Source: Escherichia phage Gostya9
Reading direction: 5' to 3' (one strand)
Sequence record: NC_047979.1
DNA length: 64,000 nucleotides
Shown in pieces: positions 1 through 64,000 of this stretch. The notes beneath the pieces were generated by a model that did no database searches, was not told the origin of the DNA, and saw only the letters and a list, made by a program, of their open reading frames with translations. Numbering within the stretch: the first letter of the stretch is position 1; each line of letters starts with the position of its first letter. A program made the position numbers and the translations under genes.

Positions 1-30
1 CCCCCGTTACTATTACTCTGCTAACTATTT

Positions 31-59
31 CACCTTGCAACCATTTTAATTGCAAGGTG
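31..59 (-). other. 10-bp-stem inverted repeat downstream of dmp stop
   Basis: caccttgcaa...ttgcaaggtg seen in sequence; no clear U-run on either strand, so not called a terminator. Confidence 0.35.
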
Positions 60-80
60 AAACAATTTCAACTTTAATTA

Positions 81-812
81 TTACGCGACTTTTAATTTCT
101 CAATATATTGTTGTGGGCTGCAACTATATTCTGCGCGTTCTTCTTCGGTCATACCTTCCCAACATAATTGCAAGCGGTCGGCTAGGAACTGATAATCATT
201 ATCATCTTCAAGAGATTCATCAATAAAGGTTTCGCCGATCAATGTGACGCCTATTGATAGAATATCGTTAACGGCTTGCGCGTCCAGCGTTTTAAATCCA
301 TATGCCGCCGCCGCTGATAATACGCCTTTATGATCATCAATCATCGTGAAATCAGCGTTCGGATATAGCTGTTTGAATAGCTCAAAGTAATGGCTTTTAT
401 AAACAGCGTCTTTACTGTGGTATATCTCGCTAACCTTATCAGCCGAAAAATATTTGTGCAGTGTATCGCGGGAAAATACGCGGATATTGCTATTCCCTCG
501 CCCGCGCAGACCTTGCTTGCGTAGAAAATAATAATCTGATTTGCCCATCAGTCGAGCGGTGCAGATAATGTTTTGCGTGTTGCCGTCATTCATACACTGG
601 CGCATATAGGTAACTAGCGGCAAAAGCGTATCCTGCATTATTAACTCATGTTTGCACGCTTCATTTTTATACTTATTTAAATCTAAATCGCCTTCAATAT
701 CAAAGCAAGGCGCTACACGGTGAGCGGAGTTAATGATCGTGCCGTCCAGGTCCCAAATCATTACGCGGGAAATATGCGGGTAATTGCGGGTAATATTCGT
801 TACTTGATTCAT
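81..812 (-). CDS. dmp: 5'-deoxyribonucleotidase, HAD superfamily (Dmp-like)
   Basis: 243-aa ORF; HAD motif I DLDGT near N-terminus; size and terminal position match the T5 pre-early dmp gene (recalled, not searched). Confidence 0.75.
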   Translation of the reverse strand: MNQVTNITRNYPHISRVMIWDLDGTIINSAHRVAPCFDIEGDLDLNKYKNEACKHELIMQDTLLPLVTYMRQCMNDGNTQNIICTARLMGKSDYYFLRKQGLRGRGNSNIRVFSRDTLHKYFSADKVSEIYHSKDAVYKSHYFELFKQLYPNADFTMIDDHKGVLSAAAAYGFKTLDAQAVNDILSIGVTLIGETFIDESLEDDNDYQFLADRLQLCWEGMTEEERAEYSCSPQQYIEKLKVA

Positions 813-886
813 TTTGTTACGTTCTCCATTAAAGGGATAAAATTAATTTAATCCAGCCCACTGGACGGGCTGGAGTATTTCAGTCA

Positions 887-1303
887 TTAAAATGCCAGAC
901 CATAAGCCAAAGCATCAGCAACAAAACTAATATCCTCGCCTGATACGCTGGAACGAATACCGGCGCATGTAAATACTTTTGCAGTCATTAACTGATCATC
1001 AAGACAAGCGGGACAAGGCGCGACAACTGCGAAAGCTAGGCCAGCTTTTACGGCGTCAATGATAGTCGTCTCTTGTTTCATCATATCAATGTAAACGCCT
1101 TTCGCCTTGATACGGCTTGATAGCTTGCCCGTGGTATATGCGAAAGTAGTGACCTGTAGCGCCTCATTAAACTCCAGCAAATCATCAACAACGTGCCCCG
1201 CCTCGACGTGATACCGCTCACCATTAGAATAAACTAGGACGATTGCAGACTGCGCGCGATCGAATGGGATACGGTTGTAAGTAGTCATTTTTATAAACTC
1301 CAA
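887..1303 (-). CDS. hypothetical pre-early protein
   Basis: 138-aa ORF between A1-like gene and dmp; shares the TTAATTGGAG ribosome-binding context with neighbouring pre-early genes. Confidence 0.5.
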   Translation of the reverse strand: MEFIKMTTYNRIPFDRAQSAIVLVYSNGERYHVEAGHVVDDLLEFNEALQVTTFAYTTGKLSSRIKAKGVYIDMMKQETTIIDAVKAGLAFAVVAPCPACLDDQLMTAKVFTCAGIRSSVSGEDISFVADALAYGLAF

Positions 1304-1358
1304 TTAATTTAATAAACTTTTATAGCGGCGGTATATTTCAACCGCTCGCCTGATTTAT

Positions 1359-3023
1359 TTACGCGAAAAATTTGCCGTTTTTAAAGTCGATTAACGTGCG
1401 CTGCCCGTTCGCATATGTAATTACATGCGTTTGCGTCCAGCTTGATGCGCCCACGTTATAGCCCATGTCGAGGCTGCCCGATACGCCAGCAGTATATACG
1501 CCGCCGTAAATGCTGGCGGTATGGGTATGCCCCGTGTTTAATTTGCCCAACTTTTTAAACTGTTTCGGATTGCCACGACTCCCGTTAATGCCGTTGTGAC
1601 CGTGTACACCACACTCAATGCCTGCAATTTTAAATGATTGATCAGTGGTCAGGAAAATGGCGTTAAATTCACAACCTGCAACCTTACGTAGCGCATAATC
1701 AAGCACGTTGAAAGTATCGTCATTTTCTGCAATAGCTCCATAGATCGCGGCATTCAGGCGGTGATATAGTTCCGCGTTTGCTGGATCGTCTTTAATGTTA
1801 GCATTACGATCATCCAGCCAGCGAGATAGCGCCAGATCGTGGTTTGATTCAACGATGATTGTTTGCGAGAAATCGCGCTCCATTGATTCCAATACGCGGC
1901 CAGTATCAATGAGATCGTCCAGAACTTTATCACGTCCGGCGGCGTATTGTTTCGCTAGGAATACGCCCGATGCGCGGTTATGGTGGTTGCGTGATGTAAA
2001 GTCATGCACATCATGCACAAACTGATATTTTGGCTTGAGAATATCAAGCAAACTATTTTCGCCCGCCCATGACGCTGCGGCGCACGCCTTATCTAATTTT
2101 TCAGCGTGCACGTCGCCATACTGTAAACCTAAAACATGCCCCGATGTTTCATAGCATCCGGCGGGAGTGGCGCAAATATTCAAATCATAAAAAACGCCGG
2201 TTTCATCCATCGTCTCAAGCTGGCGAACAAAAAATGCCCCGTCCTCGTCGAACTCGACAATCAGCGCGCCAAAGTTATGTAACGCTTCGGCTTTTTGTCC
2301 TGCTTTCTGCTGAATGTAGTTTTTTAGCGTTGCCGCTCCCGTTGAGTACATACGGCGCACTACTTCACCTTTGAGCGCTGGGACACTTTCGGCGGTGATT
2401 TTTGCCGCTCCAATTGCCAGACCTTCAAGATCAAGCGCTGTTGCAGTCTCAGCGAATCCAGAAAGCGGATAGTCTGCCGTTGGCAAAACATTAATTTCAG
2501 CCATGAAAGCAAAGCGGCGATTATTTAAAAACACGTTTTTGCTGCAAATATATTTATCAAATACGGAGTCATATTTGATCCCGTCCGCGCCTTCTCCATT
2601 CTGGAATCCTTTTTTGTTATAAATGAACTTGCTAACCAGCAAATCAGCGCCGATAAATTGGGCGTAATGTTCAAGTGAGGCTAAAAAGTTTTTATGCGGG
2701 AACGTGTTGTTCTGGATTGATGTTATAATAAAGCGTTTACCCTGCTTTACTTCCCACTGTTCAACCGTGCTAGAAACAATACCCGCCGCCTCTGGGCGCT
2801 CGTCGTTTTTAATGGCTTTTTCTACTTTCGCCGCCTTTGGTTTCGCTGGTTTATTTGCTTCTAACCAATCACAGATCGCGGTGGAATGTTTTGTTGTATC
2901 GTACACCGCTTTTGATATATCGTCGCAGACTTCCAATCTAGTAGCGCGCAGACGTTTACCGTAAAAATTAAAATCAGCGGCCAGCTTCAGGATAACGGTT
3001 TGTTTTTCTGCGGAAATAACCAT
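1359..3023 (-). CDS. A1: A1-like pre-early protein with C-terminal metallophosphoesterase motifs
   Basis: 554-aa ORF; GVHGHNG and GHTHT phosphoesterase-type motifs near C-terminus; size close to T5 A1 as recalled (~556 aa). Confidence 0.75.
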   Translation of the reverse strand: MVISAEKQTVILKLAADFNFYGKRLRATRLEVCDDISKAVYDTTKHSTAICDWLEANKPAKPKAAKVEKAIKNDERPEAAGIVSSTVEQWEVKQGKRFIITSIQNNTFPHKNFLASLEHYAQFIGADLLVSKFIYNKKGFQNGEGADGIKYDSVFDKYICSKNVFLNNRRFAFMAEINVLPTADYPLSGFAETATALDLEGLAIGAAKITAESVPALKGEVVRRMYSTGAATLKNYIQQKAGQKAEALHNFGALIVEFDEDGAFFVRQLETMDETGVFYDLNICATPAGCYETSGHVLGLQYGDVHAEKLDKACAAASWAGENSLLDILKPKYQFVHDVHDFTSRNHHNRASGVFLAKQYAAGRDKVLDDLIDTGRVLESMERDFSQTIIVESNHDLALSRWLDDRNANIKDDPANAELYHRLNAAIYGAIAENDDTFNVLDYALRKVAGCEFNAIFLTTDQSFKIAGIECGVHGHNGINGSRGNPKQFKKLGKLNTGHTHTASIYGGVYTAGVSGSLDMGYNVGASSWTQTHVITYANGQRTLIDFKNGKFFA

Positions 3024-3120
3024 AATATTAAAACTCCATTAAAGGGATTAAGAACGTTTGTTATTGGCAAATATTGCCAAATATAACGCTGCTTATTAAC
3101 AGCGTTATAATTTGCAATAC

Positions 3121-3366
3121 TTAATTAAGCGGCATCAGGCTAGAACTAACACCACAAACAACGGCGGCAATAAAACAAAATAAGCCTAAACGCTTTGCCA
3201 GCTTTGACTTGCGTTTAAAATAATACGAATCCAGATCATTTTGGAAATATGCAAACAATAATGAGGCCGCCACAATAAATAAGCCTAGAATTAACGATTC
3301 AGTGGGATAAAAGATCATTTTAATAATTCCAGTTAAAGGGAAATTATAGTGGGGAGTATTCCCCAC
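3121..3366 (-). CDS. small membrane protein
   Basis: 81-aa ORF with two hydrophobic segments. Confidence 0.45.
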   Translation of the reverse strand: MGNTPHYNFPLTGIIKMIFYPTESLILGLFIVAASLLFAYFQNDLDSYYFKRKSKLAKRLGLFCFIAAVVCGVSSSLMPLN

Positions 3367-3375
3367 TAATTAAGT

Positions 3376-3792
3376 TTATTCACCTGCTGACTGTTTTACT
3401 TCATCTGCTACGCCTAGTAATTGCGCTACGGCGTCCAGCGTTTCTAATTTTGCGCTTTCCAGGCTTGCCAGATCGTCAGCGTCTTTGATAATGCCGGAAT
3501 CAATGGCGTGTTTTGCAATTACACGCACATAATGCGCCTTGCGGATTGAACTACCGCCGCCAACTTTGCGCGGTTTATCGCTTTTCTGATACGCTTTTGC
3601 GCTGGTCAATTTTGAGCGAACAGACACAGGGGAAGTAGCGCCCACTGTTTTGGCGATCTCTTTCAGGCCGTCGCTGTTGGCGAACTCAAGGCCGTTTTCA
3701 TTGATTAACTGCTGATACATAGAAACGGCTTTTTGGGTATTTTCTTCATTCCATGCAAATTTTGCGGATTTTTCGGTTTTAACGTTAGTCAT
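3376..3792 (-). CDS. putative HTH DNA-binding pre-early protein (possible A2-like)
   Basis: 138-aa ORF; helix-turn-helix-like segment LKEIAKTVGATSPVSVRSKL; conserved RBS context; A2 assignment is a guess. Confidence 0.45.
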   Translation of the reverse strand: MTNVKTEKSAKFAWNEENTQKAVSMYQQLINENGLEFANSDGLKEIAKTVGATSPVSVRSKLTSAKAYQKSDKPRKVGGGSSIRKAHYVRVIAKHAIDSGIIKDADDLASLESAKLETLDAVAQLLGVADEVKQSAGE

Positions 3793-3893
3793 GGTATAAA
3801 CTCCAATTAATTTAATTTAAGGGATAAGATTAACATAATGTTAATCGTTATATTTCCCCGAACTATTGGGGAAATATAAAGTTAACACTAAAC

Positions 3894-4145
3894 TTATGCT
3901 ACAGCTTCCCATTTTTCGTTACGCTGGGCAACCTTTACAACGTCGCCAGATTTAACGCGAACGCTAAAAACGGTTTTTCCGTTGTTGCTACGTTCCGTTT
4001 CTGCATATACTGCATCAATTACATCAAAAGGCATAAGCGCCGCGCCTTTGATGCGTTCGGCTTTTCCGGTTGCCTCGTCCGTTTTAGTAACGAAAGGGAT
4101 GAAAACGGATTGACCAATTTTTGGCGCGGTGATAGCGTTTTTCAT
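3894..4145 (-). CDS. hypothetical protein
   Basis: 83-aa ORF with GGAG RBS context upstream. Confidence 0.45.
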   Translation of the reverse strand: MKNAITAPKIGQSVFIPFVTKTDEATGKAERIKGAALMPFDVIDAVYAETERSNNGKTVFSVRVKSGDVVKVAQRNEKWEAVA

Positions 4146-5200
4146 GGTATAAACTCCAGTTATTTGATGGATTGTTCCGCATTACCTGCTAGAAAAGGGA
4201 TAACAGGTAATGGGTAACGATCCGTTCGCCGTTAAAATCAATTTAAGGAACTCCACACAGGCCGCTATATCCCGTTAGGGGGCGGGACACCTTATGGCAA
4301 GTGCCGGCCGTCAAATTGTACCAAGTTATTGCTCTTGTTGAATCGGGTACATCTTAAAGCCCATCGGCTAGGGTGTCAAATTATTTTTCGTTTTCTTTTA
4401 AATTAGAATTCTCCCAACTGAATTGCATCTCGCAAAATATTTTCCCATCTTTATGATGGTAAGATATTTCGCTCCCGTGGTTAGCACAAAAAGCGATCAC
4501 TGCCTCAGCTTGTTCCACCGTGATATTGTTAGCCGTTTCTTTGATTTTCATATCGTCGATTCCTTATAAGGTTAATAAGTTTGCCGCCGATAGGCTTTAA
4601 GGTGTACCTGATTTTTAAAGAGCGCGCGGCGGTAAACTCCCCGCCGTGTAGTCCGTTGCCGTCCTACGAGATAAATAATAGGGAATACCCAAAAATGGTG
4701 CAACCTTAATTTTGTAAAGAAATGTAAAGAAAGCAAATACTCGCACCGCGTCCGGTGATCGCCCAAGTTTAAAGGAAACGAGCGCGTGGATACCATAAAA
4801 CCGAGCTGATTGGCAAGTAATTTTTTCATTTTTATTTGCCTTGCCCTACTTGACAAATTCTAAAAAGCTCGTGGTGACGATAAACGGGCTGCCCCTTTAT
4901 GATGGGATACCTGAAAAAATTATCGCGTTAGAAAGCGTTTTTGGCCGCTTATTTTCGATTTAACAAATATTTAACAAAAGCAAAAATGAAAAATAGTTTG
5001 AAAAGGCATTGACTTTTAAAAATCAAGACTAAATGAGTTATTTTATAAAATTAATTAATTGACTTTTATTTGTTGTTGTGTAGTAGAAAGATAGCAGACT
5101 AATAATTACTAGAATGATAATCATGCTGGTGGGTTGTAACAGCCTGAACTATTAGCAGACTACTGATCCCGGAAAATATCATTAGCCAACTAACTATTCC

Positions 5201-5340
5201 ATAAGTTATAATAATTATAGAAATAATAACTATAGAAATAATAACTATAGAAATAATAACTATAGAAATAATAACTATAGAAATAATAACTATAGAAATA
5301 ATAACTATAGAAATAATAACTATAGAAATAATCACCGTTA
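5201..5340. repeat. 15-bp tandem repeat (TATAGAAATAATAAC), about 8-9 copies
   Basis: period-15 repetition read directly; produces the artefactual pentapeptide-repeat ORFs 5099..5350 and 5190..5414. Confidence 0.9.
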
Positions 5341-5394
5341 TAATAATCACTATAAGAAACTAATCGGCCTAAGTGAGAACCACTATCATTTAAG

Positions 5395-5486
5395 TTATCC
5401 ACAATGTTATCCACAGCACAAAATGATTTGACACGATAGGCGGCGATATAAGGACTTATCCACAGACTTATCCACAGGTTATCCTA
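5395..5486 (+). promoter_or_regulatory. cluster of four perfect DnaA boxes (TTATCCACA) plus one imperfect
   Basis: TTATCCACA at about 5395, 5407, 5456 and 5468, all same orientation; matches E. coli DnaA box consensus. Confidence 0.7.
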
Positions 5487-5504
5487 CTGTATATTTATAC
5501 AGGG
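5485..5504. promoter_or_regulatory. LexA (SOS) box-like palindrome
   Basis: TACTGTATATTTATACAGGG versus consensus TACTGTATATATATACAGTA; CTGT-N8-ACAG core intact. Confidence 0.6.
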
Positions 5505-5871
5505 TAAAAAGATAGTGTTTACAACTGCAATCAATTTTACGCGGCCTAAATCGCTTTCTAACGGGCTGATCGCTGTAGGGTAATATTAAAGTAAAGCCTC
5601 CAGCCGTTGCCCTGGAGGCTTCGCCGTGGTTTGCTCTTTACTGCACCGCTGCGCGGTTAGCATAAAACTAGGTGTTAGGCAAGAAAATAAAAAGTAAAGT
5701 AAACGTTGCCCCTAGAAAGAAAATAATTTTACCGGTAACATCGAAAGCGGGTAATAATTAACCTAGTGTAAAGTTTTGTAAGGCCAGCCATAATCGGCGG
5801 CCTTTATTGTTATAATGCCCTTACACCGTTTAAGGACGGTTAAAAATTTCCCACTAACTAGGAGAAGAAAA

Positions 5872-6051
5872 ATGGTTATTTTTCGATCTGTTCTGGCCGG
5901 TATCTTGGGCGCTATTCTGACTCTTTTTGCTACCGCTTACGGTATCCAGGATTCTTATTGTGGTTTAGTAAATACTAAACCGATGGTTATTATTGGCGCG
6001 GGTATCGCTGTTTTTTCTTATCTGCTGGGCTGCATGAATAAAGGGGAATAA
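5872..6051 (+). CDS. small membrane protein
   Basis: ATG preceded by AGGAGAAG RBS; 59 aa, two hydrophobic segments; first gene of a 4-gene plus-strand mini-operon. Confidence 0.45.
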   Translation: MVIFRSVLAGILGAILTLFATAYGIQDSYCGLVNTKPMVIIGAGIAVFSYLLGCMNKGE

Positions 6052-6052
6052 A

Positions 6053-6265
6053 ATGATCCGTAACGTTTCCCTTGCTCGTTCCAAAGGTTTTAAGCTGGTG
6101 GATGTAAACACGTTCGAGCGTCCTGATTGTAAAATCGAATATGTAGCGCGGAATAAAAACGCCTTTCGCGTTACAGAAAAGAGATTCGATAAGCGCGGCA
6201 ACATGATAATTGAAACGGTTAAATATTTTGCCACCTTTTACGCGGCCTTTCGTGGGGTACTATGA
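6053..6265 (+). CDS. hypothetical protein
   Basis: 70-aa ORF; start overlaps upstream stop (TAAAATG). Confidence 0.4.
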   Translation: MIRNVSLARSKGFKLVDVNTFERPDCKIEYVARNKNAFRVTEKRFDKRGNMIIETVKYFATFYAAFRGVL

Positions 6266-6369
6266 AGAGCGTTGTTATTGTTATCCTTGCAATGGTTGGC
6301 GGTTTTACTGCCACCTTATTAAAAAATGATCCTCTTTTATTGGGGGTTTTTATGCTTTTATCTGGTTAT
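6262..6369 (+). CDS. small hydrophobic protein (35 aa)
   Basis: ATG overlapping upstream stop; hydrophobic sequence; below the ORF-track size cutoff. Confidence 0.3.
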
Positions 6370-6388
6370 CTGATCGGGAGGTTATAAA

Positions 6389-6733
6389 ATGGTGATTTAT
6401 GAAGGTGATCGCTTTATTGCTGATTGCCGTCCGGCATTGTTAGCAAACTATTTAAATCAGCTTTCGCCAGTATATAAAGGCGTCCTAAATATTTATGAAG
6501 GTGAGGCGCATTATAAGGTCAATGCGGTCGTCGCCCGTGAACTAGCGTTTCAATTTTTGACCTTTGCATCTTGCGGTATTCAGGTCATGGGTGAAGCGTT
6601 AATAGCAGAAAATGAAGATGATTTTATTAATATCTTCCGCAAAATATGCACCGAGCGCCTGATAATGAAAGGGGCGTATATTCAATCAACTGCGGATAGT
6701 ATTGAAACGGCTTTTAGAAAGGGGGCACAATGA
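6389..6733 (+). CDS. hypothetical protein
   Basis: 114-aa ORF preceded by GGGAGG RBS. Confidence 0.45.
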   Translation: MVIYEGDRFIADCRPALLANYLNQLSPVYKGVLNIYEGEAHYKVNAVVARELAFQFLTFASCGIQVMGEALIAENEDDFINIFRKICTERLIMKGAYIQSTADSIETAFRKGAQ

Positions 6734-6859
6734 AGCTATATATTTTCGCGGGTAATGTTGAGGCTGCAAATGATTCCGCTGGTGGCGATAACGTTCGCCA
6801 TTATTGGCAAAATTATATTTACTAGGCGTAATAATCACGGGGCACAACTATCAGGGAGT

Positions 6860-6892
6860 GCCCCTGATTCTCAAATGAGAATGATTCTCATT
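6860..6892. repeat. palindrome AAATGAGAATGATTCTCATTT
   Basis: perfect inverted repeat; related palindromes recur at 7355-7380, 7553-7575 and 7588-7615. Confidence 0.7.
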
Positions 6893-7095
6893 TGACCGCG
6901 CCCGCTATGGTTAGCCTGCTAATGATTAGGGTGTTACGTGTCACCTTGCGTGATCGTTAGCCTGCAAATGATTAGCCTGCAAATGATTTGACCGCGCCCG
7001 CGATGGTTAGCCTGCAAATGATTAGCCTGCAAATGATTAGCCTGCAAATGATTAGGGTGTTATTTGTCGCCTTGTGTGATGGTTAGCGGGCTAAC
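6889..7095. repeat. two copies of a ~75-100-bp direct repeat containing 15-bp subrepeats (GATTAGCCTGCAAAT)
   Basis: TTTGACCGCGCCCGC..GGTTAGCCTGC..AGGGTGTTA unit seen twice with 2-3 tandem 15-mers inside. Confidence 0.8.
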
Positions 7096-7213
7096 TAATT
7101 TTCAAGCCTTCTTCAATTTTGCCCTTGTTTTAGTATCCCCACCAAAATAAAACGCGTTAGAAAGCGATTCAGGGCGTTTTAGGCCTATATTAGAATTATT
7201 CACTGCGTAGGAA

Positions 7214-7233
7214 TACTGTATAAATATACAGTA
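7214..7233. promoter_or_regulatory. LexA (SOS) box-like palindrome
   Basis: TACTGTATAAATATACAGTA, one mismatch to the LexA consensus; exact reverse complement of the 19-bp segment at 5484-5502. Confidence 0.65.
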
Positions 7234-7242
7234 GAATAACCT

Positions 7243-7323
7243 GGGGATAAGTCGGTGGATAACGCTTCAAAATGGCTAGAATTTTGTCAAGGCAAATCGT
7301 GCTGTTGATAAGTCTGTGGATAA
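7243..7323 (-). promoter_or_regulatory. DnaA-box cluster, opposite orientation to the 5395 cluster
   Basis: TGTGGATAA perfect at about 7315; GGTGGATAA and weaker GGGGATAAG / TTGATAAG nearby. Confidence 0.55.
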
Positions 7324-7340
7324 CTTAAATAACAGTGTTT

Positions 7341-7620
7341 CTCACTTCCGTTTTTAAATGCGAATCATTATCATTTGCACTCCACTTCTTGAATAGTTCT
7401 CATTCCACTTCTTGAATAGTTCTCATTCCACTTCTTGAATAGTTCTCATTCCACTTCTTGAATAGTTCTCATTCCACTTCTTGAATAGTTATCATTCCAC
7501 TTTTTAAATGATAATCATTCCACTTCTTAAATGATAATCATTTCACTTTTTAAATGAGAATGATTATCATTCGCATTCCACTTCTTAAATGCGAATCATT
7601 CTCATTCGCATTTAGGCGAG
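7341..7620. repeat. 23-bp tandem repeat array (CCACTTCTTGAATAGTTCTCATT, about 9 units with variants) containing palindromic sub-sites
   Basis: five near-identical units followed by diverged units; embedded palindromes AAATGCGAAT..ATTCGCATTT. Confidence 0.85.
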
Positions 7621-7636
7621 CAGGGCAATTGCCCTG
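7621..7636. repeat. perfect 16-bp palindrome CAGGGCAATTGCCCTG
   Basis: read directly. Confidence 0.7.
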
Positions 7637-7643
7637 CGCTTAT

Positions 7644-8443
7644 GTGCAAATCCGACAATTGCTCCAAGGGTTACGCGTGGGCATGTATGTGCAAATCCGA
7701 CCCATTTTTTGGTAGTGTGCAAATCCGACCCTAAAAATTTATAAATTCGTGAGAGTGACGAATCTGTCTCCCAAAAACTCCAGCAATCACGAACTGCGTT
7801 CGAATCCTGTGGGGTATGTGCAAATCCGACACGGTTTTTCTAGGATTAAGATGTGCGAATCCGATGAAATTTTTGTGACTTCGATGAGAGGGTGTGTGAT
7901 TGTATAGGTTTGAGGAGAAGGTGAGAGAGCGGGAGAAATTTTGGGACTAGAAGGATGTGGGCGCAGGATTGGTGCGGAGCACCTGATTTGCGGGGGTTTT
8001 GGGGGATAGTTGAGGTAATTTGGGGAAATTTGAGATAGGTGCAGAAAAAGTAAAATTTTATTAGCTAAATGGGGCAAAATAGCTTGACGAGTGAAAATTC
8101 TTGTGGCTCTAAAAACTCAGGCAATCACGGGCCTTCGGCCCGAAATAATGCTGCCATTTTCAGGAGATTATATGTTCCTAAAAACTTAGGCGTTTGTGCA
8201 AATCCGACCATAAGTTTCTAGAAACACAATGTACAAAACCGACAGTAATTTCTGGGAATGTGTTTTCAAAAAATGTCTTCTAGAAATAACCGCCCTCCCT
8301 ATAACCGCCCTATATTAACCGCCTATGCTAGAGTTTCTAGGAACAATGAAAACTGCCCTAGAATTTGTGCAAATCCGATGAATATTTCTGTGTGATCTCT
8401 AGAATTTATACTTATCAATTTCCTAGAATATGTGCAAATCCGA
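7644..8443 (+). repeat. dispersed direct repeat family TGTGCAAATCCGA(C/T), at least 8 copies, same orientation
   Basis: copies near 7644, 7688, 7716, 7817, 7853 (variant), 8194, 8365 and 8430; frequently followed by a T-run; one extra copy inside CDS at about 10107. Confidence 0.8.
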
Positions 8444-8495
8444 TGAATATTTTTGTGTGATCTCTAGAATTTATGCTTATCAATTTCCTAGAAAC
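8358..8495. repeat. ~70-bp tandem duplication
   Basis: TGTGCAAATCCGATGAATATTT..TCTCTAGAATTTAT..CAATTTCCTAGAA present twice in tandem with 3 substitutions. Confidence 0.8.
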
Positions 8496-8891
8496 TTAGG
8501 AGTCTGCTAGAAAGTGTTGAGCCATCCTAGCAGATGAGCGGCAACCGGTGTATCATCTTGAACACAGATATTGCCTTTAAATTTTTTATCAGTTATTTTT
8601 AAATATAAGATCCCCCAAGGTTCTCATATAGAGCTTTGCCCCCGCCAGAAGGTCTCGTGATGTTTCTAGTAATCTTTATTAAATTACCTATTGACTTGTC
8701 CTGTCGCTCCGTAACCTACGCTACAAGTCAGTAATTTAAGATTCCTGAACCACCACACCTTCTGTGTGGCAACTCTAAATGGTTAATTCTATTAACTCAT
8801 AGAGTTATGATAACATACATTTAGCTATCTGTCAACGAGAGTTTGTATTATTGTCTCGGTACAGGTATTGTGCACCGAGACTTGCAGAGTA

Positions 8892-9776
8892 TTATAATAA
8901 TTCTTGGTATGCTTTTTGATACGCCTCAGTATCTGTAGGTGTACCTTTTGCTAACGCAATTAGTTCATCCGTTATCTGAATATTCGTATTATAACGTGTG
9001 TGGAACTCGTCAGGGATTTCTAGATATCTATTTATGAACGCTGCAGCAAGCGGTGAAGCTACACCCATTTCTAGAACCCATCCAACATGGTTTTCAAACT
9101 TCAGATAAGGGGAATCAGATGGGGTTGGTGGGGTTACATCAATTTTCTCTGGTTCTTTTTCTGGAAGCAATGGATTACTATATAATGCTTCATCTGGAAG
9201 CACAGATTTACGCTCTTTAAATATATAAGTTTCTAGATCAGATGCCTTAGATCCTGAGTACACAGCAAAAACGCTAGCTTTACCTTGTGATGCCCTAACT
9301 GGTAGATAACTAGTAGGATAGCTTCTTAATGCATCATGGAATGGACTTCCTGAATATTTGTACGTATCTCCATAGAGATCATCAATATTCATTCGTTCAT
9401 CTTCAAAAATGTGAAATGACTTAAATGGTGGAATGGTGAAGTACTCCATCTGTAATCCATAAACTAAGAAACGATGTGCATATGCACTGATTTTTAAGAC
9501 TGTGAATGCTTTTTCACCTTCTTTATGGGCATTGCCCTTTGAAGTAACTGGGTAACGTTTACAAAACATCTCTACTAGACGTTTCTCATTAATATTGAGT
9601 GAGGAATATAAACGTCCATTTAGCCCTATAAGTGCATCGAACATAAATGCTAGTTTATCTTTTTCTTCTTGGGTTAGTCCAGGAAACGGAAGTACTTTAG
9701 CATTAGGAACACTATTATTCTCTTTAGGTTTTGTTTTACCAGCATTTTGTCTTAGTTTATCTTTAAAGTTATACAT
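8892..9776 (-). CDS. hypothetical protein
   Basis: 294-aa ORF; GGGAG RBS upstream; no motif recognised. Confidence 0.55.
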   Translation of the reverse strand: MYNFKDKLRQNAGKTKPKENNSVPNAKVLPFPGLTQEEKDKLAFMFDALIGLNGRLYSSLNINEKRLVEMFCKRYPVTSKGNAHKEGEKAFTVLKISAYAHRFLVYGLQMEYFTIPPFKSFHIFEDERMNIDDLYGDTYKYSGSPFHDALRSYPTSYLPVRASQGKASVFAVYSGSKASDLETYIFKERKSVLPDEALYSNPLLPEKEPEKIDVTPPTPSDSPYLKFENHVGWVLEMGVASPLAAAFINRYLEIPDEFHTRYNTNIQITDELIALAKGTPTDTEAYQKAYQELL

Positions 9777-9793
9777 TATTATCTCCCATTTTT

Positions 9794-9828
9794 AAGGTCT
9801 GGATGACCTTCTTTTTATTTTAGAGCCT
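9794..9828 (+). terminator. rho-independent terminator-like hairpin oriented on plus strand
   Basis: AAGGTC-TGGAT-GACCTT followed by CTTTTTATTTT; a second hairpin GAGCCTC-CGTA-GAGGCTC lies at 9831-9849. Confidence 0.45.
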
Positions 9829-9853
9829 CCGTAGAGGCTCATGTATTAGAGGG

Positions 9854-10450
9854 TTAACTACCTCTCTTATCTTCATTAATAACAGCTCCTAGTGCCCCCA
9901 TAATTGCATCTTCTATACTTCCATGCTTACTAGGATTGCTTAAGTGAATAGTATATGAGTTCCTAGAAACTCCAGAGTCCACAGGCGCTACGCTTTTCAT
10001 ATCAGACTCAAAAGCTTCTTGAGTATGTTTCAATTGTGCAGAAGGTCCATAATCTTCCCCAAACTTATATGACTGTGTACTACTTACCGCACCCCCACAT
10101 GGAACATTGTGCAAATCCGATGGATTATTTAACAGTGCAATGCCACTTCTCGGCCACAGGTCACTAACATGGGTACTAGGACGGTTAACCTCAGTCTTCA
10201 CAAGTTTATAACCAGCATCGATCAGTGCATTAATAAGGTTATCAGCTGGAATGCGAGCCTTGCCGAAAATCTCACGAGCGTTGTTGAGCCTACCTTCAAA
10301 ACCTTTACATGCTCTAATATTAGTGTGTGCAAAGGTTAGCTTCATAGATTTGAATTGTACAGTAGCAGTTAAATCTTTAAAGCTATAATCCCACGTATTC
10401 AGTTCATGATCTGGTACTACTTGAATAGATTGTTGTGCATATAAAGTCAT
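9854..10450 (-). CDS. hypothetical protein
   Basis: 198-aa ORF; contains an internal copy of the TGTGCAAATCCGA motif. Confidence 0.55.
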   Translation of the reverse strand: MTLYAQQSIQVVPDHELNTWDYSFKDLTATVQFKSMKLTFAHTNIRACKGFEGRLNNAREIFGKARIPADNLINALIDAGYKLVKTEVNRPSTHVSDLWPRSGIALLNNPSDLHNVPCGGAVSSTQSYKFGEDYGPSAQLKHTQEAFESDMKSVAPVDSGVSRNSYTIHLSNPSKHGSIEDAIMGALGAVINEDKRGS

Positions 10451-10635
10451 TATTTATTCTCCAGTTTGTCTAACAGCTTATGAGCTGCTAGATTATATTG
10501 TTTAAGCTCACGGTTAAGGCTTTGGTTCTCACATTTTAACTCTAGATTCTCTTTATTAAGAAGATTGCAAATAAATAGAAGTGCTAGTATAACTAGCAGG
10601 GAACCTACAAGCATTAAAAGAAAAAGACTTTCCAT
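10450..10635 (-). CDS. small membrane-anchored coiled-coil protein
   Basis: 61-aa ORF; N-terminal hydrophobic segment then charged helix. Confidence 0.4.
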   Translation of the reverse strand: MESLFLLMLVGSLLVILALLFICNLLNKENLELKCENQSLNRELKQYNLAAHKLLDKLENK

Positions 10636-11075
10636 TATTTTATCCCCAGTCTTAGCTTTGAAAACTTATTATACCAAACTATATGATTATCGTCAATTAC
10701 AAATTTATGATAACATGCTGGTACGGTATAGGTTCCATAATCCGTGACACGCTGCACAACCTTGTGTGCGCACAGTCGACATCCATGCCCTTCTAAATGA
10801 GATCTAGCAGTTTGCCAGTAATAGCCCTCATGGTCTGGACAATAGATCTCGACTTGCTGTTGCATTGTTTTATAATTTACACGCTCATACCCAAAGAAAG
10901 CCCCATGAGCTGCAATGGCTTTCTTGATAAATATAAGGTTTAGTGCTTCTTGCTGGAAGTCGGGATGTAGCTGCTTAATCTTAGTTCTATTAATAGATCC
11001 ATCCGATTTGATGAACCTATTTATTGGAAAGTTGTTAGCTTCCTCGATTAATAATTCATTTACTTTCTCTCTCAT
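10635..11075 (-). CDS. Cys/His-rich hypothetical protein
   Basis: start reassigned to internal Met (MREKVNELL) 2 nt after upstream stop; CPDH..H..CRLCAHK cluster. Confidence 0.45.
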   Translation of the reverse strand: MREKVNELLIEEANNFPINRFIKSDGSINRTKIKQLHPDFQQEALNLIFIKKAIAAHGAFFGYERVNYKTMQQQVEIYCPDHEGYYWQTARSHLEGHGCRLCAHKVVQRVTDYGTYTVPACYHKFVIDDNHIVWYNKFSKLRLGIK

Positions 11076-11076
11076 A

Positions 11077-11280
11077 TTATATACTCTCACAACTAAGGTG
11101 GAAACATTCGTAAGCATCCCCAGTAAACTCTTTACCCTGTAATAAACACTTAGCCTGGTCTTCTGGTACTCCAACATCTAATAATTGTTGTTTACTTGGC
11201 TTTTCAGCAAATACCTTTACAAAATACTCGCCATCCTGATTATACTCATTTATATCTCTAGTAAGGACATATACTTGCAT
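11077..11280 (-). CDS. hypothetical acidic protein
   Basis: 67-aa ORF. Confidence 0.4.
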   Translation of the reverse strand: MQVYVLTRDINEYNQDGEYFVKVFAEKPSKQQLLDVGVPEDQAKCLLQGKEFTGDAYECFHLSCESI

Positions 11281-11300
11281 TTGAAGTTCCTTGAAAACAT

Positions 11301-11330
11301 AAAAGGCCAGAACAATTAAGTCCTGGCCTC
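11301..11330 (-). terminator. rho-independent terminator
   Basis: GGCCAG..CTGGCC stem followed on minus strand by TTTTATGTTTTC. Confidence 0.5.
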
Positions 11331-11336
11331 CTAAAA

Positions 11337-11708
11337 TTAATGAAGTTGTTTACCACTTCTTAACATAGTGGCCGTTTCCATAAGACCTAGCGTAGTATCA
11401 CGCTTATTGATCTGTTTACCAAGTTCATCAGTACGTTTACTGATGTAAGCATTAATAGCCATATTCATAGCTGTAGCGAGATCTTCTTTGGTTATCTCTT
11501 CATCGTCTAAAGCTAGGTTAGCCAAAGAATCAAATGTGCTAGAGAGTCCTATAAGATCTGAGGTTTCTCCAGCCAAAATAGGATTAATATTATCTACTGT
11601 TACTTCTAGCATGGAGTTAACAATATCTTCACCGTCTATTAGACCAAATTCAATATTACTCTCCCACTCCTTCATCTGTTCCAGCAATGGATTTTTCTTT
11701 TCTGTCAT
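11337..11708 (-). CDS. hypothetical acidic protein
   Basis: start moved to Met preceded by AGGAAA RBS (MTEKKNPLL). Confidence 0.45.
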   Translation of the reverse strand: MTEKKNPLLEQMKEWESNIEFGLIDGEDIVNSMLEVTVDNINPILAGETSDLIGLSSTFDSLANLALDDEEITKEDLATAMNMAINAYISKRTDELGKQINKRDTTLGLMETATMLRSGKQLH

Positions 11709-12117
11709 GATAGAGGTTTCCTGTGTCAGTCGGTAAGAAGGATGATTGTGTCTTAGGTGGATGTTGCTTAGCAATCCAGTTAAGAATCAGCACGCGACTA
11801 GGAACAATATCGGTGTTATACCAAAAATCGTGAACCCATTGACGAGCATCTTCAAACTTACCAAATTTATACGCTTTCTTAAACAATTCAAATCCAAAAC
11901 AATCTGGTGTAAAGTCTACTTCGCGATATTGAACTACTTTAGAACCAGTTAGGTCTTGGATCGCTGCATTAATTTCTGTATGTGAGAATTTTGTTTCATG
12001 AAACTTATTAAAGAATCGGTAGTTGAAGCGTCCGTTCGTTTCGACAAACAACTGGATGAAAAGATCGTTAAATTGGTTATCAAACCAGTAATTCTGTAGT
12101 TGTTGTAGTGCTGTCAT
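11656..12117 (-). CDS. hypothetical protein
   Basis: 153-aa ORF; 3' end overlaps next gene by about 50 nt. Confidence 0.45.
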   Translation of the reverse strand: MTALQQLQNYWFDNQFNDLFIQLFVETNGRFNYRFFNKFHETKFSHTEINAAIQDLTGSKVVQYREVDFTPDCFGFELFKKAYKFGKFEDARQWVHDFWYNTDIVPSRVLILNWIAKQHPPKTQSSFLPTDTGNLYHDRKEKSIAGTDEGVGE

Positions 12118-12314
12118 TTACGAACTCCGTTAATTGCCGTGATAATGCCTTCGTACATAAAAGGAAGTAACCCAGAAGTGTAGAATATATTTTCCGTTAT
12201 TCCTAGATGTCGAAAAAGTATATTAAATAATGCTGTTAGAAATACAATCTGAGGAAGTAATACAAAATACTCAGTTACAATCTTTGGTGCTTGGTAAACA
12301 AGACGTTTTATCAT
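12114..12314 (-). CDS. small membrane protein
   Basis: 66-aa hydrophobic ORF. Confidence 0.4.
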   Translation of the reverse strand: MIKRLVYQAPKIVTEYFVLLPQIVFLTALFNILFRHLGITENIFYTSGLLPFMYEGIITAINGVRK

Positions 12315-12413
12315 TGTTTTTAAGTCTCCTTATTACTTTGGCCTGCTCCACAATAATGAAAACTGCAAGCACTAATAGTGCTATTAGCCCCGCAGTAATT
12401 GGTACTAAATCAA

Positions 12414-12758
12414 TCATGGGAGACGCCATACGTAATTAGCTGTCTGTAGAACTTCGGAAACATCATCATGTTGCATCACTACAGACGTTGGAGAGTAACT
12501 ATCCGCCAGTTCTGTACGAACCATCTCACGTTCTTCTCCAGTATCAATATTTTTAACAATCACTTTCATACTAAGAGGTGTTAATGCAGAAAGTGGTTTC
12601 CAAGAATCCTCAAGTTCAATCCCTACCTTTTTCTCGATTAACATGAGAACTTCTAGTGTATCATCTGGAATACTAATATTATTATTTACAAACTGCAACA
12701 GCTCATGCAAAGTATTTAATTCGTTAAAATTAAGTTTCATCTTTAATAATATCCTCAA
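12414..12758 (-). CDS. hypothetical protein
   Basis: 114-aa ORF. Confidence 0.45.
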   Translation of the reverse strand: MRILLKMKLNFNELNTLHELLQFVNNNISIPDDTLEVLMLIEKKVGIELEDSWKPLSALTPLSMKVIVKNIDTGEEREMVRTELADSYSPTSVVMQHDDVSEVLQTANYVWRLP

Positions 12759-12975
12759 TCATATCACAGGACTGTTGCAATTCGTCAGCAATGCGCTTAA
12801 CATCGGTCTTCGTCACTTTACCAATTAACATCACCAGTAACATAGAAAGTATAATAAGTGGTACTGGAATAACAAATAATGCTACCTTAGCTATATTCTT
12901 TGGTGTCCATGTGCGGTACTTGGTAACTAGAACTCCCACCACGACTAGATAAAATGCTAGAATAAACATTATCAT
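12730..12975 (-). CDS. small membrane protein
   Basis: 81-aa ORF with two hydrophobic segments. Confidence 0.4.
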   Translation of the reverse strand: MIMFILAFYLVVVGVLVTKYRTWTPKNIAKVALFVIPVPLIILSMLLVMLIGKVTKTDVKRIADELQQSCDMIEDIIKDET

Positions 12976-13253
12976 TTTTTAATCTCCGTGATTATCTGTG
13001 TACGCATTACTTTAGCAGGTAATTTATTATTCCCAACTATTGCTTCTATACTATTTAATTTTTCTTTAAGAATATCCGAGCGTCTTTGGGCTATTTCAAT
13101 ATCTTGTTCTTGCTCTATTAACCGGTGGTGTAGTCCATCATTAGTAATAAGCATACTTTCCATGTTTTTTCGTGCGTTTACAATCCCAATAACTCCGCCA
13201 ATCGCTACTAGCGTAGTAAGGACCAGTAACCCAATAAGGATTTCTATAATCAT
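12972..13253 (-). CDS. membrane-anchored coiled-coil protein
   Basis: 93-aa ORF; N-terminal TM segment. Confidence 0.4.
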   Translation of the reverse strand: MIIEILIGLLVLTTLVAIGGVIGIVNARKNMESMLITNDGLHHRLIEQEQDIEIAQRRSDILKEKLNSIEAIVGNNKLPAKVMRTQIITEIKK

Positions 13254-13786
13254 TTATTTAATTCCTCTAGAGTAGGTAAGGGTTTTGTAGGATCAAAAGT
13301 TTCTATAATAGCATTAGCTCCATGTAACTCTAACCGAAGCTCATTAGCTCTTTTAATCGCTAATCCTAAATCTAAGTAGTCAAAGAGTCCACCATACACA
13401 GGTTTTTTATTAATATCTTTATTTTGTACTTGCCATTTTTGGGCAGCTTTATGCCAAGAGATCCCTAAATACCCTGAATTACTGTAGCTAGTTCTATTCT
13501 TGTTATTTTCACTAGAAGTGACGTCTCTCAGGTTATCCCATCTATTATCCCATGTAACCCTATTTTTATGGTCAACTTCTTCGGGAATTTTACCCTCCAT
13601 GTACAAAAAGGCCAGTCGGTGAGCTTTATACCTTTCCCTATCGATACCTATGATAATATACCCATCTTTATCTGATGTTCCAGCTACAGAGCCTGCTTTA
13701 GCTCGGCCCCTGCTCACTTTTCTAATAAATTCGCCCGTTTCCGGGCGGTATTCAAATAGCTCTTTTAATCTTTCTTGTGTTAGCAT
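13250..13786 (-). CDS. HNH homing endonuclease (paralog 1 of 3)
   Basis: 178 aa; MLTQERLKEL..GYIIIGIDRERYKAHRLAF..VDHKNR..NRWDNLRDVT..ENN.NRT motif set; paralogous to 22939..23448 and 60885..61418. Confidence 0.75.
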   Translation of the reverse strand: MLTQERLKELFEYRPETGEFIRKVSRGRAKAGSVAGTSDKDGYIIIGIDRERYKAHRLAFLYMEGKIPEEVDHKNRVTWDNRWDNLRDVTSSENNKNRTSYSNSGYLGISWHKAAQKWQVQNKDINKKPVYGGLFDYLDLGLAIKRANELRLELHGANAIIETFDPTKPLPTLEELNK

Positions 13787-14076
13787 CTTTTCTTTAATTG
13801 CTTAACTTCACGCTCAAAGCTAGCTGCTCGGCGTTCTGCCACTGCCTGATGCTCTTTAGCAAAACGTGCTTCTTGTTTTGCGAGGTTGAATGCCATAGCG
13901 TTCTTGTTAAGAGAATCGTACATCTTTTTCATTGCTGGGATGGACATTTTCATCAGTTGCCCCTCAAATCCTTGCATGTCGAGGAGAATTGCTAATACGT
14001 TGGCCATCTCAGTCTTAGTAAGGTTAGAGGCGTCGAAGTCTTTAGTCATGTTTTCCATTAGAATTTCCTCTCTCAT
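13780..14076 (-). CDS. hypothetical protein
   Basis: 98-aa ORF directly downstream of promoter 14091-14119. Confidence 0.5.
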   Translation of the reverse strand: MREEILMENMTKDFDASNLTKTEMANVLAILLDMQGFEGQLMKMSIPAMKKMYDSLNKNAMAFNLAKQEARFAKEHQAVAERRAASFEREVKQLKKRC

Positions 14077-14090
14077 TAATTTATGAACTT

Positions 14091-14119
14091 ATTATACAGA
14101 ATTTTAAGGCTTAAAGCAA
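14091..14119 (-). promoter_or_regulatory. sigma70-type early promoter
   Basis: minus-strand TTGCTT-17-TATAAT (plus-strand attata-17-aagcaa) with conserved AATTTATGAA leader. Confidence 0.65.
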
Positions 14120-14136
14120 CTGAATTTTTTAATTAC

Positions 14137-14565
14137 TTACCAATCGTTAACGAAACCTGAGAACTCAGAAGTTAATACTTGTTCAAATTTCTCTGCAATT
14201 TCAGGATGATCTTTGCAGATCAGCTCAATACAGGCTTCTGGAGTCATTCCTTCATCTTCAGGATCACCATAATACTTGTCCCAAAGATCATCAGGGATGA
14301 TGTGCTCTGCCAAATCTTGGAAATAAACTGCCTGGTAACGTGGGGCTTCTTCAGCAAAGAGTTCTTCGATCTCTTCATCTGCCTCACCTTTGTAATCTGC
14401 CATTAATAAGGCATCAGTTGCGTAACACTCCCAGACCATCAAGCGTTCAGAAATAGGATTAGACTTATCCTGAACGTAAGACTGAAACAGGGTTCGGAAA
14501 GTTGCCTTAACTTGTTCAAACTTATCTGCTGCTGCGAAAACTAGAGCTTTATCAACTTTGTTCAT
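14137..14565 (-). CDS. hypothetical acidic protein
   Basis: 142-aa ORF. Confidence 0.5.
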   Translation of the reverse strand: MNKVDKALVFAAADKFEQVKATFRTLFQSYVQDKSNPISERLMVWECYATDALLMADYKGEADEEIEELFAEEAPRYQAVYFQDLAEHIIPDDLWDKYYGDPEDEGMTPEACIELICKDHPEIAEKFEQVLTSEFSGFVNDW

Positions 14566-14595
14566 TTTTATTCCTTCTCATCAATTTATAAAGTA

Positions 14596-14625
14596 ATTAT
14601 ACAGAAACTTAGGCATTTTAGCAAA
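14596..14625 (-). promoter_or_regulatory. sigma70-type early promoter
   Basis: TTTGCT-18-TATAAT on minus strand. Confidence 0.55.
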
Positions 14626-14732
14626 TAAAACTTTTAATTAAAATGCCTAGTCCTGTACCAACAGCAATACAAATGATTATAAGTATTGCTACTGCTTGTA
14701 TGATTCGTTTAATAATGGCCCCAGCTATACAC

Positions 14733-15254
14733 TTAGACATTTAACATCCAGCTAGTTTTATCATGAGAAGTATACTTACCACTCATGATGTCTTCCAGTC
14801 GTACCGGTGATTTTGCATACTCTACACAAACGTTAATATAGCGAGGGTCTCCCATTAACTCAAAGTGAGTATGCCCATGTAAGTTCTTCTTGCCCCTTAG
14901 CTCTCCCGGATGCACTGGAGCATGGGAAAGCCAGAAGTTTTTATATTTAACTAGTGATTGTATGTTATCTACAATTCCCACTAAGTCTTTGAAAGATAAC
15001 CCTTCTCGTTCTAAGTCGTGGTTCCCCAAAACTAATGTAGTTCTAACATTGCTAAAGAGTTTTTCGAACTTCTCCAAACCATTTCTAGATACAAATGCAT
15101 CTCCTAAAGTATAAAATACTGTACGCTTATCCTTCATGGATGTAATAGTATCCATGATAAATTCATCATGCTCTTCCATAGTAGAGAAGATTGGTCTGAA
15201 TTTAGTAATATTTGCATGTCCTAAATGGAGATCGCTCCAAAAGCAGACTTTCAT
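14733..15254 (-). CDS. calcineurin-like metallophosphoesterase
   Basis: 173 aa; DLHLGH, GDAF, LGNHD and GHTH motifs. Confidence 0.7.
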   Translation of the reverse strand: MKVCFWSDLHLGHANITKFRPIFSTMEEHDEFIMDTITSMKDKRTVFYTLGDAFVSRNGLEKFEKLFSNVRTTLVLGNHDLEREGLSFKDLVGIVDNIQSLVKYKNFWLSHAPVHPGELRGKKNLHGHTHFELMGDPRYINVCVEYAKSPVRLEDIMSGKYTSHDKTSWMLNV

Positions 15255-16129
15255 TAAAGAATCCTCTGTATGCCACAGCTATTATTTTTGTCAGTGGTAA
15301 ATGTTGTGATTTTGCCAGTTTCATCATTAACTTGCGCAACCGTCAACTGCCCGTTGAAGACACCGCCAGTATCTAGGTAAACACGATTCTGGTATAAAAT
15401 AGGGTAAGGTACTCCAGTATGCCCATGAAACACAAAGTCTACCTCATTAACTGGAGGTACTTCTACCATGTATTTTTCTTTAAATCCTGCATAACGCTGG
15501 AAATACGGGTGTTCCTCACTATTTTTGGACAAATGGAAGCCTATTTCTTGTATTACATCTCGATCCCATAAGTATGGTTCAACATGGTATTCAGGATGGT
15601 CATGTGGGTCTTCCTTAGCTGCTTCTACTTGTGCAATAAGGCTATCCCATACTGGGGTTTCTACTTCGTTACCGCATTCTTTGTACGTAAAAGGTACACC
15701 ACCATGAACAACACCATATTTCTTGCCACGATGCAGCACAGTCAGAAATACTGGAAGTTTTTCAGCCATGTCTTCGGCAATATTTTTAATGGTATCTGTA
15801 TCTAGTTCATTCATAGCCCACATACCACCGTTATACATCCAGTTAGTCCAATCTCCTCCAATCATAAACTGGTCGTGGTTTCCACGAACGCTACAGAAAC
15901 GTGGATTATACAAGAATTTGGCTAAAACTTGTAGGTTCTGCGTGCCTCGGTCAATTAAGTCCCCTACACATACAACGCAATCTTTCTTGCCGTTATACCC
16001 AGCTAATTGTAGTGCATCTTCTAGTAAATCGTTGCAACCATGAATATCACCAACAAAGAATAAGTTAACATCATCAGGTACTACTAGTGTTTTATGTACA
16101 TTAAATTCTTTTTTCATAATTATTCCCAA
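15254..16129 (-). CDS. Ser/Thr protein phosphatase (PPP family)
   Basis: 291 aa; GDIHGC, GDLIDRG and GNHD signature motifs. Confidence 0.8.
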   Translation of the reverse strand: MGIIMKKEFNVHKTLVVPDDVNLFFVGDIHGCNDLLEDALQLAGYNGKKDCVVCVGDLIDRGTQNLQVLAKFLYNPRFCSVRGNHDQFMIGGDWTNWMYNGGMWAMNELDTDTIKNIAEDMAEKLPVFLTVLHRGKKYGVVHGGVPFTYKECGNEVETPVWDSLIAQVEAAKEDPHDHPEYHVEPYLWDRDVIQEIGFHLSKNSEEHPYFQRYAGFKEKYMVEVPPVNEVDFVFHGHTGVPYPILYQNRVYLDTGGVFNGQLTVAQVNDETGKITTFTTDKNNSCGIQRIL

Positions 16130-16365
16130 ATAACATTTAAAATAGTTGTACCATAGTTATTAGATAGTTTGAGAGTATAACCCTCTTTATAAATGGCTTT
16201 TATGGCCTCATAACTAATTTCATCACGGTTAAACTGCACATAAGAACCACCAATCTCCACAGAAGAAACTATTCTCTTTTTAACATACTTATATGGTTTC
16301 TTTCTGTTCTTGAGAAGAGCAGCTCTATTAACCCTAGCTAAATGTTTTGCTTGCTCTGCTAACAT
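16120..16365 (-). CDS. hypothetical protein
   Basis: 81-aa ORF. Confidence 0.45.
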   Translation of the reverse strand: MLAEQAKHLARVNRAALLKNRKKPYKYVKKRIVSSVEIGGSYVQFNRDEISYEAIKAIYKEGYTLKLSNNYGTTILNVIWE

Positions 16366-16392
16366 TTAATCCTCCTATCAATCTATACAAAT

Positions 16393-16421
16393 ATTATACC
16401 AAAATTTTTAGCTGAAAGCAA
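16393..16421 (-). promoter_or_regulatory. sigma70-type early promoter
   Basis: TTGCTT-17-TATAAT on minus strand. Confidence 0.65.
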
Positions 16422-16424
16422 GTA

Positions 16425-16456
16425 AAATAAAAGCCTGATCCGCTAAGATCAGGCTT
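16425..16456 (-). terminator. rho-independent terminator
   Basis: AAGCCTGATC..GATCAGGCTT hairpin followed on minus strand by TTTTATTTT. Confidence 0.6.
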
Positions 16457-16462
16457 GCTTTA

Positions 16463-16753
16463 TTAATCTTCTGGATTATCATCCAGGAAATTTTTAATGG
16501 CTTCGTGCATGGTTTCTTTACGAAGCTGACGTCCAATCAAAATATGATTAGCTTCTATTCGACCATTAGGTAAGCGATCCGCCAGAACTACTACAGGTAC
16601 TTGGCGCACACCAAATTTCTGCATTAATTCTGCATTATCAGTCTCTTTATGGACTTCCAAATTATAGTCATTGACTACTTTATCAAATACTGGTTCGAAA
16701 AGTTTACATGGGTTACAGGTGGAACCTTTCAATAGATATACTAATTTACTCAT
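16463..16753 (-). CDS. thioredoxin/glutaredoxin-like redox protein
   Basis: 96 aa; CNPC (CxxC) motif near N-terminus in thioredoxin-fold context. Confidence 0.55.
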   Translation of the reverse strand: MSKLVYLLKGSTCNPCKLFEPVFDKVVNDYNLEVHKETDNAELMQKFGVRQVPVVVLADRLPNGRIEANHILIGRQLRKETMHEAIKNFLDDNPED

Positions 16754-17177
16754 AGTTATTAATGGCCTCTAAGAAGTTTTTCATAGTTTTTACTGTTGCG
16801 GTGCTCAGATCAAGATTTACACCCAAACATTCTGTTAATGCTGCCTGGTAAGGCGCTTTTAATCTGCCTTCTGGGACTTCTACCTTTTTATATTCTTTAT
16901 TTTTGACCTTTTTAATCATAGTCTCTAGTACAAGAAGTGGTAATTTAGCACCTTCAATATCAGTACCCAAAAGTTCAGTTAAAATTTTATTAAGATCAAG
17001 ACGAGTTAACTTTTTGCCCTTAGACATAGATGCACCTACCTTTGTACCAATAGATTTTTCCGCTTTCTTTTCGAGCTTTTTGTACTCAGGAGAGTCATGA
17101 TCACGGAGTGCAATGTTTAGCTCGTAATGTGGTATACGAAAATGTTCCGCCATTTGAGTGTAGAAACGATCAGACAT
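16746..17177 (-). CDS. hypothetical protein
   Basis: 143-aa ORF. Confidence 0.5.
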   Translation of the reverse strand: MSDRFYTQMAEHFRIPHYELNIALRDHDSPEYKKLEKKAEKSIGTKVGASMSKGKKLTRLDLNKILTELLGTDIEGAKLPLLVLETMIKKVKNKEYKKVEVPEGRLKAPYQAALTECLGVNLDLSTATVKTMKNFLEAINNYE

Positions 17178-17210
17178 AATATATACCTCTCTTAACTAAT
17201 TTATGTATAT

Positions 17211-17239
17211 ATTATATAATAACTAGGGCTAAAAGTCAA
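17211..17239 (-). promoter_or_regulatory. sigma70-type early promoter
   Basis: TTGACT-17-TATAAT on minus strand. Confidence 0.6.
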
Positions 17240-17252
17240 CTACTTTTTTATC

Positions 17253-17669
17253 TTAATCTACTGTATGTATACATCTTTTCCTAACTAGATACATAGTTAT
17301 TGGGTAAATTGAGTACATAAGTATCGGGGAGAAAAGAGTGAAATATGCTGTAACTCCCCCAGCTAACATCAAAGGTATTAATGCTAGAGTAAGGGCCATA
17401 AGAATCATACCGAATGAAACAGCCAAAGCTATGGATATAGGATTCTCTAGTTCCACCCATAACCAACAATATTTCGAATCTCTATGGCAATTGCATTTAC
17501 AAACGCCGAATGAACCCATAATTATATACTCTAGTCCGTGAATAACCTTTATTAATAAGCTATTTCGGGTAGTTAATGCAATGATAGTAAAGACTATCAT
17601 TAAAACGAATACTACTAGACTTATTTTCCAGATACCTAGCAGTATCATAATGAATAGTTCTGCAAACAT
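17253..17669 (-). CDS. multi-pass membrane protein
   Basis: 138 aa, several hydrophobic segments. Confidence 0.45.
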   Translation of the reverse strand: MFAELFIMILLGIWKISLVVFVLMIVFTIIALTTRNSLLIKVIHGLEYIIMGSFGVCKCNCHRDSKYCWLWVELENPISIALAVSFGMILMALTLALIPLMLAGGVTAYFTLFSPILMYSIYPITMYLVRKRCIHTVD

Positions 17670-17746
17670 GTCTTTCTCCTATCTTTAAGAAAAATTATTA
17701 AAGCCCCCTTGACTAAAAGCGGGAATATTCCCGCCTAAGTTATTAC

Positions 17747-18160
17747 TTAAACTAGTTCGACATGACCGCCATCATAGGTACCACGTTTTATTTCATCGTG
17801 ATAGTCTCCCGAAGCATTCCAATCAGCACCAAAACGAAGTTTAATGCCTAGTTCTTTACCAGCTTGTTCAAAAGCCTTTTTAATTGCCCAAAATGCTTCT
17901 AAATCATTCCAATCAATTTTGCCATTAATATATGGAGCAAAATCGATAGCATCCCCAGTAATATGTTTGCTTTTACTAGGATCTTTTAGAAATGAAGTAC
18001 CATTAGCAATGTTCTGGGCACTTTGTGCTACTGTACGAATACCTTGCACGATTGTGAAATCGTACGGAGATAATTCTAAAGCCCTACGAGCTACTTTTTG
18101 TAGTTCAGGCTTAACGGTTGCTAATTGTTTTTCGCTATTTTTACCAAATTTAAAACTCAT
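17747..18160 (-). CDS. endolysin, L-alanyl-D-glutamate peptidase type
   Basis: 137 aa; H..D..H zinc-peptidase pattern (KHITGDAIDF ... GGHVEL); same length as T5 endolysin as recalled. Confidence 0.7.
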   Translation of the reverse strand: MSFKFGKNSEKQLATVKPELQKVARRALELSPYDFTIVQGIRTVAQSAQNIANGTSFLKDPSKSKHITGDAIDFAPYINGKIDWNDLEAFWAIKKAFEQAGKELGIKLRFGADWNASGDYHDEIKRGTYDGGHVELV

Positions 18161-18813
18161 ATTGACCTACCTAAAGATCTCTGTTGTGGGGAACAGAGCT
18201 TTGCTAAATATTCCTTGAACTGTTCAGAATCGGCTGTATCTACCGGATTATCTTTCCAAGCAATACCAATGTACCCAGCATAGATATTTTTTAGATTGAA
18301 GTATGGGCAAGTGTATATGTACTTAAAAGTAACGTTTTTAAACGCAGGTATATTTAACCCCATATATTTATTTACTCTTACCCTTAAATCCGATACGTAG
18401 TTAAAGCCCTCTAAATGACGTCTGTATAATTCAGACGTTTTATTTACCGCTTTATCGGCCAAGTCAGCCCTATCTAATTGCGCATTACTTTCCCATGCAA
18501 TAATATTGGAATAATCATTGATAGCATCTGGTTTATACTTGACTACAAAAACAGCATCTGCACCCGTCTGAGAGAAGAGAACCATGCTCTTTTCCCTCGC
18601 CACATTAGGGAAGTTATCTATCCTCTGGGTTTGTAAATCTTGTAAAACTGCAGACGTGGAAAAAGTCTTTAAGAATGACATCACCTCACTAGTATGACTA
18701 ACAAATAAGAAAATAATGACAGCAACTAAGATAGTTAGCAGACGTTTAAGAAGCGATGCTGGGTCTTTCGCTTCTTGGAGCAGTACTGTTAATAATTGTA
18801 AGAACTTTTCCAA
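18157..18813 (-). CDS. putative holin
   Basis: immediately upstream of endolysin; TM segment LTILVAVIIFLFV; TTG start 7 nt after AGAGGAGG RBS gives 218 aa. Confidence 0.55.
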   Translation of the reverse strand: MEKFLQLLTVLLQEAKDPASLLKRLLTILVAVIIFLFVSHTSEVMSFLKTFSTSAVLQDLQTQRIDNFPNVAREKSMVLFSQTGADAVFVVKYKPDAINDYSNIIAWESNAQLDRADLADKAVNKTSELYRRHLEGFNYVSDLRVRVNKYMGLNIPAFKNVTFKYIYTCPYFNLKNIYAGYIGIAWKDNPVDTADSEQFKEYLAKLCSPQQRSLGRSI

Positions 18814-18838
18814 TTTGTAACCTCCTCTAACCAATACC

Positions 18839-18867
18839 ATTATACTAATTTTGGAGGAAAATTACAA
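18839..18867 (-). promoter_or_regulatory. sigma70-type promoter (weaker -35)
   Basis: TTGTAA-17-TATAAT on minus strand. Confidence 0.45.
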
Positions 18868-18927
18868 TGTGTTTTTAAAGATTTTCTTTGGAGCACAAAA
18901 TTATGTCGTTGTCAAGAAGAATTTTAG

Positions 18928-18958
18928 ATAAAAGAAAAGCCAGAGTCGTTAAACCCTG
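18928..18958 (-). terminator. rho-independent terminator
   Basis: AAGCCAG..CTGGCTT stem followed on minus strand by TTCTTTTATC. Confidence 0.5.
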
Positions 18959-18970
18959 GCTTAAAATTAC

Positions 18971-19570
18971 TTACTCTTCGTTGTGTTCCTCGGATTGAGG
19001 TAACTGAGCTTTATTACATTGCTCAGATCGATATTTTGCCAAGATTTCAATACGCTTATGGATTTCCTCGCTATCTAGATAGATGTTTTTGTTGTCTTTT
19101 ACCATCTCGTCGATTTCATCTATTGAGAAGAACGGATAGTAGACATCTAGCATCATATCTTCTACGAACTTGTTATAAGATTCATAGGCTTTCTTGATTT
19201 CTTGACCTTTCTCACAGAACCCGCCAGAGAACGTGTGTCCCATTAGTGTAGCATGTGGATGTACTACCCATCCATGACAAGATAAGAAAATTGTGCAGTA
19301 AGCAGAAGCACTAGGACCAATTAGGTGTCCTATAACTGTTCCACGGCAATTAGCAATTAAGTTAGATAACTGTGCAGCGGTATCAACATAGCCACCAGGG
19401 CCGTTAATCATCAGATTAATTTCGTCGTCCTCATTTGCCTGCATAAGTACCATTGATAAATCACGGTATTCATCCGGCGGACCTAGTTCTTCATCAAAGA
19501 AAAAGGTATACTCGTTAGATTGGCGAATGGAGTGAAACAGGTTAGTCTTTTCTTCTTTTTTATTAGTCAT
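18971..19570 (-). CDS. ClpP-like serine protease
   Basis: 199 aa; INGPGG, GPSAS and VVHPH segments parallel ClpP INSPGG / catalytic Ser / His regions. Confidence 0.55.
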   Translation of the reverse strand: MTNKKEEKTNLFHSIRQSNEYTFFFDEELGPPDEYRDLSMVLMQANEDDEINLMINGPGGYVDTAAQLSNLIANCRGTVIGHLIGPSASAYCTIFLSCHGWVVHPHATLMGHTFSGGFCEKGQEIKKAYESYNKFVEDMMLDVYYPFFSIDEIDEMVKDNKNIYLDSEEIHKRIEILAKYRSEQCNKAQLPQSEEHNEE

Positions 19571-19582
19571 AGCGATCCTTGA

Positions 19583-20335
19583 TTATCCAACTAGTGGTTC
19601 TAGCTCTAAGTCACAGAAGTTATATACTTCTAGTTTAAGGTTATTGATGCCATTGAATTTATTAACTAATTCGTGAGTAATATATTTTGCAGGAATACCA
19701 CTTTCAGATGGATGATCTGATTTAATAGTGAACTTCTGCTCAGCGGGCACTATATTTACTAGTAAAGAATCCATATCTAAATGGTTCGTTTCTCTGAGTA
19801 ACTCTCCCTCATTGGGGAATCTCACATCTGTTATTACGGCGACATCTGGGTCGTCTTTAGCGATGGATTGCTCCAGAATTATGAGCCAAATGCGTTCATG
19901 TACCAGCTGTCTTCCTAGCTCTGTTCCTACGAGCTGTAACATTTTTCTCGGAGAAATAAATAAACTATAAAGTCCGTCTTCTTTATTCTCTGAGATAAGT
20001 TGTTGAGGATTAAGATATTTTTTCTCAAAAATCGGCCAAACGTACGAGAAGTCTTCAAACTTATTGATACCGTACTTAGACCATACGTCTCTAGCTCGCT
20101 CCAATTGAGATTGTGTGATCGTAAACCATTGGTCAATCTCTTTTCCCCTGCGCTCTCCTAGAATCTCTGGAGTTACACCGAGGATTACGGATGCAAGTTC
20201 ATAAACGGGCTTAGCAAAACTATAACGACGGGGTAAACGCGTTGGATACATATCATTACACCAATCGATAATTAATTTTGCAACAGTGTCTTTTCCAGAA
20301 CCAGCCCCGCCATGTAAACCTACTAATACTGACAT
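19583..20335 (-). CDS. dnk: deoxynucleoside monophosphate kinase
   Basis: 250 aa; P-loop GGAGSGKDT at N-terminus; size matches T5 dNMP kinase as recalled. Confidence 0.7.
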   Translation of the reverse strand: MSVLVGLHGGAGSGKDTVAKLIIDWCNDMYPTRLPRRYSFAKPVYELASVILGVTPEILGERRGKEIDQWFTITQSQLERARDVWSKYGINKFEDFSYVWPIFEKKYLNPQQLISENKEDGLYSLFISPRKMLQLVGTELGRQLVHERIWLIILEQSIAKDDPDVAVITDVRFPNEGELLRETNHLDMDSLLVNIVPAEQKFTIKSDHPSESGIPAKYITHELVNKFNGINNLKLEVYNFCDLELEPLVG

Positions 20336-20688
20336 TAATCTTTCCTATTGTTAATTGGTGGATAGTAAACTAAGCAACGTTTTTCTTGTAAATCTTGGCG
20401 GTAGAAGCAAACCATACTAGTCAATCGTGAGATATATGAATATTCTGCCTCCCGGCATTTTGCTAACATATTCCAATCTTTATAAGGTACAACAACTACT
20501 ACGCCATCTTCGCCATTTGTAGCTAATTTCTTTTCAAATTTGAAATCAAAGCTACAAGGTTGAAGCCCTTTAGGCCAGTCCACATGAGCTGTTGGTAGCT
20601 CATGTGATAGCTCTGGTACTACCGTTTCTGCACAGCCTGTGATTGTGATTGCGGCTGCGAGCAGTATTCCACGCTTCCAGAAAGACAT
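20335..20688 (-). CDS. lipoprotein (possible outer-membrane spanin)
   Basis: 117 aa; signal peptide with lipobox ITGC. Confidence 0.5.
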   Translation of the reverse strand: MSFWKRGILLAAAITITGCAETVVPELSHELPTAHVDWPKGLQPCSFDFKFEKKLATNGEDGVVVVVPYKDWNMLAKCREAEYSYISRLTSMVCFYRQDLQEKRCLVYYPPINNRKD

Positions 20689-21062
20689 GCTAATCTCTCC
20701 TCAAATTCTTTACTCTGCTTTTTAGCAATTAATGTAACCAATCCAGGCTTTGCAGCTATAATATCTTGACGACTAAGTGCTTTATCAAGCTGACTAATTT
20801 TCTTGTCTAGATCTGCTTGCGAAACATTATTCATTGTGAAATACTGATTCATTCTAGTCTCACGAAGTTCACTCTCAGCCCTCACATTATTAAGGGAGGT
20901 TTCTAGAGAAGAGATCTTTTTAGTAGCTACTGCAAGATCACCTGATAGAGTCTCAACCTTATTAAGTAAGTGATAAGCACCGAATCCGATGCCTATCGCT
21001 AGACCTGCTCCCAGGATAAACCATTTACCTTGCCATAGAGAACTAATAAAGTTTTTTATCAT
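20619..21062 (-). CDS. membrane-anchored coiled-coil protein (possible inner-membrane spanin)
   Basis: 147 aa; N-terminal TM then long helical region; overlaps downstream lipoprotein gene. Confidence 0.45.
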   Translation of the reverse strand: MIKNFISSLWQGKWFILGAGLAIGIGFGAYHLLNKVETLSGDLAVATKKISSLETSLNNVRAESELRETRMNQYFTMNNVSQADLDKKISQLDKALSRQDIIAAKPGLVTLIAKKQSKEFEERLACLSGSVEYCSQPQSQSQAVQKR

Positions 21063-21739
21063 CTTTTCATATTCCTAAAAGAAGTAACAGTATCAAATCC
21101 ATGTGCTGCTAGGCGGTCTTTATCAGATGTGGTGATAATATCAGGCTCACCAGTACCTAGTACTCCCCAAATATACTGTTCTATAACCTGATGTAAACGG
21201 TATAGGTTAGGTTCCACACTCTGCCACGGTATTCCTGATAGGTGTAGGCGTGGATTAGTTATAACCTTGAAGTATTTATTGTTATCTTTATCATTTGGAA
21301 CTAATGAATCTAGAATCGCTAACGGTACTCTTATCTCAGATAATGCCTCTTTAGCTTTCGGGGTAACTTCCTCTTGCCATGCTAGGATAGACTCTTTTGG
21401 CTTCTCCCTATTTATGTCTAGTAAAGAAAATCCTGCTGACCATCCATTCTCTTCCAGAATTTCTAATGCTTCATCCAGACTGAAGGTTTTTACTTGGGTA
21501 TCCAGTACATCAATGTGGTATAACCAGTAAATCTCTCCAGCTAGGAAGAAAGGCAAAATTTTAAAGTAGCCAATCTTTCCCTCAATACGAGCAATCATAC
21601 GTTCTTGCATGATCATATAGTTGCCATCATCTGGGGCTTTTATTGTTAGCTCTTCAGTTTTACGCTCCCAAACACGATCTGAGTCAAATAAACTGTTCTG
21701 CAAATCATACACATCTGCAAATTTAGAAATGATTCTCAT
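21059..21739 (-). CDS. hypothetical protein
   Basis: 226-aa ORF downstream of promoter 21771-21799. Confidence 0.5.
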   Translation of the reverse strand: MRIISKFADVYDLQNSLFDSDRVWERKTEELTIKAPDDGNYMIMQERMIARIEGKIGYFKILPFFLAGEIYWLYHIDVLDTQVKTFSLDEALEILEENGWSAGFSLLDINREKPKESILAWQEEVTPKAKEALSEIRVPLAILDSLVPNDKDNNKYFKVITNPRLHLSGIPWQSVEPNLYRLHQVIEQYIWGVLGTGEPDIITTSDKDRLAAHGFDTVTSFRNMKR

Positions 21740-21770
21740 ATTTAATCCTCTTGCCTCAATCTATGAATAT

Positions 21771-21799
21771 ATTATACAAAAGTTTAGGCATCTATGCAA
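21771..21799 (-). promoter_or_regulatory. sigma70-type early promoter
   Basis: TTGCAT-17-TATAAT on minus strand. Confidence 0.65.
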
Positions 21800-21817
21800 C
21801 TAAAATTTATCACAAAA

Positions 21818-21850
21818 ATAGCCCAGTCGCAAAAGTGCAAGCTGGGCTTT
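21818..21850 (-). terminator. rho-independent terminator
   Basis: AGCCCAG..CTGGGCT hairpin followed on minus strand by ATTTTTGTG. Confidence 0.55.
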
Positions 21851-21892
21851 GTCATTATTTGCTTTTGCTAGTAAGTTGACTTAGAGTCAATC

Positions 21893-22273
21893 TTATGTAA
21901 TATTAGTTTCTCTAGCTTTGCGTAGTACCCCTGCATTTCTCCATAATTTGATGTTAGTAACTGTTTCTTTATACGGAGCAATAGTAGAACCAATTGGGCC
22001 AGCAATTAATAACCCCAAGAACCCTATAATACGTAGGTAGAATAAACATTCTTTGGCTGTCAGTTTCTCTATTGCCTTTTTCTGTTTTTCATCCTTAAAT
22101 TCACGTTCCTGATCGTCAATACGAAGGTGTTTAATGAACCATTCAGCAGAATATTCATCTAAGTGTCTAAGTATGGCTACTGCATACCCAGCACCAATTA
22201 AAAACCAGGTGGTAATAAGAATTAATACTATAGTCATATCATCTCCAGTTAGGGCTAGCAGCCACCTCACCAC
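21893..22273 (-). CDS. membrane protein
   Basis: 126 aa with hydrophobic segments. Confidence 0.4.
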   Translation of the reverse strand: MVRWLLALTGDDMTIVLILITTWFLIGAGYAVAILRHLDEYSAEWFIKHLRIDDQEREFKDEKQKKAIEKLTAKECLFYLRIIGFLGLLIAGPIGSTIAPYKETVTNIKLWRNAGVLRKARETNIT

Positions 22274-22347
22274 TCACCGCACTAAGGGGCACGACTCCCT
22301 TATCCGTAACAGTTGCAGGTGACGCAACTCGGTCCTACGCGAGTTCT

Positions 22348-22632
22348 TTACTTCCCAAAGTATTTAGCTTTGAGTTGTTTCATCTTGCGGGTTTTACGAT
22401 AGAATCCGTAGAGAGCTACTGGACCTAATAATGTGTCAACTATAATAAACATCACTAGGGCGATCTTGTATCCCTTTTCCGCACCAAAGAAGATTAAGGT
22501 ATCTGGGGAAGTTCGCCACAGATGCTCTAATAATACAGCCTTGTTTTTCGAGAAGAACACATCGTCAACACAGCTGTAAATCGCAACGACTGCACCAATG
22601 ACGAACCAAAGAGCAAATGGAGAGATAATCAT
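22348..22632 (-). CDS. membrane protein
   Basis: 94 aa hydrophobic. Confidence 0.4.
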   Translation of the reverse strand: MIISPFALWFVIGAVVAIYSCVDDVFFSKNKAVLLEHLWRTSPDTLIFFGAEKGYKIALVMFIIVDTLLGPVALYGFYRKTRKMKQLKAKYFGK

Positions 22633-22958
22633 TTCAGATCCTTTTCGTTAATTAGAATATCAGTAAACAGTGGAGTAAATCCTAGAATCATAGGAGGTCC
22701 AAAGGTTTGCATAGCTACCCACAGTTGCATAGTGATCATCCCATCTTTAATCTCTGGATCTTTATACTCTTCGATACGTTTTTTGGCAAAGGCAACTACA
22801 TCTGGAGTGCTACCATTCTTTATAACATGATCATGCCAAAATTGTGTATTCTCACTACGCAGGAATGTTAAGACGTCCTTAGTTGCTGGAATCTGCACTG
22901 TGCTATTGATGTTTAACTTTTTCACGTTCTTCTCTCTGTTATTCTTTAGGAAACCCAT
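22629..22958 (-). CDS. hypothetical protein
   Basis: 109-aa ORF. Confidence 0.45.
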   Translation of the reverse strand: MGFLKNNREKNVKKLNINSTVQIPATKDVLTFLRSENTQFWHDHVIKNGSTPDVVAFAKKRIEEYKDPEIKDGMITMQLWVAMQTFGPPMILGFTPLFTDILINEKDLK

Positions 22959-23448
22959 TAAACTCTTCGATGACTGCTAGAGTTCCGTGCAACTCTAATC
23001 GTAATCCATTAGCTTTGTATACTGCAGATTCTAAGTCTTCATAATCGAATAGACCACCGTAAACTCTAATACCTTCGTTATTATTAGTATAAACTCTCCA
23101 TTTCTGGAGATGAGTATCCCAAGATACTCCTAAGTATCCCGAATTGCTAGTAGCAGTCCTATTTCTATTATTTTCCTGCCTAGAACTATCTCTGAGATTA
23201 CTCCACCTATTATCATCCCTAATTCTATTGATATGATCAACAAATTCAGGAATATACCCTTCCATAAACAAGAAGGCTAATCTATGCGCTAGTTCCCTGT
23301 GTCCATCTCCAACTCTAATCTGAATATATCCATAGTTATTAGGCTTATTATTTATAGGTTTTATTCTACCACTTTTTAGACGTCTAGAAAATAATCCTGT
23401 TTCTGGATCATATATCAGCAGTTCTTTTAACCTTTCTTGTGTAATCAT
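22939..23448 (-). CDS. HNH homing endonuclease (paralog 2 of 3)
   Basis: 169 aa; MITQERLKEL..HRLAF..VDH.NR..NRW.NLRD..ENN.NRT, same architecture as 13250..13786. Confidence 0.75.
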   Translation of the reverse strand: MITQERLKELLIYDPETGLFSRRLKSGRIKPINNKPNNYGYIQIRVGDGHRELAHRLAFLFMEGYIPEFVDHINRIRDDNRWSNLRDSSRQENNRNRTATSNSGYLGVSWDTHLQKWRVYTNNNEGIRVYGGLFDYEDLESAVYKANGLRLELHGTLAVIEEFNGFPKE

Positions 23449-23741
23449 TCTTCCATCTCAATATCACAGTCGTAACGGCAAGTGAAGGAATCTGAATTGT
23501 TCGAACGCTGGGTAGTAATATTACCATTACGGTGAATAGTTACTGCTGGTGTAGAGAAATTTTTGTTAGTGTATACCTCTACTTTACCATTACGTTCTCT
23601 AACATCACGAACTTTACCATATTCGGTAATAATGCCGTTCTGTTGTATCCTAACACTACCATTTTTCATAAAAACTTTGGTAGATGCTAGAGAACCGAAA
23701 CTAACTGCCGAAACCATCAGTGCAATAATAAACTTATTCAT
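23445..23741 (-). CDS. small secreted protein
   Basis: start at Met after GAGGAAG RBS; N-terminal signal-peptide-like segment. Confidence 0.4.
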   Translation of the reverse strand: MNKFIIALMVSAVSFGSLASTKVFMKNGSVRIQQNGIITEYGKVRDVRERNGKVEVYTNKNFSTPAVTIHRNGNITTQRSNNSDSFTCRYDCDIEMEE

Positions 23742-24015
23742 CAGTATCTTCCTCATTACAGTCACGGCATACATCATAATCGTTGAAGGAATGTTCGTGA
23801 GCTTCACACCACCAAGAACAAGAATCACAGAGGAATATTTCGGTTTTCTCAAGTGCTTGGCCTAAAAGATCGTCAGCTTCATCAGCAGTAATCTTCAATC
23901 CACATACATCTGCCACACGTTCTTTAATTAAGCGACCTGCTTCATGGTAAGACATACAGGTTCCAACAACACTATGCTCGACAACGTGAATAGCACAGTC
24001 TAGGCGATTTTTCAT
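23734..24015 (-). CDS. Cys-rich small protein
   Basis: 93 aa with CDSCSWWC..C..CRDC cluster. Confidence 0.45.
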   Translation of the reverse strand: MKNRLDCAIHVVEHSVVGTCMSYHEAGRLIKERVADVCGLKITADEADDLLGQALEKTEIFLCDSCSWWCEAHEHSFNDYDVCRDCNEEDTDE

Positions 24016-24045
24016 TTCAAACCTCTCTCATCAATTTATAAATAT

Positions 24046-24074
24046 ATTATAACAAGAAAAGAGAGGTTTAGCAA
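24046..24074 (-). promoter_or_regulatory. sigma70-type early promoter
   Basis: TTGCTA-17-TATAAT on minus strand. Confidence 0.65.
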
Positions 24075-24091
24075 ATGAATTATTTCAGAAG

Positions 24092-24439
24092 TTAATCATA
24101 TGCCCACCATAACCCACGCTTACGCATGTCATGATCACGATTATAGTCGTAATTTTCTGGATCTTTCATTACGCGGTGGAGTTCTTGACGATTCCCTTGA
24201 CGAACCATTTTATTAGAGTGCCACTTAACATTCTTACTAACAGAATTCCAGCTAAAACCATCCTTTTTCTCATTACGAATGGTTGCTTCTTCCATTTCCT
24301 GTTCTACCTCATCCCAGGATTTAGCATAAGTAACACGAATCCAATAGCCACTTGCTCTGAGGAAAGTATATCCCTGGGTGTAATTAGCTTTAGACTTCCA
24401 CCACTGATCACCAGATTGTTTACGATAAGTACGGCTCAT
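24092..24439 (-). CDS. hypothetical protein
   Basis: 115-aa ORF. Confidence 0.45.
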   Translation of the reverse strand: MSRTYRKQSGDQWWKSKANYTQGYTFLRASGYWIRVTYAKSWDEVEQEMEEATIRNEKKDGFSWNSVSKNVKWHSNKMVRQGNRQELHRVMKDPENYDYNRDHDMRKRGLWWAYD

Positions 24440-24516
24440 ATTACCTCCATTAAGTCTTTTGAATTAACCTAATGTGGATGAATTTTATTATACATAAATT
24501 ATCTACCTGTATACAG

Positions 24517-24552
24517 AAAAACCCCAGACTACTTATTCAATAGCTGGGGTTT
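24517..24552 (-). terminator. rho-independent terminator
   Basis: ACCCCAG..CTGGGGT hairpin followed on minus strand by TTTTTCTG. Confidence 0.55.
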
Positions 24553-24560
24553 GTTATTAA

Positions 24561-24875
24561 TCACAGATCGGGGTACTTATCTTCTAAACAGTCCGAGCTA
24601 ACATATTCTTCGAATCCTACAAAGCCATCAAATTCATCATTTGAAATATCCGTAATCAGTGCTTCCATTTTCCTAATTTCCGAGGTTTTCATGCCTGCTT
24701 TACTATTCTTAAAGTATTTGCGAGGATTCCCACACATCCAACAAGAACAGATACAAGGAGTAGTAGTGATAAGACCTAACCGTTTAGGGCTTTCTTCATG
24801 AGGGAAGACTGTCCAATACTTTTTGCGGTTGTTCTTTACACGTTGCCGGTGATGACGTCTTAATGCTCGATCCAC
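24561..24875 (-). CDS. hypothetical protein
   Basis: 104-aa ORF. Confidence 0.45.
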   Translation of the reverse strand: MDRALRRHHRQRVKNNRKKYWTVFPHEESPKRLGLITTTPCICSCWMCGNPRKYFKNSKAGMKTSEIRKMEALITDISNDEFDGFVGFEEYVSSDCLEDKYPDL

Positions 24876-24956
24876 ACATTTCTCCTAAAACTTGGGAGAT
24901 AAATGGAGTTTGCTCGACTACCTTACGTAGTTCGTAGAAACCGTATCCAAACCCCA

Positions 24957-25325
24957 TTACATCGCCTGAGTAAATGTACGACTAATAACGTCGTTCTGCT
25001 GTTCACGCGTCAGTGCGTTAAAACGTACAGCGTACCCTGAAACACGGATAGTTAATTGAGGGTATTTTTCAGGATGTTTCTGTGCATCCAAAAGCTGATC
25101 ACGACTTAACACATTGACATTTAGGTGCTGACCACCTTCAATTTGAGGGGCGACCTCCACCTTGACTTCACGAAAGGATTCAGAGTCAAAGTGAGGTGTG
25201 ATACCTTCAAGATCTTCAACTAGAACTTTTTGTTTAAGTTCACCATCTTTAGAGTACAGTTGAATAATCTGATTATCATGAACAATATTAATTACTCCAG
25301 ACTTAAGATTTTGATATGCTTTCAT
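24957..25325 (-). CDS. autonomous glycyl-radical cofactor (GrcA/YfiD-like)
   Basis: C-terminal [44 protein letters not shown] closely parallels E. coli GrcA from memory; start set at Met after AGGAGA RBS (about 122 aa). Confidence 0.7.
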
Positions 25326-25510
25326 TAGCTCTCCTGTTTGGTAGTTAGTAGGGGGTTTTGAACCACTGTAGTCGCTCCGTATGAAGGAGGTGCATAACCA
25401 CTCTGCCAACTAACTAGTATGTTTTACTAGACTAAGTAAGTATTCTTTATACTCTTTAGACCAGCTAGCTTTTTAAACTTTCCTGGACGCATAGTCTTAA
25501 TTCCTAGATT

Positions 25511-25587
25511 TGGTACTCCGGGAGGGATTTAAGCCCCCGATCTCTCGGTTATCAGCCGAGTGCTTTAGATCGCTAAGCTACCGAAGT
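25511..25587 (-). tRNA. tRNA, tentative Ile (anticodon GAU); atypical T-loop
   Basis: 7-bp acceptor complementarity, anticodon stem CTCGG/CCGAG with loop CTGATAA, encoded CCA; hand-folded. Confidence 0.4.
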
Positions 25588-25602
25588 ATTAAAATATTTA
25601 CA

Positions 25603-25893
25603 TCACACACTGTCTAAGTAAGAAGTATAATGGAATTTAGTTTCTCCAGTCTTATCTACTTCTACCTCAGTTCGTGGTACTTGATGAACCACACCATGAA
25701 TCATCTTATAGCGAATGCCTTTAGCTGGTTCATGATCTTTTGGAAATACTTGTTTAACCGTTACTACTTTATATCCTTCACGCGGTGTTAACACTACTAC
25801 TTGATCCCCCTCTTTGATTTTCCAAGAGGGTGGGAATTCATAGGTGTATCTTTGGCCACCGGTTTGGAACATAACAGAAAGATAACGTTTCAT
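25603..25893 (-). CDS. hypothetical protein
   Basis: 96-aa ORF downstream of promoter 25924-25952. Confidence 0.45.
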   Translation of the reverse strand: MKRYLSVMFQTGGQRYTYEFPPSWKIKEGDQVVVLTPREGYKVVTVKQVFPKDHEPAKGIRYKMIHGVVHQVPRTEVEVDKTGETKFHYTSYLDSV

Positions 25894-25923
25894 TTGGTTT
25901 CCCTCTCATTAATTTATATAAAT

Positions 25924-25952
25924 ATTATAGCAATAAATAAGAGAGAAAGCAA
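25924..25952 (-). promoter_or_regulatory. sigma70-type early promoter
   Basis: TTGCTT-17-TATAAT on minus strand. Confidence 0.65.
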
Positions 25953-25967
25953 ATGAATTTTTAAACT

Positions 25968-26043
25968 TGGTGCGGGATACGAGAGTCGAACTCGTGTCTA
26001 CTGGTTGGAAGCCGGTTATTCTAGCCGCTGAACTAATCACGCA
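25968..26043 (-). tRNA. tRNA, tentative Gly (UCC)
   Basis: CCA + acceptor + T-arm GTTCGACTC; anticodon loop CTTCCAA; hand-folded. Confidence 0.5.
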
Positions 26044-26053
26044 TTAATTTGGC

Positions 26054-26131
26054 TGGCAGGGGATATTGGATTTGAACCAATGATCTCGACTTCAAATGCC
26101 GTAGCTTTAGGCCAAGCTAAGCTAATCCCCA
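26054..26131 (-). tRNA. tRNA, tentative Gln (UUG)
   Basis: T-arm ATTGG-TTCAAAT-CCAAT; anticodon loop ATTTGAA; unpaired 1-72 as in tRNA-Gln. Confidence 0.5.
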
Positions 26132-26137
26132 ATTGTT

Positions 26138-26231
26138 TGGCAGAAGGTAGTGGATTTGAACCACTGATCAGGATTTCAGAGACCTCGGCCTTAACCGACT
26201 TGGCTCAGGTTCTTCAAGGCGCTTACCTTCA
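26138..26231 (-). tRNA. tRNA-like element with canonical 3' half; 5' boundary and anticodon unresolved
   Basis: CCA, acceptor 3' strand and T-arm GGTTCAAATCC are clear; D-arm GCC-AAGTCGGTTAA-GGC present but acceptor closure is ambiguous; overlaps 3' end of ORF 26168..26377. Confidence 0.3.
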
Positions 26232-26377
26232 TGATCTACTCGAATGACTCCGCATCCTTCGCAAACCACAACTGCACCATAACCTTCTTTGACTTCGGCT
26301 TCTGTAATCAGACCAGATAAGTCACCAGTATCTCTGCCCCACATATCAATGGAGCATTGTTTGCAGAAATCAGCCAT
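26168..26377 (-). CDS. small zinc-ribbon protein (uncertain)
   Basis: 69 aa with CKQC..CEGCG; C-terminal tail overlaps a tRNA-like element. Confidence 0.35.
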   Translation of the reverse strand: MADFCKQCSIDMWGRDTGDLSGLITEAEVKEGYGAVVVCEGCGVIRVDHEGKRLEEPEPSRLRPRSLKS

Positions 26378-26379
26378 AA

Positions 26380-26607
26380 TTAATCCTTATTACAAGTGGT
26401 AGAGAGGATGGTACGATCGGAGATCCAACCGCCAGTGTAAGCACCATTGACTTTATATTCAGTCAAAGTACCGTGACCACGAATAGCGAAAACTGTTAGG
26501 GTTTTCGTGCCCCCATAACCATCTTTAACAGTTACGGTACAATCTAATGATGTGCCGATAGTGCAGCCAGCTAAAGTCAGAGCAGCAATCAATACTAAGT
26601 ATTTCAT
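26380..26607 (-). CDS. small lipoprotein
   Basis: 75 aa; signal peptide with lipobox LAGC. Confidence 0.5.
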   Translation of the reverse strand: MKYLVLIAALTLAGCTIGTSLDCTVTVKDGYGGTKTLTVFAIRGHGTLTEYKVNGAYTGGWISDRTILSTTCNKD

Positions 26608-26630
26608 GTTGTTATCCTTGTTAAGTTAAT

Positions 26631-26703
26631 TGGTGCATCCTCAGGGAATCGAACCCCAATCGTAAAGTTCGTGGCTTTACATTCTTTCCATTGAAATAAG
26701 GAC
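26631..26703 (-). tRNA. tRNA, tentative Arg (ACG)
   Basis: CCA + acceptor GCGTCCT/AGGATGC; anticodon loop CCACGAA; hand-folded. Confidence 0.4.
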
Positions 26704-26711
26704 GCAATATT

Positions 26712-26788
26712 TGGGGTGGCTAGTGGAATTCGAATCCACATAGGCCTGATTCACAATCAGGATCATTAACCAATTATGATATAGCCAC
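26712..26788 (-). tRNA. tRNA-His (GUG)
   Basis: perfect 7-bp acceptor, T-arm GTGGA-TTCGAAT-TCCAC, anticodon stem CCTGA/TCAGG with loop TTGTGAA. Confidence 0.6.
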
Positions 26789-27011
26789 AATTGAAAACTC
26801 GCAGGGTTAGCGAAACCATCCTCAATTAGCATGTCTAGAATACTAATCAAGTTATCTCCTATTGCATGCAGCTCAAGACGAGTACGAATTTTCAATTGTG
26901 GCGGCTCTCCGAAACTCTTCTATTCTAGTCCCAGAAGCTTACTCCCGAACGCATGTCGGGGAAGTCTTTCCAAGCGCACCAAATAGCACCGTTACACTTT
27001 GAGCCATTATT

Positions 27012-27106
27012 TGGAGGTAGGTAAGGGGATCGAACCCTTACACCGTATCACTACGATCAACCGATTTCAAGTCGGAGTCCAGCGCCAGCCGTTGGATTGA
27101 CCTACC
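27012..27106 (-). tRNA. tRNA-Ser (UGA), type II
   Basis: 95 nt; perfect acceptor GGTAGGT; anticodon loop CTTGAAA; long variable arm. Confidence 0.5.
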
Positions 27107-27118
27107 ATATAAATTGTT

Positions 27119-27209
27119 TGGCGGAAGAGGAGAGATTTGAACTCTCAAGCCGTTTTACCAGTCAGCCACTTTCCAAGCGGTTTTCGTCGCCAATTCGATT
27201 TGCTCTTCC
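27119..27209 (-). tRNA. tRNA-Ser (GGA), type II
   Basis: 91 nt; perfect acceptor GGAAGAG; anticodon loop TTGGAAA; long variable arm. Confidence 0.5.
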
Positions 27210-27321
27210 AATCATAAGATGATGCCTCTATCACGCCAGGCAGTTACGCCTCGCTGGGATTCGAACCCATTAAAACAGCTCAACCGAGATAGTAGGTTTA
27301 ATTTACTCTGACCATCAAATT

Positions 27322-27398
27322 TGGTGCGTGACAAGGGATTCGAACCCTCAAAACCCGACTTCTAGGGACGGTATGTATGCCAATTCCATCAATCACGC
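27322..27398 (-). tRNA. tRNA, anticodon unresolved (loop CCUAGAA)
   Basis: CCA + acceptor GCGTGAT/GTCACGC + T-arm AAGGG-TTCGAAT; anticodon stem has one mismatch. Confidence 0.45.
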
Positions 27399-27406
27399 GT
27401 ATTTTG

Positions 27407-27477
27407 TGGAGAAAGAGGGAGTTGAACCCTCGTCTTCTGCGTGCAAAGCAGATGTTCTACCATTAAACTATATCCCC
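27407..27477 (-). tRNA. tRNA-Ala (UGC)
   Basis: anticodon stem TCTGC/GCAGA with loop TTTGCAC; G3-U70 wobble pair present; CCA not encoded. Confidence 0.55.
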
Positions 27478-27714
27478 AAATTCTTTAGTTTACTAAGGCT
27501 ATTAGCTCGGCGTAACTACAGCACCTTCGCTTCGAGCGGAAGGAACCGCGTCATCTCGCAAACCCGATACACTATTCAGTTGCCGCTGAATCTAGTGGAC
27601 TAATCTAGAACTTCTCCCGAGTCGTAGGATCGTGCTTTTTGGCAGCCAGTCCTAGGTCGAGCTAATACCTTAGTGAACTATGATGAGGATTTCTCCCCAT
27701 CAATTTATATAAAT

Positions 27715-27743
27715 ATTATAACAAGAAATTAAGCATCAAGCAA
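27715..27743 (-). promoter_or_regulatory. sigma70-type promoter heading the tRNA / small-RNA unit
   Basis: TTGCTT-17-TATAAT on minus strand; no protein gene downstream before tRNAs. Confidence 0.6.
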
Positions 27744-27761
27744 ATGAGTTTTTCTTGAAAT

Positions 27762-27837
27762 TGGTAGCGGGTTCCAGTACTGCCCTGGACTTACTTAGCT
27801 TATGAGACTAAGAAGAACTCTATGCCTTCCACCCGCA
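27762..27837 (-). tRNA. tRNA, tentative Met/Ile2 (CAU); atypical T-loop
   Basis: CCA + acceptor; anticodon stem CTTAGT/GCTAAG with loop CTCATAA; T-loop GGCAGTA non-canonical. Confidence 0.4.
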
Positions 27838-27843
27838 ATTATT

Positions 27844-27907
27844 TGGTCAGTGCGGCAGGACTCGAACCTGCGACCCGAATCATCCAGGGATCCCACGCTA
27901 CGCACTG
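27844..27907 (-). tRNA. truncated tRNA-like element (64 nt)
   Basis: perfect 7-bp acceptor CAGTGCG/CGCACTG, CCA and canonical T-arm GCAGG-TTCGAGT-CCTGC, but only 29 nt between them. Confidence 0.3.
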
Positions 27908-27915
27908 AAATTTTA

Positions 27916-28263
27916 TTAGTTTAACCGTAAAGTATTATCTACTTCACCATTAATTGTTCGGCATTCCTCTGGGATTGTCGGAGTGGCCTTGTATTCCCAC
28001 CACTCAGCACCATCATATTCCCCACGTTCTAGCCAAGTTCCATCGGCAAACCATACATTACCATAAAGTAATTGTCCACCGTATCCAGAATCATATTCAA
28101 AGTCTAGGTTATTAAGAAAATCCCCAATATCTTCTTCTGTATAACCTAAAGGTAATACCCAAACTTTTTTGTCCCCATAATACCCGAATTCTATTTTAAT
28201 ACACTTAACTTTAGAATTGGTATTTTTTAAGGCGAGTAGCAGCTCTTCTTTAGCATTACGCAT
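27916..28263 (-). CDS. hypothetical protein
   Basis: 115-aa ORF. Confidence 0.45.
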   Translation of the reverse strand: MRNAKEELLLALKNTNSKVKCIKIEFGYYGDKKVWVLPLGYTEEDIGDFLNNLDFEYDSGYGGQLLYGNVWFADGTWLERGEYDGAEWWEYKATPTIPEECRTINGEVDNTLRLN

Positions 28264-28288
28264 AGTATATTCTCATACTGAGTTAATT

Positions 28289-28362
28289 TGGCGCGACCGA
28301 TGGGATTTGAACCCACATTCCCCGTGACAGGGGAGTACCATTACCAAGCCAGCCCCTGTCGC
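28289..28362 (-). tRNA. tRNA-Asp (GUC)
   Basis: anticodon loop CTGTCAC flanked by CTCCC/GGGGA stem; T-arm GGGTTCAAATCCC; CCA encoded. Confidence 0.55.
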
Positions 28363-28371
28363 ATAATTCAT

Positions 28372-28557
28372 TTACTCATATTTGAGTTTTTCAATAGCTG
28401 CATTAAGTTCTTTTAGAGCTTCACGACGTTCTACCTGACCTTGAAGTTCTTCAAGAAGTTCCGCTTTCAGAGTCTCAATAATTTTACCACGAACCTTGAT
28501 ATTATTAATCAGATTATCACGATCAGCTTCTAGTCGAGCAATTGCATGAGTTGTCAT
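28372..28557 (-). CDS. small coiled-coil protein
   Basis: 61-aa ORF. Confidence 0.4.
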   Translation of the reverse strand: MTTHAIARLEADRDNLINNIKVRGKIIETLKAELLEELQGQVERREALKELNAAIEKLKYE

Positions 28558-28584
28558 ATCTATTTCCTCAGTTATTAATGAAAA

Positions 28585-28658
28585 TGGTATCTGTGGCTGA
28601 ATTTGATGTCAGCAATGATAGCTGGTTGGCTACCGGTTTACTTAACTCTACACAGAAT
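28585..28658 (-). tRNA. tRNA, anticodon unresolved
   Basis: CCA + acceptor + T-arm GCTGA..TCAGC; candidate anticodon loop TATCATT. Confidence 0.4.
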
Positions 28659-28659
28659 T

Positions 28660-28740
28660 TGGCGGGCCGTGTAGGATTCGAACCACCAACCCCGAAGGGC
28701 ACGGATTTACAGACCGCTGCAATAGCCATTCTGCCAACGA
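28660..28740 (-). tRNA. tRNA-Tyr (GUA)-like, type II; acceptor closure not confirmed
   Basis: anticodon loop CTGTAAA, variable arm CCC-TTCG-GGG, T-loop TTCGAAT and CCA; no complementary 5' acceptor strand found. Confidence 0.4.
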
Positions 28741-28939
28741 TGTACATTTAAAAGTATTCAAATACTTGTTTAAACACTTTTAAATATGTTTCCAACTTAG
28801 ATAACTATTATATCTAGTTTTAAGGCACTGAGCAAGTCAGATTTTGAAGAATTTGCTCAGTGCTATATTAGTTAGTCGAACTTAGGAGTAACAATTAAAG
28901 AGAATGGGAGTTCGAAAACTTCATCAATTTATACAACTA

Positions 28940-28969
28940 TTATACCAGAAATTTAAAGCAAAAGGCAAG
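28940..28969 (-). promoter_or_regulatory. sigma70-type promoter (weaker -35 TTGCCT)
   Basis: TTGCCT-18-TATAAT on minus strand, upstream of a tRNA pair. Confidence 0.5.
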
Positions 28970-28998
28970 TACATTTTTAAAAATTCTGTTCGGAGGAG

Positions 28999-29205
28999 CT
29001 AAACTCCAGATTCTTCAGCCAAGTCTAGACTAATAAGAGTTATAGCCATAATTGCTGCACCGTGTTCTTTTTCTCCGGTGTTTTTAGCAGAGTCTATAAT
29101 ACCCTTAATCTGTTCGTAATAACTTTTTACTTCTTGTTCAATGCCCGCCTCGGCTATCATGCCTTTAGTCATGAGTCGTTGCATGGTAATTTCACGGTTA
29201 GCCAT
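28999..29205 (-). CDS. hypothetical protein
   Basis: 68-aa ORF; start overlaps stop of an upstream unlisted small ORF. Confidence 0.4.
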   Translation of the reverse strand: MANREITMQRLMTKGMIAEAGIEQEVKSYYEQIKGIIDSAKNTGEKEHGAAIMAITLISLDLAEESGV

Positions 29206-29365
29206 GATGTTTCTCCAGCTTCATTTTTAATAGTTTACAGATGAAATCAACGTCTTCATCCGTGCCTAAGTCTCTATCCCCAAGGGTCGCCTTGAAGTTT
29301 TTCGTTAGTTCCATAAGAATAACTTCCCTAGAACGACGTGTTGGCGGAGGTGGATGTCTATACAT
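29199..29365 (-). CDS. small Pro-rich protein (about 55 aa)
   Basis: ATG after AAGGA RBS; stop overlaps next start (ATGGCTAA); below ORF-track cutoff. Confidence 0.3.
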
Positions 29366-29380
29366 CTTATTTCCTTAATT

Positions 29381-29455
29381 TGGTGGGTCGGAGGAGAATC
29401 TAACTCCTACTCGTTAGCTTATGAGGCCACCGCTTTAACTTTAAGCTACCGACCC
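29381..29455 (-). tRNA. tRNA-Met (CAU) family
   Basis: perfect acceptor GGGTCGG/CCGACCC, T-arm AGGAG-TTAGATT-CTCCT, anticodon loop CTCATAA. Confidence 0.5.
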
Positions 29456-29461
29456 TATGTT

Positions 29462-29550
29462 TGGTGGAAGAAGTGGGAATCGAACCCACAAGGCTATATT
29501 TCAAACCGACAGATTAGCAATCTGCTGCAATACCGTTATGCTATTCTTCC
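29462..29550 (-). tRNA. tRNA-Ser (GCU), type II
   Basis: 89 nt; perfect acceptor GGAAGAA/TTCTTCC; anticodon stem GCAGA/TCTGT with loop TTGCTAA; T-arm GTGGG-TTCGATT-CCCAC. Confidence 0.55.
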
Positions 29551-29565
29551 GAATTTATAAGATAT

Positions 29566-29594
29566 ATTATATTAGAAATTTAGCTTCATAGCAA
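29566..29594 (-). promoter_or_regulatory. sigma70-type promoter driving tRNA-Ser/tRNA-Met
   Basis: TTGCTA-17-TATAAT on minus strand. Confidence 0.6.
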
Positions 29595-30090
29595 GAAAAT
29601 TTTTCAAGTTTTCGGTAGACATCTCATCCACATCTACAGGAGAAACAAACCCATTTAATTGTCTAGCAAATTTTTCACCGGCAGGATCATTATCCCCAAC
29701 AGCTACCAATTTAAAAGGTAGTAATTTCAATTGCTTTAACAACGCTTTTCCGGGGGAAGAACCCAACATTGCTAGGGCAGGATAACCAGCATTATGTAAT
29801 GCTACAGCCTTAAATACAGATTCAGCAATCAATACTACTTTTTCATCCCCACTGAGAGTTTCTAGCCCCCATACACACTGTGCGGTAGAATAAGTAAAAT
29901 ATCTAGCTTCAGAGGGGCACTTACCATGACCTTTTGGAGCAGAAGGATTATAAGTCTGATAGCCTCTCAACATTCCAGAGAAGTCATACAACGGGACTGT
30001 TAGCCATCCTTCCGGACTTAACCAGCAATGATATTTATCTGTATCAAACCCTCTGGATAAGAGATGTTCTGTTAGTTCATCAACAGTCAT
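29572..30090 (-). CDS. hypothetical protein
   Basis: 172-aa ORF. Confidence 0.5.
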   Translation of the reverse strand: MTVDELTEHLLSRGFDTDKYHCWLSPEGWLTVPLYDFSGMLRGYQTYNPSAPKGHGKCPSEARYFTYSTAQCVWGLETLSGDEKVVLIAESVFKAVALHNAGYPALAMLGSSPGKALLKQLKLLPFKLVAVGDNDPAGEKFARQLNGFVSPVDVDEMSTENLKNFLAMKLNF

Positions 30091-30124
30091 ATTAGATTCC
30101 TCTCTCTCTCAAATTTATAAATAT

Positions 30125-30153
30125 ATTATACAGAGAATTTAGCATTCAAGCAA
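30125..30153 (-). promoter_or_regulatory. sigma70-type early promoter
   Basis: TTGCTT-17-TATAAT on minus strand. Confidence 0.65.
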
Positions 30154-30249
30154 TTGAATTTTTAAACTTTTTAGTGGAAAAATCTCAAGGCATTTAATGG
30201 CAGCACGTTGTTGCTGTAATAAGAGTATATGGTTCTAAAGAACCAAATA

Positions 30250-30284
30250 ATAAAGCCCTGCGCTCTCCAGGGAACGCAGGGCTT
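30250..30284 (-). terminator. rho-independent terminator
   Basis: AGCCCTGCG..CGCAGGGCT stem followed on minus strand by TTATTATTTGG; second small hairpin TGGTTC-TAAA-GAACCA adjacent. Confidence 0.55.
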
Positions 30285-30307
30285 ACTTCGAATATTACGT
30301 GTAGGTA

Positions 30308-31258
30308 TTACTTGTTACGCATATCCATAATCATCTGGCCATCGTAACCAGTGCCAACCACAGTCTGAGGTACACCACCTTGATACTTCTGAGCACGAAT
30401 CATTTCAACTTCTAGTTGCTTCCAGCGAATCATCTCAGGAGTAATGGTACGTTGCAGAGCGGCGTTAGCTTCAGCCTCTTTCTTAGCTGCGTACAGTTTA
30501 GCATCTGCATCACGTTCGTTTGCAATAGCTTGGTTGTTACGAGCTTCACGATCTGCTTCTGCTTGTTTAACCTTCTGCTGTGCTTCTTGTTCAACACGAG
30601 CCAACTCAGCTTTCGCAGCATTAACTTGTTCTTCACGAACTTTGGTATTCTGTACCTGTTCCATGATTACAGGCGGCAAAGTAATATCCTGAAGGAACAC
30701 TTGCTTAACTGTGTAACCATAAGGGCGTGCATACTCTTCAACTTCCTGTTGAATTGCAGTTTGTAATTGAGCCTGAATTTTAGCATCAAACAAATCTTGT
30801 GCTTTAGGAACAGACTTGCCGAACTCACGAATAGTGGATAACAGCTTCTCTGTTACGTACTTATCTAGAGCCTGATCCTGAGTACCTGCGTTAATACGGT
30901 TAATCGGTGCCTTAGAACCATCAAACTGCAACATAACAGTCAGATCAACAGTGGATTTAAACTTATCCTGACTAGGAACCTGAAGTTTATCTAATTTTAC
31001 CGCAATGTCTTTTGTACTAAAAGTATCAAAAGATGCAAATGGGTTTACAATATGGAAACCCGGTAATACTGGATTAGGGTCTACTTTACCCAGGAATGTT
31101 TGAGTTTTAACCGTACCATCAGAAACAATAGTATATGAATTAAAAGCTAAAATCAAGCCTGCTAAACCAACTACAGCACCAACTACGATGCGCTTAACAG
31201 CGCGAATGTTCTTTTGTTCGGTGGTCAACGGCTTGTCAGATTTGTTTTTGCTAAACAT
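30308..31258 (-). CDS. SPFH/band-7 (prohibitin-like) membrane protein
   Basis: 316 aa; N-terminal TM, SPFH-like core, Ala/Gln/Glu-rich coiled-coil C-terminus. Confidence 0.6.
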   Translation of the reverse strand: MFSKNKSDKPLTTEQKNIRAVKRIVVGAVVGLAGLILAFNSYTIVSDGTVKTQTFLGKVDPNPVLPGFHIVNPFASFDTFSTKDIAVKLDKLQVPSQDKFKSTVDLTVMLQFDGSKAPINRINAGTQDQALDKYVTEKLLSTIREFGKSVPKAQDLFDAKIQAQLQTAIQQEVEEYARPYGYTVKQVFLQDITLPPVIMEQVQNTKVREEQVNAAKAELARVEQEAQQKVKQAEADREARNNQAIANERDADAKLYAAKKEAEANAALQRTITPEMIRWKQLEVEMIRAQKYQGGVPQTVVGTGYDGQMIMDMRNK

Positions 31259-31294
31259 ATAGTTCCTTTACTTTTGGTTATGATGAATGAAAAT

Positions 31295-31371
31295 TGGTAC
31301 TCCGTAAGGGATTCGAACCCCTAATCAAGAACTTAGAACGATCTTGCCTTATCCAATTTGGCCAACGGAGC
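31295..31371 (-). tRNA. tRNA, anticodon unresolved (possibly Arg UCU)
   Basis: CCA + acceptor GCTCCGT/ACGGAGT + T-arm GGGGTTCGAATCCC + D-arm GCC..GGC; anticodon stem has one mismatch. Confidence 0.5.
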
Positions 31372-31899
31372 ATGAATCTGGGCTTTAATTAGTTCTTCTA
31401 CAAGTGAAGGGTTTAGTTTAAACCATTCTCCTGTGGTGTTGTAGTCTTTAAATGTTCTATGCACTAGGTTCTCTACTGAATAAGCATCTTCACAGAAGAA
31501 CCATCTGAGTATACTGAAGGATTTTTCCGGTGAGAAACAATTTGCTTCTTCTAACCTGCGAGCAGGTTCTATGGACTTACCTACTTTTATAAACTCAGGG
31601 CATTTGGAATCTTGCATTATGTAGACAAAACCTTCCCTAGACCTTAACTTGCTAACCACCGTACAATCACGATATTTTAATAGGTTGATAGCTGCTAGTC
31701 TGAAATATTGTCGCAGTAAACTTTTTTGTTTACTTGGTCTTAGTTTTGAGAATGCTAGTTTATCTTCTATTTTTAGTAAAGCCACTTGATTTACTAAACT
31801 GTAAGTAATTTTGAACCATTCATTACATTTAGGGATCAGCCCTAAATTAATGGCTTTGGTTATTTGTCCTATGTCATAGGAGTTATCTCTCATATACAT
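31333..31899 (-). CDS. T5orf172-domain / GIY-YIG-like protein
   Basis: 188 aa; GFVYIM..FIKVGKS..P..R..E pattern typical of the T5orf172 family as recalled; 3' end overlaps the tRNA, so the exact stop needs checking. Confidence 0.5.
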   Translation of the reverse strand: MYMRDNSYDIGQITKAINLGLIPKCNEWFKITYSLVNQVALLKIEDKLAFSKLRPSKQKSLLRQYFRLAAINLLKYRDCTVVSKLRSREGFVYIMQDSKCPEFIKVGKSIEPARRLEEANCFSPEKSFSILRWFFCEDAYSVENLVHRTFKDYNTTGEWFKLNPSLVEELIKAQIHAPLAKLDKARSF

Positions 31900-32408
31900 A
31901 TTCCTGTGTCGATATTTTTAAGAACTCTCGTAAAAACTCTTAAAAATACAGACGATACCGGGAGAGTCATAAGTCTCACTCATTAAGTATTTCAAGACAA
32001 AATACAGTAACGTCTATTATTTTCCAGTTTAAGTCAAGGTGACTTAGTGGTTATGCCCTGCGGTATACTGGGGACTCGGTTAGGTTAGGGTCATGACTTC
32101 CTACCTTTTTGCTGCTACTCAACAGGAGTTATCGCGAATTACCTGTGCTATTGTGCACCATTAGTGGCATCTCTCATGCCAGCATTTCCCACTTTGTGGA
32201 TAGTTTGAAAAACTACTCCGATATGGAGGGAGAACTTCACTATCCTAGAATACCTTCTAAAGTTCTTCTTTAGCCTGGACATAGTTAAATCGTAATAAAA
32301 CTATTCAGCAGACTGGTTGGTTAGCCTGGAACCAACTACCGCGTGGTTTAGGCAGTGCGCAACTAACCTCGGAAGCTTTTACGTTAAAAGCACCAGTTAT
32401 CCAGTTCT

Positions 32409-32480
32409 TACCGATCGTAGGATTCGAACCTACATCTTCCACCAGTTACGGCTTGATAATACCGTTTATACTAGATCGGC
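32409..32480 (-). tRNA. tRNA, anticodon unresolved
   Basis: acceptor GCCGATC/GATCGGT, T-arm GTAGG-TTCGAAT-CCTAC; CCA not encoded. Confidence 0.45.
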
Positions 32481-32556
32481 AGTGTTACTACATAAGTGAT
32501 TTCCACACCCCACTATTTATAACTTAGAGAAGAATTACTCTCTAATTTATGAATAT

Positions 32557-32585
32557 ATTATACAGAATTTATAAGCATTTAGCAA
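32557..32585 (-). promoter_or_regulatory. sigma70-type promoter upstream of isolated tRNA
   Basis: TTGCTA-17-TATAAT on minus strand. Confidence 0.6.
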
Positions 32586-33036
32586 ATGAATTTTTAGAAA
32601 ACTCGCTAGCAATCAAGGCGGCTGTTTTACCATCATAACGCCCTGGAAATTCTGCCTTAATAGTTTTCATTAAGAGAGCTTTGGTAATGCCTGGGTTTAG
32701 TTTAACTAATTCTGCAAAGTATTTACGAATTTCAGTATCAGATAACTGAGGAGGCAGATACTCCTGCAACCACTTATTTAGAATGTATTCATACTGAGCG
32801 GACTGCAAGCTATAACTATCAAGATCTTGACCATGAAGTTTAGCTTTCATTTGGTTAATGCTTTTTAGTTGAGCTTTGAGATAAGACACAAATTGTTCAG
32901 AAGTGATGAAATCTTTATCAATACGCTGAAGATCCCCGATTATGGTCTGGTAGCTTTTAGCGACTTCTTTATCAGAACCATTAAACTTAGAATCCTGCAA
33001 AGCTCTACGCAAAACAGCTAAAATATTCTCTTCCAT
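32569..33036 (-). CDS. hypothetical protein
   Basis: 155-aa ORF. Confidence 0.45.
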   Translation of the reverse strand: MEENILAVLRRALQDSKFNGSDKEVAKSYQTIIGDLQRIDKDFITSEQFVSYLKAQLKSINQMKAKLHGQDLDSYSLQSAQYEYILNKWLQEYLPPQLSDTEIRKYFAELVKLNPGITKALLMKTIKAEFPGRYDGKTAALIASEFSKNSFAKCL

Positions 33037-33206
33037 TATTTCATCCCCAATGCTTGGTTGAAAGATTGTTCTGTCATAACTGCTGAGACTTTGGCGAAAT
33101 CAAACTTTTTAGGGTTCGTAGTGATCTCAGCAACGTTGGAAGTTTTAACAGTTTTCGTAGTACGAATACCGCGAGTGTTAACACCAATGACGACCAAGTT
33201 TTTCAT
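33036..33206 (-). CDS. small protein (56 aa)
   Basis: ATG after GAGG RBS; stop overlaps next start (TAATG); below ORF-track cutoff. Confidence 0.35.
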   Translation of the reverse strand: MKNLVVIGVNTRGIRTTKTVKTSNVAEITTNPKKFDFAKVSAVMTEQSFNQALGMK

Positions 33207-33237
33207 ATTTCGCTTCCTCTCATTAATTTATGAAAGT

Positions 33238-33266
33238 ATTATACAGAAGTTTAAGTATTTAAGCAA
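33238..33266 (-). promoter_or_regulatory. sigma70-type early promoter
   Basis: TTGCTT-17-TATAAT on minus strand. Confidence 0.65.
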
Positions 33267-33281
33267 ATAAATTTTTAAGTT

Positions 33282-33749
33282 TTAAGTTTTAGTGACAGCA
33301 GGCTTATAAAATGTATGCCCCTTAATCTTAGTTGTTTTCTTAAACTTCTTTGTCCAGTACGGTTTATCTTTACCACTATGGAAGTATAAGGCTCCATGTG
33401 TAGGATCTTGTGGTAAATCAACGTAGTATATCACTCTAGCTAAATTCTTGGCGGTTTGCCAAGCCTCATCGGTTTTATCAACTTTTGGTCTCTTAGATAC
33501 CCAAGAGAACTGGTTAGACTGATATACTACTTTACAGTAGGAATCTGGGAATTTACCGGAGTTTACACGGTTTTTAGTAACATGTGCAATCGCCGTCATT
33601 CCCTTTATGCCCTCACCACGACTTTCGAAATAGATATTTTTAGCAATGCAATCTATTTCTTTTGCATCGTGCGATGCCTGACTACTAAAGCTGAAGGTAA
33701 GGGCAGCTACTAAAAGCAAAGCTGCCTTCATTCTTTTTACTCCTGCCAA
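33282..33749 (-). CDS. secreted cell-wall hydrolase (SleB-like Hydrolase_2 family)
   Basis: 155 aa; signal peptide; AKNIYFESRGE..AIAHVTKNRV..YCKVVYQSNQFSW pattern. Confidence 0.6.
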   Translation of the reverse strand: MAGVKRMKAALLLVAALTFSFSSQASHDAKEIDCIAKNIYFESRGEGIKGMTAIAHVTKNRVNSGKFPDSYCKVVYQSNQFSWVSKRPKVDKTDEAWQTAKNLARVIYYVDLPQDPTHGALYFHSGKDKPYWTKKFKKTTKIKGHTFYKPAVTKT

Positions 33750-34054
33750 TCGTATTCAATACGATTGGGGTTTTCTTTGTATCCCAAGTCAAGCAAATCA
33801 TTACGCATAGTTTGCTTAGCTACGGGATTCGAGGTTACTAGTACCACTTTCTTTGGTCTCTGCCCAAATTCTAAGAGTAAACGAAGAATTTGATAACCTT
33901 CCATACCATCTACAGCCAAATCGTTGTCGAAATAAACAAAATGGCCAGTGGTATCAGTCTTATTCAGAAACTCAACAGCGGCTTCTGGGGTTCGAATGAT
34001 AATGTCCATTCCGTGAAGATTACGCACATCATCAATCAAAATATGAAAAGTCAT
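33737..34054 (-). CDS. hypothetical protein
   Basis: 105-aa ORF. Confidence 0.45.
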   Translation of the reverse strand: MTFHILIDDVRNLHGMDIIIRTPEAAVEFLNKTDTTGHFVYFDNDLAVDGMEGYQILRLLLEFGQRPKKVVLVTSNPVAKQTMRNDLLDLGYKENPNRIEYDWQE

Positions 34055-34083
34055 AATAGCCTCGTTTCACCAATTTAAAATAT

Positions 34084-34112
34084 ATTATACAGAAAACTTA
34101 ATAAATTAGCAA
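34084..34112 (-). promoter_or_regulatory. sigma70-type early promoter
   Basis: TTGCTA-17-TATAAT on minus strand. Confidence 0.65.
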
Positions 34113-34495
34113 ATACATTTTTAAATTGTGAAACTAGTAAACCGATAAACAGCCTAGGGGCGCCACAGGCCATATCTTATGAGCCATGTACCTTTGATCT
34201 AGGGTTTGAATCATCAACGAATACTTTGCATCTTTTAGCTTTAGAAGTTTAGAAGTTTGAGTTCTTTAAACTTTTCAGCTTTCATACTTAAATGTTGATC
34301 TTTGAAGTTGTGTCGGTAATATCAACGACGCTTTGTTTTTACGTGTCAGATTAAATGTCTGATGTAATAAACATAATCTCCAATAGATTATACTTTATAG
34401 TATGGTCAGCGGTCTTATTTAACCTCGTATTTCAACCGCTGCTGCGAGGTAAGATGCTTGGGCTTTCGTCTACCGATTTACTAGCTTTTAAATTA

Positions 34496-35134
34496 TTACT
34501 CTACTTCAATGAAAGTAGAGGCATTGGACTCAGACAGAACAAAGTCAACATTAGTTGCAAAGTCCTGGTATTCTTCGTCGTGCTGCTTGATCAGCTTTTC
34601 CAGCTCCAGCGGATCAATCAAGAATGGGGTATTCTTGAGTTCCAACAGGTTGAGCTGCATTTTAACTTCATCTTCGGAAGTTTTCTTATCGCGGGTAGCC
34701 ATGCTATCCTGCAAACGCTCATATTTAGCATCAAACTGTGCTTTCTGCGTATTAAACTTAACCGTAGCGGCATGGAACTGCTTACGCATATTAGCCAGCA
34801 ACTGAGCTTTAAGTTCCATAGAACGTTTAGCTTCAATTGCTTCTGCAACAGTCATTTTACGAGAACCAATCTCAACGATTGTTTCCGCATTGCTCTTAAT
34901 CAATGCTGCTTTGATACGATCACGTTGGGACAGCATATCTAGTAGGGATTGGAAATCTGTCTTAATACGATTAGACAGATCTTCTACTTCGATTGCGGCA
35001 CCAACTACAACCTGGTTTTTATCCTTACCTTCACCAACAGCGATCAGAAGCTGTTGTTCAGTAGCTTTACGGATTTTAGCTTCCAGAGATTTGATGGTTG
35101 CCAGAGCACGAGTTTTAGAGATACGAGTGGTCAC
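34496..35134 (-). CDS. coiled-coil protein
   Basis: 212-aa ORF; preferred over overlapping plus-strand ORF 34355..34942 because of strand context. Confidence 0.45.
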   Translation of the reverse strand: MTTRISKTRALATIKSLEAKIRKATEQQLLIAVGEGKDKNQVVVGAAIEVEDLSNRIKTDFQSLLDMLSQRDRIKAALIKSNAETIVEIGSRKMTVAEAIEAKRSMELKAQLLANMRKQFHAATVKFNTQKAQFDAKYERLQDSMATRDKKTSEDEVKMQLNLLELKNTPFLIDPLELEKLIKQHDEEYQDFATNVDFVLSESNASTFIEVE

Positions 35135-35186
35135 TGTTTCTTCCTTACATGAAGTTTAAGGTTTGAATTTGTTTAAAGTTGGTCTA

Positions 35187-35369
35187 TTACAGACCCATTG
35201 CCAGTAAGGTACGCAGAACAGTATCTTTACTATTATCAATTTTAGGATTAGCACGATTTAGCAGATCAAAGATTTTCTGGACACCTGATTGACGTTCAGC
35301 CATACGACGGATACCCAGATTACGAGTAGCTTTCTTACCATTTTTACGAACATTTTTAGATACTGGCAT
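35187..35369 (-). CDS. small basic protein
   Basis: 60-aa ORF downstream of promoter 35411-35439. Confidence 0.4.
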   Translation of the reverse strand: MPVSKNVRKNGKKATRNLGIRRMAERQSGVQKIFDLLNRANPKIDNSKDTVLRTLLAMGL

Positions 35370-35410
35370 ATTTGTTTTCCTTTTATTGTTTTCTCAAATT
35401 TATGAAATAT

Positions 35411-35439
35411 ATTATACAGAATTTTGGAGCCGGAAGCAA
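35411..35439 (-). promoter_or_regulatory. sigma70-type early promoter
   Basis: TTGCTT-17-TATAAT on minus strand. Confidence 0.65.
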
Positions 35440-35440
35440 A

Positions 35441-36142
35441 TCAAATTTTCATTTTTTCGATCATAGCTGCAACACAATAGCTCTCAACTAAGGCATCGAA
35501 TGCTGGGTCGTGCTTAACCGGATATATCCCGTAACGAATGGTGTCCATCTTCTCCATTTTAGCTATTGCCCAGCTAATACCTTCGGTCTCTAGAGCCTTA
35601 TAACTGTATCCAGCTTGCATCCAGAGATTACGAAGGGATCGAACATTACCCAAATTCCAGAATTTCCACGGAACTATTTCTTCATTGGTTCCAGCATGGA
35701 AAGTGTTTGCAGAGTAGATAGTCATATCAAACTCTGGGCCATTGCCATAATACAAAGCATTTTCGCCTAGAGCCAATTCCATAATGTTTTTAGCCATAGA
35801 ATAAGCTGCATAGTTAGAGCCGAGCTTATTAGTACAGTGATGTTTACCATCTTGAAAAGCAATCAGCTTTGGATTACGCTCGTTCATAGCTTCCATAATG
35901 TGGAAAGCAGACGGACTATTTTTAGCTTGATCCATCCAGAATGCTAGAGTAGATGCTGTAACTTTGGCACCAGAATTAAGCTGATCCTGCACATCCAAAG
36001 TAACAAACACTAGATCAGGGTCTTTATCAATTCCGTGCATAGCCACAAAAGCGAAAGAAGGCATTACGATATGAGTAGTACCACAATCTCCCGGAGTTCC
36101 TAGAGATTCAATATCTAACATACCAAATGGTTTTACTTTCAT
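35441..36142 (-). CDS. DEDDh-type 3'-5' exonuclease-like protein
   Basis: 233 aa; MLDIESLG (Exo I-like D-x-E) and HDPAFDA (Exo III-like) motifs. Confidence 0.5.
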   Translation of the reverse strand: MKVKPFGMLDIESLGTPGDCGTTHIVMPSFAFVAMHGIDKDPDLVFVTLDVQDQLNSGAKVTASTLAFWMDQAKNSPSAFHIMEAMNERNPKLIAFQDGKHHCTNKLGSNYAAYSMAKNIMELALGENALYYGNGPEFDMTIYSANTFHAGTNEEIVPWKFWNLGNVRSLRNLWMQAGYSYKALETEGISWAIAKMEKMDTIRYGIYPVKHDPAFDALVESYCVAAMIEKMKI

Positions 36143-36170
36143 AACTTATCCTTTATTGTGTAGAAAACTA

Positions 36171-36407
36171 TTAAAGAGCTGTCTCTTTAATAGACTCCCA
36201 CTTCTTGGGGTCTTTAAAACCAGGAAGCATATCTTCACTAACATCCCAGTTTTCTTCCGTAGAAAAGTCTGGCCATTCATTCCAACTATCTTCCAGCTCT
36301 TCATACCAGGTATCCATTACCTCATGACTAGAAAGTCGTGTATAATCTCTAGCGGATTTATGAGTGCTAGCACGGTTAAAATCATTCTTTGCTACAAAAT
36401 TACGCAT
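36171..36407 (-). CDS. small acidic protein
   Basis: 78-aa ORF. Confidence 0.4.
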   Translation of the reverse strand: MRNFVAKNDFNRASTHKSARDYTRLSSHEVMDTWYEELEDSWNEWPDFSTEENWDVSEDMLPGFKDPKKWESIKETAL

Positions 36408-36420
36408 AGTTTCTCCAAAA

Positions 36421-36442
36421 ATATGAGGGGCTTTCGCCCCTC
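36421..36442 (-). terminator. rho-independent terminator
   Basis: GAGGGGC-TTTC-GCCCCTC hairpin followed on minus strand by ATATTTTTGG. Confidence 0.55.
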
Positions 36443-36449
36443 TTATCTA

Positions 36450-36965
36450 TTACTTCGCTTTACGTTTACGAGCTGGTTTAGCGGATTTACGAGCAGAATC
36501 ACCCGTAAATTTAATACCCACACCATAGCATAGAGCACGAACGTTATCTTTGCTATATTCTACGCCGAAGATATTTGGCTTAACAGAACCAAACTGGCCA
36601 CGAGTATCACGCAGTACATCTGCCGTTGGTTTACGCTTCTGGTTAACTGCTTTCTCATAGTCTTTCATGGCCATGCCATTACGAGGGAACAACTCAGCTC
36701 CAGCATTGAAACTCAGTGTTACTGGAACAGATTTGTGACCGTAACCCTGTACATAGGTTACGAGGCGGACTACAGAACGAGTAGCATTCTTAGCCTTCGG
36801 CTTTTGACGAATCGGAGCCGGACGATTCAGTGCCTGTGCAGCTTGAGCATCAGTAGGATGCTTGCGCAGGTGGCGTTCCAGACGAGCTTTGCGGTTAGCC
36901 TCAGTCTGTGGGAAAGTTTTAACTGCCGGAGCTGCTTGAGTTTTTGCGTTTTTCTGCTTAGCCAT
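36450..36965 (-). CDS. basic hypothetical protein
   Basis: 171-aa ORF, Lys/Arg-rich. Confidence 0.5.
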   Translation of the reverse strand: MAKQKNAKTQAAPAVKTFPQTEANRKARLERHLRKHPTDAQAAQALNRPAPIRQKPKAKNATRSVVRLVTYVQGYGHKSVPVTLSFNAGAELFPRNGMAMKDYEKAVNQKRKPTADVLRDTRGQFGSVKPNIFGVEYSKDNVRALCYGVGIKFTGDSARKSAKPARKRKAK

Positions 36966-37003
36966 TATTTGTTTTCCTTTTTGTTTATCAATTTATGAAG
37001 TAT

Positions 37004-37032
37004 ATTATACGAGAATTTGAAGCGTTTAGCAA
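37004..37032 (-). promoter_or_regulatory. sigma70-type early promoter
   Basis: TTGCTA-17-TATAAT on minus strand. Confidence 0.65.
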
Positions 37033-37048
37033 ATGAATTTTTTAAAAA

Positions 37049-37327
37049 TTATCTGCCAACCATCTTAGCTTGTTCGGCATCTGAGACATATTGATACGCT
37101 CCTTTATTATACGCTGGAGCAGTACACATTTTCTTACGCTCAATCTCTTCTTGAGCTTTTCTTTCGCGTTCAGCTAATTCTTCATCCAGATAAACTAAAC
37201 GTTGTTCTGGAGGAGGTGGAAGACGTGTTTCTGGCTCCCCAATATTAGCCTTTCTTATTTGACGAGGTGATTGTACACGTTTTCTCAACGGTTTAAATCC
37301 TAATGAATTTGAGTTATAAATTCGCAT
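37049..37327 (-). CDS. hypothetical protein
   Basis: 92-aa ORF. Confidence 0.45.
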   Translation of the reverse strand: MRIYNSNSLGFKPLRKRVQSPRQIRKANIGEPETRLPPPPEQRLVYLDEELAERERKAQEEIERKKMCTAPAYNKGAYQYVSDAEQAKMVGR

Positions 37328-37354
37328 AAAGCCCTCCTCACTTTCAATACGAAT

Positions 37355-37383
37355 ATTATACTAAATTAGAGGGCTTTAAGCAA
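37355..37383 (-). promoter_or_regulatory. sigma70-type early promoter flanked by 9-bp inverted repeat
   Basis: TTGCTT-17-TATAAT; AAAGCCCTC / GAGGGCTTT flank the element. Confidence 0.6.
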
Positions 37384-37403
37384 CTGAATTTTTAAATTAT
37401 TTA

Positions 37404-37880
37404 TTACATCTCCGCAAGTTCTTGCTCAGTAATAACTGTGTTACACAGTGCATCTACAGCTTCATTACCACTAATACCAGAATGTCCTTTAACCTTAATA
37501 AAGGTAGGATTAGTATTATGAAAGTTGATATACTGCTGTGTTAATTTAAATGCTTCCTGCCACAGCTCTAGGTTAAGAGGAACTTCACCATCTGCTTTCT
37601 TCCAGCCTTTCCTTTGCCAAGAGAACATCCAGCTTTCCATGCCATTTTTGCAATAAGCAGAGTCAGTATAGATAACACTTGGTCTATTATCCTTTTTAAC
37701 GGACCAACGTAGAGCTTCTACAATAGCCGTGAGTTCCATCTCATTATTTGTAGTTTTAGGATTATAACCAGATTTAGAGCCTAAACGATCGTCATTATCA
37801 TCATAGACAATAAAACCCCAAGCACCCGGGCCAGGGTTGGACTTACAAGCACCATCTGTGTAAATGTGGAAAACCGACAT
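37404..37880 (-). CDS. rnhA: ribonuclease HI
   Basis: 158 aa; YTDGAC..NPGPG..NNEMEL..YTDS..GHSG..NE.VD motifs of RNase H. Confidence 0.8.
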   Translation of the reverse strand: MSVFHIYTDGACKSNPGPGAWGFIVYDDNDDRLGSKSGYNPKTTNNEMELTAIVEALRWSVKKDNRPSVIYTDSAYCKNGMESWMFSWQRKGWKKADGEVPLNLELWQEAFKLTQQYINFHNTNPTFIKVKGHSGISGNEAVDALCNTVITEQELAEM

Positions 37881-37882
37881 TA

Positions 37883-38392
37883 TTATTCCCCTTCGTAGGT
37901 ATCTTCAGGCCAATGTGATGGTTCACTATCTGCTGGTTTATACATTCTAGGTAGTGCTAATAGTGAGAGAAAAGCTGGCTCACTAAAGTAGTGAGTATAT
38001 TCTTTAAACTCTGAGAACCACTCAGTTACCTCTTGAATATCCTCTTCACAAGGTGAGAGAGTTTCTATGGAACAGGTTGCACCCCTCTTAGGTTTGGTTT
38101 TATAATAGTCATCTAGTACTCTTTGAACCTTCTGTGCTGTTTCCTCAGCAGTTAAAGATTCATCACACTCTATACTATCTATCTCCTCTGCTAGATAGTC
38201 CGGCCATTCCTCTCCCTGACCTACTCCATCATAACGAATGACTGGCTGGCAGTCCTCATCACTATTTAGTGCATGTAGTTCCATATAATGGAACGTTTGG
38301 GCTATTACATCTAGCAGCAACTTTAGTTGCTCTTTTGAGGCTGTCCCTTCTTTGTACTTAATATAGGCATTAGCTACTTTTGGATTAATCAT
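37883..38392 (-). CDS. hypothetical acidic protein
   Basis: 169-aa ORF. Confidence 0.45.
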   Translation of the reverse strand: MINPKVANAYIKYKEGTASKEQLKLLLDVIAQTFHYMELHALNSDEDCQPVIRYDGVGQGEEWPDYLAEEIDSIECDESLTAEETAQKVQRVLDDYYKTKPKRGATCSIETLSPCEEDIQEVTEWFSEFKEYTHYFSEPAFLSLLALPRMYKPADSEPSHWPEDTYEGE

Positions 38393-38426
38393 ATTCGTAT
38401 TTATCCTTTGTTTATTAATTGAGTAT

Positions 38427-38455
38427 ATTATATTTAAATTTCACTAAATAAGCAA
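38427..38455 (-). promoter_or_regulatory. sigma70-type early promoter
   Basis: TTGCTT-17-TATAAT on minus strand. Confidence 0.65.
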
Positions 38456-38493
38456 ATGAAATTTAAGTATAATAGCCCCGAAGGCTATTTAAA

Positions 38494-39267
38494 TTATACA
38501 AACTCATACGCCGGGAACTTAGGTGAACGAACTCTATTACCTATAGTCGCTGTGGAACACCCCAATGCTCTAGCTGCTGCACTCATACTAACGTATTCCA
38601 CACCATCCACACGTACTGCCTTAAAGTGAGTAGGAATGGGTGTCTTTCCCTCTCTAATACTTTCTTGGTACTGCTTAGAAGCCTGAGACATCTTGCTCAG
38701 AGCCTCTTCAGTGTGCTTCTTCCCATAAAAGGAGTTATTCTCACCTGTTCGATCCCTACAACTATTACAGTACTCCCCATTAGTGTTATTAAGGGCTAGT
38801 AGGGAACCACAATCAATACATGTTTTTGAGCGAGTAGATACTCCTCCCTTCCAGTTATAGTTTAGCTCGCCTGGTCTACTCCACCGGGCTTTTCTTTCTT
38901 CTTTAGATAAGGACGCTATATGCTTTCTAACACTCTCACTAATTCTCTTAATAATCTCCTCTCTTCGAGGATTATTTGTGAGATTATCCCCGCCACCGTA
39001 GCTACCTATGTTGAACTCTGCTCCCAGCTCCTTAGCCCACTCTTCTTCTAGTAAGAACTGCTGATCTACTTCTTCAGTAGTATCTAAGATGTCAAATACA
39101 AAGTCTTGCTTTCCGGTTTTATCATAAGCTCTCTGTAGAAAAGCGTTATGGTGGTTCCCCTTACTTAGTGAGTAAAAATGTTTACGCTTTCTAGCCTCAA
39201 TATCCTTAGTCGATCCAACGTACTGTCTTCCCGTAGATAGCTGAGTTATACTATAGATGTAAATCAT
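38494..39267 (-). CDS. GIY-YIG homing endonuclease with NUMOD-like repeats and C-terminal HTH
   Basis: 257 aa; N-terminal IYIYSITQLSTGRQYVGST..R..H (GIY-YIG), repeated N..GG..NSFYGKKHTEE modules, C-terminal HTH; start overlaps thyA stop. Confidence 0.7.
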   Translation of the reverse strand: MIYIYSITQLSTGRQYVGSTKDIEARKRKHFYSLSKGNHHNAFLQRAYDKTGKQDFVFDILDTTEEVDQQFLLEEEWAKELGAEFNIGSYGGGDNLTNNPRREEIIKRISESVRKHIASLSKEERKARWSRPGELNYNWKGGVSTRSKTCIDCGSLLALNNTNGEYCNSCRDRTGENNSFYGKKHTEEALSKMSQASKQYQESIREGKTPIPTHFKAVRVDGVEYVSMSAAARALGCSTATIGNRVRSPKFPAYEFV

Positions 39268-40097
39268 GCTGCCATTTTACCAGTTAATTTAGGGTGATGT
39301 TTATATTCTTCCAGGATAAAGTCTTTGGGTGTTAGGGCCAGAAGATCTTCTAAGGAAGAGAAGTTTGGCAGTACTAGTCTAGGTAGCTCCAGGGGTTCTC
39401 TAGTTACTTGCTCCTTTACTTGGTCTAGGTGATTTAAGTAAATATGAGTGTCCACAAGATGTCCTGTTACTGACCCAGGTTTCTTTCCTGTGAGTGCAGC
39501 TAAAATATGACAGAGTAAGGCATAGCTAGCTATATTAAATGGTAATCCTAGAAATACATCACAACTAACCTGGTACCATGTTAAGTGTAGGTGTCCATCT
39601 CTTTGGTTTACAGAGAACATTACGTGGCAGGGAGAAAGCACAACGTCGTCAAGTTTTGCAGGATTCCATGCTGAGACTACCATTTTTCTATTATGAAAAA
39701 TATCGGATTTGATATCCTCGATTAGTTTCATAATCTGGTCTGTACCGAAGAAGTCTCTCCAGTTTTTCCCATAAATATATCCCAGATAACCTTCAGTGTA
39801 GCCTTTTTCGACCCCTTGTTTTTCATAATTAGGATGCCAGATAGTACGCTTCTCTCCTCTAGTCCCATGAGTATACTCTTCTAGATCATACAAGTTAGTA
39901 GATCCTGAGAGGAACCACAACAACTCCCCTACCACGGATTTCCACGCTAGTGCTTTTGTTGTTACTGCTGGAAACCCTTTAGTAAGGTCAAAAGAGACAA
40001 TATTATTTAGGGAAGAGATAGTACCTACACCTGTCCGGTCAGACACGTGGGTTCCCTCAGATAAAACTTTATTAATTAAATCAATATACTGTTTCAT
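39264..40097 (-). CDS. thyA: thymidylate synthase
   Basis: 277 aa; catalytic region SPCHVMFSV..LTWYQVSCD..LGLPFNIASYALL conserved. Confidence 0.9.
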   Translation of the reverse strand: MKQYIDLINKVLSEGTHVSDRTGVGTISSLNNIVSFDLTKGFPAVTTKALAWKSVVGELLWFLSGSTNLYDLEEYTHGTRGEKRTIWHPNYEKQGVEKGYTEGYLGYIYGKNWRDFFGTDQIMKLIEDIKSDIFHNRKMVVSAWNPAKLDDVVLSPCHVMFSVNQRDGHLHLTWYQVSCDVFLGLPFNIASYALLCHILAALTGKKPGSVTGHLVDTHIYLNHLDQVKEQVTREPLELPRLVLPNFSSLEDLLALTPKDFILEEYKHHPKLTGKMAA

Positions 40098-40630
40098 TAA
40101 TAAGTAACCAATTCCTGTACAAATCGCAGGCTGTTATCACTGTTTGCGCCAACTGCATAGACTAATCTAGTGGATTCATAGTTATAATCCAGTATCATAC
40201 TATCTAGGTATGTATCTGCCTCTAGCTTCTGTTCGCTAAAGATTGTAGATACAAAAGCACTTTCTATATGCCCATGTTGGTACATTTCTAGAAGAAGATT
40301 AGCTCCGCCTAGAACTACTGTTTGCTGATCTTTTAGAAAAGTAGGTAATGTATCACCTATCATTGATATGGGAGTGTAAATATCATGTGTAATATCGTCT
40401 GGCAGTGGACGATCAGCACGAATAAATAGGTCAGAAGTTCCAATCATACGTTCCCTAACGGCGTATGGAAGAGCTAAATAAGTACCTGCCCCAATAATAA
40501 TATTATCAGGATTTAGTACATCTAATTGTGAATAAAAAGCATCTAGTTCTTCTTTAAAAGAACCCCAGGGAAGCTTACCTCGGAGGCCGAACTCCCCATT
40601 CGGCCCAACTGCATACATTGCACTAATCAT
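40097..40630 (-). CDS. dihydrofolate reductase
   Basis: 177 aa; N-terminal MISAMYAVGPNGEFG..LPW DHFR signature; start overlaps nrdB stop. Confidence 0.8.
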   Translation of the reverse strand: MISAMYAVGPNGEFGLRGKLPWGSFKEELDAFYSQLDVLNPDNIIIGAGTYLALPYAVRERMIGTSDLFIRADRPLPDDITHDIYTPISMIGDTLPTFLKDQQTVVLGGANLLLEMYQHGHIESAFVSTIFSEQKLEADTYLDSMILDYNYESTRLVYAVGANSDNSLRFVQELVTY

Positions 40631-41772
40631 AGGAAATCTCCAAATTCATTGCCCAGATCTTTTAGAGTATCAGTAGAAGTCTCAGTTACCTGACCTACAC
40701 GATAGGCTGCACCAATCTGGATTTCTTGTGGAGCAGGCTGTAGAGAAGTAGTATCCAACCAGTTCATGATCCACGGAATAGGGTTTTTAGTGATTACTGG
40801 TAAGTGACTAGGCCATTCTACGCCAATGTGCATAAACGCGTTACGTCCCACAAAGTACAGGTACTCTTCTAGCAGTTCTGCATTCAGACCAATCAGACTG
40901 CGACCTTTGAAAATGAAATGACCCCATTCAATTTCAGTTTTCAGAGTTTTCAGGAGCTGTGCTGGTGCTTTAGCCACTGCCTCATCTACCAGATCTTTGT
41001 CAAACTGCTGGAACATAATCTGGATGATTGTTTTAGACATCTGGGTGTGCAGAGCTTCATCTTTAGCGATCAATTGCAGATTTTTAGCGATACCTTGCAG
41101 AATATCGTTCTCTGCTAACGCAAAGGTGCACGCAAAGGATGCGTAGAATTGCATTGCTTCCAGACCGTAGATTGCAAAATAAGCATCTAACAGTTTAGCC
41201 TGAGTTTCACGCTTAACTTCAGGGAACTCAGTTTCTGGGTACGTATTGTCACCACGATGATCACGTACTGCGATGAAATACTGACCTAACTGGTACAGTT
41301 CATCGAACAGCTCAACAGAATCTGCGATACGTGCAAATGCTTCTTGGTTTTTAGTTACAGAATCAATAAATTCTGCCGGATCAGTCAGCACATTACGAAT
41401 AATGTTACTATAAGCACGGCTATGCAGGTCTTCAAAGTAGCTCCACTGCTTGAGCATACCTTCTAGTTCTGGACGGCTTACCAGCGGCATAATAGCTGCT
41501 TCAGGCGCTCGACTGATAAAGGAATCAGTTTGAGTCTGCCATGCTAAGTTCAGGAGTGTGATTTCCTGAATTTCACGTGGGAGATTGGGCCATTGTTTCT
41601 TATCGGCTTCTAAACTGATTTCTGTCTCAGTCCAAAATTGCGAGCGTTGCAGAAGTGCCAGACGCTCTAATTCTGGGTGTGCTACGCGTACATAATCTGC
41701 GATACCTAGAGAATCGCCCAGGAAAAGATCAGCGTTAGTATGATCCCAATTCAGGTTTAGTAAAGTAGTCAT
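40627..41772 (-). CDS. nrdB: ribonucleotide reductase class Ia beta subunit
   Basis: 381 aa; di-iron/tyrosyl-radical family architecture with conserved E..H and FY regions. Confidence 0.85.
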   Translation of the reverse strand: MTTLLNLNWDHTNADLFLGDSLGIADYVRVAHPELERLALLQRSQFWTETEISLEADKKQWPNLPREIQEITLLNLAWQTQTDSFISRAPEAAIMPLVSRPELEGMLKQWSYFEDLHSRAYSNIIRNVLTDPAEFIDSVTKNQEAFARIADSVELFDELYQLGQYFIAVRDHRGDNTYPETEFPEVKRETQAKLLDAYFAIYGLEAMQFYASFACTFALAENDILQGIAKNLQLIAKDEALHTQMSKTIIQIMFQQFDKDLVDEAVAKAPAQLLKTLKTEIEWGHFIFKGRSLIGLNAELLEEYLYFVGRNAFMHIGVEWPSHLPVITKNPIPWIMNWLDTTSLQPAPQEIQIGAAYRVGQVTETSTDTLKDLGNEFGDFL

Positions 41773-41803
41773 TGATTTTCCTCTTTCTCACTATTTCAGG
41801 AAT

Positions 41804-41832
41804 ATTATAGCAAATCAGATAGCGATTAGCAA
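41804..41832 (-). promoter_or_regulatory. sigma70-type promoter for nrdB
   Basis: TTGCTA-17-TATAAT on minus strand. Confidence 0.65.
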
Positions 41833-41848
41833 GTAAAATTTCAAAGAA

Positions 41849-41877
41849 AAAGGAGACCCGAAGATCTCCTTATTTTT
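41849..41877 (-). terminator. rho-independent terminator after nrdA
   Basis: GGAGA..TTCG..TCTCC hairpin followed on minus strand by TTTTT. Confidence 0.5.
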
Positions 41878-41878
41878 A

Positions 41879-44209
41879 TTAGATAGTACAACCACCAGAA
41901 GCACAGCCCGCTGCTTCTTCACCAGCCCCACCACCATTTGCAGTGTTGAAGTTAGCATAATACCAAGTCTTCCAACCATATTTAACAGCAGTCATGAAAT
42001 CACGAACTACTACTGGGCCAGGAATAATTTCATTCTCAAACTTGGTGTAGTCATAGTACATATTCGTACTGATAGACTGACTGAAGAATTTCTGCATAGT
42101 TGCTACCCATTTGATCCATTCAATACGATCCACATCATAAGCCAGTTTATAGCTCATGAGAGTATCCCAATCAGTTGCACCTGGAGCGATTGCAATTACT
42201 TTATTCACTGCACTACCCTTGATAGATACAATCTTACGAGGTGGTTCAATAGAGTTAGTAACCCCCAACAGAACGGAAGAACTTTCTCCAGGCATCTGCG
42301 CAGTCAGAACAGAGTTACGCATACCGTATTTCAGAATATCTGCACGCAGAGATTCCCAATCCATTTCTAGACCTACGGATACCAGCTCATCAACAGTTTT
42401 CTTATACGTGTCGATTACCAGTGTTCCTTTAGATGGTTTAGTACGATTAAACCATTCACACGCACCTTGCTCTTTGGCTAGACGTACAGAGGCTTTATGC
42501 AGGAAGTAAGACAGTTTTTCAGCTTCACGATGAATCCAGTTACGTGCTTCAACGCCTTCATAAGCCAAACCTTCCGCCGCCATTGCACCTGCTGCGTTCA
42601 TCAGACCAATACCAACGTTACGACGTTTCTTAGCTGTATATTCCATAGTTGGGAACGGGTAATCCTGAATTTCAATGATGGTATCAACGAATTTCAGAAG
42701 AATATAGCAAGTTTTTTCCCACTCAGCCAGAGATTCCATGCGTCCAAGTACAACACCACCTAAGTTACACAGAGATACTTCCCCAATATCCTCCGGCTTC
42801 ATTTGATCAAGTTGTTCTTTTGTTTTATACAGCTCTGTAATGTGGTGGAATGGGCGTGTAGGCTGAGTAATTTCAAGGCATAAGTTACTCATACGGATCG
42901 GATCAAGGAAGTTACCGTGACGATTAGATTCCCCGATGTGGTGCGCATACATACGTCCTGTTTCCATTCGGATACGTAGCCAAGTATCTAGGATTTCTTT
43001 TGCAGAGACTTTAGGAGCTGCTGGAACTGTTTTTCCTTCGTGGTCGATCTTTGTAAGAGATGCCACACGTTTCTCCGCTGCCGCATAGATTTCTTCAAAT
43101 TTAGCCTCGTCATCACTATAAAACGCTTCATGAACTTCTGGAGCATAGAAGTATGACATTAGCGTAATATCTTCATTTTTCAGATAACGTTTTAACAAAA
43201 GATTATTAAAGTTCAGAGAATAATCCATCTTATCGATTTTATTCTCGTCTGTAGCACGTTGTTGCTTAACCTGCATCAACTGAATGATTTCAGGGTCAAA
43301 GTAAGGATAGGATACAGTAGCAGAACCACCACGAGTTTGCTGAGTATTAGCCTTTACTGATCGGTCAATGTGTCGATAATATGGCAGTTTTCCGGAATGC
43401 GGGAATGCCCCGTTTCGCACCGGATCAGCAATTGATCGGCTTTCAAGATGATACCCGATTCCCGCTCTGGCTGCAACCATTTTGAAGACGATGTGTTCGG
43501 CTGTGTCGATTGAATCCAATGTGTCAGTGGAATCAACGAGGCAACAACTAGCAAATCCACGGTCACTAGAGCGCAAGCCAACCAATGGCGGCGTAGGAAC
43601 GTTGATCTTGTGGAGTGACATTGCATTGTAGAGATCGATTGCATCTAGAATTGTCCAGTTAGGTTGAGATAGCATCGCCATTGCCATGCCCATATAGGCA
43701 AACTGCGGGGTTTCGTAAATTTCGCCAGTTGCGATATTACGACGGGAATACTTATCAAAGAATTGTTTCAGTCCTCCACTAGTGAAAAGACGGTCGCGAT
43801 CATGGTCGATAACCTGATTCAGAGCCTCAAACTGCTCATCGGTAATCCATGCACTCATGTCTTCCCATGCACCTACACTAACCATATGATCGTGGAAGAA
43901 GCGTAGAGAAGGCGGTTCGAAGGAATCATAAAGGCGTTTACGCATCTGCGCAAGACGTAATTCCTTTGCTGGCACGTCGTATGCTGGGTTATCTTTGATA
44001 AGACTTTCAGCAGCTTTAATTAACGCATCCATCAGAGTATCGGAATCTACAACCCCTTTAGGTAGAGTTTTTTGAGCAGCCATAGTAATGGCTGACCAAC
44101 TTACATCAACTGTTTTGCAACCATACTCTGCCCAACCATTGAGTTTTTCAGGAGCAAAGTCTTCTACAGTACCGTCACGTTTAATTACTTTTTCAATGCG
44201 ATGGCTCAT
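41879..44209 (-). CDS. nrdA: ribonucleotide reductase class Ia alpha subunit
   Basis: start set at Met preceded by AAAGGA RBS (777 aa); N-terminal ATP-cone (MSHRIEKVIKRDG), C-terminal Cys pair. Confidence 0.85.
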   Translation of the reverse strand: MSHRIEKVIKRDGTVEDFAPEKLNGWAEYGCKTVDVSWSAITMAAQKTLPKGVVDSDTLMDALIKAAESLIKDNPAYDVPAKELRLAQMRKRLYDSFEPPSLRFFHDHMVSVGAWEDMSAWITDEQFEALNQVIDHDRDRLFTSGGLKQFFDKYSRRNIATGEIYETPQFAYMGMAMAMLSQPNWTILDAIDLYNAMSLHKINVPTPPLVGLRSSDRGFASCCLVDSTDTLDSIDTAEHIVFKMVAARAGIGYHLESRSIADPVRNGAFPHSGKLPYYRHIDRSVKANTQQTRGGSATVSYPYFDPEIIQLMQVKQQRATDENKIDKMDYSLNFNNLLLKRYLKNEDITLMSYFYAPEVHEAFYSDDEAKFEEIYAAAEKRVASLTKIDHEGKTVPAAPKVSAKEILDTWLRIRMETGRMYAHHIGESNRHGNFLDPIRMSNLCLEITQPTRPFHHITELYKTKEQLDQMKPEDIGEVSLCNLGGVVLGRMESLAEWEKTCYILLKFVDTIIEIQDYPFPTMEYTAKKRRNVGIGLMNAAGAMAAEGLAYEGVEARNWIHREAEKLSYFLHKASVRLAKEQGACEWFNRTKPSKGTLVIDTYKKTVDELVSVGLEMDWESLRADILKYGMRNSVLTAQMPGESSSVLLGVTNSIEPPRKIVSIKGSAVNKVIAIAPGATDWDTLMSYKLAYDVDRIEWIKWVATMQKFFSQSISTNMYYDYTKFENEIIPGPVVVRDFMTAVKYGWKTWYYANFNTANGGGAGEEAAGCASGGCTI

Positions 44210-44289
44210 TTGGTTTTCCTTTTTATGGTTATCAGAATTTAGGAAATAGTTTACTTTATTCTCAGTCATTTGGCAAATAAAATTTTCTG

Positions 44290-44324
44290 ATAGAAAAGGC
44301 CCGGGTATTTTCATACCCAGGCCT
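44290..44324 (-). terminator. rho-independent terminator
   Basis: AGGCCCGGGTAT..ATACCCAGGCCT hairpin followed on minus strand by TTTTCT. Confidence 0.55.
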
Positions 44325-44353
44325 TCTGTGTTGTCAGTCTAGTTTTTGGCCAC

Positions 44354-44551
44354 TTAAGTTCTCAGCAGAATATCTATTGAGGTACTTAGTTCATTATAAT
44401 TGAAGGGCCGATTTGGATTTGAGGTTACAATTTTCCACGCTAGGGTAGTCTTAGGACTATCTTCCCCTTCCTTACGTGTAATCATATTAGCAGCGCTCAA
44501 TGAGGTATGATGAATTTTAGTTTTTCGGCGTAGATGTACAACGTTTCCCAT
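44354..44551 (-). CDS. small hypothetical protein
   Basis: start moved to Met just downstream of phoH stop (65 aa). Confidence 0.4.
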   Translation of the reverse strand: MGNVVHLRRKTKIHHTSLSAANMITRKEGEDSPKTTLAWKIVTSNPNRPFNYNELSTSIDILLRT

Positions 44552-44552
44552 A

Positions 44553-45314
44553 CTACACCTTCCCCATGTCTTTAAAAATATCGTAGAATGCTTTAGACTC
44601 AGCAGAACGAACGTTATCAATCAATTCGATCATTGAGAATGGGGCATTTTCATACTTCTCATAAACTTCCATAAGAAGTGCTAGACCTGAGTCACCTTTA
44701 ATGTCTTTTTGGGCTATATCTCCACAGATAATTAAACGGCAGTCTTGTCCTACACGAGTTAGGAGACAAACCATTGCCTCAACGGAAATATTCTGAGCTT
44801 CATCGACAATTACATAGGAGTTGTTGAAAGTTCTGCCACGAGCATGTTCTATAGCCAAAAATTTAATTTTCTGACGTTCGACATATCCCTTATAGGCGTG
44901 ATCACCGATGGCCCATTTCATACCATCAGCTATTGGCTCCAACCAAGGCTCTAGCTTTTCTGCTAGATCACCAGGAAGCATACCAAGAGACTTACCTAGA
45001 GGTTCATTAGGACGGACGAGAATCACTTGCTCAATATCTGAGTGAGTGTCTACGAGTTCCTGAGCTGCAAGAACGGACGGGATAAAGGTTTTACCAGTAC
45101 CTGGCTCACCGATACCCACAGTCACTGTGTTGTTCTTGATCATATTGATATATGATTTTTGCTCGCGGTTTTTACCTACTAGGGATTTAGCAACTGGGTT
45201 GACGTAATCATTAGAAAAATCAGCCTGAATTACGTTACTCTCATATTTGTTGCCACGCTTTCTTGAACCATTGCGGTTCTCTCTTTTTTGACGTGCTTTT
45301 CCCATAAATAACAC
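44553..45314 (-). CDS. phoH: PhoH-like ATPase
   Basis: 253 aa; Walker A GEPGTGKTF; PhoH-family architecture. Confidence 0.8.
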   Translation of the reverse strand: MLFMGKARQKRENRNGSRKRGNKYESNVIQADFSNDYVNPVAKSLVGKNREQKSYINMIKNNTVTVGIGEPGTGKTFIPSVLAAQELVDTHSDIEQVILVRPNEPLGKSLGMLPGDLAEKLEPWLEPIADGMKWAIGDHAYKGYVERQKIKFLAIEHARGRTFNNSYVIVDEAQNISVEAMVCLLTRVGQDCRLIICGDIAQKDIKGDSGLALLMEVYEKYENAPFSMIELIDNVRSAESKAFYDIFKDMGKV

Positions 45315-45381
45315 TCCTATAGTGTACTTCGCTTCTAACAGAGGATCAACAAAAAGATCTTGTTTATCAACTTACAAATAT

Positions 45382-45410
45382 ATTATACCAGTATATATAG
45401 TAAAAAGCAA
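45382..45410 (-). promoter_or_regulatory. sigma70-type promoter for phoH
   Basis: TTGCTT-17-TATAAT on minus strand. Confidence 0.65.
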
Positions 45411-45547
45411 CTACAATTTTAAATAAGCCTATGATATTGCATTTAAATAAAAAATTTGCTTGCTTATAAAGGTAGAAATATGATACTAGATAATCATTTA
45501 TTTATACGCGAAATATTACAGTATTAGATGGCGAAAGAAAAATTTAA

Positions 45548-45576
45548 TTGACATAGTGGGTAATATTTAGTATAAT
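45548..45576 (+). promoter_or_regulatory. sigma70 promoter for nrdD (divergent from phoH promoter)
   Basis: TTGACA-17-TATAAT on plus strand; a second candidate TTGCTT-17-TATGAT near 45455. Confidence 0.6.
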
Positions 45577-45709
45577 AAGTGTAAAAATTCTGAGGAGAAA
45601 ACTAACCCACAGTAACTACTGTAAAGAGTAGAACTGTCAGTACAGAAGTTTTAACGGGGTATAGAGGTCCTCGGTACTGTAGCTACAAAATTTATAGAGG
45701 AAATAATTA

Positions 45710-47536
45710 ATGACAGAGAATGAATTAATTGAGAATTGCAAAGGTCTGCTCACTCTAACTGCGGATAAAGACTTACAACATAATAATGCTAATAAGCCTA
45801 GTGAGATGTTCCATACTCAAAGAGACTTATTGGCCGGAGAAATCAACAAGTATTTAGTATCGCAGGAATTACCCAAACATCTATTAGACGCCCATAATCT
45901 AGGTAAGATACACATTCATGATATGGATTACAGAGCGCAGGGGTACACTAACTGTTGCTTAGTAGACCTTGGTGGCATGCTGAAGAATGGTACTAAAATT
46001 GGTAATGCAAATATTGAAACTCCTAAATCCATAACTACTGCATGTGCAATCACTGCCCAGATTATTGCACAAGTATCTGGTGCTCAGTATGGTGGCACCT
46101 CTATTGATCGTATCGACGAGGTTCTAGCCCCGTATGTCAGAAAGTCTTACAATAAACATCTGGGTCGTGGTCTACGTTGGCTCAAGGATGAAAGAAAAGC
46201 TGCCGTGTACGCTACTGAGCTTACTGAAAAAGAGTGTTATGATGCATTCCAAGCTCTAGAGTATGAAACTAATTCATTATTTAACTCTAACGGGCAGACT
46301 CCTTTTGTTACGCTTGGCTTTGGGCTAGGACAGGGGTGGGAGGAAAGGATGATTCAGAAAGCCATCCTCCAAAATCGTATTAAAGGTTTAGGTGCTGCTG
46401 AGTCAACCCCTATCTTCCCTAAACTAGTATTCTCAGTTAAAGAAGGATTAAATAAAAATCCAGGGGATCCTAACTACGATATAAAACAGCTAGCACTTGA
46501 GTGTTCTGCTACTCGTATGTATCCAGACTATTTAAGTTACGAGAAAGTTGTAGCTGTTACTGGTGATTTTAAAGCCCCTATGGGTTGTCGTAGTTTTTTA
46601 TCTGCTATCCCCTCTGGAGAAATTGCAGGGCGTAATAATTTAGGTGTAGTGTCTATCAATCTACCTATGGTTGCTGCTGAGGCAGATGGAGTTTTTGAAG
46701 ATTTCTGGGATATTCTAGACAAATATGTGGATGAGGCTTTTGAAGCGCATGACTTCTTCTTAAACAGACTGAAGAAAGTTAAGGCTAAACAAGCCCCTAT
46801 TCTTTATATGCACGGCGGTTTTGGTGTACGTTTAGATGGGGAAGAATATGTATGGCCTATTTTTGAAGGTAGATCTTCTGTATCTCTTGGGTACATTGGG
46901 GTCTATGAGATGTGTCAAATAATGTTTAGTTTACCACAGACTCATAGGGACTGTATTGAGTTTACAGAGGAAGTTCTCACTCACCTAAAAAATCGTTGCG
47001 AAGTTAAAGCTAACGAGACTAATCTTGGGTTTAGCTTGTATGCAACTCCTAGTGAGTCTCTATGTAATCGCTTTAATAAACTACTGGAACGTAGATTCCC
47101 AGAGTATTCTTGGCTAACAGATAAAGGCTATCTCACTAATAGTCACCATTTGGACGTAAGAGAGAAGGTAGCTCCGGATACTAAATTTGAGTATGAAGCT
47201 CATTTCACCAAAATAGCTAATGGTGGTAATATATCGTTTGTGGAACTACCACAAATGAAAAAGTTCCATAAAGCTCTTGAATACGTAGTAGATAAGGGAT
47301 TAGAATGTAGCCATTATATTGGTGTTAATATACCAATTGATGAGTGCTTCAACTGTGGGTATATGGGTGAATCTGTTGCCTCTGAACGTGGGTTTGTATG
47401 TCCGAGTTGTGGATCTGAAGAAATAGAGGTTACACGTAGGGTTTGTGGGTACCTGGGATCCCCGGGCAGTAGGCCTTTCAATTCTGGGAAACAAAAAGAA
47501 GTGCTTGGTAGAGTAAAACACTTAAATCTTAAGTAA
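45710..47536 (+). CDS. nrdD: anaerobic ribonucleoside-triphosphate reductase (class III)
   Basis: 608 aa; C-terminal zinc ribbon CxxC..CxxC and glycyl-radical motif RVCGY. Confidence 0.85.
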   Translation: MTENELIENCKGLLTLTADKDLQHNNANKPSEMFHTQRDLLAGEINKYLVSQELPKHLLDAHNLGKIHIHDMDYRAQGYTNCCLVDLGGMLKNGTKIGNANIETPKSITTACAITAQIIAQVSGAQYGGTSIDRIDEVLAPYVRKSYNKHLGRGLRWLKDERKAAVYATELTEKECYDAFQALEYETNSLFNSNGQTPFVTLGFGLGQGWEERMIQKAILQNRIKGLGAAESTPIFPKLVFSVKEGLNKNPGDPNYDIKQLALECSATRMYPDYLSYEKVVAVTGDFKAPMGCRSFLSAIPSGEIAGRNNLGVVSINLPMVAAEADGVFEDFWDILDKYVDEAFEAHDFFLNRLKKVKAKQAPILYMHGGFGVRLDGEEYVWPIFEGRSSVSLGYIGVYEMCQIMFSLPQTHRDCIEFTEEVLTHLKNRCEVKANETNLGFSLYATPSESLCNRFNKLLERRFPEYSWLTDKGYLTNSHHLDVREKVAPDTKFEYEAHFTKIANGGNISFVELPQMKKFHKALEYVVDKGLECSHYIGVNIPIDECFNCGYMGESVASERGFVCPSCGSEEIEVTRRVCGYLGSPGSRPFNSGKQKEVLGRVKHLNLK

Positions 47537-47543
47537 GCTAATC

Positions 47544-47576
47544 AGCCAGGTTGCTAGTCGACCTGGCTTTTATTTT
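47544..47576 (+). terminator. rho-independent terminator after nrdD
   Basis: GCCAGGT..ACCTGGC hairpin followed by TTTTATTTT. Confidence 0.6.
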
Positions 47577-47578
47577 AT

Positions 47579-47607
47579 TTGCTTTCAGCTAAAAATATAT
47601 GTATAAT
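47579..47607 (+). promoter_or_regulatory. sigma70 promoter
   Basis: TTGCTT-17-TATAAT followed by conserved leader and GAGGAGG RBS. Confidence 0.65.
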
Positions 47608-47636
47608 AGATTTATAAATTTGAGGAGGTAGGAATT

Positions 47637-48017
47637 ATGGCTTTAAAACCGTATATAGTGGAGTCTACGTGTGGTGGTTTCCACCTGGGTGTGGATGATA
47701 TTGCTGAGGCTGTCTTTGCTGCCACAGGTGATTACTCTCATATAGAGGGTGCTGGATACCCCACCGTTATTGGTGATTGGGTGGAAACAAATCTAGATGT
47801 ATCGCCTTATAACCCGTATTGCTTGTTTGATGAAGACAGAGATGAAGTAAAATGTAATCTTGAATTTGTGTATAATAGAGTGTTAAAAGTATACCAACGT
47901 AGTCCCGAGGGATACGAAGATATTACTTGGAGTATTAAACAGTATCTTAAAGATGTATACTCTAGTTTTTCTGACGAAGGCCTAGAAACAGTTGCAGTGG
48001 AGTTTAATAATGACTAA
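47637..48017 (+). CDS. hypothetical protein
   Basis: 126-aa ORF with strong RBS. Confidence 0.5.
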   Translation: MALKPYIVESTCGGFHLGVDDIAEAVFAATGDYSHIEGAGYPTVIGDWVETNLDVSPYNPYCLFDEDRDEVKCNLEFVYNRVLKVYQRSPEGYEDITWSIKQYLKDVYSSFSDEGLETVAVEFNND

Positions 48018-48243
48018 GAATGTGAAACACCTTAAATATCGTTTAATCTATAACGGACGTATGGAAACTGAAGAGCTAGCTCAATTAGCTATTAACTCTA
48101 ATGAGGTTATGGTGCGTGCGCTAGCAATTGAAAAGTTGCGGGCTTCTTATGAAAGTCGTATTATGGAACTAGAGGAGAAACTTTATGGACTTCTCGAAGC
48201 CGAAGCTAGAAGCAATTCAGAGGACAGGCCTACTAAGCAATAG
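48010..48243 (+). CDS. hypothetical protein
   Basis: internal ATG after GTGGAG RBS; overlaps upstream stop. Confidence 0.4.
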   Translation: MTKNVKHLKYRLIYNGRMETEELAQLAINSNEVMVRALAIEKLRASYESRIMELEEKLYGLLEAEARSNSEDRPTKQ

Positions 48244-48311
48244 AAGGTATGTATATAGGGAGTAATTTTACCTCAAAACATTATTGAAGGATTTAAGAGA
48301 GGGATTGTACA

Positions 48312-49139
48312 GTGCGTAGATTAATTATTATTAGCGGTGCAGGTTTGAGTGTTGAAAGTGGTGTACGAGCCTTCCGTACTGATACTGCTAGTGGTAAAGC
48401 ATTGTGGGATGATTATGATCTAGAAGAAGTATGTAATATTCATGCCTTTCGTGGTAATTTTTATCATAAAACTCATATGTTTTACAACAAGCGTCGTGAA
48501 GAGTTAGAAACTGTTGAACCCAATCTTGCACACTTGCGTATTGGTGAATGGCATAAGAAATACCAGGGTCAAGTAGTAAACTTGACTACCAACGTTGATG
48601 ACCTTATTGAGCGTGCTGGCGTTCCACATAGTGACATTCTGCACATTCATGGGTATTTAAAAGAGGTTGTTGTAGCTGATAGCTACAATAGTAGCAATAA
48701 ACGAGTTATTGATGTTGGGTATAGCTCTATTGACCCAGAGGATTATAAATGGGTTAAACCTAATGTAGTCTTCTTTGGTGAGCATGCTCCAGCGTACGCA
48801 GAAATGTACAATATTTTTGATGGTATTACCAGTCAAGATATGATTATTGTGGTTGGTTGCTCTAACCAAGTAATTAACTTCTACTGGGAATTATTCCCTG
48901 TTCTTAACCGTACTGCTGCGAAACTTATGGTGGTTAACTACTACGATATTACCCTCGCGGCAGAACCAGGCTATCAAGGTATGACTCGTAGTGAGATGTA
49001 CCAACTGGAAGAACGGGGTATTCCTTACTGGGGTAAAGGTGCGGTAGATGCTTTCAGTGACCCTGATTTTATTGCTCGTGTGGAAGCCCATTTAGAGGGT
49101 AGACCTTATATGCCGGGGAACAAATATGTCCATAGTTAA
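48312..49139 (+). CDS. Sir2-family NAD-dependent deacetylase / ADP-ribosyltransferase-like protein
   Basis: 275 aa; N-terminal GAGLSVESGVRAFR matches the sirtuin GAGIS.ESGIP.FR NAD-binding motif. Confidence 0.65.
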   Translation: MRRLIIISGAGLSVESGVRAFRTDTASGKALWDDYDLEEVCNIHAFRGNFYHKTHMFYNKRREELETVEPNLAHLRIGEWHKKYQGQVVNLTTNVDDLIERAGVPHSDILHIHGYLKEVVVADSYNSSNKRVIDVGYSSIDPEDYKWVKPNVVFFGEHAPAYAEMYNIFDGITSQDMIIVVGCSNQVINFYWELFPVLNRTAAKLMVVNYYDITLAAEPGYQGMTRSEMYQLEERGIPYWGKGAVDAFSDPDFIARVEAHLEGRPYMPGNKYVHS

Positions 49140-49308
49140 ATCTGTATGTACACATCCCGATGATATATTTGTATGGGCGGATGGTAGTTGGTGTTATCGA
49201 TGTGAGCTATGGGAAATGGACTATAAATCCGATGACTATGGTGTCATATATGTTGATACGGTTGAGTATGATACGTTCTTAGAAAGGAACAAAAATGGAA
49301 ATAAGTAA
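49126..49308 (+). CDS. small Cys-rich protein
   Basis: 60 aa with C..C..CYRC pattern. Confidence 0.4.
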   Translation: MSIVKSVCTHPDDIFVWADGSWCYRCELWEMDYKSDDYGVIYVDTVEYDTFLERNKNGNK

Positions 49309-49681
49309 TACTCCAATTATTTTTCTAGACATTGATGGGGTGCTTAATTCGAGCATCTCCCATCACCATGCACCTGATGATGAAAAGGTTTTCTTTGGAA
49401 GTGACTGGGTTTTTAAACCGCTTCTCAAGGTTTTTCAGGACTTTATTCGTCCTTCTCCAATAATGATTGTTGGGGTATCCTCATGGTTCTCTGTCAGGAA
49501 TGAGATGGAGAACGTTCAGATTATGACCGGATTAGGTCTTATCGATCGTTTTCTTGGTATAACGGGTTTTACTGGTGGTGGGCTATCTAGAGGTAATTCT
49601 GTTCTTCACTTCGTTGAAAAGCATAAGCTCAAACATTGGTGCTATGATGTATCAGTATCCAACGGTTATAGTCAACGGTAG
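49295..49681 (+). CDS. HAD-like phosphatase
   Basis: 128 aa; HAD motif I FLDIDGVLN at N-terminus. Confidence 0.5.
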   Translation: MEISNTPIIFLDIDGVLNSSISHHHAPDDEKVFFGSDWVFKPLLKVFQDFIRPSPIMIVGVSSWFSVRNEMENVQIMTGLGLIDRFLGITGFTGGGLSRGNSVLHFVEKHKLKHWCYDVSVSNGYSQR

Positions 49682-49783
49682 AACTGGAATAAATCTTCAA
49701 GATTTAAGAGCTGTTAGCTATATGCTAGAATTTAGTCCAGATCTTGAAATGTGTAAAGCTCTACAACAATTTAAGGTGTAAAT

Positions 49784-50212
49784 ATGTTCAATAATGTATT
49801 CTCTAAAGAAGCTAACCCAATATTGGTTAATTTTTGGCGTACTCTTCCAGCCAACCTGTACAATGAGGCTATTAATGCTCTGAAAATATGGTGTGAGAAT
49901 AATGAAATCTCCTTTGCTTTTAAGGATGAGATTGAAGAAGCTCCCTGTATTGGTTTAATTGTGCAGGTAGAGGATGGCTTTGAAGAGATTGTCGGCTGGA
50001 AAGAGTTGGATGAAATGGGATTGGTTTTTGCATTAAACTATAAGCTGTTTATGCCTAATAAACACCGTATTGTTGTTAATTATAAAACCAGTGAATCTCC
50101 TGGTTTTCAAGTTAATGAACATTACGGTTGGTCTTACTCACCGGAAGAAGTAAATGATGGTATCCAAAGACTTCGTCGTTTTGGTTATCAAATTCCGGGT
50201 TTAACTGCCTAA
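49784..50212 (+). CDS. hypothetical protein, tandem paralog A
   Basis: 142 aa; shares EE.PC.G..L..MGL..AL...LF.P and C-terminal GY.IPGL with 50222..50614. Confidence 0.5.
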   Translation: MFNNVFSKEANPILVNFWRTLPANLYNEAINALKIWCENNEISFAFKDEIEEAPCIGLIVQVEDGFEEIVGWKELDEMGLVFALNYKLFMPNKHRIVVNYKTSESPGFQVNEHYGWSYSPEEVNDGIQRLRRFGYQIPGLTA

Positions 50213-50221
50213 GGGGGCACA

Positions 50222-50614
50222 ATGGAACAAGTATATTGGCGTCAGATTGATCCTAGTTTGGTGAAGAGTGCGGAGAAGCTGCTACAACGTTGGTTGGGGG
50301 TAAGACAAGCCTCCTTCACTTTTCCGGAGCAGCAAATAGACGATCCCTGTGTTGGTGTTTTCCTATCAGGCTACGCTAGGGAAGTGGAATTGGATTGGAA
50401 TGAATTGTCTGCTATGGGTTTAATTGTTGCACTAGATTTCTCTTTGTTCCATCCAAGTGGTTTGGCAATATGTCGTGTGCCTGATGACGGTTGTTCGCCC
50501 CATCTTTTACAGGTGGAAGATAATATTTGGGAGTACCCTCCAGATATTCTCAAAGAAGCTAAAGAACAATTAAATCGTGTTGGGATTTATGTTCCAGGCC
50601 TGAATGATGAATGA
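50222..50614 (+). CDS. hypothetical protein, tandem paralog B
   Basis: 130 aa; paralog of 49784..50212. Confidence 0.5.
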   Translation: MEQVYWRQIDPSLVKSAEKLLQRWLGVRQASFTFPEQQIDDPCVGVFLSGYAREVELDWNELSAMGLIVALDFSLFHPSGLAICRVPDDGCSPHLLQVEDNIWEYPPDILKEAKEQLNRVGIYVPGLNDE

Positions 50615-50635
50615 TTTTTATTAGCTGAACTCTGA

Positions 50636-50663
50636 TTACCGAGTCATTTTGGCTCGGTTTTCT
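50636..50663 (+). terminator. rho-independent terminator
   Basis: ACCGAG..CTCGGT hairpin followed by TTTTCTC. Confidence 0.55.
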
Positions 50664-50705
50664 CTATGCTCAAAGACACTGGTAGCAGCATCCGGAAAAT
50701 TTTAC

Positions 50706-50734
50706 TTGCATGATGCCCAAAATCTTGATATAAT
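50706..50734 (+). promoter_or_regulatory. sigma70 promoter
   Basis: TTGCAT-17-TATAAT; followed by about 600 nt without a convincing ORF. Confidence 0.65.
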
Positions 50735-51331
50735 ATTTATATTGAATTGAGAGACATTAGTAAAAATTGATTTTGCTAATTTTTCTTAGTGAAGCTGACA
50801 AGGGATTTACGGCGAGAGGAATCGATGACCCGTAAATAGCTGCATAAGGTACGTTGCTAGAGCTTTACGAAAAAGTTTTTTCTTGTTTACAATCCGCGAT
50901 ACGGAACAGTTAGGCTGCCCCATTAAGGGTTGTTTTAACTGTTACGTGTTAGTTTTTAAACAACTAATTAATAGAATACTTAGCGATCTGCGTCCCATAG
51001 GAACCCTGGTAAGGCCTCGAAGCAACCTAGTATGAGGTGGTTGTGAAGTGAGATGGGAGGAGTGAAAAACTACCGAGACGTGATTCTGTAAGTTATATTG
51101 CATCTAGTATGAGCTAGTATATGAAGCATTAGGTGAGCAAATCTGGCTTAGCGGCCATCCTCAAGGATTTGTGCGGTATAATGAGGCAGCAGCGCAGCGT
51201 GAAAGTGGAAGTTGCCACCCCACTTCAGTATTTGCAATTAATTTGTTGAGAAATTGACAGTAACAGTTGTTCTATTCTTTCTGAATAGTCCTAAAGAAAA
51301 CTTATTTCATTTCCAACACAGGAGTATTGTT
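50735..51331 (+). ncRNA. candidate structured non-coding RNA / long leader (function unknown)
   Basis: promoter-proximal; only tiny ORFs; multiple hairpins (ATTTACGG..CCGTAAAT, ACAGTTA..TAACTGT, CCC-ATTAA-GGG); higher GC than flanks. Confidence 0.35.
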
Positions 51332-54121
51332 GTGTTTTCAATCCTACAAGGTCATGCAGGATTTCATCGCGATTTAGCCACGGGCAATTGGCGAGAAGTT
51401 AAAGCAGAAGATTATCTTTTTGCTAAAAGATTTTCCTCAAAGCATCCTGAAGGTAAACCAGCTTCAATGCCCTTCAAGTTTGATGTAATTGACGAAGTTG
51501 ATCCTCAAACCCTAGTAGAAATGCTCCCTCTTATGAGACGTTTAACGTCTGACCCTCATATCGTTGCGGTACGAGGTCGATGTCTTGCACCTAAAAATAA
51601 TGTGCGGCGTAAGAAGGGCAACTTTAATGTATCTAATCCTAGTAATATTATTGCTATGGACGTGGATGGTATTGTAGATACAGGTGGTTGTAACAAGTTT
51701 GATCTTGTTGGCATGGCTCGACATATTATTAGGATGTTAAATAGTATTAGTGAGGATATGTTTCCTCTTGATGCAGGGTTTATTGCTCATGCATCGTCTT
51801 CGGCTGGGCTAAAACCAGGTATCCGAATGCACTTAATACTAGAATCTAATGTTAAAGTAACTCAGGGTCAAATCAAGTTCTTATTTACATCTATCAACGA
51901 AAGTAGTAGACAAAAGTATGGCTTTGATATTGCCGACTTAGCTTATTACTCTTCCGTACAGCTCCATTATTTTGCAGATCCTCTATTTATTGATGGTATA
52001 GTTGATCCGTTTAAAGCGGAGGGTGCTTCACGTCTGGTATTTGTTAAGGGTTCTAAAGTAAATTTACCTAATAATCTAGTTGACTATGAAACAACTAGAG
52101 GAGAGTTTAAAGAGGAATTCTACTCTTTACTCGATCAAATTAAAGGTAAAAAAGCTGCCTCTGATAAAGTAGAGGAAACTATCAGTGAGCTAGAAGAGGC
52201 TGATGATGGGGTATACTTACGTATTATTCCAAAGCTATATCACCGAGCGTTAGAGGATGGGGTAGATTTTGGTTGGCTAGAAAAAGAAATCCGCCCAGCT
52301 TTATCAGAATATATTGCAACTAAAGATAATAGCCGTAATATTCAAGACTACTTTAACAACGGTCGAAAACAGGCTCTGAAAGCATTTGTTAATAATTCTA
52401 AACGTGATATACCCGATGTTTTAAAAGGTATTCCGCTTAAAAAGCTAGAAACTAATTCACTAGAGACCGACAACTTCTTGAAATTAAATACTGTACCACC
52501 AGAAGGCTATATGACTTTTGTAAAAGCAAGTCTAGGTACAGGTAAAACCACGGCGGTTGTGCGTTGGCTGGATTCAGGAGTTATTAAAGGTAATTTCTTA
52601 GCAGTTACCAACACTAGAGCACTGGTATCTTCAAATGCTAAGAAATTTAGTGCAGGACAATACGATAAGTCTGTAGATATGCTTAATTTTAAGCGTGGTG
52701 CTATTGACCGTATGTCCACAACCATTCACTCTTTGCATAAGTTTAAGAGTTTTATTGGTCAAATTGATGCAATCTTTATAGATGAATGTGATGCAGTAAT
52801 GAATGACCTATTATTCGCCCCGGTTGTTAAGCAACGTCGTGAGTGTATTCAGGTTCTTCGTGATATTCTTGCAACTGCAAAAATCATTATACTATCCGAT
52901 GGTGATATTAGTGCCGAGACGATTGAAGCATATGGTTCTTTGATTGAGTTCGATAAACCAGTTGCATTCTATAATCATCACCGTAAGATGCTGTCAAAAG
53001 CTCATGCTTATGAGTTCCCTGATGAGTCCAGTATTTGGGTTGCACTTCAGACTTCTCTAGAGATGGGTGAGAAATCTATTCTAGTATCTGATTGTGGCCC
53101 TGATGAGCTGAATGAGAAGGGTATGGCACTACGTCGTAATACTGGTGCATTAGTTAAAGAAATCCATTCAAACTCCACTTCAGATGTGGATATTCGACGT
53201 ATTCTGGATTATACAACTAATGAGCTAATTGATCAACAAATTGATTGCTTATTATGTAGTCCATCCGTAACGAGTGGTGTTGACTTTAACTATTTCGATA
53301 ATGTATTTGTTATTACTAGAACCAGTAATCAGGCGCCAAACATGCGTTTTCAAGCAATCAGGCGCGACCGTGGTGCTCAGAATATCTATTATTTTATTGA
53401 TAAATCCACTAGTGGATTCTCTGCGGGTTCTGAACAATATAATATCGATGAAGGTTGGCTGGAGTTAGCACAGCAATTATATGCACGTCGCAGGGAGCTG
53501 GAGTCTAGGAACTATACTAGTACTTTACGTTATTACTTGCTTGATCAGGGTGCAACTATTGATATTTTCAGTGAAAGCTGGGGAACTATTGAAGGTGCTG
53601 GTAAAGAATACACAGAAGAGCGAATCAAAGCTATTCTACATTCAACTCCTGATTATTGTGCTCCACGTCATGCGGATGCGTATGAGGCTAAACTACTTAT
53701 TGTTCGCTATTATCATCTTGAGTCTATTAAAGATGTAACAGTTGAGCATGTTGAACAATATATCAAAGATAAGCCGAATGATCGAGCTGCATTCTTCCAT
53801 AAGATGCACGAGATGTTCTGGGAAGATATTAAGAAGTGTTCAAATGTGACCATTAAACCATTCATAGAAGCTCTGAAAGGTAAGAAGAAAGATTTCTTCC
53901 TTAAAACAGGTCAGAGTGCTAACCCAAAATATGCTAGAATGTATCTTGGTATGATGGGTATTGGTAAAGATATGAACACGGAGAATATCGTAGACTGGTA
54001 TAGAACCTACTGCAAAATCGAATGTATGCCAATTCCTTTCAAATTCATGACAGAAGAAGAGAAAGCTATGGCAGAAGAAGCAATGTCAGAGCTAGGTGCT
54101 AGAAATGACAGTGAAGAATAA
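51332..54121 (+). CDS. superfamily helicase-like protein (putative replication-origin-binding protein)
   Basis: GTG start 8 nt after AGGAG RBS (929 aa); Walker A GTGKTT and Walker B IFIDECD. Confidence 0.6.
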   Translation: MFSILQGHAGFHRDLATGNWREVKAEDYLFAKRFSSKHPEGKPASMPFKFDVIDEVDPQTLVEMLPLMRRLTSDPHIVAVRGRCLAPKNNVRRKKGNFNVSNPSNIIAMDVDGIVDTGGCNKFDLVGMARHIIRMLNSISEDMFPLDAGFIAHASSSAGLKPGIRMHLILESNVKVTQGQIKFLFTSINESSRQKYGFDIADLAYYSSVQLHYFADPLFIDGIVDPFKAEGASRLVFVKGSKVNLPNNLVDYETTRGEFKEEFYSLLDQIKGKKAASDKVEETISELEEADDGVYLRIIPKLYHRALEDGVDFGWLEKEIRPALSEYIATKDNSRNIQDYFNNGRKQALKAFVNNSKRDIPDVLKGIPLKKLETNSLETDNFLKLNTVPPEGYMTFVKASLGTGKTTAVVRWLDSGVIKGNFLAVTNTRALVSSNAKKFSAGQYDKSVDMLNFKRGAIDRMSTTIHSLHKFKSFIGQIDAIFIDECDAVMNDLLFAPVVKQRRECIQVLRDILATAKIIILSDGDISAETIEAYGSLIEFDKPVAFYNHHRKMLSKAHAYEFPDESSIWVALQTSLEMGEKSILVSDCGPDELNEKGMALRRNTGALVKEIHSNSTSDVDIRRILDYTTNELIDQQIDCLLCSPSVTSGVDFNYFDNVFVITRTSNQAPNMRFQAIRRDRGAQNIYYFIDKSTSGFSAGSEQYNIDEGWLELAQQLYARRRELESRNYTSTLRYYLLDQGATIDIFSESWGTIEGAGKEYTEERIKAILHSTPDYCAPRHADAYEAKLLIVRYYHLESIKDVTVEHVEQYIKDKPNDRAAFFHKMHEMFWEDIKKCSNVTIKPFIEALKGKKKDFFLKTGQSANPKYARMYLGMMGIGKDMNTENIVDWYRTYCKIECMPIPFKFMTEEEKAMAEEAMSELGARNDSEE

Positions 54122-54338
54122 AAAATGGGAAACAAGGAAGTTTCCAGTAAAAGAACGTAAAGTTCCCATTTATGATACTTCGGAGAAGCTATGTAGGGTG
54201 GTACCGCACAGATTAGCTGGCATCCCTAACATATCCGAGTGGCTACTTAAACAACGGAGGACTAGCGTATCCCTTCGCATAGGGTTTGAGTTAGATAAAG
54301 TATATGCTGAACTTTCTTCTTTGCTCAAAGAATCATAA
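54096..54338 (+). CDS. small hypothetical protein
   Basis: 80-aa ORF overlapping upstream gene end. Confidence 0.35.
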   Translation: MLEMTVKNKKWETRKFPVKERKVPIYDTSEKLCRVVPHRLAGIPNISEWLLKQRRTSVSLRIGFELDKVYAELSSLLKES

Positions 54339-54348
54339 AAAATTTATT

Positions 54349-54377
54349 TGCATAGTTCAAAAAATTTCTGTATAATA
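54349..54377 (+). promoter_or_regulatory. sigma70 promoter
   Basis: TTGCAT-17-TATAAT with AT-rich upstream element and conserved leader. Confidence 0.7.
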
Positions 54378-54407
54378 GATTCATAAATTTGAGAGAGGAG
54401 TTTAAAT

Positions 54408-55112
54408 ATGGCTGGTTCTCGCAGAAAGAAACATATCCATGAAATCCCGGATGAAGTCTTTAAAAAGGTTATAGAGCATCTGGAGAACGGCGGTACTAAG
54501 AAAGCAGCATGTGAAATGCTCGGCGTATCATCCAACCCAACTATGGAAAGGATGATAGAAGAGTGGCAAGATCGCCAAATTCAAGTTGCCGAGATGAAGA
54601 AAAAGAAACGTGGTACACTCATTGAAGGCATCGAGTTAGCTAACGTTATTGAACAGTATTTATCTGGTGATTCTTTTGAAGAGATTGCCGATCGTAATTA
54701 CCGCTCTGTAGCAATGGTTAAATCTGTTCTGGAACGATATGGTGCTCTACTTCGTTTGAACGATATTGTAGATCCATTGAATCCACCAATTATTCCTGAC
54801 GATGCTGTAGCAGAAGAATTTGAGGTAGGTGAGCTTGTTTGGGTTCCTGGATACCAGTGTATCGGTGAAATCAAAAAAGCAATGGATAATCCTGTTGGTT
54901 GTTACCGTGTATGGCTTCTATCAGAAGGCAAACAACAGAACGTTCATTATATGAATTACGAGCTGGCTTCTGTTAAACATCTGGAAAAGCTAGGGGTTGA
55001 CGTAAAATCTCTGGGGTATAAATGGTCTCGGGAAGAAGTTATCACACTGATTAACGAAGCTGTTAAGGCCGCCCTGAAACTTGATAAAGAAAAAGGAAAA
55101 CGCCGTGAGTAA
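54408..55112 (+). CDS. putative DNA-binding protein
   Basis: 234-aa ORF with strong RBS; N-terminal HTH-like segment. Confidence 0.45.
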   Translation: MAGSRRKKHIHEIPDEVFKKVIEHLENGGTKKAACEMLGVSSNPTMERMIEEWQDRQIQVAEMKKKKRGTLIEGIELANVIEQYLSGDSFEEIADRNYRSVAMVKSVLERYGALLRLNDIVDPLNPPIIPDDAVAEEFEVGELVWVPGYQCIGEIKKAMDNPVGCYRVWLLSEGKQQNVHYMNYELASVKHLEKLGVDVKSLGYKWSREEVITLINEAVKAALKLDKEKGKRRE

Positions 55113-55356
55113 ACTAACTGATTTACTTAAAGATGGGGAAGTAAAAACACTATATCGTAGAAGCTGGGGTAACGATAATAACGGCTTAGTGTTACTAACT
55201 TTAGATGCTGACTCGGATGTAGCTACTCAACATACCTGGGTAGCGGGCAACTATCCATATAGCGAGGTTGTTTCATTAACAGTATGCGAAGCTGTTGCAG
55301 ACGATTGGGAGATTGCCAGCATTGATGATATGCTCGCTGTTGGCCTAGTGGAGTAA
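55081..55356 (+). CDS. hypothetical protein
   Basis: 91-aa ORF. Confidence 0.4.
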   Translation: MIKKKENAVSKLTDLLKDGEVKTLYRRSWGNDNNGLVLLTLDADSDVATQHTWVAGNYPYSEVVSLTVCEAVADDWEIASIDDMLAVGLVE

Positions 55357-55373
55357 CTACTTAAAAATTTCAG

Positions 55374-55402
55374 TTGCTTAATCCTACAATTCTTGATATA
55401 AT
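55374..55402 (+). promoter_or_regulatory. sigma70 promoter
   Basis: TTGCTT-17-TATAAT. Confidence 0.65.
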
Positions 55403-55459
55403 ATTCTCATAGTTTGAAAGAACTATTCTGTTTAATTCTTAATTAAGGAAATATAAAAT

Positions 55460-55870
55460 ATGACTACTCCAACTCAGTGGACTGATGAACTGTTTGAAAA
55501 AATGTCTTCCGAATACGTTGCTCGTATGGAGCAATTCCCAGAGGATGAACGTCCGAGTGTTAGCATGGAAATTGTTAGTGAAATTGCCCAGGAAAATGGT
55601 GTAACTCCGAACGGTTTTCGTATGAAGCTGACTAAAGCAGGTTTGTATATCAAGAAAGCTGCTGGCTCCGCTTCTAAATCTAGTGCATCTACTGGAGAAA
55701 AAGCTTCCGGTGGTTCTCGTACCTCCAAAGCCCAGGCCCATGCGGATCTTCGTTCAGCATTCTCTGATGCTGGCTTAGCACCAGATTTTCTGGATGATGC
55801 AATTATCGACAAACTGACTGGTAAAGCGGCTGCTCATCTGGCTGAAGCAATCCGAGCTATCACTAAGTAA
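55460..55870 (+). CDS. hypothetical protein
   Basis: 136-aa ORF with Ser/Ala-rich linker. Confidence 0.45.
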   Translation: MTTPTQWTDELFEKMSSEYVARMEQFPEDERPSVSMEIVSEIAQENGVTPNGFRMKLTKAGLYIKKAAGSASKSSASTGEKASGGSRTSKAQAHADLRSAFSDAGLAPDFLDDAIIDKLTGKAAAHLAEAIRAITK

Positions 55871-55884
55871 TAGGGAGATTATAC

Positions 55885-56172
55885 ATGAATAAACAAGAAA
55901 TTATCTCCGCATGTGAAGCCCATAATGAGTTCTACCTTCATTATGAGAAACTACGCCAAAAGGGTACTACATACCTTCAGGGTACTATGGATTTTTCTGA
56001 TAAGTACCTAAGTAAACGTTTTGCTCAGGAGCGTATCCGTCAACCAAAAGATGACGAAATTCTAGTGTTTAGTCGCACTAATGACAGCTTCCGTTTCATT
56101 CCTGTTGCGAAAGTTCGTCGCATTACGAGCCTTCAGTCAGAGTTAGATCGTGCTTCTCCAGTAGGCCGATAA
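55885..56172 (+). CDS. hypothetical protein
   Basis: 95-aa ORF with RBS. Confidence 0.45.
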   Translation: MNKQEIISACEAHNEFYLHYEKLRQKGTTYLQGTMDFSDKYLSKRFAQERIRQPKDDEILVFSRTNDSFRFIPVAKVRRITSLQSELDRASPVGR

Positions 56173-56223
56173 GATAGCAATTAAGCCCCTATATGGGGCT
56201 TTTTGTGTATTTGAGAAACGTAA

Positions 56224-56532
56224 ATGAGCGATCAGGTAAACCAAAACTATGAAGGACACGTTGATGATCAGTCAATCCTTCTATGGGAAAAAGAAGGGGA
56301 ACAAATAAGATTGACAGTATCTGAATTTCGTGGGAATCTATACATGGGAATTAGGTATTGGCTCCAGGATATTACTGGAGAATGGTTTCCAACGAAATCC
56401 GGCTTCTCTTTTCCGTACACTCTAGAAACTACTTCGCAGCTATTCTATGCTTTTACGCAAATCCTTAGTGAATCTGAGGTTCTTGCCGAAGTACAGAAAC
56501 GAGCTGAAGAACTCAAAGCCAAGAATGCCTAG
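56224..56532 (+). CDS. hypothetical protein
   Basis: 102-aa ORF. Confidence 0.45.
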   Translation: MSDQVNQNYEGHVDDQSILLWEKEGEQIRLTVSEFRGNLYMGIRYWLQDITGEWFPTKSGFSFPYTLETTSQLFYAFTQILSESEVLAEVQKRAEELKAKNA

Positions 56533-56548
56533 TTCTTGGCTTTTTCTT
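56519..56548 (+). terminator. rho-independent terminator
   Basis: GCCAAGAA..TTCTTGGC hairpin followed by TTTTTC. Confidence 0.6.
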
Positions 56549-56559
56549 TATAAATGTAT

Positions 56560-56588
56560 TTGCTTTCAACTCAGTTTTGTTATATAAT
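56560..56588 (+). promoter_or_regulatory. sigma70 promoter for ligase A
   Basis: TTGCTT-17-TATAAT. Confidence 0.65.
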
Positions 56589-56619
56589 ATTTATATAAAT
56601 TAATGAGAGATATAAATAA

Positions 56620-57591
56620 ATGACTAATGTAAAAGAATTTATTAAACGCTGTCAAGAAGCATATTATCAGGGCATGTCTTTAATCTCTGATGAGGAGTAT
56701 GATCGCCTGGTAAAACGCTTCCCGTTAGAGGAAGAGATCGGGCCTAAGGGTGATATTCCACACCTATATCGTATGTATTCTTTACAGAAAGTTTATTATA
56801 ATCGTGGAGATAAACCCCCATTTGACCCGTTAGGTCAAGTAGAAACTGATAAGTTAGATGGTTGTGCGATTTCCCTGCTATATATTAACGGTGAATTTGT
56901 TCAAGCACTAACTCGTGGTAATGGTATTCTGGGAAATGATGTCACAAGCAACGTAAGATTGCTGAACATCCCTAAAAAGATTTCCCAAAAAGTACCTACT
57001 CAAATCACTGGTGAAGTTCTAATTACAAAAGAAGTAGAAAATAAACGTAACTTTGCCTCTGGTGCTATTAACCTCAAAGATAGTGATGATTTCATGCAAC
57101 GTATCGGGGAAGGTGGTTTAATCTTCGTTGCATACGGTATCCAGTGTTCTGCTGAATCTGTAGGTATTACAGAAGCGTATTTAAAAGATATGCTTTGGCT
57201 AGAGAATGAGAACTTCTTAACAGTTGTTAATGTGCGTTCCTTCTTTAAATGGATTCCGACGGACGGTAAAGTTGTTCGTATTAATGACAATAACAAATTC
57301 TTCCGTGAAGGTTGGACTAATAAATTTCCTCGTGGGGCATTCGCTATTAAAGAGGATGAAGAAGGCGAGATTACAACTCTTACTAAAGTTGAATGGCAGG
57401 TAGGGGCTTCTGGTAAAGTAACTCCAGTCGGTTATTTTGAACCAGTAATTATTGATGATGCTACAATTGTTAAAGCGACTCTTAATAATGTTGATTATAT
57501 TAACTCTCTCGATCTAGAGATCGGTTGCCAGATTCGAGTGATTCGTGCTGGTGGTGTAATCCCGTGCATAGTAGAGCGAGTTTATGATTAA
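56620..57591 (+). CDS. NAD-dependent DNA ligase, N-terminal (adenylation/OB) part
   Basis: 323 aa; adenylation motif KLDG (ETDKLDGCAIS) with flanking LigA-type sequence; ends before the Zn-finger/HhH/BRCT region. Confidence 0.75.
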   Translation: MTNVKEFIKRCQEAYYQGMSLISDEEYDRLVKRFPLEEEIGPKGDIPHLYRMYSLQKVYYNRGDKPPFDPLGQVETDKLDGCAISLLYINGEFVQALTRGNGILGNDVTSNVRLLNIPKKISQKVPTQITGEVLITKEVENKRNFASGAINLKDSDDFMQRIGEGGLIFVAYGIQCSAESVGITEAYLKDMLWLENENFLTVVNVRSFFKWIPTDGKVVRINDNNKFFREGWTNKFPRGAFAIKEDEEGEITTLTKVEWQVGASGKVTPVGYFEPVIIDDATIVKATLNNVDYINSLDLEIGCQIRVIRAGGVIPCIVERVYD

Positions 57592-57639
57592 TACATAACC
57601 CTTTGCTACCCCTCTACCATATCGGAATTATAAAGTGGT

Positions 57640-57668
57640 TATTGACATTTTCGCCGCTTAGGTATATA
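57640..57668 (+). promoter_or_regulatory. sigma70 promoter in the ligA-ligB spacer
   Basis: TTGACA-17-TATACT. Confidence 0.5.
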
Positions 57669-57734
57669 CTATTATCATTCAGTTGAGGGATAGAAAGTTA
57701 TGGCGAGGGTAAGCAAAGTTAGTTAAAATTGTAG

Positions 57735-57763
57735 TTGCTAAATGCTTAAATACTTGCTATAAT
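57735..57763 (+). promoter_or_regulatory. sigma70 promoter for ligase B
   Basis: TTGCTA-17-TATAAT. Confidence 0.65.
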
Positions 57764-57790
57764 ATTTATATAAATTGATAAGGAAGAAAT

Positions 57791-58573
57791 TTGATGAAAA
57801 TCGAAATTCCAACACAATGTCCCTCTTGTGGTTCTAAGCTAGATCTTGTCAACGGACAATTATTCTGTCGTAATAAGTCCAACTGTCCAGCGCAATCAAG
57901 TAAGTTAATTGAGAACTTCTGTACAAAAATGAAGTTAAAGGGCTTTGGCCCGAAAACTATTGAGAAGCTGGAGCTGACGAAGATTTCAGAACTATTTTAC
58001 CTAACCGAAGAAGATTTGGTTAGAGCCGTGGGTAGCAAGGTTGCCGCTAAGTTAATTAGCGAATTAAATACTAAAGTTCGCGGAGACATTGACTTTGGTT
58101 CAGTTCTCGGTTCTTTAGGAATCCCTCTAATTGGAGAGGTTGCAGCAAAGAAATTATCCCAAAATTGCACTAGCTTCCACGATGTGAAGGCTGACGGCAG
58201 GGCTGGAGAAAACTATAAAGCCTGGCTAAATTCCCCACAAGGCAAGGATGTTATCGAATTACCGTGGAAATTCACAACCGGTATTAAAGGTGCTAAAGCT
58301 GAGGTCAGCATTACTGATGGTCTAGTAGCCCAACCAAATGGAATCACGGTGTGTATTACCGGATCTTTGCAAGATTTTGCAAATAGAACGGATGCAACAA
58401 ACTATCTAGAAGGTCTAGGGTATACTGTTAAAAAATCAGTTACCAAAGACGTTAAATACCTCATCTGTGAGGATGAATCTAAGCGTTCTTCCTCATCTTA
58501 TAAGAAAGCCGAAACGAATGGGATAGAAATCCTGTCGATTAAAGAACTATTGGAGAAAAATAATAATGTCTAA
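57791..58573 (+). CDS. NAD-dependent DNA ligase, C-terminal (Zn-finger/HhH/BRCT) part
   Basis: 260 aa; N-terminal CPSCGS..C..C zinc finger then helix-hairpin-helix-like and BRCT-like regions. Confidence 0.7.
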   Translation: MMKIEIPTQCPSCGSKLDLVNGQLFCRNKSNCPAQSSKLIENFCTKMKLKGFGPKTIEKLELTKISELFYLTEEDLVRAVGSKVAAKLISELNTKVRGDIDFGSVLGSLGIPLIGEVAAKKLSQNCTSFHDVKADGRAGENYKAWLNSPQGKDVIELPWKFTTGIKGAKAEVSITDGLVAQPNGITVCITGSLQDFANRTDATNYLEGLGYTVKKSVTKDVKYLICEDESKRSSSSYKKAETNGIEILSIKELLEKNNNV

Positions 58574-59333
58574 ACTGAACTGGAACGTAGAAGGTGTAAC
58601 CGAGTCTCTGAAAGCAAAAGCCACTGCTCTGGGTGTTGCTGTAATCTCTCAAGAACAAGTAGCTGCTATCGCTGCTGAACTGGCTGCTGAAACTGGCAAA
58701 GACGTTACCGCTCGCTCTGTTGGCTCTAAGCTGCGTAAAGAAGGTTTCGAAGTACAGAAAGCTAACGAAGTACAGAAATCCCCGTGGACTCCTGAGCAGG
58801 AAGCTGAACTGGTTGATTTCCTGAACTCTCATGCTGGTCAGTATACTTATGCTGAAATCGCTGCTGCTGTAGCTGGTGGTCAATTTGGTGCTAAGCAGGT
58901 ACAGGGTAAGATCCTGAGTCTGGAAATGACCGCTTCTGTTAAACCAACTGAAAAAGCTGCTGCTGTTCGTTCCTTCACTCCTGATGAAGAAACTGATTTT
59001 GTTAATCAGGTTGTTGCTGGTGCTACTATTGAAGCTATTGCTGCTCACTTCGGTCGTAATATCAAGCAGATCCGTGGTAAAGCTCTGAGTCTGCTTCGTG
59101 AAGGTCGTATCGCTGCTATGCCGGTACAGGAAACTTCAAGTGCTAAAACTCGTGAAGATCTGCTAGAAGGTCTGGATCTGGCTAACATGACTGTTGCTGA
59201 GATCGCTGAGAAAACTGGTAAGTCTGAGCGCGGTGTTAAATCTATGCTGTCTCGTCGTGGTCTGGTTGCTAAGGACTATGATGGTGCCGCTAAGCGTGCT
59301 AAACTGGATGCAAAAGCTGCGGCTGCTGAATAA
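58566..59333 (+). CDS. protein with three tandem HTH-like repeats, GC-rich codon usage
   Basis: 255 aa; repeated T..E.A...G...R.V..KL...G modules; strong CTG/GCT codon bias unlike neighbours. Confidence 0.5.
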   Translation: MSKLNWNVEGVTESLKAKATALGVAVISQEQVAAIAAELAAETGKDVTARSVGSKLRKEGFEVQKANEVQKSPWTPEQEAELVDFLNSHAGQYTYAEIAAAVAGGQFGAKQVQGKILSLEMTASVKPTEKAAAVRSFTPDEETDFVNQVVAGATIEAIAAHFGRNIKQIRGKALSLLREGRIAAMPVQETSSAKTREDLLEGLDLANMTVAEIAEKTGKSERGVKSMLSRRGLVAKDYDGAAKRAKLDAKAAAAE

Positions 59334-59351
59334 TCTGGTAAATTAAACCTA

Positions 59352-59386
59352 AGGGGTGGGGGCTATGCCTCTACCCCTTTTTGCAT
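59352..59386 (+). terminator. terminator-like hairpin
   Basis: AGGGGTG..CACCCCT-like stem followed by TTTTT; lies inside the ORF-track N-terminus of the next gene. Confidence 0.45.
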
Positions 59387-59415
59387 TTAGAAGGCACGAA
59401 AGCGTGCAAAGGAGA

Positions 59416-60888
59416 ATGACCTTGTTTAACGTGCAAGCTGTAGTGTTGAAGATGCTTCTAGCTTCCGAACAGAAGCAAATAGCATTGGAAACATTCTCAA
59501 AACTGCATAAAGATCATTTTAATGACGCTTTCTCCTCAATTTACCAAGCCGTCCAGAATTATTATAAAAAATATAACACAATGCCGTCCATTGACGCACT
59601 GATGCTTGAGGCTAATAGGAACGCCCGCCTTTCTCAAGCTCTAGTCGTTTTAGCTAACACTCAAATTCCAGAAGTTAGCATGGAACAGGCACTTGAAGTC
59701 CTAGAGGCCGAGTATACACAGGATTTATTCCTGAAGCTTCTAGAAACAGACGTGCTTCAAGATTTAACAATGCTGGATCAGGGAGAAATTCTTAACCGAG
59801 TTGCCTCCCTTCACTTAAAATTAGAAGAGAAAGTAACGAATACTGGAAAAGTATTCAACGCAGATAACATGCGTATTTTCCAGAGAGAAGAAGATACCAA
59901 ACTGAACTTAATCGCTCTTGGTATTTGTAATGAGTTCGACGCTCAAATTGGTTTAGCTCGCACAGAAACGTTACTGCTTGGTGGTTGGCGTGGTACTGGT
60001 AAATCCATTATCTGTTCAAACATACAGGTTCAGCAATATTTGAATGGAGATATTGCTCCATACTTCTCAATTGAGATGAAAGAACATGAAGTATTTAGAC
60101 GTAATCTAGCTATGTTAGCTGGTGTATCAGCACTAGCAATGCGTAATAATACTCTAGAAGGTGCAGCTCTGTTGAGATTAGCCAGAACTAGAGCTAGGAT
60201 GTTTAACGGTGGTGAAGAGCTTTTCGATAACTTCGTTAAACAGTACACAATGGCTAAGATGAGTGATTTCTACGATATGGAAAGTAAGCTAATAGAAGGA
60301 TATGAGCTACATACTCCTATGATTATTGTTTATGATCCTGAGCTGTCTATTACAACAGTTGACGTAGAATTAAATAAATTAGTTGCTAGATATGGGGATA
60401 AAGTTACAGTAGCTTTACTAGACTATATTAACCAAACCCGACTTCCAGACTCTAAAACCATTGATATGTATGACTGGAAAGAACAGATGGTTGTTAGCTC
60501 GTCTTTCAAATCTATCTGCCAGAAACATAACGTGGCTGGTGTAGCTCCTTACCAGATCGATCAAGATGGTAGAACACGTATGTCGAAGGGGATTCTTGAT
60601 TCCGCAGACATGGCTGCTAATCTTAATGCTGCAAAAGCTGATAATGGTCAAGGTGCTATTATGTTTGACTTCGTTAAGACTCGGTCTTCTGATAGCGTGA
60701 AGTTTATGCCTAAAATGAACTGGGAAACCCTGCGGATGGATAACACTACCAACCTAGCAATGGAAGATATATCTCAAATGGAAGCTGAGTTCGTTATCCC
60801 TATTGAGAAGGATAAGCCGACTCAATCTAAACGTGCTAAGAAAGACAAAGCTGAAAATTCAACAGGTGAACAGGCCAGCGATATATGA
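59416..60888 (+). CDS. DnaB-like replicative helicase
   Basis: ATG after AAGGAG RBS (490 aa); RecA-fold Walker A GWRGTGKS. Confidence 0.65.
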   Translation: MTLFNVQAVVLKMLLASEQKQIALETFSKLHKDHFNDAFSSIYQAVQNYYKKYNTMPSIDALMLEANRNARLSQALVVLANTQIPEVSMEQALEVLEAEYTQDLFLKLLETDVLQDLTMLDQGEILNRVASLHLKLEEKVTNTGKVFNADNMRIFQREEDTKLNLIALGICNEFDAQIGLARTETLLLGGWRGTGKSIICSNIQVQQYLNGDIAPYFSIEMKEHEVFRRNLAMLAGVSALAMRNNTLEGAALLRLARTRARMFNGGEELFDNFVKQYTMAKMSDFYDMESKLIEGYELHTPMIIVYDPELSITTVDVELNKLVARYGDKVTVALLDYINQTRLPDSKTIDMYDWKEQMVVSSSFKSICQKHNVAGVAPYQIDQDGRTRMSKGILDSADMAANLNAAKADNGQGAIMFDFVKTRSSDSVKFMPKMNWETLRMDNTTNLAMEDISQMEAEFVIPIEKDKPTQSKRAKKDKAENSTGEQASDI

Positions 60889-61418
60889 TAACACAGGAAA
60901 GGCTAAAAGAGTTATTTGATTACTCCCCAGTTTCTGGGGAGTTTACTAGAAAAGTATCTAGAGGTAATCAGAAAGCTGGTAGTATAATAACCAGAAAAGA
61001 CTCTAACGGTTATATAATTATTGGTATAGATGGCAAGGATTACAAAGCCCATCGGATGGCTTTTCTATTTATGGAAAATACATTGCCGGAAAAAGTAGAC
61101 CATGTAAACAGAATACCTTTTGATAATAGGTGGTGTAATCTAAGAGACGCCACAGCTCAGGAAAATAGTAGAAATAAAACCGCATGTAGTAAGTCTGGAT
61201 ATTTGGGAGTTGCTTGGGATATCGAAAAACAAAGATGGAGAGTTCAAGTAAGAGACTCTAATAGCACTCTTAAAAATGGTGGCAGATTTAAGTATGAAGA
61301 GCTAGAGCTAGCTGTAAATTCAGCAAATATATTAAGGACTAAGTTACATGGAGAACGTGCTGTTATAGAAATTTTTGATACATCTAATTATCCTTCACTG
61401 GAGGAGTTAAATTCATGA
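60885..61418 (+). CDS. HNH homing endonuclease (paralog 3 of 3)
   Basis: 177 aa; MITQERLKELFDY..GYIIIGIDGKDYKAHRMAF..VDHVNR..NRWCNLRDAT..ENSRNKT; overlaps both neighbours. Confidence 0.75.
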   Translation: MITQERLKELFDYSPVSGEFTRKVSRGNQKAGSIITRKDSNGYIIIGIDGKDYKAHRMAFLFMENTLPEKVDHVNRIPFDNRWCNLRDATAQENSRNKTACSKSGYLGVAWDIEKQRWRVQVRDSNSTLKNGGRFKYEELELAVNSANILRTKLHGERAVIEIFDTSNYPSLEELNS

Positions 61419-62305
61419 GTCGAATAACAGAATTACTTGATCTTAAGGGAATTGAGTATAAAGATACTGGTGGAGATATTTTAATCTGTTGTCTAAATCC
61501 AGATCATGATGATAAACACCCAAGTTTGCGTATTGACCCTGAAACAGGTATTATGCACTGCTTGAGTTGTGGCTTCGGTAAAGGTATACCGAGCATTTAC
61601 CATTATTTTAATGAGACTCAGTACCGACAGTCCCCAAGACTATCCCAAGTACGTAAAAAGATTTCAGAGATTAGAAATGGATCTACAAATCTTGCAATCC
61701 CAGAATCTGCTTTTCTTTTTGAAGGTGATTTCCGAGGTATCAGTTCTAAGACCTTAAAGAAATATTTTGCTTTCCAACACCAAGAGGACTGGGAGGGCAG
61801 AATTGTATTCCCAATCACAGATGCTGTTGGACGCAATATCCTATTTTTGGGTCGTTCTATAAACAGTTCTGCCCCTCCTAAATACTTAGTAAAACCAAAA
61901 CAAGTTTCACCACCAATTTTCCCTGTACGATATAATACTCCAGTTCTTATTCTAGTTGAAGGCATCTTTGATATGCTGAAGCTAGAGGATAATGGTATAG
62001 ACTATGCTTCCTGCTGTTTTGGTACACATCAGTTTACTTCCGATAACATTGCAGATAAGTTCAGTCCTTATATTATTGCCGGTGTAAAAGTTGTTGTTAT
62101 CTTACTAGATAATGATGCTTCTGGTAATAAAGCTGCCCAGTCTCTAGCGAAGTTAATTCGTACAAAAACGCGTTTAACACCTGTAGTTGCTAACTTTCTT
62201 CTGCCTGAAGGTAAAGACCCTGGTGACTTAAATAAAGAAGAAGTCGATACGTTAGCAAAACGTATTGAAATTTTAGTTGCTGAATCGCTTAAAGATTTGG
62301 TATAA
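61415..62305 (+). CDS. DNA primase (zinc-binding + TOPRIM)
   Basis: 296 aa; zinc motif CCLNPDHDDKHPS..CLSCGFGKG; TOPRIM-like acidic patch EGIFD..LLDNDASG. Confidence 0.7.
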   Translation: MSRITELLDLKGIEYKDTGGDILICCLNPDHDDKHPSLRIDPETGIMHCLSCGFGKGIPSIYHYFNETQYRQSPRLSQVRKKISEIRNGSTNLAIPESAFLFEGDFRGISSKTLKKYFAFQHQEDWEGRIVFPITDAVGRNILFLGRSINSSAPPKYLVKPKQVSPPIFPVRYNTPVLILVEGIFDMLKLEDNGIDYASCCFGTHQFTSDNIADKFSPYIIAGVKVVVILLDNDASGNKAAQSLAKLIRTKTRLTPVVANFLLPEGKDPGDLNKEEVDTLAKRIEILVAESLKDLV

Positions 62306-62367
62306 TATATTGGTAAGTTAGAGAAGAAACACTGAAGTTATACTTACTTACCAAGAGGAGATTAAAT

Positions 62368-64000
62368 TTGAAAATTGCAGTAGTTGATAAAGCTCTAAAC
62401 AACACTCGTTATGATAAACATTTCCAGCTATACGGCGAGGAAGTTGATGTATTCCATATGTGTAACGAGAAGTTATCCGGTCGTTTGCTCAAAAAGCATA
62501 TTACTATCGGGACCCCGGAAAACCCATTTGACCCGAATGATTATGATTTTGTTATACTGGTAGGTGCCGAACCTTTCCTGTACTTTGCGGGTAAGAAAGG
62601 TATTGGTGATTATACTGGTAAACGTGTAGAGTATAATGGATATGCTAACTGGATTGCTAGTATCAGCCCAGCCCAGTTACACTTTAAACCTGAAATGAAA
62701 CCAGTTTTTGATGCAACAGTAGAGAGTATCCACGATATTATCAATGGTCGTGAGAAGATTGCAAAAGCTGGTGATTACCGTCCTATTACTGACCCTGATG
62801 AGGCAGAAGAATATATCAAGATGGTGTATAATATGGTTATCGGACCTGTCGCATTCGACTCCGAAACCTCAGCACTATACTGTCGAGATGGTTATCTGCT
62901 TGGTGTTTCTATTTCTCACCAAGAGTATCAGGGTGTATATATCGATTCTGATTGTCTCACAGAGGTTGCAGTATATTATCTCCAGAAAATTCTGGATAGT
63001 GAAAACCACATTATTGTTTTTCACAACTTGAAGTTTGATATGCACTTTTATAAGTACCATCTGGGACTTACTTTTGATAAAGCACATAAAGAACGCAGGC
63101 TCCATGATACCATGTTGCAGCACTATGTTCTAGATGAACGTCGTGGTACTCATGGCTTGAAATCTCTAGCAATGAAGTATACCGATATGGGTGACTATGA
63201 CTTCGAACTAGATAAGTTCAAAGATGATTACTGCAAAGCACATAAAATCAAGAAAGAAGATTTCACCTATGATCTGATTCCGTTTGATATTATGTGGCCA
63301 TATGCATGTCTTACTCACGATTCCCAAGTTCGGATGGCTTCAGGGAATTGGAAGACTATTGGGGAACTTGTTCGCACCAAATCTACAGAAGCTGTAGTAT
63401 CATTCAACGAGTCAACTGGGCAATTTGAGAACAAACCGATTACTGGATGGTATAAAAATGAACATAAATCCAAGCAATGGAAGAAGTTAATAGTTAAATC
63501 TCAGCAAAGAAACTCTAAGGGTACTATTAATGGGCCAGTATTTACACCAGATCATAGGGTATTAACTCAGAATGGATACATAGAAGTCCAAGATATTATT
63601 CCAGGACAGGATAAAATCCTAACTGAAGAACTTGCTTTACCATCTGATAGTAAGCAAGTATTAATGGCATCCCTATTTGGGGATGGTGCTCTGGTATCTA
63701 GAAATAATTGGGGCGCGGGTCTACAACTGACACAGTCAGAAGCGCATAAAGAGTATCTAGATTTTAAGGCAGCCTCTCAAGTAGAAACACCAACTCTTAG
63801 TTCCTCTACAAAAGGAGATAAAAAAGCATATACGTATAGTTTCCCCTATACCTCGGAGTATTCTGACTTATTCTCTACCTTAGAGGTACGAGATAATACT
63901 ACAAAATATAAGTTAAAAATTACTAAGAAAAATCTAGAAGGGTTAGATGAAAAAGCACTAGCTATTTGGTATCAAGATGATGGTAACCTGCCACAAGGAA
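62368..64000 (+). CDS. DNA polymerase (family A), N-terminal part, interrupted by an intein; partial
   Basis: TTG start after AAGAGGAG RBS; Exo I FDSETSALY and Exo II HNLKFDMHFY present; reading frame continues into the intein at 63307. Confidence 0.8.
   Translation, partial: MKIAVVDKALNNTRYDKHFQLYGEEVDVFHMCNEKLSGRLLKKHITIGTPENPFDPNDYDFVILVGAEPFLYFAGKKGIGDYTGKRVEYNGYANWIASISPAQLHFKPEMKPVFDATVESIHDIINGREKIAKAGDYRPITDPDEAEEYIKMVYNMVIGPVAFDSETSALYCRDGYLLGVSISHQEYQGVYIDSDCLTEVAVYYLQKILDSENHIIVFHNLKFDMHFYKYHLGLTFDKAHKERRLHDTMLQHYVLDERRGTHGLKSLAMKYTDMGDYDFELDKFKDDYCKAHKIKKEDFTYDLIPFDIMWPYACLTHDSQVRMASGNWKTIGELVRTKSTEAVVSFNESTGQFENKPITGWYKNEHKSKQWKKLIVKSQQRNSKGTINGPVFTPDHRVLTQNGYIEVQDIIPGQDKILTEELALPSDSKQVLMASLFGDGALVSRNNWGAGLQLTQSEAHKEYLDFKAASQVETPTLSSSTKGDKKAYTYSFPYTSEYSDLFSTLEVRDNTTKYKLKITKKNLEGLDEKALAIWYQDDGNLPQG
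63307..64000 (+). mobile_element. intein with LAGLIDADG homing-endonuclease domain inside DNA polymerase (partial, N-terminal part)
   Basis: begins with Cys after extein ..IMWPYA; Block A CLTHDSQV, Block B TPDHRVLT; endonuclease motifs LMASLFGDGAL and LAIWYQDDGNL. Confidence 0.7.

Follow-up and report, generated by a model that had tools for sequence, protein, structure and literature searches.

A GrcA/YfiD-like glycyl-radical protein encoded at the edge of the tRNA cluster of a T5-like phage, a probable spare part for host pyruvate formate-lyase

Among glycyl-radical spare parts, the phage T4 counterpart of the protein described here is the second textbook example, the first being YfiD (GrcA) of E. 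coli. Both YfiD and T4 Y06I, the product of gene vs.6, are activated by the activase of pyruvate formate-lyase (PFL) and restore PFL that has been cleaved by O2 at G734 (Wagner et al. 2001, BBRC 285:456, as cited in PMC8683613 and PMC13450708), and in the two citing articles they are presented as the only two validated spare parts. The N-terminus of YfiD is reported to be disordered, and its N-terminal half matters for efficient installation of the radical (PMC8683613/PMC13450708). Here we compare with these two proteins a small protein encoded in a 64,000-nucleotide stretch of Escherichia phage Gostya9 (NC_047979.1), referred to below as the window. Around its gene, a 20-kb stretch shares 97% identity with Escherichia phage DT57C (Tequintavirus, Demerecviridae), whose orthologue appears in RefSeq as "putative autonomous glycyl radical cofactor GrcA." A literature search returned nothing specific on the GrcA protein of the T5 group, and the genome paper on phage BF23 (PMC10644984) does not mention grcA.

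The grcA-like gene lies on the minus strand at 24957..25325 and encodes 122 aa plus a stop codon, as determined by reading the open reading frame and from the Pfam, NCBIfam, and PDB matches of its product; the ATG is at 25325-25323 and the TAA is at 24959-24957. These were the coordinates given in the initial annotation, and they proved to be right. A longer, TTG-started frame reaching to 25409 was considered and rejected, because the extension would cross a tRNA-Met(CAT) gene at 25339..25415 (minus strand; ARAGORN and the DT57C annotation) and because all the GrcA homologues aligned start at MKAYQ or a near equivalent. A Shine-Dalgarno sequence, AGGAG, was read directly at 25331..25335 (minus strand), 5 nt upstream of the ATG. 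The tRNA-Met gene immediately upstream ends only 3 nt before this Shine-Dalgarno sequence, and from this spacing we infer that grcA, which borders the early tRNA cluster, is probably cotranscribed with it. A consensus scan of the minus strand revealed no promoter-like site between the tRNA-Met gene and the grcA coding sequence and no promoter or terminator belonging to grcA itself. Processing of the tRNA-Met 3' end would give a grcA message with nearly no 5' leader.

On the downstream side, the ATG of a 53-aa frame (24796..24957, minus strand; a hypothetical protein in the DT57C annotation) overlaps the grcA stop codon in the sequence TAATG, and the two frames are probably translationally coupled. 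Also downstream of grcA on the minus strand are two small, basic frames, a T5.055-like one of 104 aa (24561-24875) with the motif CICSCWMCGNPRK and no Pfam match, and one of 115 aa (24092-24439) matching DUF7295 (E 1.3e-55). A 169-aa frame at 22939-23448 (minus strand) is without a counterpart at that position in the DT57C annotation and may be a mobile insertion.

The product of grcA consists of a phage-type N-terminal region (residues 1-62) and a PFL-type glycyl-radical domain (residues 63-122). The only Pfam domain in the 122-aa protein, which has no catalytic barrel, was Gly_radical (PF01228), matched over residues 62-103 with 66.4 bits (E 3.7e-18; cut-off, 22.2 bits). The radical motif RVSGYAV is intact at residues 94-100, and the predicted radical glycine is G97. 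The initial annotation had likened the last 60 residues to E. coli GrcA and had suggested a search against GrcA sequences and profiles; the search was carried out and bore out the likeness. Forty-eight of the 60 residues (80%) are identical to those of E. coli GrcA, and 48 of 60 are identical to residues 700-759 of E. coli PflB, which is the same identity as that between E. coli GrcA and PflB themselves. The residues shared with PflB 700-759, the piece that a spare part would replace, include the loop of the radical glycine and the helix at the C-terminus. The NCBIfam GrcA model TIGR04365 matched with an E value of 1.9e-35, sequence matches in the PDB were YfiD (6owr; E 1.5e-30) and PflB (E 4e-27), and the match to phrog_1209 spanned the whole protein (E 4.8e-48). 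When 27 GrcAs of phages and bacteria were aligned, 41 positions proved invariant, all of them within residues 63-119.

Other database records of the protein are labeled pyruvate formate-lyase, 2-ketobutyrate formate-lyase, acetyltransferase-related, or hypothetical. An identity as a pyruvate or 2-ketobutyrate formate-lyase was tried and rejected, as TIGR01255 gave 86.1 bits against a cut-off of 994 and was matched at model positions 683-744 only. Since the barrel of the ~760-aa enzyme and its catalytic Cys-Cys pair (Cys418/Cys419 in PflB) are both absent, the protein is not an enzyme on its own, and the two formate-lyase labels are misnomers.

An AlphaFold model of the protein, built on the 27-sequence GrcA alignment, had a mean pLDDT of 70.8, with block means mostly between 73 and 87 over residues 71-120 and below 50 at residues 60-71 and 120-122. 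The C-terminal domain was modeled as a helix, a beta-hairpin containing the glycine loop, and a second helix. The top Foldseek matches were the NMR structure of YfiD (6owr; E 8.6e-6, TM 0.75 normalized to the target) and PFL (2pfl/1cm5), and the predicted fold of the radical domain is that of the YfiD NMR structure and of PFL. The N-terminal half (residues 1-60) was predicted to be a region of five beta-strands with a pLDDT of 60-80, and no structural relative of this half of the model was found in the PDB. This beta-rich, low-confidence prediction contrasts with the disordered N-terminus of YfiD; coming from an alignment of 27 sequences, it is a hint only that the N-terminal half of the phage protein is possibly folded.

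How closely the window protein follows the two validated spare parts differs between its halves. Like T4 Y06I/Vs.6, it is small and standalone (122 versus 120 aa), carries a PFL-type radical domain, and belongs to the same PHROG family; the two phages are also alike in being virulent and in carrying nrdD. The radical domain of Vs.6 from the T4-type phage RB18 is identical to that of E. coli GrcA at all 60 positions, compared with 48 of 60 for the T5-type domain, and this complete identity points to a recent capture of the RB18 domain from an enterobacterial host. The signatures QLxDAQ and DVISRTFT are instead common to T5-type and jumbo-phage GrcAs; at these places bacterial GrcAs have TLxDAV/I and DVIA/TRTFT. 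With E. coli GrcA the window protein shares the RVSGYAV loop, the predicted fold, and a similar length; the N-terminal halves of these two are only about 33% identical, with gaps, and those of the T5 type, the T4 type, and E. coli are mutually 31-38% identical. The two proteins further differ in that E. coli GrcA is expressed from the host grcA locus and the window protein probably from an early tRNA-cluster transcript.

The divergence of the N-terminal half also accounts for the TIGR04365 score of 121.9 bits, which is below the trusted cut-off of 170 bits for this equivalog model. E. coli GrcA scored 234, and RB18 Vs.6, the orthologue of the validated T4 protein, scored 153.3 and so also fell short, which argues that the cut-off is tuned to bacterial sequences; it does not exclude functional phage members. 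RB18 Vs.6 and the window protein are 53% identical over their full length and both begin with MKAYQ, and because of this homology repair of PFL is the most likely function of the T5-type protein too. By analogy with the characterized proteins, and with a probability that we put at roughly 0.8, the window protein would be a GrcA/YfiD-type spare part, most likely one that repairs O2-damaged PFL of the host. The earlier proposal of a GrcA/YfiD-like standalone spare part is thereby upheld by sequence, by predicted fold, and by the identity to Vs.6. The divergent N-terminal half may count against it, given the part that this half of YfiD plays in radical installation.

We then considered the distribution of the gene and the selection acting on it. 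A tblastn search detected grcA homologues in 1581 phage records, of which 434 reach an identity of at least 80%; among the matches listed, those at or above this level were in T5-like genomes of ~105-125 kb, and the remaining ones were mostly in T4-like phages. Compared with the proteins of phage BF23 and of a 121,750-bp T5-like contig from IMG/VR, the window protein shows 99.2% and 98% identity, respectively. Such a gene could be a fragment of host pflB or grcA that was picked up by chance and is useless to the phage, and in a nucleotide comparison the 3' half of grcA does find its best E. coli match in the 3' end of pflB (74-75% identity). However, each of the 30 T5-like copies compared, which comprise 28 distinct nucleotide sequences, has kept the frame intact, and among the 28 distinct sequences dS was 0.37 and dN was 0.026, a dN/dS of 0.07; for the N-terminal half this ratio was 0.11 and for the radical domain 0.018. 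T5-like grcA is under strong purifying selection. The gene also has its own Shine-Dalgarno sequence and start, is found in T5, BF23, DT57C, and hundreds of related genomes, and encodes a full-length homologue of other phage GrcAs. A chance acquisition without function is hardly credible, and the selection analysis effectively refutes it.

The same conservation bears on the idea that the protein is a regulator or decoy, which would sequester PflA (or NrdG) of the host, or attach to intact PflB or TdcE, and in this way redirect host fermentation. The phage-type N-terminal half is conserved (dN/dS 0.11), possibly folded, and different from that of bacterial GrcA, and could carry an extra function, and 2-ketobutyrate formate-lyase is among the labels in the databases. 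The residues of the radical loop and of the docking helix are, on the other hand, all conserved as in functional spare parts, the closest characterized homologue acts as a true cofactor, and no evidence obtained here points to inhibition, so that we regard this role as unlikely.

If the protein repairs host PFL, as we favor, its use would follow from the state of the infected cell. The pre-early genes of T5 and BF23 bring transcription and translation of the host to a halt and destroy its DNA (PMC10644984), and consequently the cell would be unable to replace PflB or to induce its own grcA. Synthesis of the phage protein would fall early in infection, with the tRNA-cluster transcript as its probable source, and, to judge from the characterized homologues, host PflA, a radical SAM enzyme, would take a hydrogen from G97, which lies in the RVSGYAV loop. 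Where trace O2 had cut host PflB at G734, the glycine that bears its radical, the activated domain of 60 residues would be expected, as in the homologues, to dock where the damaged enzyme had lost its C-terminal piece, and the repaired PflB would restore the conversion of pyruvate to acetyl-CoA and formate. Since the host would supply neither new PflB nor new GrcA, a patch of 122 aa would be a cheap fix, and it could sustain the fermentative supply of ATP and acetyl-CoA. The sustained formate might also serve as a reductant for the phage NrdD, provided that this enzyme follows the rule for class III.

The presence of a class III (anaerobic) ribonucleotide reductase with an RVCGY site, also claimed in the initial annotation, was confirmed. 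The nrdD gene, at 45710..47536 on the plus strand, encodes 608 aa (Pfam NRDD, E 3.2e-157; T4 NrdD in the PDB, 1h78, E 2.2e-177), with a Cys4 cluster (CFNC...CPSC) just before the glycyl-radical site TRRVCGYLG and, as in T4 NrdD, without an ATP-cone. The description of grcA as lying alongside nrdD holds for the genome as a whole only, as the two genes are 20.4 kb apart and on opposite strands. Two further frames were recorded in this part of the window. One, at 38494-39267 (minus strand) beside the thymidylate synthase gene, encodes a GIY-YIG/I-TevI-like homing endonuclease with Pfam GIY-YIG, NUMOD3, and I-TevI DNA-binding domains. The other, at 48312-49139 (plus strand), encodes a full-length Sir2-family protein of 275 aa that matches Pfam SIR2 (E 6.8e-26) over positions 1-178 of the 180 in the profile; the corresponding gene of DT57C is 273 nt long and annotated as a defective Sir2-like protein.

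Host PFL and the phage NrdD had both been named as enzymes that the GrcA-like protein could rescue, and of these host PFL, with 80% identity to PflB 700-759, stands. A spare part for the phage's own NrdD would replace the C-terminal radical piece of the O2-cleaved enzyme. NrdD is likewise cleaved by O2 at its radical glycine, as indicated by an E. coli scission-site paper listed in PMC4390871, reviews leave spare parts for enzymes other than PFL as an open possibility (PMC8683613, PMC13450708), and in several phage lineages grcA stands between or beside nrdD and nrdG. Yet the window protein and the window NrdD gave a BLASTP E value of 7.1 and have only RVxGY in common, and the former is without a single cysteine, whereas the radical region of the latter contains CFNC...CPSC. 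The identity to PflB and the dN/dS of 0.018 in the radical domain are as expected with PflB as the partner, and T4 Y06I complements PFL according to PMC8683613/PMC13450708. Taken with the evidence on both sides, a role as a spare part for NrdD is highly improbable.

Both radical proteins need an activase, and no radical-SAM activase of the PflA or NrdG kind was found in the window or in the DT57C genome (loci L001 and L005-L007). The search comprised a six-frame scan of the window for CxxxCxxC in frames of at least 60 aa, tblastn of E. coli PflA and NrdG and of three phage NrdGs against the window and the whole DT57C genome, and inspection of the DT57C annotation. The sole motif match beside grcA, CICSCWMC in the 104-aa T5.055-like frame, was rejected, this frame having no Pfam match and being too small for a radical-SAM enzyme. 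In the absence of a phage activase, GrcA and NrdD must use the PflA and NrdG of the host. T4-type phages differ in this respect from the T5-type genome, as they carry nrdG.

In other phages, the genes concerned are arranged differently. The GrcAs of RaK2-like phages, of the Aeromonas phages 65, Aeh1, and phiAS5, and of BUCT695 are homologous to the window protein over most of its length (50-71% identity), and in these phages grcA adjoins nrdD and/or nrdG on one strand, in contrast to the window, which lacks nrdG and has its nrdD far off on the opposite strand. In BUCT695 (an Aeromonas phage of the Grimontviridae), nrdD is followed by grcA after a 9-nt gap. A 345,809-bp jumbo-phage contig (L038), which we take to be RaK2-like, has the order nrdD, grcA, one open reading frame, nrdG, and two jumbo-phage contigs of 354-357 kb (L039 and L040) have nrdD, one or two frames, grcA, one or two frames, nrdG. 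The T4-like Aeromonas phages 65, phiAS5, and Aeh1 have nrdD, nrdG, vs.6 (grcA), and the nrdC thioredoxin gene. In every one of these arrangements, the genes are on the same strand. The positions at which grcA lies within or next to nrdD-nrdG are 3898-6375 in L009, 8081-11124 in L038, about 7000-12000 in L039 and L040, 7679-10351 in L085, and 7244-10246 in L089. Phages of the T4 type proper and those of the T5 type have these genes dispersed. No paper discussing the order of grcA and nrdD in phages was found in the literature.

Formate is the reductant of most of the class III ribonucleotide reductases studied and is a product of PFL (PMC4390871). Together with the position of grcA beside nrdD in other phages, this makes a metabolic coupling, in which the upkeep of PFL would keep NrdD supplied with reductant, the simplest reading of the gene order. 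The formate link would come from synteny in those other phages, grcA being unlinked to nrdD in the window. Going by its likeness to T4 NrdD, we assume the window NrdD to be of the formate-using type, and it is a likely consumer of PFL-derived formate.

In a wider reading, phage GrcAs would form a lineage of their own with a conserved, possibly folded N-terminal domain and would be functionally tied to the class III ribonucleotide reductase module instead of simply copying the host's repair part. Such phage GrcAs might be activated by NrdG-type activases or might deliver or buffer radicals for NrdD. We consider this very unlikely. If it were true, RaK2-like and Aeromonas phages would show the intact nrdD-grcA-nrdG unit, with the T5-type gene as a dispersed member, and the protein would provide the first case of a spare part or accessory protein that serves a glycyl-radical enzyme different from PFL.

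The gene has been annotated before, and it is a relative of a T4 protein characterized biochemically in 2001. Only two points are mildly new, namely, that T5-type phages have no activase and that the order nrdD-(nrdG)-grcA recurs in other phages. With repair of host PFL as the preferred function, grcA would be a phage auxiliary gene that mends a host enzyme rather than replacing it, and T5-type phages appear to leave the activation of two oxygen-sensitive radical proteins wholly to enzymes of the host. The recurrence of the nrdD-(nrdG)-grcA order in unrelated phages amounts to a testable link between PFL repair, formate, and the anaerobic synthesis of dNTPs, and such a link would bear on how these phages infect cells where oxygen is low, as in the gut.

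Follow-up and report, generated by a model that had tools for sequence, protein, structure and literature searches.

Immediately upstream of a tRNA-Gln(UUG) gene, the phage DNA analysed here (the window, a stretch of 64,000 nucleotides) carries a sequence that looks like a tRNA and is at the same time read as the end of a small open reading frame (ORF). Is this a tRNA gene, a coding sequence, or one at the expense of the other? The first-pass annotation had seen a tRNA-like element and had asked whether the ORF tail is read through into a tRNA or the element itself is atypical; as described below, both apply. The best explanation, to which we assign a probability of about 0.82, is loss of hegD (F-TflII), a free-standing HNH homing endonuclease gene: this loss damaged a tRNA-Gln(CUG) gene of the T5 'tRNAQ2' lineage, and the element is what remains of it.

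Identification of a tRNA-Gln(CUG)-derived element

The element and the tRNA gene next to it have the following parts:

26138..26213, minus strand: 76-nt element (encoded CCA counted) derived from tRNA-Gln(CUG) of the T5 'tRNAQ2' lineage, Rfam RF00005
26213..26207, minus strand: acceptor 5' strand AGAACCU, closing with two adjacent C·C mismatches
26204..26188, minus strand: D-arm GCC-AAGUCGGUUAA-GGC
26179..26177, minus strand: anticodon CUG (Gln)
26165..26149, minus strand: T-arm AGUGG-UUCAAAU-CCACU, which fits GTTCRANYC
26148..26142, minus strand: acceptor 3' strand ACCUUCU
26141, minus strand: discriminator G (G73)
26140..26138, minus strand: CCA
26054..26131, minus strand: neighbouring tRNA-Gln(UUG), 'tRNAQ1', found by ARAGORN and by Rfam (46.2 bits), 6 nt downstream of the element

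Read 5' to 3' (26213 to 26138), the element is AGAACCU GA GCC AAGUCGGUUAA GGC C GAGGU CUCUGAA AUCCU GAUC AGUGG UUCAAAU CCACU ACCUUCU G CCA. The T-arm (perfect), D-stem, anticodon loop, G73 and encoded CCA are intact, and the canonical 3' half and Gln-type D-arm had been correctly recognized in the first pass. All features described then are present; what has to be corrected is the strand, which is minus. The acceptor stem has 5/7 pairs, with adjacent mismatches C5·C68 and C6·C67 (linear numbering), and the anticodon stem 4/5 (A29·C43) around the intact loop CUCUGAA, compared with 5/5 in the copy of phage DT57C. The same two adjacent acceptor non-pairs and the one anticodon-stem non-pair appear in the Rfam alignment. 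Furthermore, nt 8 of the element is G (G8, 26206); it is U in all intact orthologues and in each of the 11 other tRNAs confidently called in the window.

RF00005 matches 26141..26213 at 33.5 bits (gathering score 29), with an E-value of 0.0035 over the whole 64-kb window and of 3.3e-5 in a 601-nt scan. The 12 tRNAs that ARAGORN reports for the window all lie on the minus strand, at 25.3 to 32.5 kb, and do not include the element at 26138..26213. The element is nevertheless more than a chance match, because its Rfam score and E-value are accompanied by an identity of 71/76 to the tRNA-Gln(CUG) genes of the related phages IrisVonRoten and APCEc03, copies that score 56.9 bits. It also sits where the T5 'tRNAQ2' lineage does, after the T5.062 ORF and directly before tRNA-Gln(UUG).

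The overlapping ORF and its tail

Three features describe the coding side of the locus:

26168..26377, minus strand: T5.062-family small Cys4 ORF, PHROG 2210 (function unknown), 69 aa plus stop
26168..26200, minus strand: adventitious ORF tail S60-S69 (SRLRPRSLKS) plus UGA, from the D-arm and anticodon arm of the element
26170..26168, minus strand: ORF stop UGA, which is tRNA nt 44-46

The 69-aa ORF indeed runs into the element, as the first reading had it. Its last 10 codons and stop are tRNA sequence; conversely, the first 9 nt of the tRNA are ORF codons, which makes the element atypical. The fused C-terminal peptide is ...EEPEPSRLRPRSLKS. The match to PHROG 2210 (E = 1.2e-37) covers aa 1-61 only. 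Of 46 homologues found, 24 were aligned; in these 24, C5, C8, C39 and C42 (two CxxC) are invariant and the conserved core extends from aa 1 to about 55, ending near VDHEGK. The peptide SRLRPRSLKS was seen in no homologue (46 found, 24 aligned); the tails all differ, and the nearest relatives end in ...PEPIATVPVE. An AlphaFold2 model is confident for aa 1-55 (pLDDT 88-94 for aa 1-50) and falls below 50 for aa 58-69, so that the SRLRPRSLKS tail is predicted to be disordered. The alignment of homologues, proposed earlier as a check, gave no conserved ORF C-terminus, and a tail that is unconserved, outside the PHROG 2210 match and predicted to be disordered fits read-through into a tRNA. A zinc ribbon is plausible for the ORF; a Foldseek search of the model against the PDB returned no match at E <= 0.001 and a Pfam search of the ORF returned none. 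On the minus strand, a scan between ORF and element found no promoter-like or terminator-like site, and the two may perhaps be co-transcribed.

Relatives of the locus and the loss of hegD

Over 751 nt the window shares 99.5% identity with the T5-like Tequintavirus DT57C. Over 20 kb the identity is only 96.9% across 81%, and the phage is therefore a relative of DT57C and not DT57C itself. We compared the stretch from the T5.062-like ORF to tRNA-Gln(UUG) in 17 related phage loci and found five arrangements:

Class A (S124, UTK0009, PMBT26, chee24): ORF with its own stop (after ...EEPEPIATVPVE or ...PVTLFP), a short spacer and a canonical tRNA-Gln(CUG) of unrelated sequence
Class B (T5, IrisVonRoten, VAH1, SP3, fp01, KookSpook, one metagenome contig): ORF with its own stop, hegD (582 nt) and the T5-type tRNA-Gln(CUG)
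Class C (Es2, FFH1, WP85, Elw): hegD gone save its last 13 codons, ORF fused in frame (stop after ...RLEDPKSIKKKVSQVG), tRNA intact
Class D (APCEc03): ORF joined between ...CTTGAAGAA and GGTTAGCC, tRNA intact, ORF stop a UAG at tRNA nt 8-10
Class E (window, DT57C, DT571/2): ORF joined between ...GAAGAACCTGAGCCAA and GTCGG

In T5, IrisVonRoten and about ten other phages, the T5.062-like ORF and the tRNA are separated by hegD, a 582-nt HNH ORF with Pfam matches to HNH_3 and NUMOD4. Its last 7 codons and UAA stop in class B are tRNA nt 2-23, and the class B tRNAs have a perfect cloverleaf in all phages but T5 itself. A tblastn search with hegD against the whole window gave no homologue (best E 0.22). 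The T5-type tRNA is present in 30 phage records (about 20 phages) of about 650 T5-like ones and is always accompanied by hegD or by a deletion junction at its place. In most T5-like phages the ORF ends at a stop of its own and a spacer separates it from the tRNA; the fused ORF-tRNA form is restricted to 3-4 close relatives among the approximately 650 records. The ORF reads the tRNA in a frame other than that of hegD; this is why the D-loop UAA that ends hegD does not stop the ORF, which continues to nt 44-46.

The junction can be placed precisely by comparison with IrisVonRoten. There, the ORF holds AGAACCTGAGCCAA (codons EEPEP) and tRNA nt 1-14 are AGAAGGTTAGCCAA; these imperfect 14-nt direct repeats match at 11/14 positions, and their starts are 597 bp apart, with the ORF copy upstream. 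The window has the IrisVonRoten sequence minus exactly 597 bp, with the left (ORF) repeat kept. The flanks agree at 176/178 positions on the ORF side and at 166/170 in the tRNA body and downstream. At the junction, the window has:

26200..26213, minus strand: hybrid 14-nt repeat AGAACCTGAGCCAA, i.e., ORF codons (E)EPEP in place of tRNA nt 1-14 (AGAAGGTTAGCCAA)
26205..26200, minus strand: AGCCAA, where the crossover falls when the window is aligned with both IrisVonRoten repeats, left and right

The junction of the window recurs in DT57C and DT571/2, and APCEc03 has the same deletion but retains the right (tRNA) repeat. In class C, hegD was deleted independently at the same locus via other short homologies, which makes two or more independent deletion junctions at the locus. 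ORF homologues beside the unrelated class A tRNA have conserved EEPEP codons as well, and the repeat is therefore chance microhomology and not a relic. An origin of the 14-nt repeat other than chance was rejected also on numbers: with about 800 x 100 pairs of end points, an 11/14 match is expected by chance according to our own binomial estimate.

From these alignments the direction is clear: the fused form is derived and arose by a short-repeat deletion of the endonuclease gene. The ancestral order was a T5.062-like ORF with its own stop, followed by hegD and tRNA-Gln(CUG). A 597-bp deletion between AGAACCTGAGCCAA near the 3' end of the ORF and AGAAGGTTAGCCAA then took the last 7 codons and stop of the ORF (tail IATVPVE), hegD in full and the original 5' end of the tRNA. 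Since the ORF copy of the repeat was retained, the tRNA received the two acceptor C·C mismatches and G8. Two further substitutions in the tRNA, one of them breaking an anticodon-stem pair, followed later. At the level of sequence, the comparison shows that hegD went with a deletion between the short direct repeats, that the tRNA has a chimeric 5' end, that the ORF tail is read-through sequence and that tRNA-likeness fell step by step.

The block linked to hegD holds both Gln tRNA genes, in alleles that are unrelated to those of phages free of this homing endonuclease gene (HEG). Homology between classes A and B ends after GAGCCA(A) in S124 and chee24, or at the ORF stop in UTK0009 and PMBT26, and resumes only at the 3' end of tRNA-Gln(UUG). 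Judged by its sequence, the block would fit co-conversion around a cleavage site in or near the Gln tRNA genes, and is indirect evidence that the remaining alleles might resist cleavage by F-TflII. The F-TflII site was reportedly mapped by Akulenko in 2004.

Metagenomic data added little to this series. In an IMG/VR scan, the D-arm pattern matched at least 120 unrelated phage tRNAs and the right type only in T5 and DT571/2; the 3' acceptor pattern gave known isolates and two chance matches only. A metagenome scan for the D/E junction found none, and one for the tRNA body yielded one more hegD-bearing contig.

Decay of the tRNA

The element differs from the consensus of the intact copies at five positions:

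26209, minus strand: G5C, C·C mismatch with C68
26208, minus strand: G6C, C·C mismatch with C67
26206, minus strand: U8G, conserved U8 gone
26187, minus strand: U27C, common to the window and DT57C
26185, minus strand: G29A, in the window but in neither of the aligned copies of DT57C and DT571/2, gives A·C in the anticodon stem

Compared with the intact consensus, the 3' acceptor strand has no change that would compensate the C·C mismatches. The window-specific change at 26185 could be a sequencing error. Scores and folding energies of the copies are as follows:

Intact copies: Rfam 53.2-58.0 bits, cloverleaf -18.5 to -22.9 kcal/mol
DT571/2: Rfam 44.3 bits, cloverleaf -11.4 kcal/mol
DT57C: Rfam 39.8 bits, cloverleaf -8.8 kcal/mol
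T5 pseudogene: Rfam 39.1 bits, cloverleaf -7.8 kcal/mol
Window: Rfam 33.5 bits, cloverleaf -2.2 kcal/mol, non-cloverleaf minimum free energy (MFE) fold -16.7 kcal/mol

The cloverleaf of the window copy is thus 14.5 kcal/mol worse than its MFE fold. ARAGORN calls the copies of DT57C, DT571/2 and T5 as well as the intact ones, unlike that of the window. In an alignment of 14 tRNA sequences, whose divergence is too low for true covariation, all unpaired stem cells belong to the three class E copies or to T5, and the intact copies vary between G-U and G-C only. Relative to DT571/2, the element has 3/76 substitutions and the neighbouring tRNAs 0/78 and 1/75, which are very small numbers.

Taken together, the element appears to be drifting, with its function as a tRNA gone or badly impaired; the likeliest reading is a non-functional tRNA pseudogene, left behind when the endonuclease gene was lost. 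The tRNA would then be inactive, with Gln codons decoded by host tRNAs and the neighbouring tRNA-Gln(UUG) instead. CAG makes up 48% of the Gln codons in long ORFs of the window, a value that is uninformative on the need for a tRNA with a CUG anticodon. If RNase P does not cut, the 10-residue ORF tail would be junk carried by the protein; a cut at nt 1, if it still occurs, would give an ORF mRNA without a stop codon.

Two other tRNAs of the window are also altered. The tRNA-Pro homologue has lost its D-arm by a 12-nt deletion between GTAGCG repeats, and tRNA-Met has a damaged T-arm. This points either to a phage lineage that is shedding tRNAs or to local assembly errors.

Other explanations

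Acceptor mismatches alone do not prove inactivity, since a T5-like tRNA-Gly with one conserved acceptor mismatch is reported to be an effective suppressor (T5 annotation). Could the element still be a working tRNA-Gln(CUG), with processing enzymes and GlnRS tolerating the C·C mismatches, G8 and A·C and the ORF overlap being harmless? Its score exceeds the 29-bit cut-off, the T-arm, D-stem, anticodon loop, G73 and CCA are all in place, and the copies of DT57C and DT571/2 are called by ARAGORN and annotated in their records as tRNA-Gln without a pseudogene flag. However, the cloverleaf of the window copy is far less stable than its MFE fold and ARAGORN rejects it, the U8 kept by the other 11 confidently called tRNAs of the window is lost, and instead of a compensatory change in the 3' acceptor strand the damage accumulates from DT571/2 to DT57C to the window. 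In addition, the homologue in T5 is already recorded as a pseudogene, which argues that the gene is dispensable. We consider a working tRNA unlikely. Decidedly improbable, in our estimate, is that the overlap is a regulatory device in which the tRNA-like fold is kept as an RNase P or processing site that severs the ORF mRNA before its stop. Such a role has been proposed for T4 segB and the T5 F-Tfl endonucleases (PMC2330249), hegD and hegC of T5 overlap the 5' ends of tRNAs, and the minus strand lacks a promoter- or terminator-like site between ORF and element; but the overlap is a by-product of the deletion and is found only in DT57C, DT571/2 and the window, close relatives have five different ORF tails and stop positions, and in most T5-like phages the ORF keeps its own stop and a spacer. 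A further reading is that the mismatched RNA is alive in one of two ways: RNase P cuts it, leaving a non-stop ORF mRNA and a tmRNA-tagged product, or it is charged as an unusually tolerant tRNA. We regard this, too, as quite unlikely; if RNase P did still cut, the fused ORF would have acquired an accidental post-transcriptional switch.

The first-pass annotation had stated that the acceptor closes only with mismatches or with an 18-nt insertion. Both closures are there, the first with the two C·C mismatches and the second with the following sequence:

26224..26230, minus strand: GAAGGTA (ORF codons E-G-K), complementary to UACCUUC at 26149..26143 and 17 nt upstream of G8

They are not of equal standing: the mismatch closure is homologous and the insertion closure is coincidental, because the E-G-K codons are conserved in ORF homologues even beside unrelated tRNAs. 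If 17-18 nt were inserted behind the acceptor 5' strand and GAAGGUA (26230..26224) paired with UACCUUC, the tRNA would have a perfect 7-bp stem, and the MFE fold of the 95-nt RNA (26232..26138) does use this helix at -24.9 kcal/mol. However, the helix takes U65 from the T-stem and shifts the register of discriminator and CCA by one, the D and anticodon arms are unformed in that fold, which is not a cloverleaf, and in the intact relatives the acceptor 5' strand directly precedes U8. The insertion model was rejected on account of the conserved codons and the shifted CCA register, and we give it hardly any credence; the GAAGGTA helix may, however, compete with the cloverleaf in the transcript. 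The polarity of the change could also be the reverse, with the fused ORF-tRNA being ancestral and a later insertion of hegD creating the ORF stop and a repaired tRNA 5' end. HEGs are known to invade intergenic sites beside tRNA genes (PMC2330249), but the tail IATVPVE is common to HEG-bearing phages and to HEG-free phages with an unrelated tRNA-Gln(CUG), the fused form is confined to 3-4 close relatives, and ORF codons would have had to be turned by the insertion into a perfect acceptor stem and U8. Moreover, the Es2-type alleles directly show a deletion of hegD. On parsimony and on these Es2-type remnants we rejected an insertion into an ancestral fused gene, which is very improbable.

Relation to known systems

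The closest counterparts of the element, a remnant left by the loss of hegD in our preferred reading, are DT57C (NC_027356) and DT571/2, which share the locus, the junction, the two C·C mismatches and G8, and in which tRNA-Gln(CUG) overlaps the CDS gp132, a T5.062 homologue. Over 123 nt, the junction region is 99.2% identical. Compared to DT57C, the window has the additional stem-breaking G29A (26185), scores 33.5 instead of 39.8 bits and has lost the ARAGORN call. Searching the literature on DT57C together with tRNA or homing endonuclease, we found no account of this deletion junction. The intact hegD-linked tRNA-Gln(CUG) genes of IrisVonRoten, VAH1, SP3, fp01, Es2, FFH1 and APCEc03 are 71/76 identical to the element and have the same D-arm, anticodon loop, T-arm and 3' acceptor strand as the window but, unlike it, a perfect cloverleaf, U8 and 53-58 bits.

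T5 itself offers an orthologue, tRNAQ2(CUG) (GenBank AY543070), at the same position upstream of tRNA-Gln(UUG). It is degenerate like that of the window and overlapped by the upstream ORF; the T5 record flags it as a pseudogene, the first 23 nt of which are overlapped by hegD. The damage is of a different kind, though. T5 has kept hegD and a perfect acceptor stem, and its alterations (G31A plus one insertion and one deletion) fall in the anticodon and T stems, whereas the window has lost hegD and its tRNA is damaged at the 5' end.

Homing endonuclease genes go through a cycle of invasion, fixation, degeneration and loss. The window matches the loss stage, in which the HEG-linked block with both Gln tRNAs is kept after deletion of the HEG. 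The presence of HEGs in phage tRNA clusters has been documented, as have overlaps between them and tRNA genes (PMC2330249; PMC10644984), and for T4 segB and the T5 F-Tfl endonucleases it was proposed that tRNA processing limits expression of the ORF (PMC2330249). In these overlaps, as in the window, an ORF enters the 5' part of a tRNA within a cluster that is, or in the window may be, co-transcribed (PMC2330249; T5), and tRNA maturation should sever the message close to or ahead of its stop codon. The window differs in that the overlapping ORF does not encode an endonuclease and is the gene upstream of the deleted one, and in that the overlap is secondary, in another frame and damaging to the tRNA.

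Implications

Existing records already cover the locus: those of DT57C and DT571/2 list a tRNA-Gln(CUG), that of T5 a pseudogene. What the locus carries in the window is an ordinary evolutionary scar and no new type of element, recognized by routine comparative genomics in a known framework, and its significance beyond annotation is little. For annotation, the analysis suggests that the DT57C-type copies should be labelled likely pseudogenes, and that the C-terminal 10 residues of the T5.062-like protein in the window and in DT57C-type phages are tRNA read as codons. For the T5-like phages, the alleles form a series that leads from an intact tRNA with hegD over three hegD-deletion junctions to progressive decay. 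This series illustrates how a free-standing HEG is lost by short-repeat deletion, with collateral damage, in phage tRNA clusters, and it provides natural variants for the question of how much acceptor-stem damage a phage tRNA tolerates.

Other atypical tRNAs and tRNA-like features in the window

25339..25415 (−), tRNA-Met(CAU) with altered T-arm, compared with T5
27847..27907 (−), tRNA-Pro homologue without D-arm, compared with the tRNA-Pro of DT57C

Relative to the tRNA-Pro of the close relative DT57C, the window copy has lost 12 nt between the direct repeats GTAGCG...GTAGCG; its Rfam score is 33.4 bits versus 45.6 bits in DT57C and ARAGORN made no call for it in the window. This lesion appears to be a second short-repeat deletion that damaged a tRNA in this phage. 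The T-arm of tRNA-Met(CAU) reads GTTCAAAACCCCCT in the window versus GTTCAAATCCACT in T5, and the score is 25.7 bits versus 46.3 bits in DT57C. This could reflect genuine decay or a homopolymer error in the assembly.

25968..26042 (−), tRNA-Gly(UCC) with a conserved U4·C69 acceptor mismatch
26054..26131 (−), tRNA-Gln(UUG), Rfam 46.2 bits

The U4·C69 mismatch of tRNA-Gly(UCC) is shared by relatives; according to the T5 record, a changed anticodon turns this tRNA into an effective amber suppressor. In tRNA-Gln(UUG), a U1·U72 mismatch is present in all T5-type copies. The window and DT57C have in addition an A·A mismatch topping the anticodon stem as well as A32, and the window score compares with 54.5 bits in T5 and IrisVonRoten.

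about 26790..27320 and 28292..28739 (−), counterparts of DT57C RNA features
32408..32481 (−), 'tRNA-Ser(ACT)', ARAGORN call, Rfam 39 bits

For the first two regions, the DT57C annotation gives the stable RNAs RNAIII, RNAI and RNA3 (function unknown), two tRNA-Ser and a 'tRNA-Asp'; in the window only sub-threshold matches to tRNA or tRNA-Sec were obtained (38.3, 27.9 and 25.1 bits). The 'tRNA-Ser(ACT)' call is dubious: it has C8, an encoded CCA is absent and the corresponding region of DT57C is annotated as protein-coding.

The hegD locus and its Gln tRNAs

26380..26607 (−), lipoprotein-like ORF of 75 aa, PHROG 1119 match
26054..26213 (−), Gln tRNA gene pair (CUG and UUG), alleles compared with loci L012, L017 and L003 of related phages

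The lipoprotein-like ORF adjoins the small Cys4 protein gene (T5.062-like ORF) directly upstream; its PHROG 1119 match, at E = 1.3e-18, is to the Cor superinfection exclusion protein. Both DT57C and S124 carry this ORF, but T5 and IrisVonRoten lack it at this site.

An alternative deletion junction of the homing endonuclease gene hegD was seen in Es2, WP85, FFH1 and Elw (loci L005, L009, L010 and L011). Here, hegD was lost at other end points, with the microhomology AAGAnCC; its 13 final codons remain as an in-frame extension of the T5.062-like ORF, whose stop is now the UAA of the tRNA D-loop. This junction represents a second, independent hegD deletion.

The Gln tRNAs (CUG, UUG) of hegD phages and their deletion derivatives are unrelated in sequence to the syntenic pair in S124 and chee24, which are free of the endonuclease gene, and homology does not return before the 3' end of tRNA-Gln(UUG). 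Such an allele pattern suggests a spread of hegD together with two Gln tRNAs of its own, which are possibly cleavage-resistant replacements.

Follow-up and report, generated by a model that had tools for sequence, protein, structure and literature searches.

A Cor/Llp-family lipoprotein gene in the tRNA cluster of the T5-like phage Gostya9 and its candidate receptor target

Known receptor-blocking lipoproteins and the tRNA-cluster gene

Receptor-blocking lipoproteins are, to our knowledge, the best-understood route by which lytic phages close the door of an infected cell; a solved complex exists for the FhuA blocker alone. That blocker, Llp of phage T5 (PDB 8A60, 7QJF), is encoded next to the receptor-binding protein gene (rbp) and divergently transcribed, and its termini are stapled by a Cys11–Cys58 disulphide (PMC9586334). 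The 88-aa Llp of BF23 and DT57C, encoded next to hrs, blocks BtuB; its function was shown by experiment, as cloned DT57C llp lowers plating more than 100-fold for both DT57C and BF23 and leaves T5 unaffected (PMC4728585). The 77-aa Cor proteins of HK022, phi80, N15, mEp167 and T1 (NCBIfam NF047972; PHROG 1119) are encoded downstream of tail-fibre genes together with two membrane-protein genes, and those of HK022 and other lambdoid phages exclude phages that depend on FhuA, not on FepA.

The window (the whole 64,000-nucleotide stretch of Escherichia phage Gostya9 that was analysed; NC_047979.1) comes from the left-hand portion of a Tequintavirus (T5-like) genome and is 98.8–99.8% identical to DT57C around the gene described here, an ATG-started ORF of 75 codons on the minus strand with the product MKYLVLIAALTLAGCTIGTSLDCTVTVKDGYGGTKTLTVFAIRGHGTLTEYKVNGAYTGGWISDRTILSTTCNKD. 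The protein resembles Cor in its length, signal peptide and lipobox, in a cysteine shortly after the lipidated one, in a C-terminal STTC and in a common PHROG profile. Unlike cor, the gene belongs to a lytic T5-like phage and lies among tRNA genes, and while Cor acts on FhuA, BtuB is the receptor of the carriers DT57C and DT571/2, and a receptor-binding protein (RBP) of the FepA-dependent H8 type is found in the Salmonella-phage carriers. Unlike T5 llp, it is neither rbp-adjacent nor divergently transcribed from rbp, and its product has no BLASTP similarity to T5 Llp. The BF23/DT57C Llp belongs to the same PHROG family but is encoded at a different locus, and the DT57C genome holds both genes. 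The idea of an exclusion protein is already on record as annotation: the identical DT57C protein (YP_009149833) carries the RefSeq label "Cor superinfection exclusion protein" and a depositors' note reading "cor protein [HK022] (low homology)". In the literature we found neither experimental work on the tRNA-cluster lipoprotein nor a description of its locus, its cassette structure or an association with FepA-type phages.

The lipoprotein, its family and its probable transcription unit

The ORF list and the sequence agree with the initial annotation, which had described a 75-aa protein with a signal peptide and an LAGC lipobox and had named no strand. The N-terminus, MKYLVLIAALTLAGC, is followed by the cleavage site and then by TIGTS; Lys2 provides a short positive n-region, a hydrophobic core comes next, and the lipobox is formed by L12-A13-G14-C15, with Thr at +2. 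In the Lol pathway, Asp at +2 is the avoidance signal and its absence predicts sorting to the outer membrane. The type II signal peptide and lipobox (MKYLVLIAALT-LAGC-T) carry no Asp at +2, thus sorting to the outer membrane is predicted. Cys15 is the only invariant column among 70 family members. A regex scan of the 64 kb returned two ORFs with a signal peptide and lipobox, against 0.16 expected in shuffled sequence. The other of the two encodes an Rz-like o-spanin of 117 aa (PHROG 812, E 3e-28), the homologs of which in Shivani and RUS_R2 are annotated as spanins; an o-spanin (Rz1-like) identity was also considered for the 75-aa protein and rejected, since the protein matches no spanin PHROG and the o-spanin of the window is this other ORF. 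The 75-codon ORF is a real, conserved coding gene under purifying selection, because dN/dS among its orthologs, those of Salmonella phages included, is 0.03–0.18; pairwise values for the window gene against its Salmonella-phage orthologs (0.10–0.14) do not exceed those among the latter.

Homology to the exclusion lipoproteins Cor and Llp, a check proposed with the initial annotation, was found. Pfam has no match to the protein, but residues 1–74 align with positions 1–76 of the 78 in PHROG 1119 ("Cor superinfection exclusion protein"; E 1.3e-18), a profile that T5 Llp, BF23/DT57C Llp and HK022 Cor also match. BLASTP aligns the protein with HK022 Cor at 29% identity (E 2e-9), the cysteine after the lipobox and the C-terminal STTC included, and with DT57C Llp over the N-terminal 31 residues only (E 4e-4); T5 Llp gave no alignment. 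With the signal peptide removed, the next-best matches in 50,697 phage records are still lambdoid Cor proteins (29–32% identity), and a search with a profile of the subfamily plus HK022 Cor yields about 120 clusters, of which many are called "phage exclusion lipoprotein Cor" by their sources. Against the NCBIfam Cor equivalog model (NF047972; cutoff 31 bits) the protein scores 23.3 bits, compared with 138.8 for HK022 Cor and 35.6 for the homolog in Enterobacter phage KKP_3711. Cys23 and Cys72 (mature positions 9 and 58) align with conserved cysteine columns of the family and correspond to the Cys11–Cys58 staple of Llp, which suggests a putative disulphide. A Foldseek search of BFVD returned a T1-like superinfection-exclusion protein (E 3e-4, TM 0.67); the best structural match was Llp bound to FhuA, and the fold is of the small, Llp-like beta type. 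Among PDB sequences, a profile search hit 8a60_B alone, non-significantly (E 0.64) and mostly over the signal peptide. Profile, cysteine pattern and fold place the protein in the Cor/Llp superfamily. It is a divergent relative of Cor and not a Cor equivalog, because it falls short both in score and in genomic context; a different locus and the lack of pairwise similarity to T5 Llp set it apart from the T5-type Llp encoded next to rbp.

The placement of the gene within a tRNA cluster, also claimed initially, is confirmed by ARAGORN and Rfam: tRNA-His and tRNA-Arg(ACG) lie directly upstream, and downstream come a homolog of T5.062 and then two tRNA-Gln genes (Table 1). The last codons of the lipoprotein gene (AAG GAT TAA) supply the Shine-Dalgarno sequence (AAGGAT) of the T5.062 homolog. 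The leader of the lipoprotein gene is unstructured (MFE −1.1 kcal/mol), and a promoter scan found no promoter of its own between tRNA-Arg and the ORF. The region between the ORF and the counterpart of the T5 early promoter P13b holds only RNA genes (RNA2H, tRNA-Ala, tRNA-Leu, two tRNA-Ser-like elements, RNAI, RNAIII, tRNA-His and tRNA-Arg), and this counterpart is the likely source of a polycistronic tRNA/mRNA transcript. Judged from the P13b-like promoter upstream, early expression of the lipoprotein gene is plausible.

Table 1. Features of the lipoprotein locus and of related loci (positions refer to the window unless another record is named).
Feature	Position	Strand	Evidence or remark
CDS, 75-aa Cor/Llp-family prolipoprotein	26380..26607	-	Stop codon 26380-26382; ORF list, PHROG 1119, dN/dS
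Signal peptide, residues 1-14, MKYLVLIAALTLAG	26566..26607	-	Sequence reading and lipobox regex scan
Lipobox L-A-G-C	26563..26574	-	Cys15 (26563-26565) is the predicted lipidated +1 residue
Mature domain, 61 residues, five beta strands	26383..26565	-	Cys23 and Cys72 correspond in position to the disulphide pair Cys11-Cys58 of Llp
Shine-Dalgarno AAGGA	26615..26619	-	7 nt 5' of the ATG
tRNA-Arg(ACG)	26631..26705	-	ARAGORN and Rfam; directly upstream, ending 23 nt before the lipoprotein gene
T5.062 homolog (PHROG 2210)	26168..26377	-	Begins 2 nt past the lipoprotein stop codon
Counterpart of T5 early promoter P13b	27689..27753	-	94% identity over 65 nt to annotated T5 P13b
Weak tRNA	26141-26213	-	Rfam 33.5 bits, missed by ARAGORN; tRNA-Gln(CUG) in the DT57C annotation
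RNAIII counterpart	26790-26894	-	95-98% identity to T5 for the three stable RNAs
RNAI counterpart	26899-27005	-	As RNAIII
RNA2H counterpart	27497-27667	-	As RNAIII
tRNA-like element with long arm	27016-27106	-	tRNA-Ser(UGA) in the DT57C annotation; Rfam tRNA-Sec model, 38.3 bits, sub-threshold
tRNA-like element with long arm	27123-27209	-	tRNA-Ser(GGA) in the DT57C annotation; Rfam tRNA-Sec model, 19.7 bits, sub-threshold
tRNA-Ser with unusual anticodon ACT	32408-32481	-	ARAGORN; Rfam tRNA model 39 bits
Rz-like o-spanin ORF, 117 aa	20335-20688	-	Second lipobox ORF of the window
PHROG 16810 gene (S124)	L015:1719-2030		S124 annotation "T5 Llp-like receptor blocking protein"
PHROG 16810 gene (UTK0009)	L016:2695-3009		
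PHROG 16810 gene (GSW6)	L017:7047-7361		
Three small ORFs next to rbp (Eos)	L024:2323-3021		Hydrophobic N-termini, transmembrane-like by eye; no lipoprotein

Several RNA elements of the cluster are observations in their own right. The counterparts of RNAIII, RNAI and RNA2H, which are annotated in T5 as "stable RNAs with unknown functions", fall outside every Rfam family. The two long-armed tRNA-like elements were missed by ARAGORN, and blastn-short matched neither of them to a tRNA-Ser gene of T5. The weak tRNA downstream is overlapped by 46 nt of the 3' end of the T5.062-homolog ORF, which has 69 aa in the window and 66 aa in T5 and SuperGirl, where it stops before the tRNA.

Distribution among T5-like phages and RBP types

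The window protein is 100% identical to its counterparts in DT57C and DT571/2, 83–85% identical to those in S124, UTK0009 and GSW6, 76% identical to one on a metagenomic contig and 35% identical to those in Enterobacter phage KKP_3711 and phage Eos. In every carrier (S124, UTK0009, KKP_3711, Eos and the metagenomic contig; tRNAs are unannotated in the GSW6 record) the homolog directly follows tRNA-Arg(ACG). When the locus is aligned with phages without the gene, the two differ by a clean indel of about 230 bp, located between tRNA-Arg(ACG) and the T5.062 homolog, and the leader AATTAACTTAA..AGGA, usually found 5' of T5.062, here precedes the lipoprotein ORF. The site has three states: tRNA-His followed by T5.062, as in T5 itself, which has neither the lipoprotein gene nor tRNA-Arg(ACG) there; tRNA-His, tRNA-Arg and T5.062, as in many phages; and tRNA-His, tRNA-Arg, the lipoprotein gene and T5.062, in ten records that represent five phages. 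The site is intact and without the gene in about 400 of 603 matching records, which have RBPs of other types than the H8 type described below, a figure estimated from evenly spaced entries among the 603. Scans of IMG/VR for the lipoprotein and for the FepA-type RBP returned only records of the same lengths as the known isolates DT571/2, S124 and H8.

S124, UTK0009 and GSW6 share a 637-aa RBP that is 96–97% identical among the three, about 25% identical to T5 pb5 and DT57C Hrs, and of the H8 type; H8 is a FepA-dependent T5-like phage, and S124 has been assigned to FepA (PMC8594841, PMC12980165). An RBP of this type occurs in only eight phages of the collection, and all three that combine it with an intact tRNA site (S124, UTK0009, GSW6) carry the lipoprotein gene. 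The H8-type phages without the gene are H8, Shivani, SLGBLB0002 and RUS_R2, and in each of these four a deletion, of differing extent, spans the site: H8 lacks the equivalent of window positions 26057–29459, Shivani and SLGBLB0002 have the T5.058 homolog joined directly to the T5.067 homolog, and the deletion in RUS_R2 is larger still. The eighth phage with an H8-type RBP, a 41-kb record labelled as a Corynebacterium phage, is absent among the lipoprotein matches. This record (PQ773600.1, "Corynebacterium phage CPphiVTCCBPA_418") holds a T5-like FepA-type rbp and terS and is probably a mislabelled or contaminant enterobacterial phage, as are, probably, several "Campylobacter phage" records (MG0656xx) with T1-like Cor genes.

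A lipobox ORF adjoins rbp in T5 and DT57C; none does so in S124, UTK0009 and GSW6. The rbp-adjacent gene of these three phages encodes an acidic protein of 103–104 aa with neither signal peptide nor lipobox (PHROG 16810, unknown function), and the "T5 Llp-like" label in S124 appears to have been given by position only; the 103-aa protein could itself be the real exclusion factor of FepA-type phages. KKP_3711 and Eos share an RBP type of their own (71% identity, no other close relative); their tRNA-site lipoproteins are 66% identical, again with no other close relative, and neither phage has an rbp-adjacent lipoprotein. Three small ORFs adjoin rbp in Eos (Table 1), and in KKP_3711 an unrelated ORF of 110 aa without a PHROG match lies there.

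The pairing of the gene with the H8-type RBP recurs on different backbones and is not simply inherited within a clade, because the backbone of UTK0009 matches phages without the gene and not S124 or GSW6: its 12.5-kb structural block is 97–98% identical to that of S132, KFSSM, Ace and PRF-SP13, all of them gene-free, and S124 and GSW6 are outside the 40 best matches of this block. S132 has been shown to use BtuB (PMC8594841). The association with FepA comprises three phage species and one pair of phages, and since T5-like genomes are mosaic these events are not fully independent. The complementary distribution of the two lipoprotein loci is what would be expected if, in phages with no Llp gene beside rbp, the tRNA-site lipoprotein were the cognate blocker, a role that would make FepA the target of the subfamily.

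Candidate mechanism and receptor target

The protein is probably made early, lodged in the outer membrane as a lipoprotein and able to jam a TonB-dependent transporter, a scheme for which the action of T5 Llp on FhuA serves as the model (PMC9586334). The gene would be transcribed early within the tRNA operon from the P13b-like promoter, and the mature lipoprotein would be held in the inner leaflet of the outer membrane. There its disulphide-stapled beta domain would bind the periplasmic face (the plug) of the transporter and, in the manner of T5 Llp on FhuA, lock the extracellular loops in a state that phages could not use; colicins and the natural ligand of the transporter would probably be shut out as well. 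We infer expression timing, localisation, binding and target identity, and every other step past translation. The most likely target of the window protein would be FepA, the receptor of H8/S124-type phages, which we name tentatively and at somewhat less than an even chance. Among the points against it, the nearest characterised homologs, Cor of HK022 and of other lambdoid phages, exclude FhuA-dependent and not FepA-dependent phages, and DT57C and DT571/2 carry the gene yet use BtuB. Because of these two BtuB users, the link to FepA needs an argument from a relic or from cross-exclusion. The T1-like phage IME253, which uses FepA, has a putative exclusion lipoprotein of FepA type, and this shows no detectable similarity to the window protein.

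The initial annotation had also proposed that the protein masks the receptor of the phage that makes it. The masking part of this proposal gains from membership of the Cor/Llp family; the part that made the phage's own receptor the target is probably wrong, as DT57C and DT571/2 have a BtuB-blocking Llp next to rbp. Both phages use BtuB, and their BF23-type llp adjoins an rbp, the hrs of DT57C, that its authors describe as a recent recombinational acquisition (PMC4728585). In the DT57C record, rbp and llp lie at 96985–99097, about 71 kb from the tRNA-cluster gene; the window ends before the rbp region, so that no rbp adjoins the lipoprotein gene within it, and receptor use by the window phage is read from DT57C and DT571/2, its nearest relatives. 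Since these relatives use BtuB and carry their own blocker of it, the tRNA-cluster gene would be a second, unlinked and non-cognate paralog in DT57C-like phages.

The protein might instead act as canonical Cor does, blocking FhuA against unrelated competitors that depend on it (T1, T5 and phi80-like phages) while the phage itself enters by BtuB or FepA. We regard this as unlikely, although some evidence favours it: the closest characterised relatives are the lambdoid Cor proteins, the subfamily profile retrieves proteins named as Cor, the best structural match is the FhuA-bound Llp, and the KKP_3711 version lies above the NCBIfam Cor cutoff and is 37% identical to T1-like Cor. In addition, no carrier has a T5-type FhuA RBP, as a cross-exclusion factor would predict. 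Yet the window protein itself stays below the 31-bit cutoff and lacks the cor cassette context downstream of tail genes, and similarity does not predict the receptor in this family, in which T5 Llp and Cor both act on FhuA at about 20% identity and BF23 Llp acts on BtuB. Nor would a FhuA target account for the presence of the gene in all FepA-type phages whose site is intact, for the lack of a lipoprotein next to rbp in these phages, or for the absence of the gene from about 400 other genomes. The Cor/Llp fold has been recruited to FhuA, to BtuB and reportedly to LptD (phage Rtp), and the target is unreadable from sequence, which leaves room for another outer-membrane protein (BtuB through a second blocker, Cir, Fiu, IroN, YncD or LptD) or for a periplasmic role unrelated to masking, toward which co-transcription and translational coupling with the conserved T5.062 homolog of unknown function might point. 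Such a target or role is improbable: no observation favours any particular alternative, DT57C already has a proven BtuB blocker, and all studied members of the family are receptor blockers.

The least probable reading makes the gene a leftover of the DT57C lineage, decaying or without function, from an exchange in which a BtuB-type receptor module replaced one of FepA type. The recent acquisition of hrs by DT57C (PMC4728585) would suit such a history, as would the dispensability of the T5-like tRNA region, which is often deleted; but the ORF, the lipobox, both cysteines and the Shine-Dalgarno sequence have stayed intact, the window, DT57C and DT571/2 encode the same protein, and dN/dS between the window gene and its Salmonella-phage orthologs is no higher than among those orthologs.

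A farther-reaching reading for the group as a whole, with FepA as the target, would give Markadamsvirinae two alternative homes for receptor-blocking lipoproteins. The copy in the tRNA cluster would be a FepA-specific blocker belonging to the H8/S124-type phages, and a DT57C-like phage that also has a BtuB-type Llp would practise dual-receptor exclusion by unlinked paralogs; we hold this composite to be possible, if on balance doubtful. BtuB would then be handled by the rbp-adjacent BF23-type Llp and FepA by the tRNA-site protein, so that both receptor classes would be shut at the same time on the infected cell and on its debris, and DT57C-like phages, having exchanged their receptor module, would retain the gene for cross-exclusion.

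If the protein is merely another FhuA-type Cor, the finding amounts to routine annotation. With FepA as its target, by contrast, the subfamily would provide the exclusion factor still missing for FepA-dependent T5-like phages and a natural, sequence-divergent second example of a 60-residue fold retargeted between TonB-dependent transporters. One Llp phylogeny places DT57C with S124 (PMC12980165), a grouping to be expected had the tRNA-site paralog stood in for the rbp-adjacent genes. A FepA blocker would also show that exclusion specificity is separable from the phage's own receptor, which would matter for the prediction of receptors and cross-resistance from "Llp" trees and would bear on the design of cocktails from T5-like Salmonella and E. 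coli phages.

Follow-up and report, generated by a model that had tools for sequence, protein, structure and literature searches.

RNAIII of the T5-like phage Gostya9: a catalogued small RNA whose predicted closing helix is conserved around exchangeable interiors

Introduction

Between a tRNA-His gene and its upstream neighbour, the genome of Escherichia phage Gostya9 (NC_047979.1) carries a segment of about 100 nt that is bracketed by an inverted repeat and raises a simple question: what does it encode? An earlier note on this DNA, made from the letters alone, left the choice between a structured RNA, a degenerate tRNA and a tiny gene, and named RNA folding and covariance across related phages as checks, with a repeat that is not conserved in relatives as the outcome that would speak against the feature. 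The window referred to throughout is the whole stretch of 64,000 nt that was analysed.

Identity of the segment

Positions 26600-27500 of the window are 98.8% identical to Escherichia phage DT571/2 and 98.3% identical to DT57C, both Tequintavirus (T5-like), and are matched by 453 phage records. Four curated records, those of T5 (GenBank AY543070), Salmonella phage 5 (AJ604531), DT57C (KM979354) and DT571/2 (KM979355), annotate a misc_RNA at the segment, rnaIII ('RNAIII, stable RNA with unknown functions'). In T5 the feature occupies 30284-30389, and the window copy matches it over its full length with 98.3% identity across 118 nt. Like its T5 counterpart, the segment lies between rnaI and tRNA-His(GUG) on the strand of the tRNAs, and its locus, strand and aligned ends are those of the same gene. 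Judged by these matches, it is rnaIII, an already catalogued T5 stable RNA gene, and the gene itself is not new. T5 RNA I and RNA III were reportedly described by the Bayev/Ksenzenko group in the 1980s; a full-text literature search returned neither a primary paper on the two RNAs nor a functional study, only T5 tRNA and del-1 context. Rfam holds no family that matches RNAIII or RNAI, the only match being a chance one to isrF (E = 6.3).

The segment sits inside a T5-like tRNA cluster that is encoded entirely on the minus strand, and it is therefore read on the minus strand. ARAGORN places 12 tRNA genes between 25.3 and 32.5 kb, all of them minus, and Rfam finds several further tRNAs in the cluster that ARAGORN missed; two tRNA-Ser genes missed by ARAGORN follow RNAI. 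A scan of the region returned no promoter-like site between neighbouring genes. The neighbour that had been taken for the next tRNA is RNAI, and the order of transcription is as follows.

26899 to 27005, minus strand: RNAI (rnaI), 107 nt, with a tRNA-like GGCUC/GAGCC stem and an encoded 3' GCCA (it ends GCCGCCA); upstream neighbour in the same precursor.
26895 to 26898, minus strand: CAAU spacer, 4 nt, from the RNAI 3'-CCA to the annotated RNAIII 5' end; the outer part of a palindromic CAAUUG box (T5 annotation and alignment).
26790 to 26894, minus strand: RNAIII (rnaIII), mature form by homology, 105 nt, 5'-UGAAAAUUCG...GAGUUUUCAAU-3' (alignment to the misc_RNA of T5, phage 5 and DT571/2).
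26712 to 26789, minus strand: tRNA-His(GUG), downstream neighbour; 77 nt according to ARAGORN (26712-26788), 78 nt with U at -1 (26789) in the T5 annotation.

The 78-nt form of tRNA-His, with its U at -1, may be modelled on the host tRNA-His rather than based on measurement. RNAIII is present at an identity of at least 90% in 281 phage records, in most of which it is unannotated or overlaid by a 'hypothetical protein', and none of these 281 holds a copy identical to that of the window. Within RNAIII the aligned copies of the window and T5 differ at two places, by an indel and a substitution. An A in the loop of arm 2 (described below), present in every other record, is missing from the window copy, giving a loop of 7 nt compared with 8 nt in T5, and arm 1 reads GCAUGC where T5 has GCGUGC. 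RNAIII is single-copy in the window, and it has no similarity to E. coli genomes.

The inverted repeat as a closing helix

The inverted repeat had been described as 10 bp long, with arms at 26789-26798 and 26889-26898. It is real, and the arm TTTTCAATTG at 26889-26898 was correctly placed; the other plus-strand arm, CAATTGAAAA, lies at 26788-26797, its first base being the complement of G1 of tRNA-His, and the repeat is longer than was thought. The perfect Watson-Crick match comprises 14 bp (GCCACAATTGAAAA at 26784-26797 with TTTTCAATTGTGGC at 26889-26902), and a repeat search extends it to 18 nt at 94%. In the precursor RNA, counting G-U pairs, the closing helix reaches 20 bp and runs into the 3' end of RNAI and the first bases of tRNA-His; it is ungapped, with 16 bp of its own, or 20 bp when the GCCA of RNAI is paired with the UGGC of tRNA-His. 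At its outer edge, 4-5 of the 20 bp are in competition with the acceptor stems of tRNA-His and RNAI.

26883 to 26902, minus strand: 5' strand of the closing helix, GCCA (RNAI 3' end, 26899-26902) followed by CAAUUGAAAAUUCGUA (26883-26898); repeat search, fold and covariation.
26784 to 26803, minus strand: 3' strand of the closing helix, UGCGAGUUUUCAAUUG (26788-26803, with G1 of tRNA-His as its final base) followed by UGGC (tRNA-His nt 2-5, 26784-26787).

Shuffled windows of 64 kb contain 7.8 +/- 2.7 inverted repeats of 10 bp within 130 nt, so that a 10-bp repeat alone is within chance; a repeat of at least 14 bp occurred in 0 of 20 shuffles. Folding gave a clear answer on the minus strand (-31.6 kcal/mol, z = -3.85), where none of 200 shuffles folded as well, and an unremarkable one relative to shuffles on the plus strand (z = -1.86).

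Alternative inserts between RNAI and tRNA-His

Relatives were assembled as loci carrying the tRNA-His 5' sequence from IMG/VR and metagenomes together with selected GenBank records, and the slot was read at 54 loci, of roughly 420 genomes. The metagenome scan with the tRNA-His 5' pattern gave 10 loci, two of which (L037 and L039) are chance matches outside any tRNA; locus L038 supplied allele E. From the CCA of RNAI to G1 of tRNA-His, the slot is occupied by at least five mutually unalignable inserts of 34-139 nt.

Allele A (RNAIII): 111-112 nt with the spacer, 281 phage records; the allele of the window.
Allele B: 34 nt, 2 phage records; a simple hairpin whose loop is GCAA, recognisably allele C minus its interior.
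Allele C: 69 nt, 65 phage records; EPS7 type.
Allele D: 139 nt, 15 phage records.
Allele E: 127 nt, 55 phage records.

The slot of phage S124 is reduced to a 34-nt hairpin. Both flanks, RNAI and tRNA-His, are present in 422 records; about 418 of these 422 junctions are filled by one of the five alleles, and an empty junction was seen in none of them. All alleles begin with CAATT(G/A) and finish with (C/T)AATTG, and each is closed by an ungapped helix of 16 positions (17 in E). The helix arms are visibly homologous between alleles and diverge progressively inward, to interiors that are essentially unalignable. RNAI itself comes in a 107-nt and a 100-nt type, and the combinations of RNAI type and spacer allele that were seen (107+A1, 107+E, 100+A2, 100+B, 100+C and 100+D) are varied enough to indicate that the two neighbouring RNAs reassort.

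The pairing of the helix was assessed in an alignment of the arms of 10 distinct sequences from alleles A-E, with 20 pair positions. Across the five alleles 97.5% of cells are paired, compared with 84.9% in shuffles; the covariation score is 0.409 against 0.166 in shuffles, a value that 0 of 500 shuffles reached, and sliding the helix partners against each other makes the pairing collapse to 30-47%. The outer 9 pairs are invariant and hence uninformative on pairing in this test. Compensation is also visible within allele D, where G-C, A-U and U-G occur at neighbouring pairs, and G-U pairs are retained in the helix (UG:7 at one pair, GU and UG elsewhere); the retained U-G pairs point to a helix in the minus-strand-sense RNA rather than in DNA. 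The inverted repeat is thus conserved in relatives, with 9 of its 20 pairs changed on both sides, the outcome on which the earlier note had made the feature depend. The comparison shows the predicted closing helix to be the sole feature kept across all T5-like phages and the interior to be exchangeable, and it shows that the helix puts the 3' end of RNAI beside the 5' end of tRNA-His in the precursor. Among the three options considered at the outset the structured RNA is the one borne out, by the annotation as T5-like stable RNA III and by this conserved, compensating helix.

A repeat of this kind could also work in DNA, either as a cruciform or recombination hotspot or as the terminal inverted repeats of a small inserted element with a CAATTG target duplication. 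Such a reading would accommodate the palindromic CAATTG, which reads as a direct and an inverted repeat at both borders, the five different inserts at one site, the reassortment of alleles with RNAI types and the location in a known deletion and recombination hotspot (PMC12483538). We nevertheless consider it very unlikely: the G-U pairs of the helix are mismatches in DNA and in the opposite strand, homologous arms whose divergence grows inward speak for descent from a single ancestral hairpin and against five insertions, the window has only one copy of the element, no empty site appears among the 422 records, and CAATTG is not over-represented in the window (21 found, 20.9 expected). A MITE-like mobile insertion, which should have several copies and leave empty sites in relatives, was likewise tried and rejected: the window has one copy, E. 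coli genomes have none, and about 418 of the 422 junctions are filled.

Absence of a conserved reading frame

The open reading frame described at 26677..26895 does exist (72 aa, TTG start). A small protein encoded here, whether by this ORF or by the 43- and 53-aa ORFs annotated in some records, could claim the 'hypothetical protein' annotated at this place in several GenBank records and the matches of the ORF to phrog_28521 (E = 4e-35; residues 22-63) and phrog_24969 (the N-terminal 21 residues). Its chances of being right are close to nil. The ORF continues on the same strand through tRNA-His into tRNA-Arg, more than one third of it being tRNA sequence; in the window it consists of two frames fused by a 1-nt deletion relative to T5; its N-terminal part is swapped for unalignable sequence in alleles B-E; and it has no Pfam match, nor does a Shine-Dalgarno sequence precede the internal AUG at a workable spacing. 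The DNA here is nearly identical in hundreds of genomes, which accounts for the PHROG families; these correspond to ORF calls that depositors of other records made, probably automatically, over RNAI, RNAIII and tRNA-His. A small protein-coding gene, understood as a conserved frame with its own translation signals in sequence that is not that of an RNA gene, was therefore rejected as a candidate, and with it goes the tiny gene of the earlier note.

Fold of the interior

Inside the closing helix of allele A the minimum free energy (MFE) structure and RNAalifold agree on three arms, and a fourth hairpin competes with the closing helix.

26855 to 26881, minus strand: arm 1, a weak predicted hairpin with most of the within-allele variation (MFE and RNAalifold; changes one-sided only, all pairing-compatible).
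26821 to 26851, minus strand: arm 2, a 12-bp hairpin, CUUGAUUAGUAU / AUGCUAAUUGAG, with the 7-nt loop UCUAGAC (8 nt in T5) (MFE and RNAalifold).
26805 to 26817, minus strand: arm 3, a small T-arm-like hairpin, GGU(U)-UUCGCUA-(A)ACC, one base 5' of the closing helix 3' strand (MFE and RNAalifold).
26798 to 26814, minus strand: alternative hairpin UUCGC-UAACCCU-GCGAG, then UUUU, which excludes the closing helix (a terminator-like match of 5 bp, unconserved in other alleles).

Arm 2 is invariant in 27 distinct loci with a 107-nt RNAI and a 112-nt spacer, mostly Tequintavirus, and carries one uncompensated, pair-breaking change in sub-allele A2 (Epseptimavirus). The 13 distinct allele-A sequences contain four one-sided, pairing-compatible changes and no double-sided compensation in the interior arms, so the interior fold rests on thermodynamics and compatible one-sided changes. 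The hairpin pointed out earlier as CTCGC-AGGGTTA-GCGAA is present, and reads UUCGC-UAACCCU-GCGAG on the RNA strand, but it competes with the closing helix, and relatives support GGU-UUCGCUA-ACC in its place. Allele D has an identical loop, UUCGCUA, at the equivalent position on a different stem (GAG/CUC), and a loop common to alleles A and D favours arm 3 over the competing hairpin.

Could the 3' part of RNAIII, with this competing hairpin and the UUUU that follows it, regulate read-through into tRNA-His as an intrinsic terminator or attenuator? A consensus scan flagged it, and its mutual exclusion with the closing helix would make a switch possible. The stem, however, is just 5 bp long and the U-run just 4, the region holds 2 such sites where 3.3 are expected by chance, alleles B-E lack the hairpin, the closing helix greatly exceeds it in stability, and the co-oriented tRNA-His and tRNA-Arg follow directly without a promoter of their own. 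We give this idea hardly any credence.

The three arms also bear on a degenerate tRNA gene, that is, a pseudogene whose cloverleaf was lost after duplication within the tRNA cluster. The segment lies in that cluster, it combines a terminal helix and three arms with a 7-nt loop starting UUCG beside the helix 3' strand, and a genuine tRNA remnant is found nearby, at ~27240-27265. Measured against what defines a tRNA (the RF00005 gathering score of 29 bits, ARAGORN, a 7-bp acceptor stem, CCA and a T-loop UUCRANY with A58), the likeness nevertheless fades. ARAGORN makes no call at the segment, and RF00005 gives no match at E up to 1 in 9 kb or at E up to 10 in 225 nt. The terminal helix has 12-16 bp rather than 7 (12 in the mature form, 16-20 in the precursor) and arm 2 has 12 bp; position 58 of the loop UUCGCUA is C instead of A, and the annotated 3' terminus reads CAAU, with no NCCA. 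A pseudogene, moreover, would not be expected to be as conserved as tRNA-His, and neither the four other spacer alleles nor the 13 variants of allele A that were read include a clear tRNA-scoring intermediate with full-length alignment to RNAIII. A decayed tRNA, the second option of the earlier note, is on this evidence highly improbable.

RNA ends and a model of excision

The ends of RNAIII, 5' UGAAAA and 3' UCAAU, are taken from the T5 GenBank annotation by alignment. With these annotated ends, folding of the mature RNA gives a terminal helix of 12 bp and leaves 2 nt overhanging at the 3' end. The ends correspond to CAAU|UG on both strands of the palindromic box, a geometry that fits an RNase III-type stagger, the ends themselves being annotation-derived. 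Dimeric RNase III characteristically cuts a duplex of about 20 bp with a symmetric stagger of 2 nt, and the ungapped helix of 20 positions provides the precursor stem of about two turns that marks an RNase III substrate. Twelve base pairs, on the other hand, is the combined length of acceptor and T stem that RNase P measures.

The best explanation of the locus, and one that we consider rather probable, is a non-coding RNA of ~105 nt, T5 RNA III, that is co-transcribed with the phage tRNAs and excised between RNAI and tRNA-His, the helix serving as a processing and insulation module and the interior having an accessory, lineage-specific role. Processing at the closing helix would part RNAI from tRNA-His and free the insert, by cuts after CAAU on both strands of the CAAUUG box that would generate the 2-nt 3' overhangs. 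Host RNase III may make these cuts, the geometry being typical of this enzyme; alternatively, RNase P measuring 12 bp on the 5' side, together with RNase P at tRNA-His on the 3' side, would yield the same ends, and the annotated geometry appears to suit both equally. RNAI would be left with a 4-nt CAAU tail, to be trimmed back to CCA by exonucleases, and tRNA-His with a U at -1. The excised RNAIII would accumulate, its 12-bp terminal helix and short overhang resisting 3' exonucleases, which would explain why the RNA was called 'stable'. RNA2H was checked for the same 2-nt-overhang geometry and has a tRNA-like GCC tail instead, giving no support for a general RNase III rule.

A role for the interior

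Among 27 distinct loci, mostly Tequintavirus, with a 107-nt RNAI and a 112-nt spacer, RNAIII has a nucleotide diversity of 0.0098 (7 of 112 sites segregating), tRNA-His one of 0.0097 and RNAI one of 0.060 (24 of 107). The T5-type interior looks constrained, and with as little variation as a tRNA in Tequintavirus it probably has a role of its own there; part of the low diversity could stem from linkage to tRNA-His or from a recent sweep and not from selection. RNAIII is not essential. The tRNA-rich del-1 region is a hotspot of viable deletions (PMC12483538), and this dispensability, the unrelated alleles and the bare hairpin of S124 together argue that the role of the interior is accessory and lineage-specific.

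The conservation of RNAIII also raises the possibility that the RNA acts mainly in trans, as a tRNA-like decoy or sponge (for a host nuclease, a defence system or an RNA-binding protein) or as a base-pairing regulator, the helix being only a scaffold; this overlaps with the best explanation, and we treat it as possible without thinking it probable. It would fit an RNA that matches tRNA-His in conservation and has one sixth of the diversity of the adjacent RNAI, with arms 2 and 3 invariant in 27 Tequintavirus genomes, a cloverleaf-like fold and a T-arm-like hairpin common to alleles A and D. Alternative alleles that recombine freely in one slot are typical of host-interaction loci, and the neighbouring T5 tRNAs are documented counter-defence factors (PMC11464382; PMC10644984). 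The 34-nt hairpin of S124 and the unrelated interiors elsewhere, however, speak against a function of the interior that is shared by the whole group; the window offers no significant complementarity (the best is 12 nt at 20683-20694, E = 0.31), E. coli genomes have no similarity to RNAIII, Rfam has no matching family, and the region is dispensable in the laboratory (PMC12483538).

A more far-reaching version would make the locus an RNA cassette slot, in which the 20-bp helix and the palindromic CAAUUG box form a universal excision module (for RNase III or RNase P) and the unrelated structured RNAs A-E are swapped in by recombination, each of them a lineage-specific RNA for counter-defence or host manipulation, such as a tRNA-like decoy. 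We regard this version as speculative and rather unlikely.

Comparison with known systems

Phage T4 has two small stable RNAs of unknown function in its tRNA cluster, species 1 and species 2 (PMC2330249). These RNAs, rnaC and rnaD, are the nearest analogue elsewhere, the arrangement in the tRNA cluster being analogous: like the pair of RNAIII and RNAI they are adjacent, co-oriented with the tRNAs and abut a tRNA (tRNA-Arg in T4), and like RNAIII they are somewhat larger than a tRNA and closed by a terminal helix. They have no sequence similarity to RNAIII (blastn at word size 7 returned only 7-mers), and the folds differ, rnaC having a canonical T-arm (CCGGGUUCGAAUCCCGG) that RNAIII lacks. The T4 pair follows the last tRNA, whereas RNAIII is flanked by RNAI and tRNA-His, both of which lend bases to its closing helix.

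The closing helix itself recalls the processing stems of RNase III, known from the early mRNA of phage T7 (sites such as R1.1) and from the stems that flank 16S and 23S rRNA. In these, as in RNAIII, the sequences on either side of the excised RNA pair into a duplex of about 20 bp, and the annotated ends of RNAIII are staggered, with 2-nt 3' overhangs placed symmetrically in a dyad-symmetric box. T7 sites, however, typically have an internal loop, whereas the RNAIII stem is perfect and A/U-rich, and RNase III stems release rRNA or mRNA, whereas the product here would be a small RNA of its own. A third parallel is 3'ETS-leuZ of E. coli, a single-stranded, Hfq-dependent base-pairing sponge that derives from the spacer of a tRNA operon. 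Like RNAIII it is a piece, neither tRNA nor mRNA, that survives the processing of a tRNA precursor and is able to gain a function; unlike the single-stranded 3'ETS-leuZ, RNAIII has a compact, helix-closed fold, and no target for it was found in the window or in E. coli genomes.

Implications

Most deposited T5-like genomes leave rnaIII unannotated or cover it with a spurious 'hypothetical protein', and annotators can treat ORF calls over 26677-26986 as artefacts. What is added to the existing annotation is a slot in which alleles are swapped, the strong covariation of the closing helix and the geometry of the ends. If the slot does serve as an RNA cassette, it would parallel the counter-defence role already shown for the neighbouring T5 tRNAs. 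The old question of what T5 RNAIII does, which it shares with species 1 and 2 of T4, now has hypotheses that can be tested.

RNAI and its variable interior

The upstream neighbour of RNAIII (the stable RNA next to tRNA-His) in the precursor is a second stable RNA, RNAI:

26899-27005, minus strand: RNAI

Its ends are conserved, GGCUCAAAG.GUAACGGUGC ... GAGUUUCGGAGAGCCGCCA, and make up a tRNA-like stem with an encoded CCA. The interior comes in two types of 107 and 100 nt that are mutually unalignable, and within the 107-nt type there are apparent compensatory changes (e.g. CUUGG...CUGGG vs CUUAG...CUAAG). Rfam holds no family for RNAI.

The tRNA genes and stable RNAs of the cluster

Two serine tRNA genes are annotated both in T5 and in Escherichia phage DT571/2:

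27012-27106, minus strand: tRNA-Ser(UGA)
27119-27209, minus strand: tRNA-Ser(GGA)

ARAGORN called neither of them in the window, and the first is visible to Rfam only as a sub-threshold match to tRNA-Sec. Four tRNA or tRNA-like matches (25-34 bits) come from Rfam only; a further tRNA was called by ARAGORN and scores 39 bits in Rfam:

26141-26213, minus strand: Rfam-only match
27847-27907, minus strand: Rfam-only match
28292-28362, minus strand: Rfam-only match
28668-28739, minus strand: Rfam-only match
32408-32481, minus strand: tRNA labelled as Ser; its anticodon, ACU, is unusual

Judged by gene order, the four Rfam-only matches appear to be the tRNA-Gln(CUG), the short tRNA-Pro (61-64 nt), the tRNA-Asp and the 'RNA3' of DT571/2. 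The gap between tRNA-Ser(GGA) and tRNA-Leu (~27210-27321, minus strand) holds an apparent tRNA 3' half, GGGUUCGAAUCCCAGCGAGGCG, which comprises the T-arm and the 3' strand of the acceptor stem; the corresponding 5' half is absent from the gap, and the element may be the remnant of a deletion. In T5, the HNH endonuclease gene hegC lies immediately upstream of tRNA-Ser(GGA).

A larger stable RNA belongs to the same cluster:

~27497-27668, minus strand: homologue of 'RNA2H', an annotated stable RNA (172 nt in DT571/2)

An inverted repeat of 15 nt closes the element (27500-27514 / 27653-27667), and a tRNA-like tail, ...AUAGCC, stands at its 3' end. Further upstream of RNA2H, the DT571/2 annotation lists RNA3 and a 636-nt 'RNAX'.

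The 5' end of tRNA-His

The phage tRNA-His carries a U at position -1, the base 5' of G1 (26789, minus strand), and the T5 annotation counts this residue in its 78-nt tRNA-His. In E. coli tRNA-His, by contrast, position -1 is an encoded G, which serves as an identity element for HisRS. Apart from this position, the acceptor stem and C73 of the phage tRNA are the same as in the E. coli molecule.

Other elements in the window

25603-25893, minus strand: 96-aa ORF, homologue of T5.058

According to a 2025 paper (PMC12483538), the T5.058 product, gp58, attaches to the 3' ends of DNA and sets off DRT9, a reverse-transcriptase defence. Elsewhere, at 33245-33349, there is a perfect 11-bp inverted repeat, AGAAGTTTAAG / CTTAAACTTCT, with its arms 83 nt apart; spacing and total size (105 nt) equal those of RNAIII, and the repeat is overlapped by ORF calls.

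Protein annotations across RNAI and RNAIII

In several Epseptimavirus GenBank records (comparison loci L048-L053, positions 53/70-232), a 'hypothetical protein' of 53-59 aa extends over the 3' half of RNAI and on through the first two-thirds of RNAIII, and one record even includes a ribosome-binding-site feature. These ORF calls, which are input to the PHROG families 24969 and 28521, look like a systematic mis-annotation.
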